Shown: positions 1 through 64,000 of the stretch, in pieces
Layout of the letters: every line of letters starts with the position of its first letter
Numbering within the stretch: position 1 is the stretch's first letter
Origin: Octopus vulgaris
Lineage: Eukaryota
NCBI GenBank assembly: GCA_951406725.2
Contig: OX597834.1
Coordinates: 20,646,001-20,710,000, forward strand
Direction of reading: 5' to 3'
DNA length: 64,000 nt
Program-made: the position numbers and the translations under genes
The notes under the pieces: generated by a model
What the model saw: only the letters and a program-made list of their open reading frames with translations
Databases searched by the model: none
What the model was told of the DNA's origin: nothing

Positions 1-235
1 GATAACACATGATCAGGTGTGTATATTCCAGGTGTGCTAGGTGAGCACTACACACCCCTCGAAAATGGCAAATTTATTATAAACACTACAAGCTTGGGCA
101 GTAACAGAAATACACAGTCTGAATGTCTAATTATAGTAATATTAATGTGAGTCGTAGCATGGTCAGCATAGCGACATACCCAATGACAACAACCACCATA
201 CACCACTGCACATGACCAATTCAAAACAAACCAAA

Positions 236-400
236 GGTGCAGGAGTGGCTGTGTGGTAAGTAGCTTGCTTACCAACCACATGGTTCTGGGTTCAGTCCCA
301 CTGCGCGGCATCTTGGGCAAGTGTCTTCTGCTATAGCCCTGGGCTGACCAATGCCTTGTGAGTGGATTTGGTAGACGGAAACTGAAAGAAGCCTGTCGTA

Positions 401-461
<61 letters not shown>

Positions 462-684
462 ATATATGTTTGTGTGTCTGTGTTTGTCCCCCTAACATTG
501 CTTGACAACCAATGCTGGTGTGTTTACGTCCCCGTCACTTAGCGGTTCGGCAAAAGAGAATGATAGAATAAGTACTGGGCTTACAAAGAATAAGTCCCAG
601 GGTCGATTTGCTCGACTAAAGGCGGTACTCCAGCATGGCCGCAGTCAAATAACTGAAACAATTAAAAGAGTAAAGAGTAAAGAG
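236..684 (+). mobile_element. tRNA-derived SINE family A (CORE-like body, internal (TA)n/(TG)n tract), near full length
   Basis: A-box TGGCTGTGTGG (246-256), B-box GGTTCAGTCCC (289-299), CORE-like (C/T)CTTGGGCAAGTGTCTT, internal (TA)n, tail ending in GTAAAAGA-type repeats; more than 10 homologous copies in the window. Confidence 0.9.
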
Positions 685-689
685 ATATA

Positions 690-795
690 AGAATTACATT
701 TGACAGAGTAATCTGAATGCTAAACGGTTAAACCAGAAAGTTTTGTACCATAGAACCAGAGGCATTTCCAGATGGAATGATACCAAAATGGTTAA
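690..795. mobile_element. ends of TTAA-bounded MITE-like elements (piggyBac-like termini)
   Basis: ...GAATGCTAAACGGTTAA is the reverse complement of the start of the element at 32175; ...GATACCAAAATGGTTAA matches ends at 52203 and 53553. Confidence 0.45.
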
Positions 796-1015
796 TTACG
801 AAACGCTTCAAAACCAAAATATAATTGGAATCTCTAAATATGTGAGATGACTTATTGTTAATAACCTTATAGTTTTCCAGACAATTAACCTTCGTTAATT
901 TGATCTCTGATTATCATCAGGTATTTGTTTCACACCTGAGCTTCTAGAGCACCTGAGCACTGCATTCATTAAACTCATTATTGTTTCATAGATTTTGTTC
1001 TTGGAGCTTGTATAT

Positions 1016-1533
1016 TTTATCTTTAATTTGTATCAATCATTGGACTGTGGCCATGCAGGGGCACTGTATTGAAGAATTTTAGTAGAATGAATCAAACCCT
1101 AGTTCTTATTATATTTTTTATAAAGCCTGTACTTATTCTATTGATCTCTTTGGCTGAACTGCTAAGTCACAGTGACATAAAAACACCAGTACTGATTGTT
1201 AAGTAGTGATTCTCCTCCTAGTTACAAAATCAGTGACTGATTAAACACTGTGTTTCCTATATATTGCAAGTGATGTAAACTGTTGCCATGCCTGGCAATG
1301 AGTACCCACCACTGAAGAGATCCAATATAAATCGAAACCACGAGTACCCACCACTGAGGAGATTCAATCACAAACACATACACACACACATGATGGGCTT
1401 CCTTTAGTTTCCATCTACTAGATCCATGCACAAGGCTTTAGTCAGCCTAAGGCTACAGTAGAAGACACTTGCCCAAGGTGACTCACTGTGGAACTGAACC
1501 TGGAATCATGTGGTTGGTAAGCAAGCTTCTTGC
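1016..1533 (-). mobile_element. SINE family A, degenerate, interrupted at ~1211-1368
   Basis: Reverse complement of family A tail (1016-1210) and head (1369-1533); the insert carries GAGTACCCACCACTGA twice. Confidence 0.75.
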
Positions 1534-1867
1534 CACACAGCCATTTTTCCATAGGTTCCCTCAACAACCTATATATGCCAGAATTTCCATACTTTAGGGA
1601 GTGTGCAGTGTTGTATGATAAAATTGCAAATATAGAACTGAACACCAAAAATGGCTCAAAGATCAATTTGTATCTAATCATCATATTTATAAGTGTTTGT
1701 CTGTGCGTCTCCAGTGGGCTTGCGTAGAAATGTAGGGCTCTAGGGCAGCATGATTGGGAAATGCTGTCATAGATTTGCTTCCGATATTACTGGAAACTCC
1801 CTTCTCGATATAGCAGATGACACCAAACTTGTATAGTAATATCCCATGATAGTATACACACACACAA

Positions 1868-2492
<625 letters not shown>

Positions 2493-2567
2493 TGTCACAC
2501 AGTGGGACCGAACCCAGAACCATGAGGCTGGTAAGCAAGCTACTTACCACACAGCCACTCCTGCACC

Positions 2568-2598
<31 letters not shown>

Positions 2599-3204
2599 CA
2601 CATGATAGTGTTACTGTGTACAGAATTACATTTAAGTTCTACACATACTTTAGAAAGAGACCAAAATATTAAGCAACTAGGTTTACAAAGAATATGTTCT
2701 GGGGTCGATTTCTTGGACTAAAACCCTTAATGCAATGCTGCAGTACGGTCGCAGCCAGTTGACTGAAACAAGTAAAAGAATAAAAGGATAGTAATAATAA
2801 CAATAGCAATAACAACACAAAAGCAACAACAACATAATAATGATAGTAGTAGTAGCAGTGGTGGTGGTGATGGTGGTGGTGTTGGTGGTAGTGTTTGTGG
2901 GGTGGGGGTCCATTTGTTGCATCATTACCTTTAATGCCTTTCAGATAACTGCTGCCGTTGTTTCATTATTTATGTGATAAGAAATGAAGTGTTGACTATG
3001 AGTTCAGTCACCATGAGTCTCATATGTCTTTGATTGATAATAATGTTGATTAATGACTGATATCGCATAACCTTATATGCTCACTCTCTAACGCTTTAGC
3101 TGGATTTTTCTGTCATTATTGTTATTGCTTTTTTTCCCTCAGAAATTCTACCATGAATGAAATATACTTTTTTATATTTCTTTTTGTTTTTACTTATTTA
3201 TTAA

Positions 3205-3517
3205 TCATCATCATCATTTAGCATCTGCTTTCCATGTTGGCATGGGTTGGACGGTTCAACTGGGGTCTGTGAAGCCAGGAGGCTGCATCAGGCTCAGTCT
3301 GATCTGGCAATGTTTCTACGGCTGGATGCCCTTCCTAACGCCAACCACTCCGTGAGTGTAGTGGGTGCTTTTTACATGCCACCGGCACAGGTGCGAGATG
3401 GTGCTGGCAATGGCTACGATCGGATAGTGCTTTTTACATGCCACCGGCACGGGGGCCAGGCGAGGCTGGCAATGGCCACAATCGGATGGTGCTTTTTACG
3501 TGCCACCGGCACAGAGG
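3205..3517 (-). mobile_element. 5'-truncated RTE LINE 3' end (family C)
   Basis: (CAT)n tail, GGATGCCCTTCCTAACGCCAACCACTCC and GTGCTTTTTACRTGCCACCGGCAC repeats; matches the 3' UTR of the RT-bearing copy at 55415-56941. Confidence 0.85.
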
Positions 3518-3952
3518 CCCGTATTAATTAGAAACTGGGTTTTTTTAAAGTGGGGCAGGTGAGAGCTCTGTATTTTGTGCGGTTGAGAAGTTTTCTTCAA
3601 AACCACATGGTTTTGGTTTCAGTCCCATTCTGTGGCATCTTGAGCAAATGTTGTCTACTATAACCCGAAACCAACCAAAAGCAACACAAGATTTGGTAGA
3701 TGGAAACAGAAAGAAGCCCATCGTGTGTCTGTGTGTCATTGTCTCACAAATGGTGTTACTTATTTCAAGTTTTCTGTGTAAAAATGTCTGGCTGTGAAGA
3801 AATATTACCCGGTCCAGGAATTGAAACTGTGATCCTGTGATTGTGAATGCAACATCCTCACCACTGGGCCACAATGCCTTCACCATTTATATAAACATCT
3901 GGAGAACATCATTTGTAATTCTTTGCTTGCATCACTAATTCAAAGAACATGA

Positions 3953-4490
3953 GGATGGTGATTGCAGTGGTGGTCGTGGTGGTGGCTGCAGCGATGATGC
4001 AGTAATGGTGGTGATGGTGGTAGTGGCCGTTGTCTTGAAAATGGTACTGGTGATGGTTGTGGTGGTGGTGATGGTAGTGGTTGTCATCGTCGTTATGATG
4101 GTAATGGTGGTGGTGGTGGTTGTCATCATCGTCGTCATGATGGCAATGGCCGTGGTGGTGGTCATGGTGGTGATGGTAAGGGTGGTGGTGGTTGTCGTCA
4201 TTGTGGTGGTGGTGGTAGTGTTGGTGGTGATGGTAATGATTGTGGTGATGATGGTAGTGGTAGTGATGATGGTAGTAGTGATGGTAGTGGTGGTGACGAT
4301 AGTGGTTGTAGTGATGGTGGGGTGCTGGTGGTAGTGGTGGTTGTGCTGCTGATGGTGATGGTAACAGAGGTGATATTAATGATGATCATGATAATGATCA
4401 TTATCAGGATGGTTGCTGTGAAGGTGGTAGTGGCCATAACAGTCATGAATATGAGGATGTTAATGATGATTGTAATAGTAGTGGTGGTAG
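3953..4490. repeat. degenerate (GGT)n/(GAT)n trinucleotide array
   Basis: Direct reading; gives the poly-V and poly-T ORFs. Confidence 0.9.
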
Positions 4491-4550
4491 GGTGTAGGTC
4501 TTTCTGCTTGTTCTTCCTGTGAATCACCTGTGTTCTCTGTCTCTACTGTT

Positions 4551-5385
4551 ATAATAATAATAATAATAATAATAATAATTGTGTACAGTGCTCAGGTGCA
4601 CTACAACTCATCTAAAGTGTATATATAATCAGGTGTAGTTTCGGCGGATTTCGGAAAGCATGAGGGCCTTAAAGGATGCAGTGTCATGGCAGTCAACAAC
4701 TGACGCAGGCAGTTTATTCCATGCTTCAGCAACTCTGAGCGTGAAAAAATGTTTCCGAAAGTCATGGAAGCTGTGTTGTTTTCTGATTTTGTAGGCATGT
4801 CCACGTGTGTTAGACACATGGAGATCAAAAAGGTGTTCAGTGTTGTTGTTGGTGAGGTGGTTGATAACCTTGTGGGTGTTTACCAAGTCCGTCGCCAGAC
4901 GCCGGAGCTTCAGTGAATCCATGCCCAGGGAAACAAGGCACTCAGAATATGGTAGGTGTCTGATGGAGGGTATGCGTTTGGTTGCACGTCTCTGGACAGA
5001 TTCCAGGAGGTCAATGTTCTGAGCAAGATAGGGATTCCAAACTGATGATGCGAATTCCAAGTGTGGTCGTACCATAGCTGTATACAGTTTTAAATAGTCT
5101 TGCTGAGTGATGCCAAGACACCCTCGGCCTTCTTGACAATTTTAGAGATATGCTTTGTCCAACGCAAATCACTGCTGACAGTGATGCCTAGGTCACGCTC
5201 GCAAGAGGATTTCTTGATATCAGTGTTGTGGAGGGAGTATGTGGACGCAGGGTTTTTTCTCCCAAAATGCATGGTGGTACACTTGTCCACAGCCAGTTTC
5301 AGTTGCCAGTCTGTGATCCATTGCTGCATTGTGTCTAGGTCTGATTGTAGGAAAGAGTTGTAGACATCAGGATCAGTCCTCTTGA
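4551..5385 (-). pseudogene. CR1-clade LINE, 5'-truncated: RT C-terminal region with a frameshift near 5090, short 3' UTR and (TTA)n tail
   Basis: ORFs 5090-5422 (LQSDLDTMQQW..WQL...KC..MHFGRKN..ERDLGITV) and 4629-5075 (VRPHLEFASSVWNPY..LESVQRRATK..TRGH..FFTLRVAEAWNKLP) are typical CR1 ORF2 motifs. Confidence 0.9.
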
Positions 5386-5767
5386 TTACCCACAAGGGGC
5401 TAAACATAGAGGGGACAAACAAGGACAGACAAACGAATTAAGTCGATTACATCGATCCCTTGTGCATAACTGGTACTTAATTTATTGAACCTCGAAAGGA
5501 CGAAAGGCAAAGTCGACCCCGGCAGAATTTGAACTCAGAACGTAGCGGCAGACAAAATACGGCTACGCATTTCACCCAGCGTGTTTTTAAATGGATTGAG
5601 TCGATTATATCGACCCCAGTGCTTAACTGGTACTTATTTAATCGACCCCGAAAGGATGAAAGGCAAAGTTGACCTCAGCGAAATTTGAACTCAGAGCGTA
5701 GCGGCAGATGAAATACCGCAATGCATTTTGCCCAGCGTGCTAACGTTTCTGCCAGCCTGTTGCCTTA
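5385..5767 (-). mobile_element. two tandem copies of SINE family B (Meta-domain-like)
   Basis: Reverse complement of the GTCGACTTTGCCTTTCATCCTTTCGGGGTCGAT..AAGTACCAG core; first copy carries tail type ii (GCCCCTTGTGGGTAAT). Confidence 0.85.
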
Positions 5768-6156
5768 TACTGTTATATATTCCAACAGCACACCTGTTGA
5801 TTCCTGTACCTTTGCTACTTCACACTTAATCATATCATTTACCATTTTTTCTTTCTTTTTTTTTTCTGATTGATATGATACCTAACTCAACTTTAATCTG
5901 CAAATAGATTAAAAATAAAATGATATATGAGACTGATGCTCAAGGCTAAAGATACCAAGGTGTATGTATATAAATATTTTAAAATTATATTTCCTTTGAA
6001 AGAGAAAGATGGTGAAATTTATACTGCTTGTATAGTCAAGTTGTTGTGAAGGCTTTGTGAGGTTTTGGAGAGTTAAAATAGCTCTTAGAATATGTAATTA
6101 ACAATATGTGTGTGTGTGTATAAATATGTATGTATATATACACATATACACAAACA

Positions 6157-6203
<47 letters not shown>

Positions 6204-6292
6204 ACATGCACATACCTGTATATATATAAATGCATATATAATGATATAAAGTTATCTATTAAACTAATATTATAAAGTAAGCCACTGAATTT

Positions 6293-6377
6293 CTAATTAT
6301 TTTCTTTCTATTTTCAGGTAAATACCTTTTCAAATTAAATTGAATTTTAATCCACTGAACTGCATCTGAAGGTAAAC
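6293..6377 (+). other. candidate 3' splice site with an immediately reconstituted 5' site, and a 54-nt non-coding exon (6318-6371)
   Basis: CTAAT branch point 6293-6297, pyrimidine tract, CAG|GTAAAT at 6317/6318, downstream AAG|GTAAAC at 6371/6372; stops in all three frames. Confidence 0.4.
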
Positions 6378-7180
6378 TTTGAGGAATTTTGTAATAAATT
6401 TTACACTTTACAGGTTTCAATGAGTTACTTTATGGCTTCTGAAAGAACTTTTGCCATTTCAATGTGCTTCACAGTGTTTTCGACCAAACCAGAATACATA
6501 CTTGCATACACACACAGACACATGCACAGACACACACACATGTGCAGACACACACACATGTGCAGACACACACACATGTGCAGACACACATATACAGAGA
6601 AATTCAAAAAATACTACCAATTTTATGTTGACAGTCATCGTAATATAGAGGTCATTTTACTATCTTTCTGTAAATTTGTGTGTGTGTGTGTACGTGTGTG
6701 TGTGTGCATGTGTGTGTGTGTGCGTGTGTGTGTGTGTGTTTCTCGATGTGTGCATATGTATATTTAAGCATATATTTGACTGTGTGTATGTGTGTTGAAT
6801 ACATGTATGTATATACATATTTTTTATACATTATTATACTTTTGTGTGTGTGTGCGCATATATATATAAAAATATTAACAAGTGAAACTAATTAGTACAT
6901 AGGTAATGGTTTTTTTTATTTCGTATATTTTCATTTGTCTTGCTTATTTTTGCACTTTGGCTTTTTGCTGAATTTTTTCTTGGGAACACACTCTTCGTGG
7001 AAAATGGCGATTTTGACGTCTATATCTAGCATATAGGCTGTCCATTTTTTTTAGTGGTCAGTCCTCCAAATTTTGTATGTAAAAAAATGTTTAATCATTG
7101 GATTTTTTAAAAATATGCTAGGCCACTGGTTTTAATTGATTAATATCAATTTCTACCCTTATTTAAATTTTATATATATA

Positions 7181-7528
7181 TCTTTTACACTTTTACTTGT
7201 TTCACTCATTTGACTGTGGCCATGCTGGAGCACCGCCTTTAGTTGATCAAATCGACTCCAGGACTTGTTCTTTGTAAGCCTAGTACTTATTCTATCGGTC
7301 TCTTTTGCCGAACCGCTTAATTACGGGGACGTAAACACACCAGCATCGTTATCAAGTGATGTTGGGGGGACAAACACAGACACACAAACACACACACACA
7401 CACATATATATATGATGGGCTTCTTCCAGTTTCCGTCTACCAAATCCACTCGCAAGGCTTTGGTCAGCCTGAGGCTATAGTAGAAGACACTTGCCCAAGG
7501 TGCCACACAGTGGGACTGAACCCGGAAC
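7181..7528 (-). mobile_element. SINE family A, head truncated
   Basis: High similarity to the reverse complement of 236-684. Confidence 0.9.
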
Positions 7529-7722
7529 CCTGTGCTACTCTGGGAAATTTGTATCAGCCCCTTTGCCTTTCCCTTGGATAACATCAGTAGCATGGAAAGG
7601 GGTGGCTTGTATGCATGGGTGACAGCTAGTCTTCCATCAACAACCTTGCCCAGACTTGTGCCATGGAGGGGAACTTTCTAGGTGCAATCACATGGTCATT
7701 CATGACCGAAGGGGCTCTTCAC

Positions 7723-7758
<36 letters not shown>

Positions 7759-8961
7759 TTATATAGACACACACGCACACACACATATATATATACACAC
7801 TGTAAACTCGATTTCAACTGTAAAAAACTGGGACATGACTTAAAATCCAGAGCAGAATTGGTTTCGAGTTTTAACATGAAGGAATGGCGATGGTGACTGT
7901 GGTGGTGATAATGATGGTGATGATGTTTTGTATGATAATTTGGCAATTCTTATCTTTTACACCTTCTCCCCAGTTTCCTCAAGAAACTCCCACCAGTAAA
8001 AAAGTAACTGCTCTCAATATACATCTCCATCTTTTAGCCATTATAATTTCATCTTCCATTAAAAGGAAAAAGCTTCAAGCACTCACTTCAACCATTTTAA
8101 TTCAAATTTTGCCATTTTTCTTCCATGTTCTTTTCTTTTCTTAATAAATCACAAAAAAGGGGACATTGAAAAAATCTGTAAAAAAAATTCATAATGACTG
8201 CACGACTCCCTCTTAATCTGTTGTTTTCTTAATCCAAATTTGCGGTCAGGGTCTAGTTTAGCGTTTGTTTTATTCATTTTAGTGTCTTTTTCAATCCATT
8301 CTTGATGAAAAAAAATAACGATTTTCTTCCTTTCTTTAATTCCTTTGATTTTCATTGAAATACAAAAAACAAGCAAAAAAATACAAGAAAACTATAAACA
8401 CAAAAGAAATTTGAAAAAAAATGCGAAAGGAAAAAATTGAAAGGAGAAAGAAGGAAAATGAGAAAAAAAATAAGAAAAATATTGGAGAGAAAATCTCCAA
8501 GGCACACTAATTTTACCTTTTACTTCCATTTTTTACCTGTTTTTTTTTTTAGGTTAAATTATATTTTTTTGCAGAACCAAATTAGCAACACCAAAAATAT
8601 TGATAGCAAACTCTCTTGATCCTATCATGACAAATTAACAGTTTTAAAACATTGTGGATTTGATCGCTGCAGGCTGCAGAACGTTACAGCTTAAAACAAT
8701 CAATTTAATCAATGATGCTAGCCACAAACCGCTTTACGTTTCCAAAGCATCGTTACTCTTTGAATAAGAACAAAGAATTGCTAATTTACACTTCATTAAA
8801 TTAGATTAATTCTTTAAAAGGATGCTAAAAACGAAGAAAAAAAAATCAATAAATCTTTGTTTATTTAAAAAAACTTTTTCTATATCTGTGCAGAGTGCAA
8901 TGTCCAAGTGCATTTTTTTATATATGAGCAGGGAGTGTATAACTTTATATAAATTTGTATG

Positions 8962-9004
<43 letters not shown>

Positions 9005-9016
9005 ATAAATATATAT

Positions 9017-9222
9017 CATGTTGATTCGCTAGCCTCTGCACGCATTTTTTTTCTCTCCTTGTTTCTTTCTGTTTCTTTTCTGTGTATCTTTCTGTTGAAG
9101 AGCGTAGGCTCGAAACATAAAAGACTTGTTTTATTTATATTCCTGAGCACCATACTAATACAATTGTTTGTTTGTATTCCACCTGCCTTCGTTTTTTGTT
9201 TATTTTCATAAAGCTTCCCGTT
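9017..9222 (+). mobile_element. Penelope-LTR-like short element (family H1) with hammerhead-like motif at 9087-9124
   Basis: TCTTT-CTGTTGA-A-GAGC(GTAG)GCTC-GAAA-CAT-A-AAAGA; homologous to 30256-30468 and 23349-23505; TA runs on both sides. Confidence 0.65.
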
Positions 9223-9281
9223 ATATATATATATACATACATACATGTATGTTTACATTATATATGCATGTATGTATATAT

Positions 9282-9664
9282 GTGGAGGTGCAATAGCCCA
9301 GTGGTTAGGGCAGCGGACTCATGGTCGTAGGATCACAGTTTCGATTCCCAGATTAGACATTGTGAGTGTTTATTGAGTGAAAACACCTAAACCTCCACTA
9401 GGCTTTGGCAGAGGGTGGTGGCGGACCCTACTGTATTCTTTCACCACAACTTTCTCTCATTCTTTCTTCCTATTTCTGTTGTACCTGTATTGCAAAAGGC
9501 CAGCCCTGTCACACTCTGTGTCATGCTGAATCTCCCCAAGAACTACGTTAAGGGCACATTTGTCTGTGGAGTGCTCAGCCACTTGCACGTTTATTTCATG
9601 AGCAGGCTGTTCTGTTGATCGGATCAACTGAAATCCTCGTCGTCATAACTGATGGAGTGCCACG
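9282..9664 (+). mobile_element. tRNA-derived SINE family E with tail E1
   Basis: A-box TAGCCCAGTGG, B-box GTTTCGATTCC; body shared with 10364-10652, tail shared with 17080-17392 and 29617-29890. Confidence 0.8.
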
Positions 9665-9691
9665 TTATGTGTGTGCGTGTGTGTATGTATA

Positions 9692-9820
9692 TCACCTTGA
9701 CCGACCAGTTCGTCAGGTGTCCATTTGACACCACTGGTCACAGCACGCTGTCCACTACTCTCTGGATCTCAGCACGCTGTCCACTCCTCCCTGGTCACAG
9801 CACATTGTCCACTCCACTCT
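9692..9820 (-). mobile_element. 3' end related to SINE tail E2, with three ~28-bp tandem repeats
   Basis: TCACCTTGACCGACCAG..CTGGTCACA resembles 10364-10412; CTGGTCACAGCACGCTGTCCACT-like unit three times. Confidence 0.5.
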
Positions 9821-9860
9821 GAAGAACATGTATATATATATATGCCTTTTATACATATAT

Positions 9861-10332
9861 ATAATGATAATAATTTCTTAAGTAACCAGAAGATGGATTT
9901 AGTATTAATCTTTATTTTGTACAACACTCGTTTTGTTCCATCATGCTACTGCCCCTTATGGGTGGGACTCTGTTCAACATGTGTTGCATCCATTCTGCAG
10001 CCTGGGCCTCATCAGATGTGTCCATACAGAAAGTTGTATCTTGCTAAAGATCCTGAGTTTATGGATGCAAATGGATGCAACACAACATAAGAGAAAATAG
10101 CAGGATAGGTCAAAATGACCATTGTACAAAATAAAAATTAATACCAAATCCATCTTCTGGCTACTGAAGAAATTATTATCATTATCTCAACTAACAGAGC
10201 GGAGTTCCTGAAGTAGATCCAATGGAAATATACTCTGACTGCGGATGACACCAGATAGCCCGAAACTGTATCAGTGCTTTACTCAACAGATTAACACACT
10301 AATTGACATATACACATTGGTGTAAAATATTA

Positions 10333-10337
<5 letters not shown>
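9861..10337. mobile_element. (TA)n-flanked element with 64-bp inverted arms (9861-9924 / 10122-10185) and hammerhead-like motif at 10235-10274
   Basis: Arms differ at about 4 of 64 positions; CTGA-CTGCGGA-TGAC..GCCC-GAAA-C-T-GTA-TCAG. Confidence 0.55.
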
Positions 10338-10363
<26 letters not shown>

Positions 10364-10366
<3 letters not shown>

Positions 10367-10650
10367 CGTGACTGACCACACTATCAGATGTTGCTACACA
10401 TCACTGGTCACAATGCGCTTTGCATTGTTTTAGCCTTCAAATGTCGCCACCCTGCTGACTAAGCAAGCCGACAGAAGAAAGAGTGAGAGAAAGTTGTGGC
10501 GAAAGAGTATAACAGGGATCGTCACCACCCCCTGCCTGAGCTTCGTGGAGCTTTGGGTGTTTTCGCTCAATAAACACTCACAACGCCCGGTCTGGGAATC
10601 AAAACCACGATCCTACGACCGTGAGTCCGCTGCCCTAACCACTGGGCCTC

Positions 10651-10652
<2 letters not shown>
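10364..10652 (-). mobile_element. SINE family E with tail E2
   Basis: Head and body match 9282-9470 in reverse; 3' part unrelated to tail E1. Confidence 0.8.
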
Positions 10653-10704
<52 letters not shown>

Positions 10705-11487
10705 TACATACATACACACACACTCAGGTTTTGAGTTCTACTTTGCTGTTTCCATCACTATATGTAGGTATGTATGTTTGTATGTGTGTGTGCATGTATG
10801 TATGTGTATATATGTATGTGTGTATGCATGTATGTATGTATGTGTGGGTGTGTGTGTGTTTGCATGTATATATGTACATAATAAGTGTGCATGTGTGTCA
10901 GCTTGATTGTAATGTGTGTGTGTGTGTATGTGTGTTTGTTTACACTTTTGAAAACAATTTTGTGTCAATACTTATGTGAATGTTTATATAATGAGCTTAG
11001 ATTTGTATAAGGGAAGAATGCAGAAATGTGAACTCTTGCATCCCACCCCTGGTTGGATATATATATATACACGCAATGAGTCGAAACAGGGGCAGCTGAA
11101 GAAGGGGAATGTTCCCTCTGTTGTTTGTCTTGTACTCTGTTTTTTCGTTGTTAAAAAAAGTCCGTTTCCTTGTTTTGTTTCTGCTGCTTTCATTTCTCGT
11201 TGTGTTCTACGTTTATTTGTGGTGTCCTGTACTCATATATGCATATATATATACATATAGATGTAGGTATGTACATATATGTATGTATGTTTTATTTATT
11301 AAATTGTTATATATATATATATATATACTCACACACAATCACACGTACGCACACACTCTCTCTCTCTCTCTCACACACACACACAAATATATGCATTATA
11401 TCTACAGACACATACAGCCAATCATACATGTGTTTGCATGCATGAAATAAACATATATAAAGATATACAGATATGTGTGTATATATA

Positions 11488-11537
<50 letters not shown>

Positions 11538-11921
11538 TGTGTGTGTGTGTCGCACACATGTACATACAGTGACAAAACTGCTCACAGAGATTTTGTGTAT
11601 GTTTTTGTTTCTAGTTCTTAATACAAAGTGGGAAGGTTTAATATTAATTAGAACCATAAACAATTAATCTTCCTAATTTATCTCTTTGTGTGTGTGTGTG
11701 TGTGTGTGTATTTGTGTCTATGGTTATCTCTTCCTCCGTGTCTGCACATCAATGTCTGTGTGTGAGATTTAGTGTTGCAAATTGAACATTAATGTAAAGT
11801 AGTTAATTCTCTTTCATTTATTTCTGCCTATTGGAATGTGAGCATGTGTACTAATGTGTCTGTGTTTGGGTGTGTGCATATTATATACGTAAGTGCTTTA
11901 TATATATATTGTGTGTGTGTG

Positions 11922-11993
<72 letters not shown>

Positions 11994-12156
11994 TATATAT
12001 ATATATATATATACATACATCTATATATATATCATTTAGCGTATACACATACATCTATATATATATATATATATACACATACATCTATATATATATATAT
12101 ATATATACATACATCTATATATATATATTTATAAGCACCTAAATACATGCAAATGA

Positions 12157-12196
<40 letters not shown>

Positions 12197-12240
12197 ACAC
12201 ATGTATATACTGACTGTATGTGTGTATACATATTTCATTG

Positions 12241-12550
12241 TCATCATCATTATCATCGTTTAACGTCCACTTTCCATGCTGGCATGGGTTGGACGGTTTG
12301 ACTGAGGACTGGCGAGCCAGATGGCAGCACCAGGCTCCAATCTTGATCTGGTAGAGTTTTTACATTTGGATGCACTTCCTAATACCAATCACTCCCAGGG
12401 TGTAGTGGGTGCTTTTACGTGCCACCGGCACAAGTGCCAGTAAGGCAACACTGGTAACAGTCATGCTTGAATGGTGCTTTTTACGCACCACCGGCATGGG
12501 ATCCAGTCAGCAGCCCTGGCAATGATCACACTCTGATGGTGCTCTTAGCA
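12241..12550 (-). mobile_element. RTE 3' end (family C variant)
   Basis: (CAT)n-CGTTTAACGTCC..CCATGCTGGCATGGGTTGGACGG. Confidence 0.8.
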
Positions 12551-12734
12551 TTCCACTTGCACGGATGTTCTACTGTTGGTCTTGTTGTTATAATTGTGGC
12601 CTGCGTTAGTATTCTTTCATTGGCTTGGGTTGTCATTCACCCATTACCATTATGTGGTTTTGGAGGATTTTGCTCATCCTAGGATCCATTTTCAGTAACA
12701 GGTGTTATGGAACATGATACTGTAGGTATCCTGT

Positions 12735-13110
12735 AGGTGGTAGTGGTGGTGGTGGTGGTGGTGGTGGTGGTGGTGGTGGTGGCAGTGATGGCAGTAGTAG
12801 TGGTGGTAGTGGTGGTGGTGGTGGTAGCAGTGACGGCGGTAGTAGTGGTGGTGGTGATGGTGGTGGTGGTGGTAGCAGTGATGGCGGTAATAGTGGTGGT
12901 GGTGGTGGTAGCAGTGATGGCAGTAGTGGTGGTGGTGGTGGTGGTGGTAGCAGTGATGGCAGTAGTGGTGGTGGTGGTGGTGGTGGTGGTAGCAGTGATG
13001 GCAGTGGTGGTGGTGGTGGTGGTGGTGGTAGCAGTGATGGCGGTAGTAGTGGTGGTGGTGGTGGTGGTAGCAGTGATGGCAGTAGTACTAGCGGTGGTGG
13101 TGGTGGTGGT
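12735..13110. repeat. (GGT)n array punctuated by recurring GCAGTGATGGC units
   Basis: Direct reading; higher-order period of roughly 39-45 bp. Confidence 0.9.
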
Positions 13111-13706
13111 AAGCACTAAAATATGCAAATGAACTGAAATGAATTAAAGTGATTAAAGTCTTTACAGAATTTTTTGTTTCTTTCTGTTGTTGTTGTTGTG
13201 CTAATCAATAAGATTAATTTAATGTTTCATTTTATTCCTCAGAAGTGTTTTTTGATGTTTGCTTATTTTTCTTATTTTTCATTTTTTTTTTTTGCTAGGT
13301 AGGACGTTTGAGGGTTTCATGGGATTGGCTGAAGTTCCTCCTGATATGTGTGTGTCATTGTGTGTGTGTTGGTCAGTCTGTGTGTGCATGTGTCATTGTG
13401 TGTAAGTGTGTCATCCTCTGTGTGTGTGTGTGTGTGTGTATGTTTCATCGTGTGTGTATGTGTTATTGCGTGTGTGTTGGTCAGTGTGTGTGCACATGCG
13501 TGTATGTGAGTCATTGTGTGTGTGTTGGTCAGTCTGTGTGTGCATGTGCCATTAGGTGTGAGTGTGTCATCCTGTGTGTGTGTGTGTGTGTATGTTTGTG
13601 TTATTGCGTGTGTGCACATGCGGGTATGTGAGTCATTGTGTGTGTGTGTCGGTGAATATGTGTCGATGATTCTGCCAGTTAGCTGCTGGGATTGGAACCC
13701 AAACTG

Positions 13707-13891
13707 GTTTCAAATTTTGATACAAGGCCAGCAATTTTGGGGGAGGGTGTCACAAGTCGATTACGTTGACCCTATTACTCAACTGGTACTTATTGAGCCC
13801 AAATGGAGGAAAGGCATAGTCCACCTTGGCAGAATTTGAACTTAGAATGTAAAGATGGACAAAATGCCATGAACCATTTTGCTCAGCATGT
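13707..13891 (-). mobile_element. SINE family B, degenerate
   Basis: CAACTGGTACTTATTGA..AAAGGCATAGTCCACCTTGGCAGAATTTGAAC. Confidence 0.7.
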
Positions 13892-14043
13892 GATTGAAGC
13901 ATAAATCAATGCAAAAATTTAGATGGAATTAGGAAAAAATTTAGATCTTAATTAAAAAAAGTATGGATCAATTTTAAAATAAGAAGTTTATATCATATAG
14001 CCAGGGTTGGTCTCAGGTGGGCGTTTTCTTCTCTTTTTCTTGT

Positions 14044-14402
14044 TACGCCAGTGGCACGTAAAAAGCACCATCCAATCGTGGCCGTTGCCAGTCTCGCCTG
14101 GCCTCTGTGCTGGTGGCACGTAAAAAGCACCATCCGATCATGGCCATTGCCAGCCTCGCCTGGCCTCCGTGCCGGTGGCACGTAAAAAGCACCATCCGAT
14201 CATGGCCGTTTGCCAGCCTCGTCTGGCACGTAAACAGCACCTACTACACTCATGGAGTGGTTGGCGTTAGGAAGGGCATCCAGCCGTAGAAACATTGCAA
14301 GATCAGACTGGGCCTGGTGCAGCCTTCTGGCTTCCCAGACCCCAGTTGCACCGTCCAACCCATGCCAGCATGGAAAGCGGATGCTAAACAATGATGATGA
14401 TG
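14044..14402 (+). mobile_element. RTE 3' end (family C)
   Basis: Four GGCACGTAAA(A)..GCACC repeats, GGAGTGGTTGGCGTTAGGAAGGGCATCCAGCCGTAGAAAC, (GAT)n tail. Confidence 0.85.
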
Positions 14403-14414
14403 TTCTCAAGTTAC

Positions 14415-15263
14415 ACCAACTCGTAAGGACTAGTCTCCTGGTTTCTATAGCGTATATACTCTCCACCTGGATGGGACACTAGTCTGTCGCAGGGTTACTC
14501 ATTTTTGCCAGCAGAGTGGACTGGAGCAATATGAAATGAAGTGTTTTGCTGAAGAATGCAATGCATCACCTAGTCCAGGAATCGAAACCACAATCTCATG
14601 ATCATGAGTCCAACACCCTAACCATTAAGCCATGCACCTCCACACTCTGACCCAGGGTAACGTCAAGAATGTGACAGCCAAAGGGTGAGAGGGATGCATC
14701 AGCACTAGGTTGATACTCATTTTCAGCTGTAAAGGGCACGCGGCTGGTTTCCTGGTTTCTCTGACATATATATTCATCCCTGGACAGGACACCAATTCCT
14801 CATAGAATTACTCCTTTTTACCAGCTGAGTAGACTGGAACAACTTGAAATGATGTTTTGATCAAGAATACAATGCATCACCCAGTCCAGGAATCGAAACC
14901 AGAACCTTACAATCATGAGTCCAACACCCTAACCACTAAGCCATGCACCCCCACACTCTGACCCAGGAGAACATCAAGAATGTGACAGCCAAAGGGTGAG
15001 AGGGATGCATCAGCACTAGGTTGATACTCATTTTCAGCTGTAAAGGGCACACGGCTGGTTTCCCGGTTTCTCTGACATATATATTCATCCCTAGACAGGA
15101 CATCAATCCCTCATAGAATTACTCCTTTTTACCAGCTGAGTAGACTGGAACAACTTGAAATGATGTTTTGATCAAGAATACAATGCATCACCCAGTCCAG
15201 GAATCGAAACCACAATCTCATGATCATGAGTCCCAACACCTTAACCACTAAGCCATGCGCCTC
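14415..15263 (-). mobile_element. three tandem SINE family D copies (CORE-like body), including a 311-bp tandem duplication (~14641-14951 / 14952-15263)
   Basis: Minus-strand A-box TGGCTTARTGG and B-box GTTTCGATTCC in each copy; spacer plus SINE repeated with period 311. Confidence 0.85.
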
Positions 15264-15527
15264 TCAACTGGGTCAGCAACAAAAAGGTTGAGTCTTGGAA
15301 CAGAATTTTCTCCCTTCACAATTTCAGTTTTCCTTCTTGCATCATTCAAGTCCCAGATTTTCACAGCTAAAGTCAATTCTAAAATAGAGCAACTTGCAGA
15401 CAAATAAATACAATATTGAAGTAGCAACAGAATTTCTGTGACATATTGCTGGTCGTGATGATTAACTGCGACAAATATATTAAAATACTGATCATATATG
15501 TACAGGAACGCAGTTACACACAGACTC

Positions 15528-15558
<31 letters not shown>

Positions 15559-16010
15559 AGCAGTTATATCTATTTTCAGACTAATAGAAGCTGTAGTAAT
15601 GAGATGTATAAAGTGCACTGAAATACCGATTGCACATATAGAGAAACACGATCATTGCACACTTTGATAATTACATAGCAACAGAAACTGTTTCAGATAT
15701 CAGTTGACCATAATGGTTACTAATGTGAATTATATTGCGTTGCTGACCACATATGTGGACATTTTTTATTTACAGTCACATAATTATATGCTATCATAAT
15801 CGCTTAGAGATGTTAGTAGCTGCAATGGTTAGCAGAATAAAATATAGGAAGATATTGACCATAGAGATGGAGGGAGAATCACGGTTCCATGCAAATCTTG
15901 TCACGGCTTATGGATGCCGTTTATCTTTTACTTGTTTCAGTTAATGGATTGCTGCCATGCTGGGGCACCACTTTAAAGGGTTTAGGTGGTCAAATCGACC
16001 CCAGTACTTA

Positions 16011-16424
16011 CTCTTTTACTCTTTTTTACTCTTTTACTTGTTTCAGTCATTTGACTGCGGCCATGCTGGAGCACCGCCTTTAGTCGAGCAATTCGACCCC
16101 GGGACTTATTCTTTGTAAGCCCAGTACTTATTCTATCGGTCCCTTTTTGCCGAACTGCTAAGTGACAGGGACGTAAACACACCAGCATCGGTTGTCAAGC
16201 AATGCTAGGGGGACAAACACAGGCACACAAACACACACACACACATATATATACATATATATGACAGTCTTCTTTCAGTTTCCGTCTACTAAATCCACTC
16301 ATAAGGCATTGGTCGGCCCGGGGCTATAGCAGAAGACACTTGCCCAAGATGTCACACAGTGGGACTGAACCCGGAACCATGTGGTTGGTTAGCAAGCTAC
16401 TTACCACACAGCCACTCCTGCACC
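16011..16424 (-). mobile_element. SINE family A, full length (extra tail fragment at ~15920-16010)
   Basis: Reverse complement of the family A sequence. Confidence 0.9.
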
Positions 16425-16507
16425 TATTTATTAAGTCTTGTGCTTATTATATCAGTTTGTTTTGCTGAACCACTAAGTGATGGAATCATAAATAAAATGA
16501 CAACAGT

Positions 16508-16647
16508 TCATCATTATCATCATCGTTGTTTAACGTCTGCTTTCCATGCTGGCATGGGTTAGACGATTTGACTGAGGACTAGCAAGCCAGAAGGCTGCAC
16601 CAGGTCCCAATCTGATCTGGCAATGTTTCTACAGCTGGATGCCCCTA
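16508..16647 (-). mobile_element. RTE 3' end (family C), short
   Basis: (CAT)n tail through CAGCTGGATGCCC. Confidence 0.8.
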
Positions 16648-16840
16648 ATATATCTCTTTCCCCTAGTGTATCCCTCAAACTTCTCCATGAGTGCTGCGCT
16701 TATAACAGTGAGGACATGATTATGATGCCCTGTATATCTGTCTCGTGCTAGCCTGCAGTTTGACATAACATGTCTCACCATCACTTTCTCTCCACATCTA
16801 CATTTATCATTCATTTGTATGTTCCACTGGAATATTAAAT
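16648..16840 (-). pseudogene. fragment of an RLE-type non-LTR retrotransposon (CCHC zinc-knuckle region, Hero/NeSL/R2-like)
   Basis: W....NDKCRCGEKVMVRHVMSNCRLARDRYTGHHNHVL matches the C..C....H....C....RY..RH(N/D).VL motif that precedes the restriction-like endonuclease. Confidence 0.65.
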
Positions 16841-17079
16841 CAATTTAATTTAATTTCTGTAATTGCACTAAATGGGTATCGAAACGGCTGTAGGACTGGA
16901 ATTTCATTATATGGATTTGAGTATCTTTGAATAAACTGATATCTGCATGTCAATTTCTCCATTTTCTTCCTTTTCTCATTTATGCATATATGTGTGTATG
17001 TGTGTGTGTGTGTGTGTGTATGATTATGTATACATATGTCTGTGTCTTTATCAATGTAATTGTATGTTTGTGTAGCTGG

Positions 17080-17392
17080 TTGCCCATCGGTTACAATAAT
17101 GAGGATTCCAGTTGATCTTATCAATAGAACAGCCAGCTCATGAAATTAAAATGTAAGTGGCTGAGTATTCCACAGACATGCATACCCTTAACATGGTTCT
17201 CAGGAAGATTCAGTGTGACACAGAGTGTGACAAGGCTGCTCCTTCGAAATACAGATACAAATTCTTTTTGGCAACTGAAGGGACTGGAGCAACATGAAAT
17301 AAAGTGTCTTGCTGAAGAACATAACACATCGCTGGAAATCGAACTCATGACCTTATAATCATGAGCCAAATACCTTAATCACTAAGCCACAG
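17080..17392 (-). mobile_element. SINE with family D (CORE-like) body and tail E1
   Basis: GGACTGGAGCAACATGAAATAAAGTGTCTTGC body plus reverse complement of 9500-9660. Confidence 0.75.
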
Positions 17393-17584
17393 TTTGTGTA
17401 TGTATACATACGTATATTGTTATGTGTGTGTGTATACATAAATATATATAGACATACATACATACATACATACATATATACATAGATATATACATATATA
17501 AATATATATATATATATATTAATAGAAGTATACTCTATTATATATCCATTACAGTCAATCTTATTAATCAGTTTCACACTAGGA

Positions 17585-18385
17585 GTTCAATGGAGTGTTG
17601 GGTAACATTCCGATTATGCAACCCTACGCTCTTCAGAGATATCCATTATGAATGAAACAGGGCAACTGCTCTCTATTGTTCATGGTGAACAGAGACATCT
17701 GATTTGTGGTTGCTGTAAAAAAGACAATGAAACCAACCAAGCAAGGGTTGAGTTGTTCCTTGGTATCAAAGCATAGTCTCTGTGGGGTGGGTTTTGCTGC
17801 AAATCGGCGTAAGGTTCCTGGAATATAGTTTATGGGAAATGTGTATCTTTAAAGTTGGTGCTCTTCTGGAAATGCAATGTGTGTGGTGGTACTACATTGG
17901 TGGTAAGCATGCACATCTGTGTTTATTGATGTGTTTTCTATCTATTATGTTTTGCTTAACTCCTCGGAACATTTACGTATGCATGCGGTGTGTAGGGGTA
18001 CAATATGTGTGAGGGATTGTATTGCATGGGTTGGTGGAAAATGGTCTTTTGATGGTTGTTTGCCATCTTACAGCATGTGTCTTTGTGAGTGCATTTGTGT
18101 ATGTTCTGGTCAAACTCTTTGCCAGATTCCCAGCTGTTGGTGGAGATGTGGGGGCAACGTGGAGAGACTGGTGATTATAGTCATGATGGGGCACACAGGC
18201 ATGATAGGATGTACTTCTCTTTCTGTGGGCAAGGATTAAAAATTTCACTTCTGCTGTTCAGGTAGATGCCTGAGCACTGGGAGCTCTTTAATATCACATA
18301 ATCTGCACTTCTTGCTGCCATTCAAGTATGTTTTGCATTTCTTTAGAATCCTCCACTTTATGCTGTAGTTGGTGGCACTTTTTTC
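17585..18385 (-). pseudogene. possible heavily decayed Penelope-like GIY-YIG region followed by an LTR remnant
   Basis: Frameshifted peptides KDHFPP / QYNPSHILYP..PHAYV / HTLHFQKST / PHRDYALIP lie in the order expected for a PLE endonuclease; CTGAAGAGCGTAGG follows at ~17623-17636 on the minus strand. Confidence 0.3.
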
Positions 18386-18553
18386 AAAAGGTATATATAT
18401 ATATATATATACCTATATATATTTCTTTTATATATTTCAGCACAAGGCTGTGGCCATGCTGGAGTACTGCTAGTGCAAACACATTTTCAGTGGCCATTCT
18501 TATGCAATTGGCTTTTGGTGAAGAAGGGAGTTCAACACGGCTGCCCTCTTTTG

Positions 18554-18853
<300 letters not shown>

Positions 18854-19507
18854 GTTTCCATATGTGTATACATTGTTACTCTTAATTTTCCTTTCCTTCA
18901 GTTCATAAAAAAAAACATCCACCCTGTACATTAACTGCTTGAAAAATACGTTTTGGCAGCTTCTGAAAATACAACCATCAATAATAAAGACCAAGAAATT
19001 AATACACCTAATTATATTAAATGCATTATTGCAAGTGTCATTTTCATTGTCATTGGTTTTGTTGTTCTTGTTGTGGTTGATTGTTTATTGTTTTTTTTTG
19101 TTGTTTTTTTTTTCTTTTTTACCTTTCTGTGCTTGGTTCACTTTTTAACTTTTTCTCCATTATTTTGGTTTGAAAGAAGCAGTTCCACATCATTAGTTAG
19201 TACCCGTAGAGTAATAAATGGGTAAGTTCCATTGATAGACGGGTATTAAGCAGTCTGATTGTAAACCAAGTGGTGATATTTATATATATATATATATATA
19301 TATATGTCACATATATTTATTTTCATATATATATATGCATATATATGCCCGTATATATGTAAGTATATACACACATATTTATGTATGTGCACACACACAC
19401 ACACACATATATAGAGGGAGATTGATAGATAGATTGATAGATAGATAGATAGATAGATAGATATAAATATGAATATATAGAAAAATAAATATGTGTGTGT
19501 GTATGTG

Positions 19508-19584
<77 letters not shown>

Positions 19585-19626
19585 TGTATATCTGTGCTTA
19601 TACATATATATGAATTTCAATATGTT

Positions 19627-19666
<40 letters not shown>

Positions 19667-19669
19667 TAC

Positions 19670-19720
<51 letters not shown>

Positions 19721-19743
19721 GTGTATGCACACATTCATACATA

Positions 19744-19786
<43 letters not shown>

Positions 19787-20581
19787 GAAATATGTATATA
19801 TGTATGTGTTTGTGTGTGTATATATATATTTATATGTGTATGAATATTTATAAAAGTATACCTATGTATAAATACATATGCACACATATAAATATCTATA
19901 TATAGATACCCACAGACATGTTTTTGTCTGTGCATATATGTATGTATGTATGTATGAGTATGTTTGTGTGTTTGTGTGTATATACAACAGAAATAAATAA
20001 ATATACAACAGAAACAAATAAATACGCTCGTACGCATCAGATTTTTTAAGCTATTGACCTGAACTTAATCATACAGTGTAGAATAACTCGTACTCTTTCA
20101 AATACGTGTAACAGTTATTACGGCAGCTAACTCTGGAAGCACCAACAACAACAACAACAATAACAACACGAACACCAACGACAACAATATCAAAAATAAT
20201 TGCGATCATCTGAGAGTTGTTGTGTGGCCATTGAGCATAGGAAACGGTACCGAGAATCAGGCTTTTATGTAAGAATTACCATAACAAAGTCTGCTACTAT
20301 ATACCAGCGCTTTCATGTTCACGGTTGACTTATAACCAAAGGAGCAATTTGTTCAATGATTGCGATTTTGGTTGTTTTGTTTTGTGTGTGTTTTTTTTGG
20401 GGGGGTTTTATTTCTTTTCTTTTTTTTTATCAAAGATCAATAAAGCGAGAGATTTTTAAAAGATAATGGTACCTTCGTTGAGGTTGGCACGTTTAAGAGA
20501 TGCAAATAGAGTGGCATGGAAATGGTTTGGAATTGAAAAAAAAAAAAGTAAAACAAAATGAATGCATACATACAAACAAAT

Positions 20582-21043
20582 CATGATGATGACGATGATG
20601 ATGATGATGATATTTGTGGTGGTGGTGGTAGTGAAAATGTTGGTAGTGGTAATGACGAGGAGTAATGCCAGTAGTAGTGGTATTGGTGGTGACAATGATG
20701 ATGATGGTGGTGTTGGTGATGACCATGCTTAGAATAATGATGATGATGATGATGATACTAACAGTAAGAATGATAATGATCAAAAGTGGTGATCATTTCA
20801 TAATGATGATGATGTCAATGATGACAGTGGTGGTATTGATAGTGACAATAATGACACAGGTAAGATGATGATGATTGTGATTGTGATGGTGGTAGTGAAG
20901 GTGACAATGACGTTGATGATGATGATAATGATGATGATGCCACTGTTTCTGCCATCACCAATGATGCTGGTAACGATGATGATGATGGCTATGATGATGA
21001 TGGTAATGATGATGATGATGATGATGATGGCAATGATGATGAT
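20582..21043. repeat. degenerate (GAT)n/(GGT)n array
   Basis: Direct reading. Confidence 0.9.
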
Positions 21044-21078
21044 GTTTCGTTTACCATTTTTGTTCTGAATACAACTGT

Positions 21079-21482
21079 TTTACTTGTCTCAGTCATTTGA
21101 CTTCGGTCATGCTGGAGCATCAGCTTTAGTCGAGGAAATCTACCCCAGGACTTATTCTTTGTAAGCCTAGTACTTATTCTATCAGTCTCTTTTGCCGAAC
21201 CGCTAAGTTACGGGGGTGTAAACACACCAGCATCTGTTGTCAAGCGATGTAGTGGGGGGACAAACAGACATACAAACACACACACACACACATATATATT
21301 TATGCATATACATATATATGACGGGCTTCTTTTAGTTTCCGTCTACCAAATCCACTCACAAGGCTTTGTTCGGGCTGAGGCTATAGTAGGAGACACTTGC
21401 CCAAGGTGCCATGCTGTGGGACTGAACCCAGAACCATGTGGTTGGTAAGCAAGCTACTTACCACATAGCCACTCCTGTGCCT
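21079..21482 (-). mobile_element. SINE family A, full length
   Basis: Reverse complement of family A. Confidence 0.9.
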
Positions 21483-21799
21483 CATTTCCAGAAACCATAC
21501 AGTTACTTTGTCTTCTCTCTCTCTTTCTCTTCTACTCTCTCGGCCCCTTTTTCTCTTTCTCTCTCTTCTACTCTCTCTCGGCTATCTTCTCTCTCTCACT
21601 CTTTTTCTCTCTCTCTCCCTCTCCATTCCCCCATCTCATTCCTCCTCTCTTCCTCTCCTTCATTTTTGCTCCAGTTTTCAGTTTTGTATCAATATCAGAG
21701 AATAAGAAAGAAAGAAAGAAAGAAAGAAAAGTTCCTCAATTCCTCTCCTGGGTTCAACAGATAATAGAAATTTATTTGGTTGTATGTTTTTAGGGGTCA

Positions 21800-21821
21800 T
21801 TATTACTATTATCATTATTAC

Positions 21822-21857
<36 letters not shown>

Positions 21858-21974
21858 CATCATTATCATCATTACTAATACTACTATCATTATTGTTTTT
21901 ATTGTTGCTTTAGAGGTCTTTTCATTGTCGTTGTGATCCTTCTTCTTCTTCTTCTTCTTCTTCTTCTTCTTCTT

Positions 21975-22069
<95 letters not shown>

Positions 22070-22083
22070 CATCATCATCATCA
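21800..22083. repeat. compound (ATT)n, (CTT)n, (ATT)n, (ATC)n microsatellite
   Basis: Direct reading. Confidence 0.95.
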
Positions 22084-22658
22084 TTGTTGTTGTTTTTATT
22101 ATTTCTAAGAGGGAATTATAACAGCAAACAACAAGAAAGCAAAGGGTCGAACGAGGTTTCAATGATATTCCATAACATCATTTATGCGATACCACTGCAA
22201 CAGTAATAACATTCATTCCGTATCCATGTACATCATCAATAAAAAAAGGGGATATCAACCGTACTTTATTGCTACATCGTTGTGCCATCATCAGATACAA
22301 TAAACATCCCCTCACACTCGATATCTGTTTATCCGTTTACATAAATCATGGCTCTGTTTTGTTTCTTTATGTTTCCTTTCTCGTTCATGTCCACGCATGG
22401 AACGGTGGCAAAACACATGCTTTGCTTTGCGGACTCCTGCAATGCGATGGTGATTTTCAGCTGTTATTTTTACAAATCCAATAAACCGCTGATATTTAAT
22501 GCTTAATCCTGCTCCCCACAAAATAAAAAAAGGCACACACACACACACACTCTCATGCATACACATGCATACACACTGTTGAGTTGTTCAGATGAATCAA
22601 GTCGGGGGGCTTTGTTAGATATCAGGCCTGGTTTATATCAATCTGGAATGAAATGGGC

Positions 22659-23045
22659 AACTTGAGCTATCATGAAAAACCGTTTATTGAGGTAGAGAGA
22701 AAATACAAAGGATAATAGAAATTTGGGGGGCAATCATGGGATCATAGCCAAGCTGGAGCACCACCTTGAAGGGGTTTTAATCATTTAAACTTGAGCAACC
22801 ATGAAAAACCCTTTATTGAGGTAGGGAGAAAATAAAAAGGATAATAGAAAATTGGGGGGCAATCATGGGATCATAGCCAAGCTGGAGCACCACCTTGTAG
22901 GGGTTTTAATCATTTAAACTTGAGCAATCATGAAAAACCCTTTATTGAGGTAGGGAGAAAATAAAAAGGATAATAGAAAATTGGGGGGCAATCATGGGAT
23001 CATAGCCAAGCTGGAGCACCACCTTGAAGGGGTTTTAATCATTTA
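22659..23045. repeat. 129-bp tandem repeat, three copies
   Basis: AACTTGAGC starts at 22659, 22788 and 22917; units nearly identical; unit includes a SINE A tail remnant GCTGGAGCACCACCTTG. Confidence 0.95.
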
Positions 23046-23270
23046 TATAGATCCTTTTCCGAACTTAGTCCGAAAGAATCTTTTACTGATCTTTGTTTCT
23101 TAAATGGCTTACCTTGGGATTTTCTTCCTTTAATAGAGAGTTACTGTTTCGCTGGGAGCTAACGTGAGGTGTGTTCTGATTTGATCACTCTACACAAATG
23201 CACACACACCCTCTACACACATGTAAATTATATATATTTATATATATATATATATATATATTTATGTATG

Positions 23271-23317
<47 letters not shown>

Positions 23318-23348
23318 GTGTGTGTGTGTGTATGTATATATATATATA

Positions 23349-23505
23349 TATTTGAAATTTATAAAAACAAGAGACGCAAATAGGTGTATAAACAACAAGA
23401 AGGTGTATTAGTTTGACACTCGTGAAGGTGAGAAAGTCTTTTACATTTTGAGCCTATGCTCTTCAGCAGAAAGGAACACGAAGAATTAAACAGAGAGAGA
23501 ATAAA
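23349..23505 (-). mobile_element. Penelope-LTR-like short element (family H1), decayed hammerhead-like motif at 23437-23474
   Basis: Minus strand CCTTT-CTGCTGA-A-GAGC(ATAG)GCTC-AAAA-TGT-A-AAAGA; 3' end abuts (TA)n. Confidence 0.6.
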
Positions 23506-23522
23506 ATGGGGAGATTTTTTTT

Positions 23523-23739
23523 ATTCTTTTACTTGTTTCAATCAGTAGTCACTGTGGCCATGCTGGAGCACCAACTTGAAGGGTTTTAGTCGAACAAATT
23601 GGCCCACAGGACTTATTTTTTAACCCTAGTACTTATTCTATCAGTCTCTTTTGCTGAACTGCCCAGTTACGAGGATGTAACCACACCAACACCGGTTGTC
23701 AAGTGATGATGGTGGGACAAACACAGACACAAAGACACA

Positions 23740-23789
<50 letters not shown>

Positions 23790-23975
23790 CATACATGTAT
23801 ACATACATGTATTATGGGCCTCTTTAATCTCCCATCTTCAAAATCCTCTCTCAAGGCTTTGGTCAGCCCAAAGCTATAGTAGATGACAATTGCCCAAGTT
23901 TCCACGCAGTGGGACTAAATCCGGAACCATGTGGTTGGGAAGCAAGCTTCTTAGCACACAGTCTTGCCTATCCCT
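23523..23975 (-). mobile_element. SINE family A, older copy
   Basis: Reverse complement of family A with internal (TA)n. Confidence 0.8.
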
Positions 23976-23992
23976 ATATAAACATACACATA

Positions 23993-24163
23993 GGTGTAGG
24001 AGTGGCTGTGTGGTAAGTAGCTTGCTTACCAGCCACATGGTTCTGGGTTCAGTCCCGCTGTGTGGCATCTTGGGCAAGTGTCTTCTACTATAGCCTCAGG
24101 CCAACCAAAGCCTTGTGAGTGGATTTGGTAGACAGAAACTGAAAGAAGCCTGTCGTATATATG

Positions 24164-24194
<31 letters not shown>

Positions 24195-24408
24195 ATGTTT
24201 GTGTCTGTGTTTGTCCCCCCAACATCACTTGACAACCAATGCTGGTGTGTTTATGTCTCCGTCACTTAGCGGTTCGGCAAAAGAGACCGATAGAATAAGT
24301 ACAAGGACTTACAAAGAATAAGTCCTGGGGTCGATTTTCTCGACTAAAGGTGGTGCTCCAACATGGCCACAGTCGTCAAATGACTGAAGCAAGTAAAAGA
24401 GTAAAGAG
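23993..24408 (+). mobile_element. SINE family A, full length
   Basis: A and B boxes, CORE-like segment, internal (TG)n, GTAAAAGA tail. Confidence 0.9.
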
Positions 24409-24419
24409 TATATATATAC

Positions 24420-24679
24420 TGGTGGCACATAAAAAGCATCATCTGAACATGGCTGATGCCAGTGCCCCCAGAGTGGCTCCCATACTGGTAGGACATAAAA
24501 AGCGCCATCTGAACATGATCAATGCCAGGCCCACCTGACTGGCTCCCATGCGGGTTGGACATAAAAAGCACCATCCAAACGTGGCCAATGCCACTGGCCC
24601 CTAACTGGCTGTAAAAAGCACCCACTATACTCTAGGAGTGGTTGGCATTAGGTAGGGCATCAAGCTGTAGAAACATTGC
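24420..24679 (+). mobile_element. RTE 3'-UTR fragment (family C variant)
   Basis: Three ~69-bp ACATAAAAAGC units, then GGAGTGGTTGGCATTAGGTAGGGCATC. Confidence 0.7.
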
Positions 24680-25813
24680 ACAGTTTCCCTCTACTAAATT
24701 TTAATCAAAAGTTATTGGGGAGGCACAGACTGCTCCAGTGGTGAGAAGCTATTCTAAGGCTATAGTAGGAAGCACTTGCTCAAGATGTCATTCAGTGGAA
24801 CTGAACTCAAGACCACTGATTTAAGAAGCAGGTTACTTAACCACACAGCTATACTTCTGCTCTCTTGCTTATTTCTTTGTTTTATTTCATTTTCTTTTTA
24901 TTTGTTTTTTTCTCCGTTTTATAGTTATTTATTTAGTATAATAAGAACGTATCAGAACAAACAGAGGAATCGATAAGAATTGTTTTAAATGTCACATCAA
25001 AATAGCTTAACATTCCTGTGGCAAAAGCAGTATCAGCGTCGCATGGATTAAGGCATATTTGAAATGATGGACATTTGCAGTTGTCCATGCTAACGCCAAT
25101 CACATTGTGGATTTGGATTCTCGATTCCCATGTAAACTGACAAATCAAAGATTAATCTCTGATCCCGAGTCATATCCTCACACTGTCGATTTAGATCAAT
25201 GTAAATCAACAAAAAAAAAAAAAACCCCAAGAAACAAACCACCAAACAGGCTATGATTCGTGACACACACTCTTGTGTCTGTATTGAGTATGTCGTGGTT
25301 TTACAAATTTGCTGGCTTGCTTGCTGCAAAACAAGTTTATTGTTAATGATGTGGTGTCTATTGAATATTGATGTTCCAGCTATCATGCAGGTGTCTTGAT
25401 GCAAGAACTAGTTTTTCCCAATCAATAATAATGATCAAAGTTTGTTTCATTATATTTTTCATTTATTTATTTATTTATGCATATTTTTTTTGGCTTTATT
25501 ACTTTTTTTAAAACATTTTTACTGCCACATTTTTTTTCTCTCTAATATAGAAGTTATTTCAAACCAAATAATTAGATCAAATGTAATTGCTAAGGAAATG
25601 AATTTTTGAGGATCCTTATTTTGGTCTTGCATTAAATAATAATAATAATAAAAATAATAATAATGATGATGATGATGATGATGATGATCTTCATATTTGT
25701 ATTTTACTTGCAAGATTCTTGATGTGAGTTTGTGTGTTGAAATAAATCTTCTCTTGCGAGGGCCACTTTGCCAGTAAAAATTTAAATGAAGACATGCACT
25801 GCTTCAATAATAA

Positions 25814-26286
25814 TAATCCTTTCTACTGTAGGTACAAAGTCTAAAATTTTAGGGGAGAGAGCTTGGGGATTACATCAAGTCCATGGCCCAGCTGGTGCTT
25901 ATTCTATTAAGGATGAATGGCATTGTGGACCTCAGCAGCCATTTCGCCCAACATGCTAATGATTCTGACAGCTCAGTACCTTCATCATCATCATCGTTTA
26001 ACGTCCGTTCTCCATGCTAGCATGGGTTGGACGGTTCGACCGGGGATCTGGGAAGCCAGAAGGCTGCACCAGGCTCTGGTCTTATCTGGCAATGTTTCTA
26101 CAGCTGGATGCCCTTCCTAACGCCAACCACTCCGTGAGTGTAGTGGGTGCTTTTTACGTGCCACCTGCACTGGTGCCAGGTGAGGCTGGCATCGGCCACG
26201 GTCGGATTGGTGCATTTTACGTGCCACCTGCACGGAAGCCAGTCGAGGCGGCACTGGCTTCGGCCACGATTCGGATGGTGCTTTTT
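25814..26286 (-). mobile_element. degenerate SINE B (25814-25981) followed by an RTE 3' end (25982-26286)
   Basis: AATCCTTTCTACT.. tail of B; (CAT)n and near identity to 55437-55730. Confidence 0.8.
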
Positions 26287-26501
26287 ATTATAATAATAAT
26301 AATTATTATTTTTAATGTTTATTCATTCCCATCTATTTGTGTACTTTTAATAGACTTTAAATATATTTTTTATTTTCTTTAATATCCTTCAATTTATGTA
26401 TTTTTGGTGTTGCTATGGTTTTTCTCTTTTTCTTTCTTTCTCCCAGGAATATATTTTTTGTTTAAAGAAAACAGGAAAAGTCTGTAACCTCTGCTTGAGA
26501 C

Positions 26502-26549
<48 letters not shown>

Positions 26550-27258
26550 ACACACACACACATATGCATATATATGTGTGAATGTTTTGTGTCATATTTA
26601 ATATTTGTCATTGATATTACTGTCAGTTGTTTTTATAGTAGTTCGGCTAATTAATTTCCTCATCTTGTGTCATTAATTTGCACCGAGATTTCAGTGTAAT
26701 TAAAGATGAGTGTCTCCACGGTCTGCTGAATTAAAACCTCGTTTCCTTGATAACCAAACTTTGTTACATCCTTCTAAATCAAAAAGTAACTTTCCGTGCA
26801 GAAAATTATTTTTAACAAAATAATTCCTTTTTTTTATTTTTATTTAAAAAATTTTTTTTTTTTTACTTGTTTCGGTCATTGCACTGTGGCCATGCTGGGG
26901 CACCACCTTGAATGATTTAGTTAAAGAAATCAGGACCAGTCTTTTTGAAGTCTTATACTCATTCCAATGATCTCTTTTTGTTAAACCACTTATGGGGATG
27001 TAAACTAAAACCTACTGTCAAGCAGTGGGAAAAACACAAGCACAAACACACACACATCAGGAGAAAAGCACTTGGCTACACTCAGTAGAGTGGTTGGCAT
27101 TAGAATGGACCTCCAGTTGTAGATGCCTTGGCTAAGTAGACACTGAAGCTTGGTGAGCCTCTCTTGTTTGCCACTACTTATCAGACCATCAAAATCCATG
27201 CCAGCATGGATAATGGACAATAAACAATGATAATGCTATATATATATAGATATATGTA

Positions 27259-27497
27259 GGGGCAAGTGTGGCTGTCTGATAAGAAGCTAGCTTCTCAACC
27301 ACGTGGTTCTGGGTTCAGTCCCACTGCATGGCAGCTTCGGCAAGTGTCTTCTATAGCCTCAGGCCAACCAAAGCCTTGTGAGTGGATTTGGTGGACAGAG
27401 ACTGAAAGAAGCCTGTCATATATATATATATGTGTGTGCGTGTGTGTGTGTATGTGTATGGATATATATAAATGTATACATAAATATAAATGTGGAG

Positions 27498-27528
<31 letters not shown>

Positions 27529-27549
27529 CATACATGTATATATAAATAT

Positions 27550-27602
<53 letters not shown>

Positions 27603-27843
27603 TATATGTGTGTGTGTGTGTGTGTGTATTTATGTATGTGTGGCTTTGTGTCTGTGTTTGTCCACTCCACAATCACTTGACAACCGACGTTGGTGTGTTC
27701 ATGTTCCCGTAACTTCGCAGTTCAGCAAAAGAACTGATAGAATAAATACTAAGTCCTGGGGCTGATTTCTTGGATGGAAACCATCTAAGGCTGTTCTTCA
27801 GCATGGCCGCAGTCAAATGACTGAAACATGTAAAAGAATAAAA
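27259..27843 (+). mobile_element. SINE family A with expanded internal microsatellite; opposite-strand A fragments at 26860-27055 and 27880-28045
   Basis: Head, CORE-like part and tail separated by about 220 bp of (TA)n/(TG)n. Confidence 0.8.
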
Positions 27844-28623
27844 GCACATATATATATTTATATATATCATCCACACACTCATATATATGAAGGGCTTCGT
27901 CACAGTTTTACCCTCTACCAAACTCACTCACAAGGCATCAGTTTGCTTGAGGTTGTAGTAAAAGAAACTTACTTTAAGGTGCCATGCTGCGGGATTGAAC
28001 CGAAAGCAACATGTTTGCAAAGCTAGCTTCTTAATCAAATAGCCATATTTGCCCCTATGATTTTTCTGACGTTTTCCTTTTTGTTTCTAAAAAAAAAAAA
28101 GCTAAATAATGAAAATAAATAAACAAATGTTAAAATAAAACAAAAAAGTAAAAGTACAGTCACATACGTTCGTTTGTTGTTGTTGTTATTGTTTTTATTT
28201 TTATTGGCCTCGCGACATCTCCAGTGGAGCAGATCCCAAGTCGGAGGCACCTCATGTTATCCAATGTCATCTTTTTTGAGACGGTAGGAAGTATCTTGAG
28301 GGTCTTTCAGTGCTGTTTCTAGCAATGCTGAACAATTAAATAAATCATATATAAACGTCTACTCTCTCTCTCTCTCTCTTTTCCCCCTTCACCTTCTACC
28401 TCCGCCCCCACTTATACCTTTCTCTCTTCAATAGTAATTGACTTTTAATTATTTGCATGTTGAGTAGAATGTTTTGGCACAGAGGAAAAATATACTAGTT
28501 TTACATTTATTTTATATTCATATCAGTTATTTTTACATTTTTTTATTATTATTTTCAAATATAATTACTTGTGAGGAAACTATTTACAGTGATTAATTGA
28601 ATAAAATACATCTTCGCAATTTC

Positions 28624-28674
<51 letters not shown>

Positions 28675-28759
28675 CACACACACACACACACACATATATG
28701 CAGTAGTACTTTGGTTTTCAAACAACTCTGATCATGAATAAATCATGCTTTATATATTT

Positions 28760-29000
<241 letters not shown>

Positions 29001-29196
29001 GTTAATCCAAGCAAGAAAGCACAAAAAAAGCGCAACAACGCAAGGACGTGGAACAAATATAATATTATTGGACGCGAAGGAAAGAAAGAGGGTTTAACAT
29101 TTCGAGCGGAGCTCTTCATCGGAAACATAGGAGAAGAAAAGATCCAGAGAAGGGAAGACAGAGGGAAAAAATCGCCAACGGTGCACACGCGGTCAC
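29001..29196 (-). mobile_element. Penelope-LTR-like short element (family H2) with hammerhead-like motif at 29092-29126
   Basis: Minus strand GTTT-CCGATGA-A-GAGC(TCC)GCTC-GAAA-TGT-T-AAAC; sits between TA runs. Confidence 0.65.
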
Positions 29197-29221
29197 ATTT
29201 CTGAAATGCACCTTATATATA

Positions 29222-29590
29222 TATAAGGTGCATTTCAGAAATTTTGAAACTTTGTCAGGAAAGACATTTATTAACCTTAAAAAAAATTACATAAGTAATT
29301 TCCTTCAAAATAGAATCCTCTGACTTCAGTGCTCTTGCTACAGAGTTCTAGCCACTATGTGAAAACCCCTTCAACTTGGGGATCAACCGAATGTCACAGG
29401 GATCTAAGTCTGGACTGTAGGGAGGGTGAGGCACAGTTTTGGTGCCCATCCTTGTCAAGTGGTTGGTTATGAGGATAAAATTGTGGGCTGATGCATTGTC
29501 CTGATGCTGGTGCTCTGGGCATTTGCAATGAAATCTCTTCCAGAATTTTCTCCAAAACTCCACATAGCCTTAGTTGACCATCTGGCGAGT
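29222..29590 (-). pseudogene. mariner transposase fragment with 3' terminal inverted repeat
   Basis: HQDNASAH....VPHPPYSPDLDPCD..LIPKLK is the mariner catalytic region (DNA..H, YSPDL); TA-bounded end TATAAGGTGCATTTCA. Confidence 0.85.
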
Positions 29591-29616
29591 CAGAACACAA
29601 TAGATGTAGATGCCCA

Positions 29617-29890
29617 GAGCAGCCTGCTCATGAAAGTAACTTGCAAGTGGCTGAGCATTCCACTGACATGCATACCTTTAATGTAGTTCTCAGGGAAATT
29701 CAGCGTGACACAAAATGGGAAAAGGTTGGACCTTTGAATTACAGGTTGAAGTCATTTTCACCGGCTGAGTGGACTGAAGCAATGAGAAGTAAATTGCCTT
29801 GCTCAAGGATACAATACATTACTGGGAATCGATCTCACAATCATACCACTATGAACCAAATACCCTAACCACTCAGCCATGTACCTTCAT
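29617..29890 (-). mobile_element. SINE with family D body and tail E1
   Basis: Homologous to 17130-17392. Confidence 0.75.
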
Positions 29891-29904
29891 ATCATATATA
29901 TATA

Positions 29905-30190
29905 TATATATAAAACTGAGCATGTGTGTCTGTCTGTCTGTATGTGTGCATCACTAAAACTCAAGAACTACCAAACCGATTTCATTCAAATTTTACACAT
30001 GCCTTACTTAGGGTCCATGTAGTGTCATGGGCAAAAAAAATTTTCTTGCCTAATGTGAGCCCGGAGCAATCTCTTATCTCTTACACTGTCTCAGTATTAT
30101 ATGTCAAAAGTGAAACAGTAACATCTCTATTGTAATGTGAGATACTTTCAGTTTTAATGATGAAACTATTAAAAGTGAAACTATTATCTC
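29905..30190 (+). mobile_element. non-autonomous Helitron/HINE-like 5' region
   Basis: (TA)n-AAAA..(GTCT)n..AAAACT..AACCGATTTCATTCAAATTT architecture resembles invertebrate Helitron-derived elements. Confidence 0.4.
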
Positions 30191-30222
30191 ACTTACATAT
30201 ATATACATACATAGATTCATAC

Positions 30223-30255
<33 letters not shown>

Positions 30256-30258
<3 letters not shown>

Positions 30259-30468
30259 GCCATAATAGATCGTTAGCCCCTACACGCATTTTTTTCTCTC
30301 CTTGTTTCTCTCCTTGTTTTTTTCTGTGTATCTTTCCGTCGAAGAGCGTAGGCTCGAAACTTAAAAGGCTTTTTCTATTTCTATTCCTGAGCACTATACT
30401 AATACATTTGTTTGTTTGTACTCCACCTGCCTTCATCTTTTGTTTATTTTCATAAACTTTCCCTTTAC
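30256..30468 (+). mobile_element. Penelope-LTR-like short element (family H1), hammerhead-like motif at 30331-30368
   Basis: TCTTT-CCGTCGA-A-GAGC(GTAG)GCTC-GAAA-CTT-A-AAAGG; homologous to 9017-9222; (TA)n on both sides. Confidence 0.65.
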
Positions 30469-31741
30469 ATATATATATATATATATATATGGAGAGAGAG
30501 AGAGAGACAAATGTGTGCATATGAAACATTTACATTAACACTTAAACTTATGACGTATATTTGAACTTAAAATTCAGTCAATAAAATGACCTGTCAGTGT
30601 TTCAACAACACTTTAGCAAAATATAATGAAAGGATAATAGCAGTTAATTGCTTTTGTTATGCATTTAAGCAGGGCAGACAAACACAGAGGGAGAGGCCTG
30701 AACAGAGAGAAAAAGAGAGATGGAGACACTTGGCCATTCATATCAATAGATTCATGCTGATAAAATATGACATACAACCGTCTCAACGAAGCAACACATT
30801 TCCTGTTTGAAAAGTAAATATTTTTCTGAAACAAGACTAAGCAAATGAATATATAAGTAATAATAAAAAAAAAAAGGAAAACAAAAAAAAGAAATATTGG
30901 TTGAACATCGAAAGTTCTTGATGCGAAAATCAAATGGAAATGGTGAAATAAATATACAAAAGAATATTTCGTCTGTCAAATCTTCCATTTCTTTCAGGGA
31001 ATATAAAAGAAATCCAATAATTTTAATGTGAGGTTAATGGATTTTATATTTGTATTTTTGTTTGTATTTTTTCGTTTTGTTTTCTTTGATCCTATATGAT
31101 TTTGATGTTTATAATTTCATGTTAAGGTATTAATTATGCAAATATGATATTTTCCCCATTTTTTCATACCGTTGTTATCATCATTATTATCATCATTATT
31201 ATTATCATCATCCTTATTTTCATTATCGTTATAATTGTTAATGTTGTACTCATTATTATTATCATTATCATTATCGTATTTATTAACATTGTTATCATCA
31301 TTATTATTATCATCACTATCATCCTCATCGTTATTATCATTCTTGTTTTAATTGAATAAGCAGTAATGTCAGAATTAATGAGCTTCTATTTAATTTCAAT
31401 TGATCTACGAGCTGTTGAAAAGAAAATGCTCGTTATCAAAATTGCTATAATTTGAGAAAAAACAAAACAAAAACAAAACATTAAAATGTTGAAAGTAAAA
31501 AGTAATCCAAAACAAAAAAAAAATCTCTCAAACTCATTCATGAATGAATACTCACACAACAACACACACATACACATTCACATACAGATGCATACACACA
31601 TATACATACATAACAGATTGAATTAGTTGTCTGGGATATATTGATATCATATCACAGCATTTCATATCACTTTATGTGACGATGTTCTTATCGCCATCAT
31701 CATTGTTGTTATCATCCTCCTCATCATCATCATTACCATCA

Positions 31742-31806
<65 letters not shown>

Positions 31807-32174
31807 GTTATCATTATTATTATTTCATTTCTCATAACTTGGTTTTCATATCAATATAATTTTCTTTCAACTTAATTCTATTATTAATCTATCAGCCACC
31901 TTTGCGCCGTAAGAGATGGTGCAATATTTCTGCTAGGAAGAATCTAGATCATGGAAGAACATTCCGGAACTCTGATCTTCACAATGAACCATAAAAAAAA
32001 CACATGGAGAAAGAAGATTCTTTCTTCTAAATTATTGTACCTGTTTAACACCTCATCAACTCTGAAAGGGCAAACCTATAATCACAATCTTTTCAACTAT
32101 GACCACCCTGTCATTTTGGGTTATCTGGGGTATGCTGTGTCCCATCGTTCAATGTTTTTGTTTATTTAAAGACA

Positions 32175-32402
32175 TTAACTTTTTAGCTTTCAGATTACTC
32201 CGTCAAACATAATCCTTGTTTATTCATGCTGCTTAGGATTAATCACCCAATATCTCATAGCTCTGAGATATTGATGATGTGATTGCTTATTTTTAGAATG
32301 ACATTATCAAATAAGCGTGAGAGACAAGATGTGGCCAGTTTGAATGTAAAACAAGTAGAATATGTTGGCTGCTTATATGGTGGGCTCACGTTAAAGTGTT
32401 AG
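32175..32402. mobile_element. TTAA-bounded MITE-like element, degenerate
   Basis: TTAACTTTTTAGCTTTCAGATTACTCCGTCAAA start mirrors 690-731; ends GTTAAAGTGTTA. Confidence 0.4.
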
Positions 32403-32759
32403 GGGTGTTAATTTGAGGGAAATTTAGTTGTTATTTCTTGCAAGTTGATACGTAGGCTGACTTGCTAACTGTATGTACGTGTGTATGTATGTTTAGAGAT
32501 TGCTTCCTAACCACATGGTTCTAGGTTCAGTCCCACCATATGTCAGCTTCTACTGTAGATAATAATGATAATGATGATAATAATAATAATAATAATAATA
32601 ATGATAATAATAATAATAATAATAATGGTGCAAGACTGGTGCTTCATATCATCAACCTTAGAGGGATGAAAGTCAAAGCTGATCACACCAGGATTTGAAA
32701 CTAGAACGGAAAGAACTATAACTAACACTCTGAGGCATTTTGTCTGATGGTTTAACAAT

Positions 32760-32992
32760 AAGGCGGCGAGCTGGCAGAAACGTTAGCACGCCGGGCGAAA
32801 TGCGTAGCCGTATTTCGTCTGCTGTTACATTCTGAGTTCAAATTCCGCCGAGGTTGACTTTGCCTTTTATCCTTTCGGGGTTGATTAAATAAGTACCAGT
32901 TATGCACTGGAGTCGATGTAATTGACTTAATCCGTTTGTCTGTCCTTGTTTGTCCCCTCTGTGTTTAGCCCCTTGTGGGTAGTAAAGAAATA
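32760..32992 (+). mobile_element. SINE family B (Meta-like), full length, tail ii, with 11-bp target-site duplication
   Basis: A-box-like TGGCAGAAACG, B-box-like GAGTTCAAATTCC, Meta-like core 32852-32899; GGTTTAACAAT at 32749-32759 and 32993-33003. Confidence 0.9.
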
Positions 32993-34043
32993 GGTTTAAC
33001 AATTCTGCTAACGCATTCTTTGACTGGCAACATGAACATGAAAAAAAAAACCCAAAATAATATATTTAAAAATTACAGTAAAACCCAGAAAAAATGGATA
33101 AATTCCTTATATTTATATGAAATTTTGCTGACATAAAAAAGAAACCCAAAACGAGTCAGCAAAATTTGAATCCTAAGAAAACATTGGAATAATTTGTTGT
33201 TTAGACCCAATTCATAGAATGAAATATTTATCTTAACGGATATCTTTTAGTAAGAGTAATTGTAAATATCTTAACAAGTGTCTCTCCCGAGGTTTGGCAG
33301 CAGTGTTAGGGGGTCCTCAAATGTTAAACCTTAAACCCTGTTTGTTTAATGTTATTTAGGGTAATTCGTGAAACCCAATATCAAATATTGAACCTGTTGG
33401 CTTCCCCACTGGCTCCAACTTGAAGGCATTCTCTCTCTCCCTCTCACACTCTCTCCCCCTCTCTCTCTACTTCTTCCCATCTCAACAACTCCCTCCTGTA
33501 TACCAATCTGACCAAAATATTATTATTTAATATTTGTTCATTCGATGTTGATGCTGCTGTTGTCGTTACAGGGCATATTTTATTTTCCCTGTGACAGTTC
33601 ACTTATTATTATTCAGAACAGAACGAGAAGTAGGCAGAGAGGAAAAAAAAAAGGGGGTGGGAGAGTGGTAGAAAAGGGGTCGAAAGAGAAAGAAAGGTGG
33701 AGGGAGAGACAGAGTGGGAGAAAGAATGCATCTGTGTAATAGAATACTTGAAGGTTTGGTAGGGGAGATTTCAATAAAAAAATAGAAGATTGCTCCATAT
33801 ATATACGTGTGTATATCCACACACACACACCCACATATATATACACACAGACTCACCAGTATTTATATGTGCATATATCTATATGTGTGTGTGTATGTGG
33901 GTTCAAGTTTCATGCATATGGGAAACCCTATTTTTTTCTGTCAAGGGCTTATATACCCCAGTATTAGACTTCTTACCTCAGTCAATGCACAGTGATCCCT
34001 TATAAGCTTTAAGCTTATGAAATATCATTATCATTATTAAAAT

Positions 34044-34084
<41 letters not shown>

Positions 34085-34221
34085 AGTGCCACATATTAGA
34101 GGAGGTTCTTCGTAATAATAGTGTAGCACAAAACGGCGGTGCATCAGCATGGCTGCAGCTCTGAGCTGAAATAAGCAAAAAAAAACCCAAAAAACAAATA
34201 TATATATATATACATATATAC

Positions 34222-34712
34222 TCAAAATAAGCAACAAGGATATCCAAGGTAGTGTAGTACAATCATTTCATGCTACTTCATTTTATTAAACACTGTAAGT
34301 ATTCCCCACTGATAGATCTAAATAACAAAGTGAACTCAGTGATAAAAAATCTACAGATGGGGAAGAACATACTACCACCATGTTCTTCATGATGAAATGA
34401 ATCTCTGTCTATATATATATACCCTCTTTGTAATGTTGGCAAATGAAATAAGTATAAAAATGTGCATTGTCTGTATAATTAAAAAATTCTATATGTGGCT
34501 GAAGATTGCTTGACATTTTAAAACTGACGTAATACTTACAGTGTTTAATAAAATGGAGTAGCATGAAACGATTGTACTACACAACCTTGGATATCCTTGT
34601 TGCTTATTTTGATTATAATCACCCCATTTGATTTATATGGATAATACCATACAAAATTCTGGTGCCTTTAACTTAAGTACCATATTCATCTGAATCTAAA
34701 TTTTGCCAAACT
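34222..34712. mobile_element. (TA)n-flanked Penelope-LTR-like element with 82-bp inverted arms (34222-34303 / 34531-34612)
   Basis: Arms differ at about 3 of 82 positions; decayed CTGAAGA..AAAAC..GTA at 34499-34531. Confidence 0.6.
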
Positions 34713-35206
34713 TATATATATATATATATATATATATATTTACATGAGTATATTGAAACCCATTCATACACATATACATTCTTAGTATATAAATAATGTG
34801 TGTGAGCATGTGTGTGTATGTGTGTATGCGATGCAAACACAATGCCCACACACTTGAATGTATGTTCATATATATGCATGAATGTGTGTGTATTATATAC
34901 ACACACACACACATATACACTCACTAACACACTCCGTCTCTCACTCTCTTTACATGACTACATCATAATGATCTGTCATACCTGAACATAATTAGTATAT
35001 AATTAACGATGATGATGAGGATGACTATGATGCTTCTCATCTCATAATCTTAGATTATTATTCCCATACTATTTTTCAACCAATTTTCTTTCAGACACTT
35101 TTTCTTCTTTCTTTCCTTTACTCTTCACCTTCAAATTAAATTGAAATCTAAAGCTGCTACTCTCTCCAAATCATTCTTATCTATATTTATATAGAATTCT
35201 ACCAGA

Positions 35207-35447
35207 CTCTCTTTACTCTTTTACTTGTTTCAGTCATTTGACTGTGGCCGTGCTGGAGCACCGCCTTTGGTCTAGCAAATCGACCCCAGGACTTATTCTT
35301 TGTAAGCTTAGCACTTATTCTATCAGTCTCTTTTGTCGAACCGCTAAGTTACGGGGACGTAAACACACCAACATCAAGGGATGTTGGGGTGACAAACACA
35401 GACACACAAACATACACACACACACATATATATATATATACATATAC
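35207..35447 (-). mobile_element. SINE family A, 3' half
   Basis: Truncated inside its internal (CA)n/(TA)n tract. Confidence 0.85.
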
Positions 35448-36382
35448 ACATCAAACAAATGATCCATTAGTTGGTGTCGATATTTAACCAGTTGATTAAT
35501 AATAAAGAAGTGATGTTGAACCAGTGCATGTATTATTATTGGCGTAATGACCCTCACAAAACACAATTAGAGATACTAGTTCTTCACCTGGAGCTAGTCT
35601 GGAATTTTGTAACAACTCTAACAGAGTGGAAGTGGAATATTTGCAGTCTTAATTAGGTTAATCACATTAATTATATTAATCAATTCAGTTAGTCCCACTG
35701 TCCACAATACTTTTGGGCTTTTATTTATTTATTTTTTTTCTTCTCTGAAGCGTAAACTGTATTGACTATTATTCTTGCTCAAAATTTTCCGCAGTGTTTG
35801 GGAATGAAGTTAAAAAGTTCGATAAATAAATAAATAAGCTGCTTAATAAATAAATAGTTAATAAATAAGTAGATAAAAAAAAACTGAAAAATAAATAGGT
35901 AAATAAATTTTAAAAAAAAGAAAGAAAGAAATATAAAAATAAGTAGATAAATTAACAGATTAATAGTTGATAAAATATATTGATAAATAAATAAAAAAAT
36001 TTCAAATAATTTTTCTTTAAATCTTAGTAAATGTGAACTATTTGCCTCCCGGTGCAGAATATTTAACTAGATTCGTTATTTTCATTAAAAGGTTTTTTTT
36101 TTTTTTTTAAATATATCTTTTATTTTCTTTTTGTGTTTTTTTATTACACAAAAAATGGTTTTCTATTTTTTTTTCATTATTGTTGTTGTTGTTGTTTTTC
36201 AGTGATATTCTGTTAAGCTACAAGATTTTATTGACAAAATATTGACTAAAACTACGTCTGATGGTTTTATTCACTTATTTATTATTCAGTCTTTTTTTTT
36301 TTTTCTCTTAGCTCATTTTTCAATGTGGATCAATAATTTCATTGCTATTGATCAAATAAAATGATATTCGTTGCCGCTATTG

Positions 36383-36820
<438 letters not shown>

Positions 36821-36949
36821 CTGGACAACTGTAGCAGAAAAATTGCATAAATCTGTCCGTGTGTCAACTCAGAGATAATGTTTGATGTTATTTCTCTGAT
36901 GAAAGGAGTTTCAACCTTTCTTGCCCCCTCATCATTTTACATTTTTGTA

Positions 36950-37566
36950 CATGGCTGTGCAATTAAGAAGCTCGCTTAGCAACCAAGGGAGTTGGGGTTC
37001 AGTGGCCTAAACCATTCCTATTGTGTGTGTGTATTTGTCTTTGTCCCCCTCACTGCATGAAAACTGGTGTTGGTTTGTTTACACCCCTGTATCTTCAGTT
37101 CAGTAAAAAGGAAGACCAATAGAATATGTATCAAATTTTAAAACAAAAATAGACACAGCAATTAATTTGTCCACTAAAGGCACAGGAGTGGCTGTGTGGT
37201 AAGTAGCTTGCTAACCAACCACCTGGTTCTGGCGTCAGTCCCACTGCGTGGCATCTTGGGCAAGTATCTTCTGCTATAGCCCCAGGCCAACCAGTGGATT
37301 TGGTAGGTGGAAACTGAAAGAAGCCTGTCGTATATATGTATATATATGTATGTATGTGTTTGTGTTTGTCACCCTAGCATTGCTTGACAACCGATGCTGG
37401 TGTGTTTACGTCCCCGTAACTTCGTGGTTCGGCAAAATGAGACCGACAGAATAAGTACTGGGCTTACAAAGAATAAGTCCCGGGGTCGATTTGCTCGACT
37501 AAAAGCAGTGCTCCAGCATGGCCGCAGTCAAATGACTGAAACATGTAAAAGAGTAAAAGAGAGAGT
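36950..37566 (+). mobile_element. old SINE A (36950-37178, tail resumes ~37570) with a younger full-length SINE A (37179-37566) nested in it
   Basis: Degenerate head and body before 37179; second CAGAATGGCCACAGTC tail segment after 37566. Confidence 0.8.
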
Positions 37567-38599
37567 AAGACAGTGCCCCAGAATGGCCACAGTCCAATTA
37601 CTGGAACCAGTGAAGGACAGACAATAAAAGACTTATACGTTCAATAGAAGATAATTATTTTAGATGTCTCACTGATGCTTCTTCTCCCAGTTTCCACATC
37701 TTACCTGTTCTCACCACACAGATGTTGTTTGTCACATTGCCTCACATCATACCTGATTGAACAGGTTTATGATCAAAAGCCTTCTCCCCATGACCATCCC
37801 ATCTTTTCCTTTTAGACACAATGTTTCCAGGTCTACATTATGCAACGTGACCTTTTCTGGGGTTTTTTTTATTAAAGACTGTAGGCTTTGACCTGAGGAA
37901 GTATTAGCTGCTGTTTCTAATTCGTTAAGCTATCATGTAAGAAGTTCCTTTTCCTGATGTGGATTTCTATTTTTCTACAGAAGGTTCTGGATGTCTCTGG
38001 TTGCATATCTATTGATCTATGCATGTGAGTAACAGAAATGCTGTTAGTTGTCATGCGACAGTGTTTTCACCATCATATAAATAGTGTAAGACTAACGCCT
38101 TCATTAATTCCATCCAACACGACCAACGCTCAATAAGCTGAGGTACCTCTGTTTTCTAACAGTTTGTTTGCTTGATTGATTGCTTTAGTTTCAGCATTTG
38201 TATCCCAGAAGCCTCTGCAACTAGAAAGTTCAAACACATTTTTTTTTTTGCTTCCCCAATTTTTTTCTATATTGAGTAAGCTGTTTGTTATCAAAAAAAA
38301 AAAACAGGATCTAAAGCAGCTACATGTTAAACACAATGCAGCAGAAATATATTGCCACATGTAATTACAAAACATAATAGATTCTTTCAAATGATGCAAG
38401 GCATAAGAATGGTTAGTAATACATATTCACACGCACACTTACATACATACATGCATACATACATATATACATACACACACATAGATGTATTATTACACAT
38501 GTATATTTATATCAAGATAATGTCTTTCAGCTTGATAGTGATGGGCATAACAATAATAATAATAATGATAATATTTTTTTAGTGTATAGTCAAATATCG

Positions 38600-38713
38600 A
38601 CCATATATATACTTGTGTGTGCATGTGTGTGTGTATATATGTGTGAATATATATATATACATACATACACACACAAACATATAAAGACACACACGCACAT
38701 ATATATGTTTGTG

Positions 38714-38760
<47 letters not shown>

Positions 38761-38775
38761 ATATAAATGCATACA

Positions 38776-38808
<33 letters not shown>

Positions 38809-38899
38809 ATATAAATGCATACATATATATATATATGTATATGTGCATGTATATATATTTACAAATACATACACATATATATATGTATGTGTATGTATA

Positions 38900-38932
<33 letters not shown>

Positions 38933-39123
38933 ATATAAATGCATACATATATATATATATGTATATGTGTATGTATATATATTTACAAATACATACACAT
39001 ATATATATGTATGTGTATGTATATATATATATAAATGCATATATATATGTATGTGTGTGTATATATATATATATGTATGTATATATATTTATATATGTAT
39101 GTATGTATATATATATATATATG

Positions 39124-39185
<62 letters not shown>
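38600..39185. repeat. compound (TA)/(TATG)/(CA) microsatellite with ~120-bp higher-order duplication
   Basis: ATTTACAAATACATACAC recurs at ~38857 and ~38981. Confidence 0.9.
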
Positions 39186-39324
39186 TGAAGAAGTGCATTT
39201 ATATTGAGACACACATGCGTGCCACATATGAACACAATAACTTTCAGATATTGGTGACTTTAATAACAGTTATCAGGGTAAAATATATTAAAATGCTGAC
39301 AGCAAATATAAAGGGAAATACATT

Positions 39325-39366
<42 letters not shown>

Positions 39367-39633
39367 CACACACACACACAAGCACAAATGGCTACGTAGT
39401 ATAAAGCAATGCCTTTGAAATGTCAGTGACTGTTATGGTAATAATTATTAGTTCCAATCGAAATATATTCATAATATATTGACAGAATATGTCAAGAAAT
39501 AAATTTACTCACAAAGCTACTAAAAAGACATATTCTCTCAGATAGTCCCAGCTTTAACAATTGCTAGTAATGTAAAATATATTAAAATAATAATAACATA
39601 TCCTGAGATGAACATATATTCATATACACATAT

Positions 39634-39674
<41 letters not shown>

Positions 39675-39675
39675 A

Positions 39676-39862
39676 TACCAGAGTAATCATATAAATACAA
39701 AACAGGGTGGAAAAAATAGTACTCAAATACCAGAAGTAGAGTAATGTGCTTTATTCAAAAGCAGCAAAGATATCACAAATATCACAAAACTGTCCGATGA
39801 ATAGGAACGTGAAACTCTGAGTAACAGCTTTTGTGATATTTTTGCTGCTTTTTAATAAACTG
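39676..39862. mobile_element. (TA)n-flanked Penelope-LTR-like fold-back element
   Basis: 39750-39793 is complementary to 39824-39859 around a hammerhead-like core. Confidence 0.65.
39780..39838 (+). ncRNA. type I hammerhead-ribozyme-like motif (U4C core)
   Basis: Stem I TATCACAAAACTGT/ACAGCTTTTGTGATA, core CCGATGA, stem II ATAGGAACGT, GAAA, palindromic helix III ACTC-T-GAGT, GUA triplet 39821-39823. Confidence 0.6.
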
Positions 39863-39880
39863 TATATATGTGTATGTATA

Positions 39881-39934
<54 letters not shown>

Positions 39935-39937
<3 letters not shown>

Positions 39938-40311
39938 AGTGGCTGTGTGGTAAGTAGCTTGCTAACAAATTACATGGTTCCAGGTTCAGTCCCACTGCGT
40001 GGCACCTTGGGCAAGTGTCTTCTATTATAGCCTCAGGCTGACCAAAGCCCATCATACATATATATATATATATGTATATGTGTGTGTATATACGTTTGTG
40101 TGTCTCTGTTTGTCCCCCCCCCCCCCAGCATCGCTTGACAACTGATGCTGGTGTGTTTATGTCTCCCGTAACTTAGCGGTTCGGCAAAAGAGACCGATAG
40201 AATAAGTAATAGGCTTACAAAGAATAAGTCCTGGGGTCGATTTGCTCGACTAAAGGCGGTGCTCCAGCATGGCCACAGTCAAATGACTGAAACAAGTAAA
40301 AGAGTAAAAGA

Positions 40312-40312
<1 letters not shown>
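39935..40312 (+). mobile_element. SINE family A with internal deletion, inserted in (TA)n
   Basis: A and B boxes, CORE-like segment, tail. Confidence 0.9.
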
Positions 40313-40352
<40 letters not shown>

Positions 40353-40821
40353 TATGTATACATGCACACATACATACATGTGTTAGCATTTAGTAAGAGA
40401 TCATCTATCTGATACTGGTGTTTACAACAATATTTAGTCATATAGGCCAGTCACTTTGCATAGACTACATCACGGGGTCCCTTTGAGTAGGTAGAAGGCT
40501 ATCAAGGTGGGGTTATAGCAATTTTGCTGAAGTTGCTCCAAGGGAATATGGATTAGGGGATGTGAACTCTGGAAAGGGTAAAGCTACCAGGGATAACTGG
40601 GTTCAATTACAAAGTTCAACAACACATGCACATAAGTGCAATTCTGTGAAATGTTCACACTTGTTTCAGTGGCAGATATATGCAATTTAACTAAAGGTTG
40701 TATCATATGTATGCGATATTTTTTGTTTTGCTTATGGGAAAAATGGAAAAATACGAGTGAATACTATCTTACAAGTGGTGTGTATTAAGTCTATAAAATT
40801 ATACAAAGAGTATATAAAGTG

Positions 40822-40869
<48 letters not shown>

Positions 40870-41046
40870 GCATTAAGTAACCATCGTATTCCAGTTTCTT
40901 TCACTTTTCACTGAGGACCAGATGAGTGACTATCTTTCCATACAGATACAACACAGGCTACTCTTTCAGGGTTTTCGAATAAAGATTTCAGAAACAACCC
41001 AATAGGTTTATCATTTATTCCATGAAATATTCATAGGTCGCACTAA

Positions 41047-41272
41047 TCATCATCATCGTTTAACATCCGCTTTCTATGCTAGCATGGGTTGGACGGTTCA
41101 ACTGAGGTCTGGGAAGCCAGAAGGCTGCACCAGGCCCAGTCTGATCTGGCAATGTTTCTACGGCTGGATGCCCTTCCTAACGCCAACCACTCTGTGAGTG
41201 TAGTAGGTGCTTTTTACGTGCCACCGGCACAGGTGCCAGACGGGGCTGGCAAACGGCCATGATCGGATGGTG
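41047..41272 (-). mobile_element. RTE 3' end (family C)
   Basis: (CAT)n tail; truncated at CGGATGGTGCT. Confidence 0.85.
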
Positions 41273-41634
41273 CTAACCTCTTCTTCCCTCAGCTTCTCAT
41301 CATCATTTCCCTCTTTGCTACAAAATTCATTTAAGAGTCTGGTGGTTGGGTATATTACAGTAAACCGAAAGATCAAACTCCCAGAATTATCATGACCTTC
41401 TCAAATTTCTCAGTCTGCGATATTGTTCTGAAAATCTCAGAATTATGAATAATGCAACTGAATTCCCAAGAATTACAATAATATTACCAAAAATTCAAAA
41501 AATTACCATAATATTCTCTAACTCACATAATTGCAATAATATTCATGAAATCTTTTAAATTAATTCAATTAACCATTACCAAGCTAAGAATTATGTTTGT
41601 GTAACCAGACTCCCAGAATTAGCATAATTATTTC

Positions 41635-42389
41635 CAATTTCGGCACAAGGTCAACAGCTTTGAGGGAAGGGGTAACTTGATTGCATCGACCCAGTACTCA
41701 ACTTGTATTTTTTTTATTGACCCCTAAAGAATGAAAAGCAAGGAGGACTTCAGGGGCCGTTGAACCTGGAATGAATAACTAGATGTGCCACTGAGCATTT
41801 TGTCTGTTACTCTAACAATTCTGCCAGCACGCCACCTTAATAATGGTTTCACATTTTGGCACAAGGCCAGCAATTTCGAGGGAGGAGGATAACTCGATTA
41901 AATCAACCCTAGTGTTCAACTGGTATTTAATCCATCGACCCTGAAAAGATGAAAGACGAAGTCGACTTCGGCAGAATTTGAACTCAGAGCATGAAGATAG
42001 ATGGTTGCTGTGATAATCCTTTCCATTATAGGGACAAGGCTTGGGATTTTGTGGGGAGTGAGCTTGTCAGTTACATCATCCCAGCAGTGCTCAACTGGTA
42101 TTTATTTTATCGACCTCTGAAGAGATGAAAGGCAAAGTTGACCTCACTGGGATTTGAACTCAGAATGTCAACTCAAAAGAAATGCCACTAGGCTTTTTGT
42201 CCAGCATACCACTGATTTTGCCAGTTCACTGCCTTATCAGTAATTATAATGATGATGATGATGGTTTCAAATTTTGCCACAAGGCCAGCCAGGTCGATTA
42301 TATCAACCCCAGTGTTGCACTGGTACTTAATGTATTGACCCTGGAAGAGTGAAAGGCAAAATCAATCTTGGTAGGATAACAATATTAAT

Positions 42390-42427
<38 letters not shown>

Positions 42428-42667
42428 TAATAATAATAATAATGATAATAATCCTTTCTGCTGGAGGCACAAGGTCTGAAATTTGGGAGGAGGGGGCCAG
42501 TCAATTAGATCAATCTCACTACGCAACTGGTACTTAATTTATCGACCCCGAAAGGATGAAAGGCAAAGTCGACCTCAGTGGAATTTGAACGCAGAACATA
42601 GTGGCAGGTGAAATACTGCTAAGCATTTCATCCAGTGTGCTAACAACTCTGCCAGCTCAGTACCTTA
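41635..42667 (-). mobile_element. five tandem co-oriented SINE family B copies (sixth at 43137-43349)
   Basis: Copies start at about 41635, 41843, 42014, 42263 and 42449, each with CAAGG..CAACTGGTA..GAAAGGCAAAGTCGAC-like core; AAT/GAT runs between several. Confidence 0.85.
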
Positions 42668-42672
42668 ATAAC

Positions 42673-42744
<72 letters not shown>

Positions 42745-42745
<1 letters not shown>

Positions 42746-43078
42746 GGAGCATCATAGCCATGTGTTGAGAGGGATTCTTTGGGGTTTGAATAGTTCACCT
42801 CTGGAAACATGGGTGGTTCTTTCAACATCCTTAAACAACCCTTATTCAGGGACCGTTTGAGCGGGATGGGCTACTCAACCTGAAGAAAATTCTAACTGGG
42901 CCCCACCTGCAAGGTCATGTGCTGTTTATCTTGATATGAGATCACCATGTCGCGCACATATGGTTGTGATGCATGTGCCTGGTGTACCTTTATCAGACGG
43001 GTAGTCATGATGGGTATATTGGGCTTCGTATATTTTACCCCAGTGTCACTTTGATGGCATGAACTGCTCTCTCACTCA
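42745..43078 (+). mobile_element. non-LTR 3'-UTR-like insertion bounded on both sides by (AAT)n
   Basis: Complex sequence with sharp borders inside an (AAT)n tract; behaviour like TAA-targeting R4/Dong elements (inference, no ORF seen). Confidence 0.5.
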
Positions 43079-44044
43079 ATAATAATAATAATAATAATAA
43101 TAATATCATCAATGATAATAATAATAATAATGATAATTCTTACTCTGCCACAAAGCCAGAAATTTTAAGTGAAGTGGATATTTTATTACATCAATCCCAA
43201 TGCTTAATCGGTATTTATTTTATCAGCCATGAAATGAAGAATGCCCAAGTCACCTTCAGCAGCATTTTGGATTTGGAACATAAAGCTGGAAGAACTACAA
43301 TTAAACATTTTGACCAGCATGGTAATGGTTCTGCCATTTCATCACCTCTTCAGGATTATCATAATGCTACCAAATTCTTAGAATTAAGACAACCTTGTGA
43401 AACGCATGGCCCCGACCCAGGAACGTTGCTTTGAGGCACCACTCAGAACAGCAATGTGTCACGTTCTCACTTTTGCCGTGCCACTGGTGTTCGAGGAGTG
43501 AAAGGCTCCAGTAACTCACAGTCGGCTGGGATTCCTTGGGCTGTGTCTCAAAATCACAGACGTTTCTATAATGCTTGCCAACTCTCAAAATTATGATAAT
43601 GTTCCCAGATTCACATAGTTATTATGTTCTTGAAATCTCAAAAATTCTGACATTACCAAATGCTCAGAATTAGGTTAATTTTACCAAAATTATGGAATTG
43701 TGATACACTGATATTGTTCTTAAATATTTTGACAATGTTACCAAAGTCACAGAATTGTGGTAATATCTCCAAAATCTCAGAAATTCTTGATAATGTTACC
43801 AGACTGCTAGAATTATGTTAATATTCTTGAAATCTCAGAAATTGTGAAAATAATTTGAAACTCCCCAATACATTTACGGTATTTTGTGATACTATCTTAA
43901 ACTCTGGTTTTCCCTCCCACTCTCTTTCTTGTACTCTATGTTTATCTATGTGTGATGTATAAAAACATGTAATATACAAATAAATATCTGTAAATATAAA
44001 ACCATCCGAATTTCTGAATACCTCATTTCTTTTAATATATATAT

Positions 44045-44045
44045 G

Positions 44046-44080
<35 letters not shown>

Positions 44081-44288
44081 GTGTGTGTGTTCATTTCCCC
44101 ATTGCAGTTTCAACATTATCTTACATAATTTGTTGAAAAATATTCTCACCCATCCATACATACACACAATAACGCATTCATACATACATATACACACACG
44201 TGCATACACACATGCATTCACCACTGACTGTCTTATAGACATTATTGTCAATTCTCACACACACACACATTATATACATTATACACAG

Positions 44289-44343
<55 letters not shown>

Positions 44344-45410
44344 CTCACACTCACACACACATACCGAGTTACATTTGCATTCTCAAATTTAGGACTATTT
44401 TACCGAAATTCTTACCAAAACGTCCCCACATACAAACACACACACATGCACAAACACACACACACACATACATATATACACTCACATGCATACACATGTG
44501 CACATACATTCACACACACATACACACACAATGTTACTTGTTCTTATCATTCCTGTAACACACCATATACAGAACACACACACACACACACACACACAAG
44601 CAAGCACTTAACATGCAAGCTCTTGAAAGTTGCATTGGTTTGAAATAGTTATTCCAGAACCAAAATTTCCATTTTCTTTGGTGTTTATCTGATGTTTTAC
44701 CATTTTTGGACTTTTGGAGTCTATAAAGTGCTGCAAAACCTAATTTTGTCTTTTTCTCTCTCTTCAGATCTTTGAGAATCTCAGATTTACATATTATACA
44801 GTTTCATTTCCATATTAACCATAAAAAAATAAACACTTGGTTTTGTTTGCCTTCCACACACACACATCACACACACACATACACACATACACACACACAC
44901 ATGCACAGAGACACACACACACACACAGATACACACATTCACTCACACATACAGACTCACGCACTAACACACATACACACATACAAGCACACATGCACAG
45001 ACACACACACACGTGCACATACACACATGCAGACACACACACTAACACACACACACACAGACAAACATACACACACAAACACCCACACAAACATTCATAC
45101 ATACATACAGACTCACACAAATACATACACGCATACACATATATACACACACATACATACACACACATACATGCATACATGCATACATACATGCATACAT
45201 ATGGACACACATGTACATTCATACATTCGCACTCATGCAAACACACCTACACAAGCACACATACAAACATGTGCACACACACATACACACACATGCACTA
45301 ACAAACAAACAGATACATTCACACGCACATGCACGCACACAAACGCACACACACTCACAAAGACAGACCCACAGAAACGCGTGCTTGCATATAAACACAG
45401 GCACACATGC
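44045..45410. repeat. degenerate (CA)n/(CATA)n arrays
   Basis: Direct reading; explains the HT-repeat ORFs. Confidence 0.9.
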
Positions 45411-46009
45411 CCACAGTCTTGCACCAGATCTTTTCCTAGAATAAACAAATGATAATAATAATAATAATAATAATGACGACGACGACGACGACGACGACGA
45501 TAATAATAATAATAATAATAACTGGACAGATTTTGCTTTAGTATGAAATTTGAATCAATCACATAAAGATCTTAGTTTAATGAAGTGGATGGCTATTTTC
45601 TTAATATTGCTCTTTTTTGTGTATTTATTTTATTTTATCTAGTTTCAGCTCACGAGCTGTGGCCATGCTGGGGCACTGCCATTTATATTTATATGTATGT
45701 GTGTGAGTATGTGTGTTTGTGTATACATATATATATAAATATATATATATATACATACATATATACGCACATACATACACATGTACATGCATAGGTCTAT
45801 ATTTTGTTTTTTTATCTAAGAGTTTAATCAGTGATTCTATGAAAGTACTGCCAAAAAAAAAAAAACAGATAGAAATATAAAAAGAAAAAGGAAAGCAAAT
45901 ATAAGAAAGATGATCCAGATGCATCTTGATGGCAAAAAAAAAATACCTGAAAACAAAAAAAATTACAAATACATAAATAAATAAATAAATAAATAAATAG
46001 ATAAATAGG

Positions 46010-46800
<791 letters not shown>

Positions 46801-47169
46801 CAACAGCAATGGAAATGACTATTTTTATTATAAAAATACATATTTATTCTTTAAAGAACGATTTCTGATGAGATTTGGGGGGGGATGGTGGATTTTCTTT
46901 TGTTTTTGCTTTCTGTTATTCATTTTATTTATTTTTACATATTTATTTACCTCAGTGATTTAAATAACTCTAATGGTTTATAGATCAGACACTTTGATTA
47001 TGTCTCAAACAGTTAGTTTATGTTGTCAGTGTTGGCTGGCTGACTGGCTGGCTAGCTGGTTGGTTGTGATGATGATGATGATGATGATGGCAGGGCTGCT
47101 GGTAGTGTTGAAATGATGAGGACGATAGTTCTTGGTTTCCATAGCTAGATGTCCTTCCTAAAATTAAAA

Positions 47170-48730
47170 ACACTTTACAGAGTGTACTGGGTGCTTTTTT
47201 TGTTTTTTTCTTTGTTTTCTCATGGCACCTGGCATCAGCACAAAAGAGGTATCATGTTCTCAGTAGGACCAGCGAGTCCTCTCATACATACATCTAACCG
47301 AGTGAAGTGGTTGCTATATATTACAGCACCTACACCAGTGAGGTCGGCCTGTCCTTGACAACACTAAAAGATTCTCTCGACTCCCTACCTTACTGAGTGT
47401 TTTGAGTACTTTTCCTGCAGCACTGGTGAGGTCACCCTGTCCACAGTAACACTAAAAGATTCTTTCATGGTTCCCCCACCTACACTTGTTTTTTTTTTTG
47501 CATTTTCCTTCAATTATATAAGTTTATGATCTATTTTATGTTACAGTTTTTTAAATTTCTTTCCTTTACTTCTTTCATTTTCTGCCCATCACTCTTCCAT
47601 TAAGCAAAAACCTCATTAGTGGATGCTTTTTTATATGGCACAAATACTAGTTAAGTAGCCCTATCCTCAAGGACACTAAAAGTTTCTCTCGACCTCATAA
47701 TACTGAGTGCACTAAATGCTTTTTAACATGGCACCAGCAATAGTGATATAATAATGAAATTATGGTATACAGTGCTCTGGTGCACCACAACTTGTCAAAA
47801 GTGTGTATAAAGTATATGCAGTAATGTACAAATGTCTGGAAAATGAACAGTGTATGAGTCAGATACATGCTTGCATGTGTATGGAGGGGAGAAAATCAGG
47901 TGTAGTGTTGGCAAATCTCAGAAAGCATGGAAGTTTTGAAGGATGCAGTGCTCCGACAACTAACAACTGATGCCGGCAGTTTGTTCCATGCTTCAGCAAC
48001 TCTTAGCGTGAAAAAATGTTTCTGAAAGTCATGGGAGCTGTGCTGTTTTCTGACTTTGTAAACATGTCCACGGGTGATGTAGCCCTGTCCTCAAGAACAC
48101 TGAAAGCTTCTGTCAATTTTAGATTTTACAAAATGTGCTGAGTGGCACCAACACTAATGAGGTAACCATGTATTCTGTAACACTAAAATATTCTCTCAAC
48201 CTGAGATTTTACAAAGTTCACTGGGTGCTTTTCCATGGCTCATAGGCCTCTGAGCAGGTATTGCCAAGCTTTTGGCAAAATTTGATAAAGATTCTCTGCT
48301 CAGCTTTCACTGTCATAATCAATGCAATGATCACATGCTACACACCTTCCTTCCAAGCACTGCTGTAAACAGTGGAAGTGAGCTAGAACATTGCACTGCA
48401 GAAATTAAGGTCAATCTGTGCCTAGCAGTTTTACACTGCAAGCTTTAGTTTTGTTAATATGGCAATAATCTGCATACTTATTGATCATCCCTCGTATGTA
48501 TGCCACGGAAAGGAACACTGGTCTGTCACAGAATTATTTATTTTTGTCAGGTGTGTGGACTGAAGCAACATGAAGTAAAATGTTTTGCCCAAGACAAGAA
48601 CACACACACCACCTAGTACAGGAGTCACAACAACAATCTTATGATCATGAGTGTAAACCACGAACCTCCGCTTTACAGAGTGCCAAGGGTACTTTTCCAT
48701 GGTTCCTAAATTAGTGAGGCAGCCCTATCT
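47170..48730. repeat. degenerate ~90-105-bp tandem units related to the RTE family C tail
   Basis: Recurrent GTGAGGT..CCCTGTCC..ACACTAAAAG.TTCTCTC..GAGTG..GTGCTTTT..ATGGCAC. Confidence 0.55.
47748..48075 (-). mobile_element. CR1 3' fragment (subfamily with longer 3' UTR)
   Basis: Homologous to 4628-4806 (TRGH..FRKHFFTLRVAEAWNKLP); same terminal stem-loop; GTGAT at both junctions. Confidence 0.85.
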
Positions 48731-49800
48731 ACTTCATGGTTAAAGGCCTTTTGACCCCAGTATCTGCTTGATTTCGAATCTCTTCTCAGAGTAAGTGGCA
48801 TGAATGACCGTATGATGGAGACATGAATATTTGTGCCATGAATGAAAGAGTTAAGTCTTACCAATAAGAAAGATAATGCTTTATAGAATTATAGTGTAAA
48901 CCATGAACCACAAAACACGCACAGTTATTAGGATTCTTACAAATTTTGGTTTAATTCTAATTGAATTATAAGATAGGAAATGGGTTATTGGTTAATAAAC
49001 TACTGATAATTATAAATGCATGCAAGGATGAACTGCATCTAATTAAGAGGATAATAATAGAAAAAATAAAAGAAAAAATGTAAGCAAAAAATGGAAAAAT
49101 GCTGAACAAAATTTGGTAAAATGAAATGAAATGTTGGAATTATTATAATTCAGTAAGTAAATTGATTTTCCTGAAATGGAAATAATTTCAATTAAATTCT
49201 TTTAAAACTTGTGAAATTATATTCTGCAAAGAAAGTGAAAAGAAAATATTTAAAAATCTACTTAGAGATTAAAGTAACATGCATATTTGTGTGAAAGTAT
49301 TAATGATATAGAACGAAATAAAGTAAAATAGATACCAAAAAAATGCACAAACAACAACAGCAACAATAATAAAATTAATAATGATAATAATAACAACAAC
49401 AACAACAACTAGACTTACTACAAGAAGAAAATACATAATTTATTGATATGAATTATTCAATAAAAGACCTAAGTCTGTGACTGGGGTAAAGTGTGTGCTT
49501 TATTATAAGAGAGAAACATACTATGGACACATAATTGAATTTGCTTTGGAAGTTTTTATAATTTCTTGATGAAAATATTAAAATTTCTGAAAATGGTTTA
49601 GCATTGTATTTATATATTTATGTGTGTGTGTGTGTGCATGTGTGTATTTGTTTGTATATCTATGTATATATGTATATGTATGTGTCCAGGTGTGTGTCTA
49701 TTTTATTATTATTTGATTGGTTGTTTTTGTTCTTTTTGTTTCCAGTTTTGATCATATTTTAGTAAAATGATGATCAATGTTCACCTAAGTTCCTGAAGAT

Positions 49801-50017
49801 TCTTATTATTTAACACACTCACCAGTAAAAATTCCACTCATTTATTTATTTTTCCTAAAATTTTCGTTGCATCTTGCAACCTTTTCAATAGTCATTGACT
49901 CTGTCCATTATCCAAGCAGCGTTAAAATTTGGAAAAAGAAATAAGTAAATGAGTGAAAACTTTACCGGTGAGTGTGTTAAATAAGAAGGCACTAAATGAG
50001 AATGCCTCTCCCCTGAC

Positions 50018-50025
<8 letters not shown>
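49801..50025. mobile_element. fold-back element with ~62-bp imperfect inverted arms (49801-49864 / 49924-49989)
   Basis: ATTTAACACACTCACC..GTAAA / TTTACCGGTGAGTGTGTTAAAT; internal hairpin GTTGCA-TCT-TGCAAC; abuts (TA)n. Confidence 0.55.
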
Positions 50026-50054
<29 letters not shown>

Positions 50055-50720
50055 CAAAATCGATCATTGAAGACACCAGGTTTATAATGACTAAAATATT
50101 TCACTAAATTCTTCATTATTTTCGAATTAAAATACAGGCAGTGTATTTCAACAGAAATGTGGTAACAAAAGGGTTGGTTACAGAGGGATAATGTAACAGG
50201 GTTTCAGAAACTTTGGAAATCACTTATATGGAACATGCTTGGAAATCACTTATATGGAACATGCTTATATGCTTGTTATCTGACATGTTCGTTTCTAAGT
50301 GGCAAGAGTTGTAATTTAGGTGAGATTTTGGCTGTTTTTTCTAGTATACTGAGCAACCACATACAGGCTCCTTTGAAGTTAATAATGATGATGTGAAATT
50401 TTGAATTTTGCAGATTTCAAATTTTGAGAATTGAATAACAAGTATTTCAATTAAAACTGAATTGAATGTATGTACGTATGTATGCAATTGATCTGTTTTG
50501 AAAAATATCGAAGAGAAAACTCAAAAATCAATCTGTTTATTGCTAAGTTGTTTGTAAAGAAAACAAGGAAGAACAAAAATTATATAAACATATATATACA
50601 TATATACACACACAAACATATATATATTATACATACATACATACAAACGCATACTTAATCACACTCACATATATGTATGAATATATACACATGTATATTA
50701 ATTTGTGTGTATATGTGTGT

Positions 50721-50753
<33 letters not shown>

Positions 50754-51024
50754 AAAATATATATATTATGTACAGATAGAGATATAGAGATAAAAATAGT
50801 TTATGTCTGTATATATGTGTATGTGTATAATTAAATGTGTGTGTGAGTCTTTGTGTATGTGTATAATTCTTTCAATTCATATGTCCATATACATACATAC
50901 ACATATATCTATATACATATTTAAATATGCATACATGTATATATTTATATATGTACATACATACGTTCATGCACATATATGTAAATAAACATTTATACAC
51001 TCATGCCTACATATAAACCCATCC

Positions 51025-51055
<31 letters not shown>

Positions 51056-51716
51056 CATGGTAGCATATACATGCTAGCATGTAAGGCAGACATTAAATGA
51101 TGACGATGATAATGATGATATATGTATGTATGTGTGTATATATATATATATATACACACACATACAGACTCATGTACACACATACACACACATACGAGTT
51201 TGCGTATGTTTTTATACAAAATACATGCATGATAAGAAAGCAATATGTTAGCATCAAAATGCTTTTAAAACCTATAATTCTTTAAAATGTATTAATCTTT
51301 AACAACGAAACCGAATTAAAATGAGCGTCTTTGAAGTATTTATACGATTCGGAAGCCTGAAAGTTGAATGTAATTCCTGTTTAGTGTGTCTTTGATTCCT
51401 TCTGATATAACGGAATGGTGTTCGTATGGAGAATGGATTTGATGAGAGTTTTAAAGATATCTACTCAAGATGTGTGAGAGTATTGCAAGGAAAGAAATGC
51501 ATGTGTGCATATATATGTGTGTGTGTGTTTGTATGTGTGTGTATGTGTATTTATGTCTGTGTGTACTTGTACGTGTGTGTATGTGTGTGTGCATATATAT
51601 ATATTCATTTATTCTTTTATTTGTTTCAGTCATTTCACTGCGGCTATGCTGGAGCACCACCTTTTTAAGTGGACAAATCGACTCCAGGAGTTATTCTTTG
51701 TACTTTATTGGTATTT

Positions 51717-51862
51717 CGAGGTCAACTTTGCCTTTTATCCTTTCGGGGTCGATAAATTAAGTACCAGTTACGCACTGGGGTCGATGTAATCGACTGAATA
51801 CCTATGTCTGTCCTTGTTTGTCCCCTCTATGTTTAGCCCCTTGTGGGTAATAAAGAAATAGG
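51717..51862 (+). mobile_element. SINE family B, 5'-truncated, tail ii
   Basis: Matches 32848-32994. Confidence 0.85.
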
Positions 51863-51984
51863 TTGTTATCAAAAGATTAAAGAATTTTGAAGTTGGTAGA
51901 CAAAGAACTGGAAGGTCTGTTTCAAACATTTTCCATTCTATAAAACACAGTGAAGGGTCCACTTAAATTGTCTCAGTAGCATAA

Positions 51985-52203
51985 TAATGTTAACACACAC
52001 TGCTTTTGTTGTAATTAATTTTGAAAATAATGAGGAATTTTAATAAATAGCTTCATCATTATTAAGCCAGTGTTTGTAACCAAAACTTAAAGGAGATTAA
52101 CACGAAATTTTAATAGAAAGCCTTAATTTAGATCACTTTCAAATAGGAAGCTTGTGTCATAAAACCTGGAGCTGTCTCAGGTGGTTTCGAATTTAAAGGT
52201 TTA
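51985..52203. mobile_element. TTAA-bounded MITE-like element (related pieces at 50070-50176, 52900-53040, 53553-53735)
   Basis: Shared TTCTTCATTATTTTC core and AAAAGGGTTAA-type ends. Confidence 0.5.
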
Positions 52204-53142
52204 AGAAGTTGTAAGTTGGCAGGCAAAGAACCAGAGAGCTGTTTCAAATGTTTGCCATTCTGTATAAGGCAGAGAAGGATCCACAACAATTTGCTGTCTT
52301 TTAAAACCTAGCATAGAATATGTGCTGTTATTATATCCTACAACAAGGCATTGGGATATGTTTGAAAAGCTAATGATTCTCAAGCAAACCCCAATTTGGC
52401 ATTTTCTCAGAACACATTGAACATAGAATAGGTTATAGGATCATAAAAATGGTAAACTACCCTTAAGGGTAATACAAAATGCTACTCTCTCACTTTCTCT
52501 CTTTCTCTCTCTCTCTCAGCATTTTTATCTTACTCTTTATCTCTCTCATTCTCTCTTTCTCTCCTTCCCTTTTCTTTATCTCTCTCATTCTCTCTCTCTC
52601 TTTGTATCCTTCCCTTTTCTTTATCTCTCTCATTCTCTCTCCCTCTCTCTCTTCGTATCTTTCTTTCTCTCTCTCTTTCTTGCCTTCTTGTGTTCTTCCT
52701 TGGCTTATATCCACCTCCATCTATTCAAAACTATTGTTATGTGACATTTTTACATGCAACACATGCCATGGTTCCCATGTTAAAAATTCCTTACCAAAGC
52801 AGCTCTGTCATTTGCATGCAGGTTTCCATTGCAGTGCCAATTGGATATGGACACCACCTCCCATTTTCTGATACAAACTTCTTCTTTTATGGTTATTTTA
52901 ATTAGAACCATCCATAAAAATCCCATCTAAACTTATGTTCCATTCACCAGCTGAATAACGACAAAGCCATTTTACCAAATTCTTCATTATTTTCAAAAGG
53001 TGAGGCATTTTCTATAGAAATATTGTAAGAAAAGGGTTAAGCAGAAGTTGTTAAGCACATCGTTCTCTGTCTTGTATAGAATGGTAAACATTTGAACCAA
53101 ACCTCTGGCTTATGTGTATGAGGTTGGGTGTGTGTGTATTCA

Positions 53143-53487
53143 TCTCATTCTTGCTCACAACATCATAAGCAGAAAGTGTAACCTCTCAAAAGAGCTGTTC
53201 TTCACTCCTGCTCCAGAGCGTCGGCTGCGAGGTCACTCCGAAAAGCTCTATCTGCGACGATTTCATCTCAATCGAAGGAGAGGGGCTTTCTCCATCCAGG
53301 TTGTAGATCCGTGGAATAAGCTGCCAGACGAGATAATGAAGATGCCGACGACCGCTCGGTTAAAAGTCTCTCTTGACCAGAAATAGCCTGAACTCTTTGC
53401 ATGAACACCACCCTGTACATAACTCCATGTCCCCCTACATGGCCTTGCTTTTTGCTTTTTGAGCCAAAAAATTAACTTAACTTAACT
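53143..53487 (+). pseudogene. CR1-clade LINE C-terminus, 3' UTR and (TTAAC)n tail (second family)
   Basis: FF..APERRLRGHSEKL..RRGAFSIQVVDPWNKLP..LKVSLD; tail TTAACTTAACTTAAC. Confidence 0.85.
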
Positions 53488-53737
53488 ATCTCTCTACAAT
53501 TACACAAGCACATAAGTATACATGCAGTTCCGCTAACCAATTTACAAATTTCTTAACCGTTTTGATATCAGCCTCCCTGAAACTGCCCTGGTTCTATAAT
53601 AGAAATTCCCTATTTTAAAGTCATCTAAATTAAAGTTTCAAATTAAAATTTTGTGTTAATTTTTATCCTAAACATTAGATTATATGACAAAGTCGTTTTT
53701 ATAATACATTGTTAATTAATTTTAAAATCAATTGGAA

Positions 53738-54089
53738 AAGAAGCTTGCTTCCTAACCACATACATGGTTCTGGGTTCAGTCCCACTGTGTGGCACCTTGG
53801 GTGAATGTTTTTTACTATAGTCAACCAAAATCCACTCACAAGGGATTTTGTAGAATGAAACTGGAAGAAGTACATCGCATGTGTCTGTGTTTATTCCCCA
53901 CCACCAAGTGGCGTTGATGTGCTTACCTCCCCGTAACTTAGCAGTTCAGCAAAAGTGACAGATAGAATAAGTGCCAGGCTTAGCTAAAAAATAAAGTACT
54001 GGGGATGATTCATTCAATTAAAAATTTTTCAAGGTGTTGCTCCAGCATGGCTGCAGTTACATGACTGAAACAAGTAAAAGATTAAAAGA
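53738..54089 (+). mobile_element. SINE family A, older copy
   Basis: B-box, CORE-like segment and tail recognisable. Confidence 0.8.
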
Positions 54090-54176
54090 TAAGTTATCCT
54101 TGTTTTCTCACAACATAACATTGTTTTTAACAGTTGAAGTTGCATCAAACACATACATACACACGTGTGCACACAC

Positions 54177-54212
<36 letters not shown>

Positions 54213-54876
54213 TTGTGTATATGCGTGGAGGACTTTTGCAATTTCCATCTATCAAATTCCATTACCAAGTCATTGATCGACCCATAACTGTAGTAAAAGA
54301 AGCATTTTACGAAAAGATGCTACGCAGCAGGCAGCAAAGAAAGAGGATGAAACAGAGAACTGTCCACACCTTTTCCCTTCCCAAAGACATTTCTAACAGA
54401 AAAATTAGAAAAAAAGAAAAATGGAAAGACAAACATGTTTGCCATATTATAATAATTTAGTGAAAAAGGAAAAAAAAAAATGTATTCTAAAAACCTGATT
54501 ATACTTCCAGACACCCACCTTTTGTTTTGTCTTCATTTACTTTTGTCCTTTTGTAATCTTTAAAGCTATTTCATTCTCAGAAATTCTGAGTTTCCAGTGA
54601 TTTTCAAAAACTACATTTTGGTGCCTTTTCAAAACATGAAGATAATCTTATCATTCTGTTTCATTACTGCTGACATCAAAGAACTTCTGTCAAAGAGTAC
54701 ATTATTCTTTGAAGAAAGAACAATTTGATATGCATTTAAGTTGTCAAATTATTTCTGATTACTTCAAAATAGGTGCATTTTTCTTATTTATTGTAAATGA
54801 TAATTCACTTTTGTGAAGATAATTGGCATTTTCTGCATATGCAGTTCTGAACCATACAGTCATACCTGCAACTTAT

Positions 54877-54982
54877 ATATTGGGTCATCCCATAAATAAT
54901 GCAGTTTTTTATACTTCTTTTATTTTCAAAATTAAGATAAACAAATTTCTTTTTTAATCTAAAATATACTCCCCTCCATTTA
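54877..54982 (-). mobile_element. mariner 3' end (TIR plus last codons)
   Basis: TA-TTGGGTCATCCCATAAATAATGC resembles mariner TIRs; minus strand reads GEYILD*. Confidence 0.55.
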
Positions 54983-54987
54983 CTATA

Positions 54988-55355
54988 ATCATCATCATCA
55001 TTGTTCGACCGTGGTCGAGACAATGGAATTTACCATGCTATGCCAGACTTCACGGTCCATCATGGCATTATGGAGGTCCTGTTGCTGGATGCCTGTATCC
55101 CTGGAGATTACATCAGGGTAGGAGAGTGTGCGCCCTCTGGTATTGTGAGTAGATGGCTTTCAGAGGAGAAGAGTAGAAATTACTTCTTTTTCAGCTCTAC
55201 AACAATGTCCAGCAAACTGGACTCTTCTACCTTTCACAAGAGATGACACAGGTGGTAGTTTCCCATATATTTGCATTTTGGTTGGATGGCGCTTCCACGA
55301 GAGATTTTGAGCTCTCATAAGGAGGTGAGTGTAGGTTCCATCCAACTGCCTCTCA
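54988..55355 (-). pseudogene. RTE-group LINE C-terminal fragment (second family); ORF ends in its (TGA)n tail
   Basis: LDGTYTHLLMRAQNLSW..IYGKLPPVS..RRVQFAGHC..LLL*KP..RGR..YPDVI..AMMDREVW; one in-frame stop. Confidence 0.8.
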
Positions 55356-55414
55356 ATAATGCTTTACCGTCTGTCTGGTAGACTTGCAAGACCCCTCTTC
55401 CAAAATTCATTTGT

Positions 55415-56941
55415 CATCATCATCATCATCATCATCGTCGTTTAACGTCCGTTCTCCATGCTAGCATGGGTTGGACGGTTCGACCGGGGTTCTGGGAAGC
55501 CAGAAGGCTGCACCAGGCTCCAGTCTAAATTTGGCAATGTTTCTACAGCTGGATGCCCTTCCTAACGCCAACCACTCCGTGAGTGTAGTGGGTGCTTTTT
55601 ACGTGCCACCTGCACAGGTGCCAGGCGGGGCTGGCAACGGCCACGGTCAGATTGGTGTATTTTATGTGCCACCGGCACGGAAGCCAGTCGAGGCGGTGCT
55701 GGCATCGGCCACGAGTCGGATAGTGCTTTTACGTACCACCAGACCAGGGATCCTGGCTGGTTCAATTCGATTTCGATTTCGCTTGCCCCAACATGTCTTC
55801 ACAAGCAAAGGGGTTGGCAAGGGTGCCTGTCGTACGGTCGCATTGGAGTATTTTACGTGCCACGGCCATAAGTCGGATAGTGCTTTTTACGTACCATCAG
55901 ACCAGGGATCCTGGCTGGTTCAATTCGATTTCGATTTCGCTTGCCCCAACATGTCTTCACAAGCAAAGGGGGTTGGCATGGGTGCCTGTCGTACGGTCGC
56001 ATTGGAGTATTTTACGTGCCACGGCCACGAGTCGGATAGTGCTTTTTACGTACCACCAGGCCAGGGATCCTGGCTGGTTCAATTCGGTTTCGATTTCGAT
56101 TTCGCTTGCCCCAACATGTCTTCGCAAGCATGGGGGTTGGCATGGGTGTCTGTCGTCGGATGAGGTTCTATATCGACTTCGCTTGCCTCAACCGGTCTTT
56201 GTGTCCAAGGGAGGAAAGGCATTCATAAGTGGGCTGGGCTCACTTGTCCTGCCTGGTCTTCTCACGTACAGAATATTTCCAAAGGTCTCGGTCTCTGGTC
56301 ATTTCCTCAGTGAGGCCTAAAGTTCGAAGGTCATGCTTCACCACCTCGTCCCAGGTTTTCCTGGGTCTACCTCTTCCACGGGTTCCCTCAACTGCTAGGG
56401 ATTGGCACTTTCTCACACACCTATCTTCATCCATTCTCGCCACATGACCATACCAGCGCAATCGTCTCTCTTGCACACCACAACTGATGCTTCTTAGGTA
56501 CAACATTTCTCTCAAGGTGCTAACGCTCTGTCGAGTATGTACACTGACATTACACATCCATCGGAGCATACTGGCTTCATTCCTCACGAGCTTACGCATG
56601 TCCTCAGCAGTCACGGCCCATGTTTCGCTGCCATGTAGCATGGCTGTTCGTACACACACATCATACAGTCTGCCTTTTACTCTGAGCGAGAGGCCTTTAG
56701 TCACCAGCAGAGGTAAGAGCTCCCTAAACTTTGCCCAGGCTATTCTTATTCTAGCAGTTACACTTTCAGCGCACCCACCCCCACTACTGACTTGGTCACC
56801 TAGATAACGGAAGCTATCAACTACTTCTAGTTTTTCCCCCTGGAAAGTGACGGAAGTTGTTTTCTGCAGATTTTCGGAGGTTAATGCTCCCGAGCATCTG
56901 CCACATACAAAAACTATCTTCCCAGTTAGCCTACCTTTGAC
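55415..56941 (-). mobile_element. RTE-clade LINE, 5'-truncated: RT C-terminal ORF 56240-56941, ~820-bp 3' UTR, (GAT)n tail
   Basis: LEVVDSFRYLG..RIRIAWAKF..MLHGSETW..RRLRWYGHVARM..GTRGRGRPRKTW; uninterrupted frame. Confidence 0.92.
55714..56157. repeat. ~158-bp tandem repeat (about 2.8 copies) inside the RTE 3' UTR
   Basis: AGTCGGATAGTGC at 55714, 55871 and 56030. Confidence 0.9.
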
Positions 56942-57111
56942 CTGCAACAAAAATTACTCCTCCGCTACCGTTCTGACCTCATCTACAGGATTCATATTTT
57001 TTTCCATCCAAATGATTCTGGAGACTGTGGAATAAATGATAATCAGATGGGGCAATGTCTTGTGAATATGGTGGGTGGGGCATCATTTCCCATTCAAACT
57101 GCTATGAGATA

Positions 57112-57546
57112 TTCTCTTCTACTCTGTGCACAAAGCCCGAAATTTGGGGCGAGTGGTGGGAGGCAGTCGATTACATCGACCTCAGTATGCAACTGGTACT
57201 TGATTTATTGACCCTGAAAGGATGAAGGCAAAGTCGACCTCGGTGGAATTTGAACTCAATACCTAAATACAAACAAAATACTGCTAAGCATTTCAACGAG
57301 CATTTGCCAGCTCATTTGCCTTATATTCTCTTCTACTCTAGGCACAAGGCCCAAAATTTTGCGGGAGTGGTGGGGTAAGTTGATTACATCGACCTCAGTA
57401 TACAACTGGTACTTAATTTATCGACCCCAAAAGGATGAAAGGCAAAGTCAACCTCGGTGAAATTTGAACTCAGAACGTAAAGACAGATGAAAGACCGCTA
57501 AGCATTTCACCCGACGTGCTAATGTTTCTGCCAGCTTGCTGCCTTA
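57112..57546 (-). mobile_element. two tandem SINE family B copies, tail i
   Basis: ATTCTCTTCTACTCT starts at ~57111 and ~57325; Meta-like core in both. Confidence 0.85.
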
Positions 57547-57928
57547 CAACATATGAGATATTGGTCAACCCAAGTCTACGATGAGAGCAGAAGACAAACC
57601 CAAGGTGCTGCTGTCCAGTAGGATTGACCCCAGGTCCACATGATTGTGAAGCCACCATCTTAATCACACAGCCATGCTTGTGTTCACTGCTGATATATTA
57701 CACTGAGTTTGGGATGGATGTAAGCCAAATGTGACCTCCTCCATTGGGGATTTGGGCAAAACGGTTATATCTTATTTTATGTGGAAGGTTTCAAAAATAT
57801 TCCTCACAAGCCATGGGTCAGAGGTGGGGTGTGGGGCGTGGGGAGGACCTCAATGAATGAATCCTGTTATGATCAGTTATGGAAATTGGTAGACTTCTTG
57901 CCAAACATATTCACAGCTCTTGAGGTAT

Positions 57929-57982
<54 letters not shown>

Positions 57983-58109
57983 GTATATATATGTATATAT
58001 ATATATATATATATATGTGTGTATATATATGTATATATATGTATATATATATAGGTATATATATGTATATATATGTATATATATATATATGTATATATAT
58101 ATATGTATA

Positions 58110-58161
<52 letters not shown>

Positions 58162-58559
58162 TATTATGTCTGTATGTATACACACACACATTATGTGTTA
58201 TGTATAGACACAGATATCTTACATCTTGAATAGATAACTGTAAAAGAGACAGAGCAAGACATACAGACAGACAGACAAACAGGCAGTGTGTGTGATGGTG
58301 GGGAGGTTAAGGGAACACTAGCCAGTTGTATAGGTTATACAGCTGTAGGACTGTGATTGATAGCAGTGTGATGTAAATTGACATCAATTTAAACCCATAG
58401 GATCTGTCTTCTCTATGTCCCTTTGTCTCACATACACACATACACACACACTCCCCTCTCTCTTCTCTCTCTCTCTCACTCTGTTTCCCCACCCCCGATT
58501 CTTCTTTCACTTTGCCAATCTACTCCAATCACACCATGATGTGTATGTTGTCATGTCTG

Positions 58560-58623
<64 letters not shown>

Positions 58624-58636
58624 CCTACCTACCTAC

Positions 58637-58690
<54 letters not shown>

Positions 58691-58720
58691 GTCTCTCTTT
58701 CTCTTTATATGTGTGTGCAC

Positions 58721-58751
<31 letters not shown>

Positions 58752-58801
58752 CAATCACACATAAATACATATATATGTATGTGTGCATATATGTGTGTAT
58801 G

Positions 58802-58940
58802 TATAATAATAATAATAATAATAATAATAATTGTGTACAGTGCTCAGGTGCACTACAACTCATCTAAAGTGTATATATAATCAGGTGTAGTTTCGGCGGA
58901 TTTCGGAAAGCATGAGGGCCTTAAAGGATGCAGTGTCATG
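58802..58940 (-). mobile_element. CR1 extreme 3' end, identical to the copy at 4551-4688
   Basis: No mismatch seen over ~110 nt plus (TTA)n tail. Confidence 0.9.
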
Positions 58941-59365
58941 CAGTGTATGTATGTATGTATGTATGTATGTATGTATGTATGTATGTATGTATGTATGTAT
59001 GTGTGTTTGCTTGTGTGTATGTATGTATGTATATAGTGTCTGTATGGGTAAATATATTTATATAAATCTCCACTCATACAGAAATACATGCCTGTGTGTG
59101 TATGTGCTTGTGTATTTATACACAGATGAAAACACACTCCACCACGCATATCCACACGCACCCAGGTGCACATGACAATTATCCTTATATACAACATTAA
59201 TATCATCCCCTCATTGGGCCTTCCAAATATAATTCCTGTGAAGGTGTTTATCTGAAATAAATACCAATTATTACAGCGTTAATATTAAAAATCTATTAAG
59301 TTATACATTATTATTAATTCATTATTATTATTATTGATTATTATTATGACTATCATTATTATTCA

Positions 59366-59758
59366 GTGAGCTGGTAGAATTGCTAGCACACTGGGTAAAA
59401 TGCTTAAAAGTATTTTGCCAGTCTTTATGTTCTGAGTTCAAATCCCACCAAGGTCAACTTTGCCTTTCATCCATTCAGGGTTGATTAAATAAGTACCAGT
59501 TATGCACTGGGGGGGTCGGTGTAATTGACTTAATCCTTTCTCCCAAATTTGAGGCCTTATGCTTCCAGCTGAAAGGATTAATATTATGATTATTGCTAAG
59601 TCAGCAAGCTGGCAGAATTGTTAGAGAATGTTTAAGAAAACAAGAAAATTACAAGTTTGTTTTCAAATTTGAGATTACATAGGCAGTATATTACGTAGGA
59701 TATGGGCAGTTGCCATGAGCACTATCTTTTGAATTTCTGCCATTTTTTCGGTTTCCTG

Positions 59759-59798
<40 letters not shown>

Positions 59799-59819
59799 CA
59801 TTATCATCTATTATCATTA

Positions 59820-59863
<44 letters not shown>

Positions 59864-59894
59864 TATTATTATTATTATTATTATTATTTATTAC

Positions 59895-59946
<52 letters not shown>

Positions 59947-60541
59947 ACAATAAGCTGGTAGAATCGTTAGCATGCCGGGCGAAATGCGTAGCGGTATTTC
60001 ATCTGCTACTACATTCTGAGTTCAAATTCCACTACCGGTGGACTTTGTTTTCATCCTTTCAGGGTCAATGAAATAAATACCAGTTACACACTGGGGTTGA
60101 TATAATCGACTAGCCTGCTTCCTCCAAAATTTTCCAGGCCTCATGCCTAGAGTAGAAATAATAATAATAATTATAATTATTAATATTATGGAGTGGTTGG
60201 CGTTAGGAAGGGCATCCAGCCGTAGAAACACTGCCAGATCTGACTGGGCCTGATGAAGCCTTCCGGCTTCACAGACCCCAGTTGAACCGTCCAACCCATG
60301 CTAGCATGGAAAACAGACGCTAAATGATGATGATAATGAAAGAATAATTCTTGGTAGAATTGTTAGCATGCCGGGTGAAGTACTTAGTGGTATTTCGTCT
60401 GTCTTTACATTCTGAGTTCAAATTCTACTGGGGTTGACTTTGCCTTTCATCCTTATGGGGTCAATAAATGAAGTACCAGCAAAACACTGAGGTTGATGCA
60501 ATCGACTATCCCCCTAGGGCCTTGTGCCTATAGCTGAAAGG

Positions 60542-60588
<47 letters not shown>

Positions 60589-60827
60589 AGACGTTGCACA
60601 TTACCAATATTATTATGTTGGAGGCAGAAGATATTGTGTGTACCAGGGGTTTGTACTGTCTGTCAAGTCACAACAAAATGCTGATCAGTATTTTGTCCAT
60701 TTTCATGTTCTGGGTTCAAACTTTGCTAAGGTCAATAAAATAAATACCATTTGCACACTGGGGTCAGTGTAATCAACTAAATCCCTTCCCCCAAATTTGA
60801 GGCCTTGTGTTTCCAGTAGAAAGGATT
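59366..60827 (+). mobile_element. cluster of four co-oriented SINE B copies (59366, 59951, 60352, ~60690) with an RTE 3' end at 60189-60337, separated by (ATT)n
   Basis: Repeated GAGTTCAAAT..ACTTTGCCTTTCATCC..TACCAG..GGCCTT.TGC..GAAAGGATT. Confidence 0.85.
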
Positions 60828-60829
60828 GC

Positions 60830-61040
60830 TCCCGTTGGCTTTTACAGGTTTTTCCACCAGGAACCTTTCATAACGCCTCCCCCTATTGGGAGTTTTCCGT
60901 TGTTATATTTTCGTTGTTAAACTGTTTTTACTCGGATTTTTTCACAAACGGACAAAACCCTTTGTAACCTTTCGTCCTGTGTTTTGTCCCTTTATGTTTT
61001 AACTGATTTTTGTCAGCCCTTGTGGCCAATAAAAGAATTA
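60830..61040 (+). mobile_element. LINE-like 3' UTR whose end resembles SINE B tail ii
   Basis: GTCCTGTGTTTTGTCCCTTTATGTTT..AGCCCTTGTGGCCAATAAAAGAA versus GTCCTTGTTTGTCCCCTCTATGTTTAGCCCCTTGTGGGTAATAAAGAAA. Confidence 0.5.
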
Positions 61041-61400
61041 ATTATTATTATTGTTATTTCATTTGTAGAAGCATTGGTACATTAAACAAAATGTCTTGCA
61101 GGGGATGGTGAGAAGGATGGTGGTGGTGGTGGTGGTTGTGGTGGTGGTGAGTGTTGTTGAAGGTAGTGGTGATGATGGTGATAGGGTTTTGGTGGTGGTG
61201 ATGATGATTATGAGGGTGCTGGCAGTGTTGGCGATAGCAGCGGTGGTGGTGGTGGTGGTGGCACTGGTAGTGGTGGTGGTGGTGGTGGTGTCACGGAAGA
61301 GAATTGGTGAGGTACAGATAAAGAGAAAAGAACAGGATGGAAAGCACTGAAACACATGATTGAATACAAATTTGTCCAATCGTGGCCAAACTGTCTCAAT

Positions 61401-61486
61401 ACGTAACACTTATTCTCCATTTTGGCACATAGAATTATGCTTCATAGAGTCATATACACCCCATACATATACATATACATCTATAC

Positions 61487-61520
<34 letters not shown>

Positions 61521-61628
61521 ATGTATATATATATATGCATGCACGTAACACTTATTCTCGATTTTGGCACATAGAATTATGCTTCTTAGAGTCATATACA
61601 CCCCATACATATACACATACATCTATAG

Positions 61629-61670
<42 letters not shown>
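61401..61670. repeat. 142-bp tandem duplication
   Basis: ACGTAACACTTATTCTC at 61401 and 61543. Confidence 0.9.
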
Positions 61671-61703
<33 letters not shown>

Positions 61704-61753
61704 TGCACACACTTATACGTACATACAAACACATATATATACATATACACACA

Positions 61754-61793
<40 letters not shown>

Positions 61794-61851
61794 TATTTAT
61801 ACACACATATGTGTATATATATATATGTATGTATATATATATATATATAGG

Positions 61852-61883
<32 letters not shown>

Positions 61884-62374
61884 TGTATGGATATCTACGT
61901 GTATATGTTAGTATGTATGCGGGTGCACTTGTACGTGACTGTTTGACTGAAAGCTTTAAGTGAAGCCACACATAACTTAATCAACTATACATTAATTGAT
62001 TAACATAGCCATACACCCTCGTATGAGTTACAAATTCCTAGCTAATCAGTTAATGTAGAGAAATATATATTTTCCATTAGAAAATATGTTTTACGACAAC
62101 CAGACTAATCTCATGAGGAAGACAAAAAAAATATAATAGTGTTGTTCTATATTCACTCTTAAACTTCCTGTTTTTGTATGTTTGTTCACTAATTGCTCTT
62201 AAAAATTTATTTTTTATTTACATTTTGATTATATTTATTTGCTTGAAATTTCAATAAAGTAAACAGTTCTTCAGTGAGACATCATTGTTGCCACCTAAAA
62301 ACTGTTGTTGTAGACCAAACACGATTTGCAGCGGTTCTGACTTGCTGGAATACATACATACACATATACATCTA

Positions 62375-62390
62375 TTTATCTGTCTCTCTG

Positions 62391-62454
<64 letters not shown>

Positions 62455-62578
62455 CCTATCTACCTATCTATTTATCTATCCCTATGTCTCTGCCTTTATC
62501 AATCTATCTCTATCTGTCTACTTCTATCTTCCTCTCTCTATCTGTTTGCCTCTATCAATTTCTATCTGTCAACCTTTG

Positions 62579-62638
<60 letters not shown>

Positions 62639-62740
62639 CCTATCTATTTATCTATCCCTATGTCTCTGCCTTTATCAATCTATCTCTATCTGTCTACTTC
62701 TATCTTCCTCTCTCTAGCCTCTATCAATTTCTATCTGTCA

Positions 62741-62816
<76 letters not shown>

Positions 62817-62832
62817 CACTATCTCTCTACCA

Positions 62833-62881
<49 letters not shown>

Positions 62882-62915
62882 CCTACCTATTTATCTATCT
62901 ATCTATCTCTCTATC

Positions 62916-62946
<31 letters not shown>

Positions 62947-62974
62947 CTATCTACCTACCTACCTACCTACATAC

Positions 62975-63032
<58 letters not shown>

Positions 63033-63057
63033 CTCTCTCTATCTATCTATTTATCTA
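62375..63057. repeat. (CTAT)n array with a duplicated internal cassette
   Basis: CCCTATGTCTCTGCCTTTATCAATC occurs twice. Confidence 0.95.
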
Positions 63058-63171
63058 ATTGATTGCATCAATCCCAGTGTGCCACTGGTACTTAATTTAT
63101 CAACTCCAAATAGATGAAAAGCAAAGCCAGCATCCGTGGAATTTGAACTCAGAACATAAAGATTGATGAAC

Positions 63172-63352
63172 CCCACTGTCCAAAATTTCCCTGAAGCCCT
63201 TGGAACAAGTGCCCTCTCCAATTTCTTCTCTCTAACTCATAGATCTACACTTAGAGGGGTACCATCCACCCTTGCTATTTTCGCAACTTTCACCCACCTT
63301 TCAATAAATTCACTTGAGGACAGCACTTCCCTCTCCACACTCCATTTCCTTT
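63172..63352 (-). pseudogene. probable Tx1/L1-clade ORF2 C-terminus plus start of 3' UTR
   Basis: KRKWSVEREVLSSSEFIERWVKVAKIARVDGTPLSVDL*; F...W end motif of L1/Tx1 ORF2; short, so the assignment is tentative. Confidence 0.45.
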
Positions 63353-63489
63353 TAATAATAATAATAATAATAATAATAGTAATAATAACAATAATAATAA
63401 AAATAATATAATTTTTCCTATATGTTCGTATAAATACGAAATTATGTTCATATAGATACAAACATAATTTCCGTATGGTTTTTTAGGCA

Positions 63490-63658
63490 TTCACTAGTAC
63501 AACACTAAGTACAAAACCAAATATATGACACCCTAGGCATAACACCAACATGAACTTCCAGCTTGTTGTCTCTTGAGGTCTCTGGGTAAGACTTGGAGCC
63601 AGCTTGTGCAAATGTAAAGCAAAAGTCAAACATAGAATAATAATAATAATAATAATAA
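63490..63658 (+). mobile_element. R4/Dong-like 3' end with (AAT)n tail
   Basis: TTGAGGTCTCTGGGTAAGACTTGG resembles R4/Dong 3'-UTR stem; ends in AATAATAAT. Confidence 0.45.
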
Positions 63659-63697
63659 TCCTTTCCATTATAGGTACCAGGCCTTAAATTATTAACA

Positions 63698-63750
<53 letters not shown>

Positions 63751-63756
63751 TATGAT

Positions 63757-64000
63757 AATCATCATCATCATCATCATCATCATCGTTTAACGTCCTTTTT
63801 CCATGCTAGCATGGGTTAGACAGTTCAACTGGGATCTGGGGAGCCAGGAGGCTGCACCAGGCTCCAGTCTGATCTGGCAGTGTTTCTACAGGTGGATGCC
63901 CTTCCTAATGCCAACCAAACCGTGAGTGTAGTTGGTGCTTTTTACATGCTACCGGCAGAGGTGCCAGGGGAGGCTGGCAATGGCCACGATCAGTTGGATC
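63757..64000 (-). mobile_element. RTE 3' end (family C), cut by the window edge
   Basis: (CAT)n tail and GGATGCCCTTCCTAATGCCAACCA. Confidence 0.85.

Follow-up and report, generated by a model that had tools for sequence, protein, structure and literature searches.

The window examined here, a 64-kb stretch (64,000 nucleotides) of Octopus vulgaris DNA, is AT-rich animal sequence rich in microsatellites, and it carries a single copy of a hammerhead-like motif between two (TA)n tracts. These tracts, at 39636-39677 on the left flank and 39863-39935 on the right, are each a likely target of insertion; it should be noted that TA tracts are common throughout the window.

The motif lies on the forward strand. 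The 5' strand of stem I (39784-39793, four proximal and six distal base pairs) pairs, as judged from paralogs and folding, with 39824-39834 around a bulged pyrimidine at 39828 that is C or T in the family. Stem I is followed by the core, C3-C4-G5-A6-U7-G8-A9 (CCGATGA, 39794-39800), which can be read directly from the window letters, by the stem II and loop II region, ATAGGAACGT (39801-39810), which paralogs and pairing probabilities indicate to be broken in this copy, and by GAAA (39811-39814). The stretch 39811-39823 comprises G12-A13-A14-A15.1, a palindromic helix III (4+1+4), U16.1, and A17. Helix III itself, ACTC-T-GAGT, occupies 39814-39822 as a palindrome centred on T39818, and the GUA triplet lies at 39821-39823, with the predicted cut after 39823. 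All hammerhead core boxes, CUGANGA, GAAA, and UH, are present in order, save that U4 is replaced by C; the window letters and the paralog variant rows together give a U4C variant core, C3-C4-G5-A6-N7-G8-A9. The first-pass annotation of this DNA had named the core, the GAAA box, the palindromic helix III, and the GUA triplet, and every letter is as it had claimed. Based on paralog pieces, the forward copy of the element's end spans 39784-39859, which consists of the hammerhead motif plus 36 nt past the cut site and has AATAAA as its last letters.

Other repeats surround the motif. An abundant SINE-like repeat directly adjoins the right TA tract (39936-40320) and recurs in 25 further blast pieces in the window; it may be tRNA-like and of an octopus type. 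Two broken frames on the reverse strand (56243-56953 and 4632-5437) resemble C-terminal parts of non-LTR reverse transcriptases, presumably RTE-like and CR1/L2-like. Tandem arrays with units of 311, 129, 159, and 62-66 nt are located at 14495-15258, 22659-23045, 55706-56156, 3365-3519, 14047-14227, and 24416-24610.

A pattern search was carried out for CYGANGA, GAAA, and UH boxes in that order, with at least 4 bp in stem I, at least 3 bp in helix III, and at least 2 bp in stem II. The motif is the only one in the 64 kb that meets these thresholds under the CYGANGA core. The same search gave matches in 0 of 200 dinucleotide shuffles of the window and, when the stem II requirement was dropped, in 2 of 200, a test that is optimistic since its thresholds equal the observed values. 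The 110-nt hairpin that encloses the motif has a z-score of -7.4. Rfam returned no hammerhead match for the window's own decayed copy, either at gathering level or at E≤10; across the window there was nothing at gathering level, what appeared at E≤10 was noise of a microRNA-like or simple-repeat kind, and weak matches to mir-3145 and mir-15 were rejected as reflecting the hairpin alone. Exact-pattern scans gave 0 viral contigs, 0 prokaryote genomes, and no true paralog, metagenome contigs included. Two metagenome loci (L001:366-384 and L002:418-436) were discarded as a 19-nt chance match in unrelated, near-identical contigs that lack a hammerhead.

Two additional hammerhead-like layouts were observed in the window. 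A second, unrelated minimal motif on the reverse strand (28997-29250, core at 29122) also has a CCGATGA (U4C) core. An extra base precedes its stem II, which is 4 bp long, helix III is nearly absent, and the motif ends in a TA tract; a 46-bp palindrome around a TA run lies at 29197-29242. It occurs in one copy only, and its C4 may thus be private. A third short repeat is found on the forward strand at 9026-9226 and 30270-30470 (cores at 9092 and 30336). The two copies are 88% alike over 203 bp, have a 5-bp stem I and a 4-bp stem II, and both carry U at core position 6 (A6U).

The repeat family and its consensus letters

Paralogs were taken from three DNA contig runs (X1, X2, and X12) and one raw RNA run (X22), 4 of 24 runs. 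The repeat is matched by 1,838, 3,814, and 4,664 contigs in the three DNA runs, and the summed peak depth is about 10^4 times the single-contig depth, which is a rough estimate and not a copy number. The window motif belongs to a very high-copy animal repeat. The variation described below refers to the 40 variant rows listed, of 68, which for X12 include 21 of the 24 places that differ at 5% or more, and the alignments favor window-like alleles.

The paralogs revealed a stem II that the window copy has lost. Position 39802 is C in 85, 94, and 80% of depth in the three DNA runs and 39803 is G in 86, 92, and 79%, so the family stem II reads ACG-GGAA-CGT. This is the very repair that the first-pass annotation had proposed, and the consensus that it had asked paralogs to provide, CCGA(T/C)GA with ACG-GGAA-CGT, is indeed the family state. 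The family-majority stem II is 3 bp long with a GGAA loop and has an A10.1-U11.1 pair rather than the usual G10.1-C11.1. In the window copy, the three positions read A-U, U-G, and A-C, and the stem fails, with a pairing probability of about 0; with family letters in the family-shared part, the probability is 0.33-0.49. The earlier description of this motif as the best-formed one was misleading, given that stem II is lost and misfolding is predicted in the window copy.

The loss had been ascribed to CpG decay, a proposal that holds in part. CpG hypermutability is visible in the family, where two other CpGs have 3-10% transitions as compared to 2% or less at five recomputed non-CpG rows, and the window CpG observed/expected ratio is 0.45. 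However, the change from CG to TA needs two hits, of which only the first could be a methyl-CpG deamination.

The second unusual feature is the C at core position 4. We infer that C4 is the family state, an indirect reading and not a count: no row for 39795 is present among the 40 of 68 listed, and X12 has only one further C>T place at 5% or more. One insert among those listed reads GTCCGACG. According to Perreault et al. (PMC3088659), U4C "considerably decreases activity in vitro", and a viroid U4C hammerhead nevertheless keeps enough activity in vivo for infectivity to be retained (Ambros and Flores 1998, as cited there). The core change is the same in both cases, but in the viroid it belongs to one variant, whereas here it is apparently fixed in a huge animal family. 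The octopus family also differs in this letter from the 56 motifs in Fig. S3 of PMC4209133, all of which have U4. The descriptor used in that study cannot find the family because it demands cuganga and gaaannuh.

Within 39784-39834, and leaving aside the window's own two changes, variants above 10% in a DNA run fall among the rows listed at only three places. The first is N7 (39798), which is C in 87, 23, and 89% of depth in the three DNA runs and gives the family core CCGA(T/C)GA. The second is the central base of helix III, with A at 7-22% and C at 11-15% of DNA depth, and the third is the stem I bulge at 39828, with T at 33-68%. These are the positions that a dimeric hammerhead leaves free, a coincidence with a chance of about 0.003-0.006 by a simple draw made post hoc. 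The pattern suggests that the flanks of helix III are conserved in the family. No compensatory double changes were seen among the variant rows listed. Upstream of the motif, the family sequence is heterogeneous, with agreement of about 0.5 and a consensus that decays fast, and many paralog pieces begin at 39784, 39785, or 39788 with different upstream letters.

The long hairpin and its inverted copy

The first-pass annotation had described a very long stem I of 14 bp with one bulge, extendable by about 20 bp. When 39780-39839 is folded alone, a 14-bp stem with bulged C39828 does form, but the long stem is not a ribozyme helix. The additional pairing is likewise present in the letters, with arms 39750-39779 and 39830-39859 that are alike at 28 of 30 positions, but adding it requires that a 9-nt duplication be looped out. 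This direct duplication, in which 39771-39779 equals 39780-39788 (39771-39788, forward strand), had escaped the earlier annotation. As a consequence, the same 3' strand is contested by the 14-bp stem and the 30-nt arms.

The origin of the long arm is revealed by the paralogs. Loose ends behind 39859 run on as the reverse complement leftward of 39749-39750 in 61, 85, and 112 contigs of the three DNA runs (counts among the 24 of 505 rows listed), and behind 39779, 73 RNA reads continue into the reverse complement of the hammerhead. These continuations show that at 39676-39789 the 3' part of the element is present a second time, 5'-truncated and inverted, on the reverse strand. This copy begins about 6 nt past the cut site, reaches as far as the element's 3' end, which adjoins the TA tract (the left end is approximate), and supplies the long stem. 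Its reverse complement repeats 39829-39859 and then continues with the family's downstream sequence, which gives the native unit a length of 110 nt from cut site to 3' end. The long arm is thus an inverted 3'-end copy and not a part of the ribozyme, and most paralog pieces begin at 39784-39788.

The two copies overlap by 6 nt at 39784-39789, which is the reverse complement of 39829-39834, corresponds to the distal half of the native stem I, and is the probable inversion joint. The window lacks a partner for the bulged pyrimidine 39828, which would be expected from a longer inverted copy. An inverted copy that starts exactly at the cut site was therefore rejected, since the native 5' strand is present there and the bulge has no partner; the joint lies about 6 nt further on. 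On these sequences, the native stem I would measure about 6-10 bp, and one upstream type could form a further 5 bp beyond a bulge. The share of the proximal stem I depth that can reach 39780 is no more than about 2.5, 4.8, and 6.7% in the three DNA runs. The low depth at 39774-39780 was at one point considered a direct measure of the rarity of the joint, but pieces may go to the better-matching right arm and these values are an upper bound.

The head-to-head inversion recurs in the family. Of the 15 joints listed (of 68), 7 connect the left arm with the hammerhead's 5' side at breakpoints that differ from the one in the window, while the other 8 are opposite-strand joints of the kind that a colinear unit would give. 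Among filled joints, 11 of the 12 listed (of 14) link the left arm to the hammerhead 5' side, again at other breakpoints. A joint within stem I is not a general rule, since the other family joints lie elsewhere. The joint region of the window is crossed by 2 of the 24 records listed (of 10,669), which come from independent runs. One of the two is free of gaps: X1 record 7 covers 39711-39816 and has the same 9-nt duplication. An ungapped record across the joint in an independent run speaks against an assembly chimera. In addition, the polymorphic mirror sites 39767 and 39842 carry the same allele in both arms, which is consistent with one template.

Predicted folding and RNA reads

Folding was modeled with nearest-neighbour parameters that contain neither Mg2+ nor tertiary contacts, and the values below are comparable only among themselves. 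In the 51-nt unit, stem I (4 bp, bulge, 6 bp) closes the motif with a probability of 0.71-0.98. In the 110-nt span, by comparison, the predicted fold uses the upstream arm, which displaces stem I, and is not a hammerhead. The hammerhead-constrained ensemble of the 110 nt lies 9.6 kcal/mol above the free ensemble with native letters and 5.4 kcal/mol above it once the family stem II is put in. In the part shared by the family, the corresponding differences are 7.7 kcal/mol (native) and 2.6-3.3 kcal/mol (family letters). The model thus predicts that the window copy is likely dead and would not fold as a hammerhead.

Helix III, which includes A15.1-U16.1, has 3 bp as a monomer hairpin (+2.1 kcal/mol), and as a self-duplex it has 8 bp (-7.9 kcal/mol). 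When two units are folded together, they are joined by helix III and stem I, but stem II does not form; instead, the core CCG pairs with the 5' strand of stem II. These predictions suggest that the family hammerhead would need a dimer or a protein, and the model does not reach the full active fold even with two units.

RNA run X22, of which about 6% was sampled and which has an organism label other than that of X1 and X12, contains 975 matching reads in both directions about equally. No pile-up of read starts or ends was seen in this one standard RNA-seq sample, which is a weak test. Core changes are frequent in these reads (C3 to T, 33%; A9 to G, 30%; G12 to A, 20%) as compared to less than 2% in DNA. 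These changes are compatible with host transcripts that run through a few decayed copies, and the reads neither show nor exclude cleavage. At 39704, 39711, 39800, 39826, 39831, and 39838, A>G or T>C changes reach 12-55% in X22 and about 3% or less in DNA. Over all places in X22, A>G occurs at 19 and its reverse, G>A, at 12, while T>C occurs at 15 and C>T at 6. The excess could come from A-to-I editing of double-stranded inverted copies or from alleles of a few expressed loci, and changes of a non-editing type are likewise enriched in the X22 reads.

Probable relation to Penelope-like elements and alternative readings

Taken together, we consider it likely on balance that the locus holds a dead copy of a type I hammerhead within a high-copy repeat, that this repeat is likely the pseudo-LTR (pLTR) end of a Penelope-like element (PLE), and that the hairpin is its inverted tail. 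The parts of this reading are not equally firm. That the sequence is a PLE-type end with a stem made by inversion is highly probable, and the hammerhead of the family was quite probably functional in the source elements.

The hammerheads described from metazoan PLE pseudo-LTRs include variants whose helix III is small and palindromic, which are weakly active and act as dimers, and pairs on opposite strands are also reported (Cervera and de la Pena 2014, PMC4209133). The motifs described there, for example from Hydra, Aedes, Drosophila, and Saccoglossus, resemble the octopus family in their type I topology. Helix I is short in its proximal part, the flanks are AU-rich, a dimer is predicted to be necessary because helix III is palindromic, and most copies are solitary, truncated members of large families. 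A Poseidon-linked motif of Hydra (Fig. S3 of PMC4209133) has the same 4+1+4 helix III and GUA, its GAAA column having been placed by inference. Unlike these motifs, the octopus family has a 3-bp stem II that starts with A-U and no extra base after A9.

The geometry of the insertion also resembles that of PLEs. Craig et al. (2021, PMC8557442) describe EN+ PLEs that have an inverted, 5'-truncated pLTR next to them and insert into (TA)n DNA, and head-to-head joints with a 15-bp overlap or palindromes have been described, for which self-priming was proposed (Arkhipova et al. 2013, PMC3846280). An inverted 5'-truncated copy adjoins the 5' end, head-to-head, at the window locus, and the arrangement recurs among the listed joints of the family. 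The hammerhead lies near the 3' end, with its cut site 110 nt before it. TA tracts, which are common throughout the window, form both flanks, and some paralogs enter TA behind 39851. The octopus locus shares with the inverted pLTRs of both papers the head-to-head arrangement, a joint marked by an overlap or palindrome, and variable truncation, and a target in simple AT-rich or (TA)n DNA may be a further similarity. It differs in that the overlap lies inside stem I of the hammerhead.

Another comparison is PAc (Poseidon of Anolis carolinensis), in which the cut site lies 26 nt into the ORF and internal RT starts lie at 111-118 nt (Frangieh et al. 2024, PMC11167929). Both strands are primed in that system, and the ribozyme is protein-assisted and dispensable for insertion in vitro. 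Like the octopus family, PAc has a hammerhead about 100 nt before the insertion 3' end and lacks RNA-seq ends at its cut site, and its AT-rich targets may be a further similarity. The work on PAc included its ORF and tests in vitro, whereas the octopus family is known from sequence alone and has a different helix III and core.

No PLE-like ORF was recognized by eye among window frames of at least 110 aa, and no RT or GIY-YIG ORF is linked to the repeat. Neither a target-site duplication nor a tandem pLTR was seen at the locus or in contigs that break at the repeat, none of which covers the stretch in full. The family is a candidate member of the PLEs: it would function as the hammerheads of PLE pseudo-LTRs do, and its insertion geometry is that of PLEs. 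Four family sequence motifs are absent from the supplement of PMC8557442 (exact text, entries up to 400 characters), a weak indication that the family is not among the consensus sequences listed there, and neither hammerheads nor ribozymes come up in the main text of a paper on Octopus vulgaris repeats (PMC13282606). Searches of the accessible literature for an octopus or cephalopod hammerhead family and for C4 cores gave no description of the present family (the repeat may well be catalogued in Repbase or Dfam), and no paper combining Penelope, hammerhead, and self-priming came to light.

Our current hypothesis is as follows. Three parts of the family unit are shown by the paralogs: stem I measures 6-10 bp and has a bulged pyrimidine, stem II is 3 bp long under a GGAA cap, and helix III is a 4+1+4 palindrome. 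C at core position 4 would be the family state. A single unit is predicted to barely form helix III, and two units would pair through the palindrome, giving 8 bp around a central mismatch. Cleavage after GUA would then have been slow in the source elements and would have taken place in dimers or with the assistance of the element's protein, in the manner of known PLE hammerheads. The RT of the element may have put 3' ends into the (TA)n tract, and the head-to-head inversion would have been made during insertion. At this locus, the inversion could have arisen by switching or fold-back on the 6-nt complementarity of the distal stem I, plus a 9-nt slip. The window copy would then have lost both letters of the stem II CpG, a loss that is observed, and is predicted to have no ribozyme fold.

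A different account keeps the PLE-type element and the inversion but regards the hammerhead as vestigial: U4C and a weak stem II would have silenced the source, which multiplied without cleavage. We judge this account rather unlikely, while noting that several observations agree with it. U4C lowers activity in vitro (PMC3088659), the anole PLE inserts in vitro without cleavage and has no reads ending at the cut site (PMC11167929), Naiads reach high copy number without canonical hammerheads (PMC8557442), X22 has no pile-up of RNA ends, and C4 lets the core pair with the 5' strand of stem II in the two-unit fold. Against it, subfamily-level variation among the rows listed falls at the three free positions and not at the core or stems, and the U4C viroid ribozyme is sufficiently active in vivo (Ambros and Flores 1998, cited in PMC3088659). 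C4 is also found in another, unrelated motif of the window, although that motif occurs in one copy only.

It is improbable, in our estimation, that the family is instead a short non-autonomous element or non-LTR retrozyme, composed of the hammerhead and about 110 nt and copied by a PLE enzyme. Many pieces begin within a few letters of stem I while the upstream consensus decays fast, as such an element would predict, and animal retrozymes have been proposed as non-autonomous PLE derivatives (bioRxiv 10.64898/2026.07.22.740005). Heavy 5' truncation, however, is normal in PLEs (PMC8969392). Retrozymes are built of 200-400-nt units repeated in tandem, and their type I motifs are canonical (Cervera and de la Pena 2020, PMC7229834). 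The octopus family shares with the non-LTR retrozymes the type I hammerhead in animal repeats and the dimer logic, but the locus has no tandem array of hammerhead units, the window contains the motif just once, and contacts of the canonical loop 1/loop 2 type are not evident.

That the window copy is itself a working ribozyme, stabilized by an unusually long stem I, is very improbable. Its core, helix III, and triplet are intact and its 60-nt part forms a 14-bp stem I, but stem II is broken by an A-C mismatch (pairing probability about 0), the upstream arm displaces stem I in the 110 nt, where the hammerhead lies 9.6 kcal/mol above the ensemble, and the copy differs from the X12 majority at 14 places in 187 among the rows listed. 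Equally remote, and already largely refuted, is the notion that the hammerhead likeness is accidental and that a MITE-like terminal inverted repeat, an assembly chimera, or a fold due to chance accounts for the hairpin: the hairpin is AT-rich and has no Rfam hammerhead match, but the motif was matched in 0 of 200 shuffles, the missing stem is restored in paralogs, the joint of the hairpin is spanned by 2 of the 24 records listed (of 10,669) from independent runs, one of them ungapped, and, in place of fixed terminal inverted repeats with a target duplication, it has unequal arms within a longer colinear unit and joints that vary between copies.

Returning to the dead PLE-type hammerhead copy that we favor, the window locus itself is a fossil and the interest lies in the family. 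What is new here is limited to a U4C core that appears to be family-wide, with a minimal stem II, and to an inversion joint inside stem I. A near-invariant core letter is apparently fixed as C in a very large animal repeat family, and counts of PLE hammerheads are probably too low because the published descriptor and Rfam miss the C4 family. The joint inside stem I suggests a concrete source of the overlaps and palindromes at inverted pLTR joints (PMC3846280). A bolder version, which we hold to be unlikely, is that a dimer-only U4C hammerhead is actively selected in a PLE family of about 10^4 copies, beside other odd-core families, with stem I serving as the fold-back primer of the inverted-pLTR joints. 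If that were true, odd-core families such as those of the C4 and A6U motifs of this same window would be invisible to Rfam and standard descriptors, and deliberately throttled cores would be a common design in PLEs. The C4 family offers a natural test of whether PLE hammerheads must cut at all (PMC8557442, PMC11167929).
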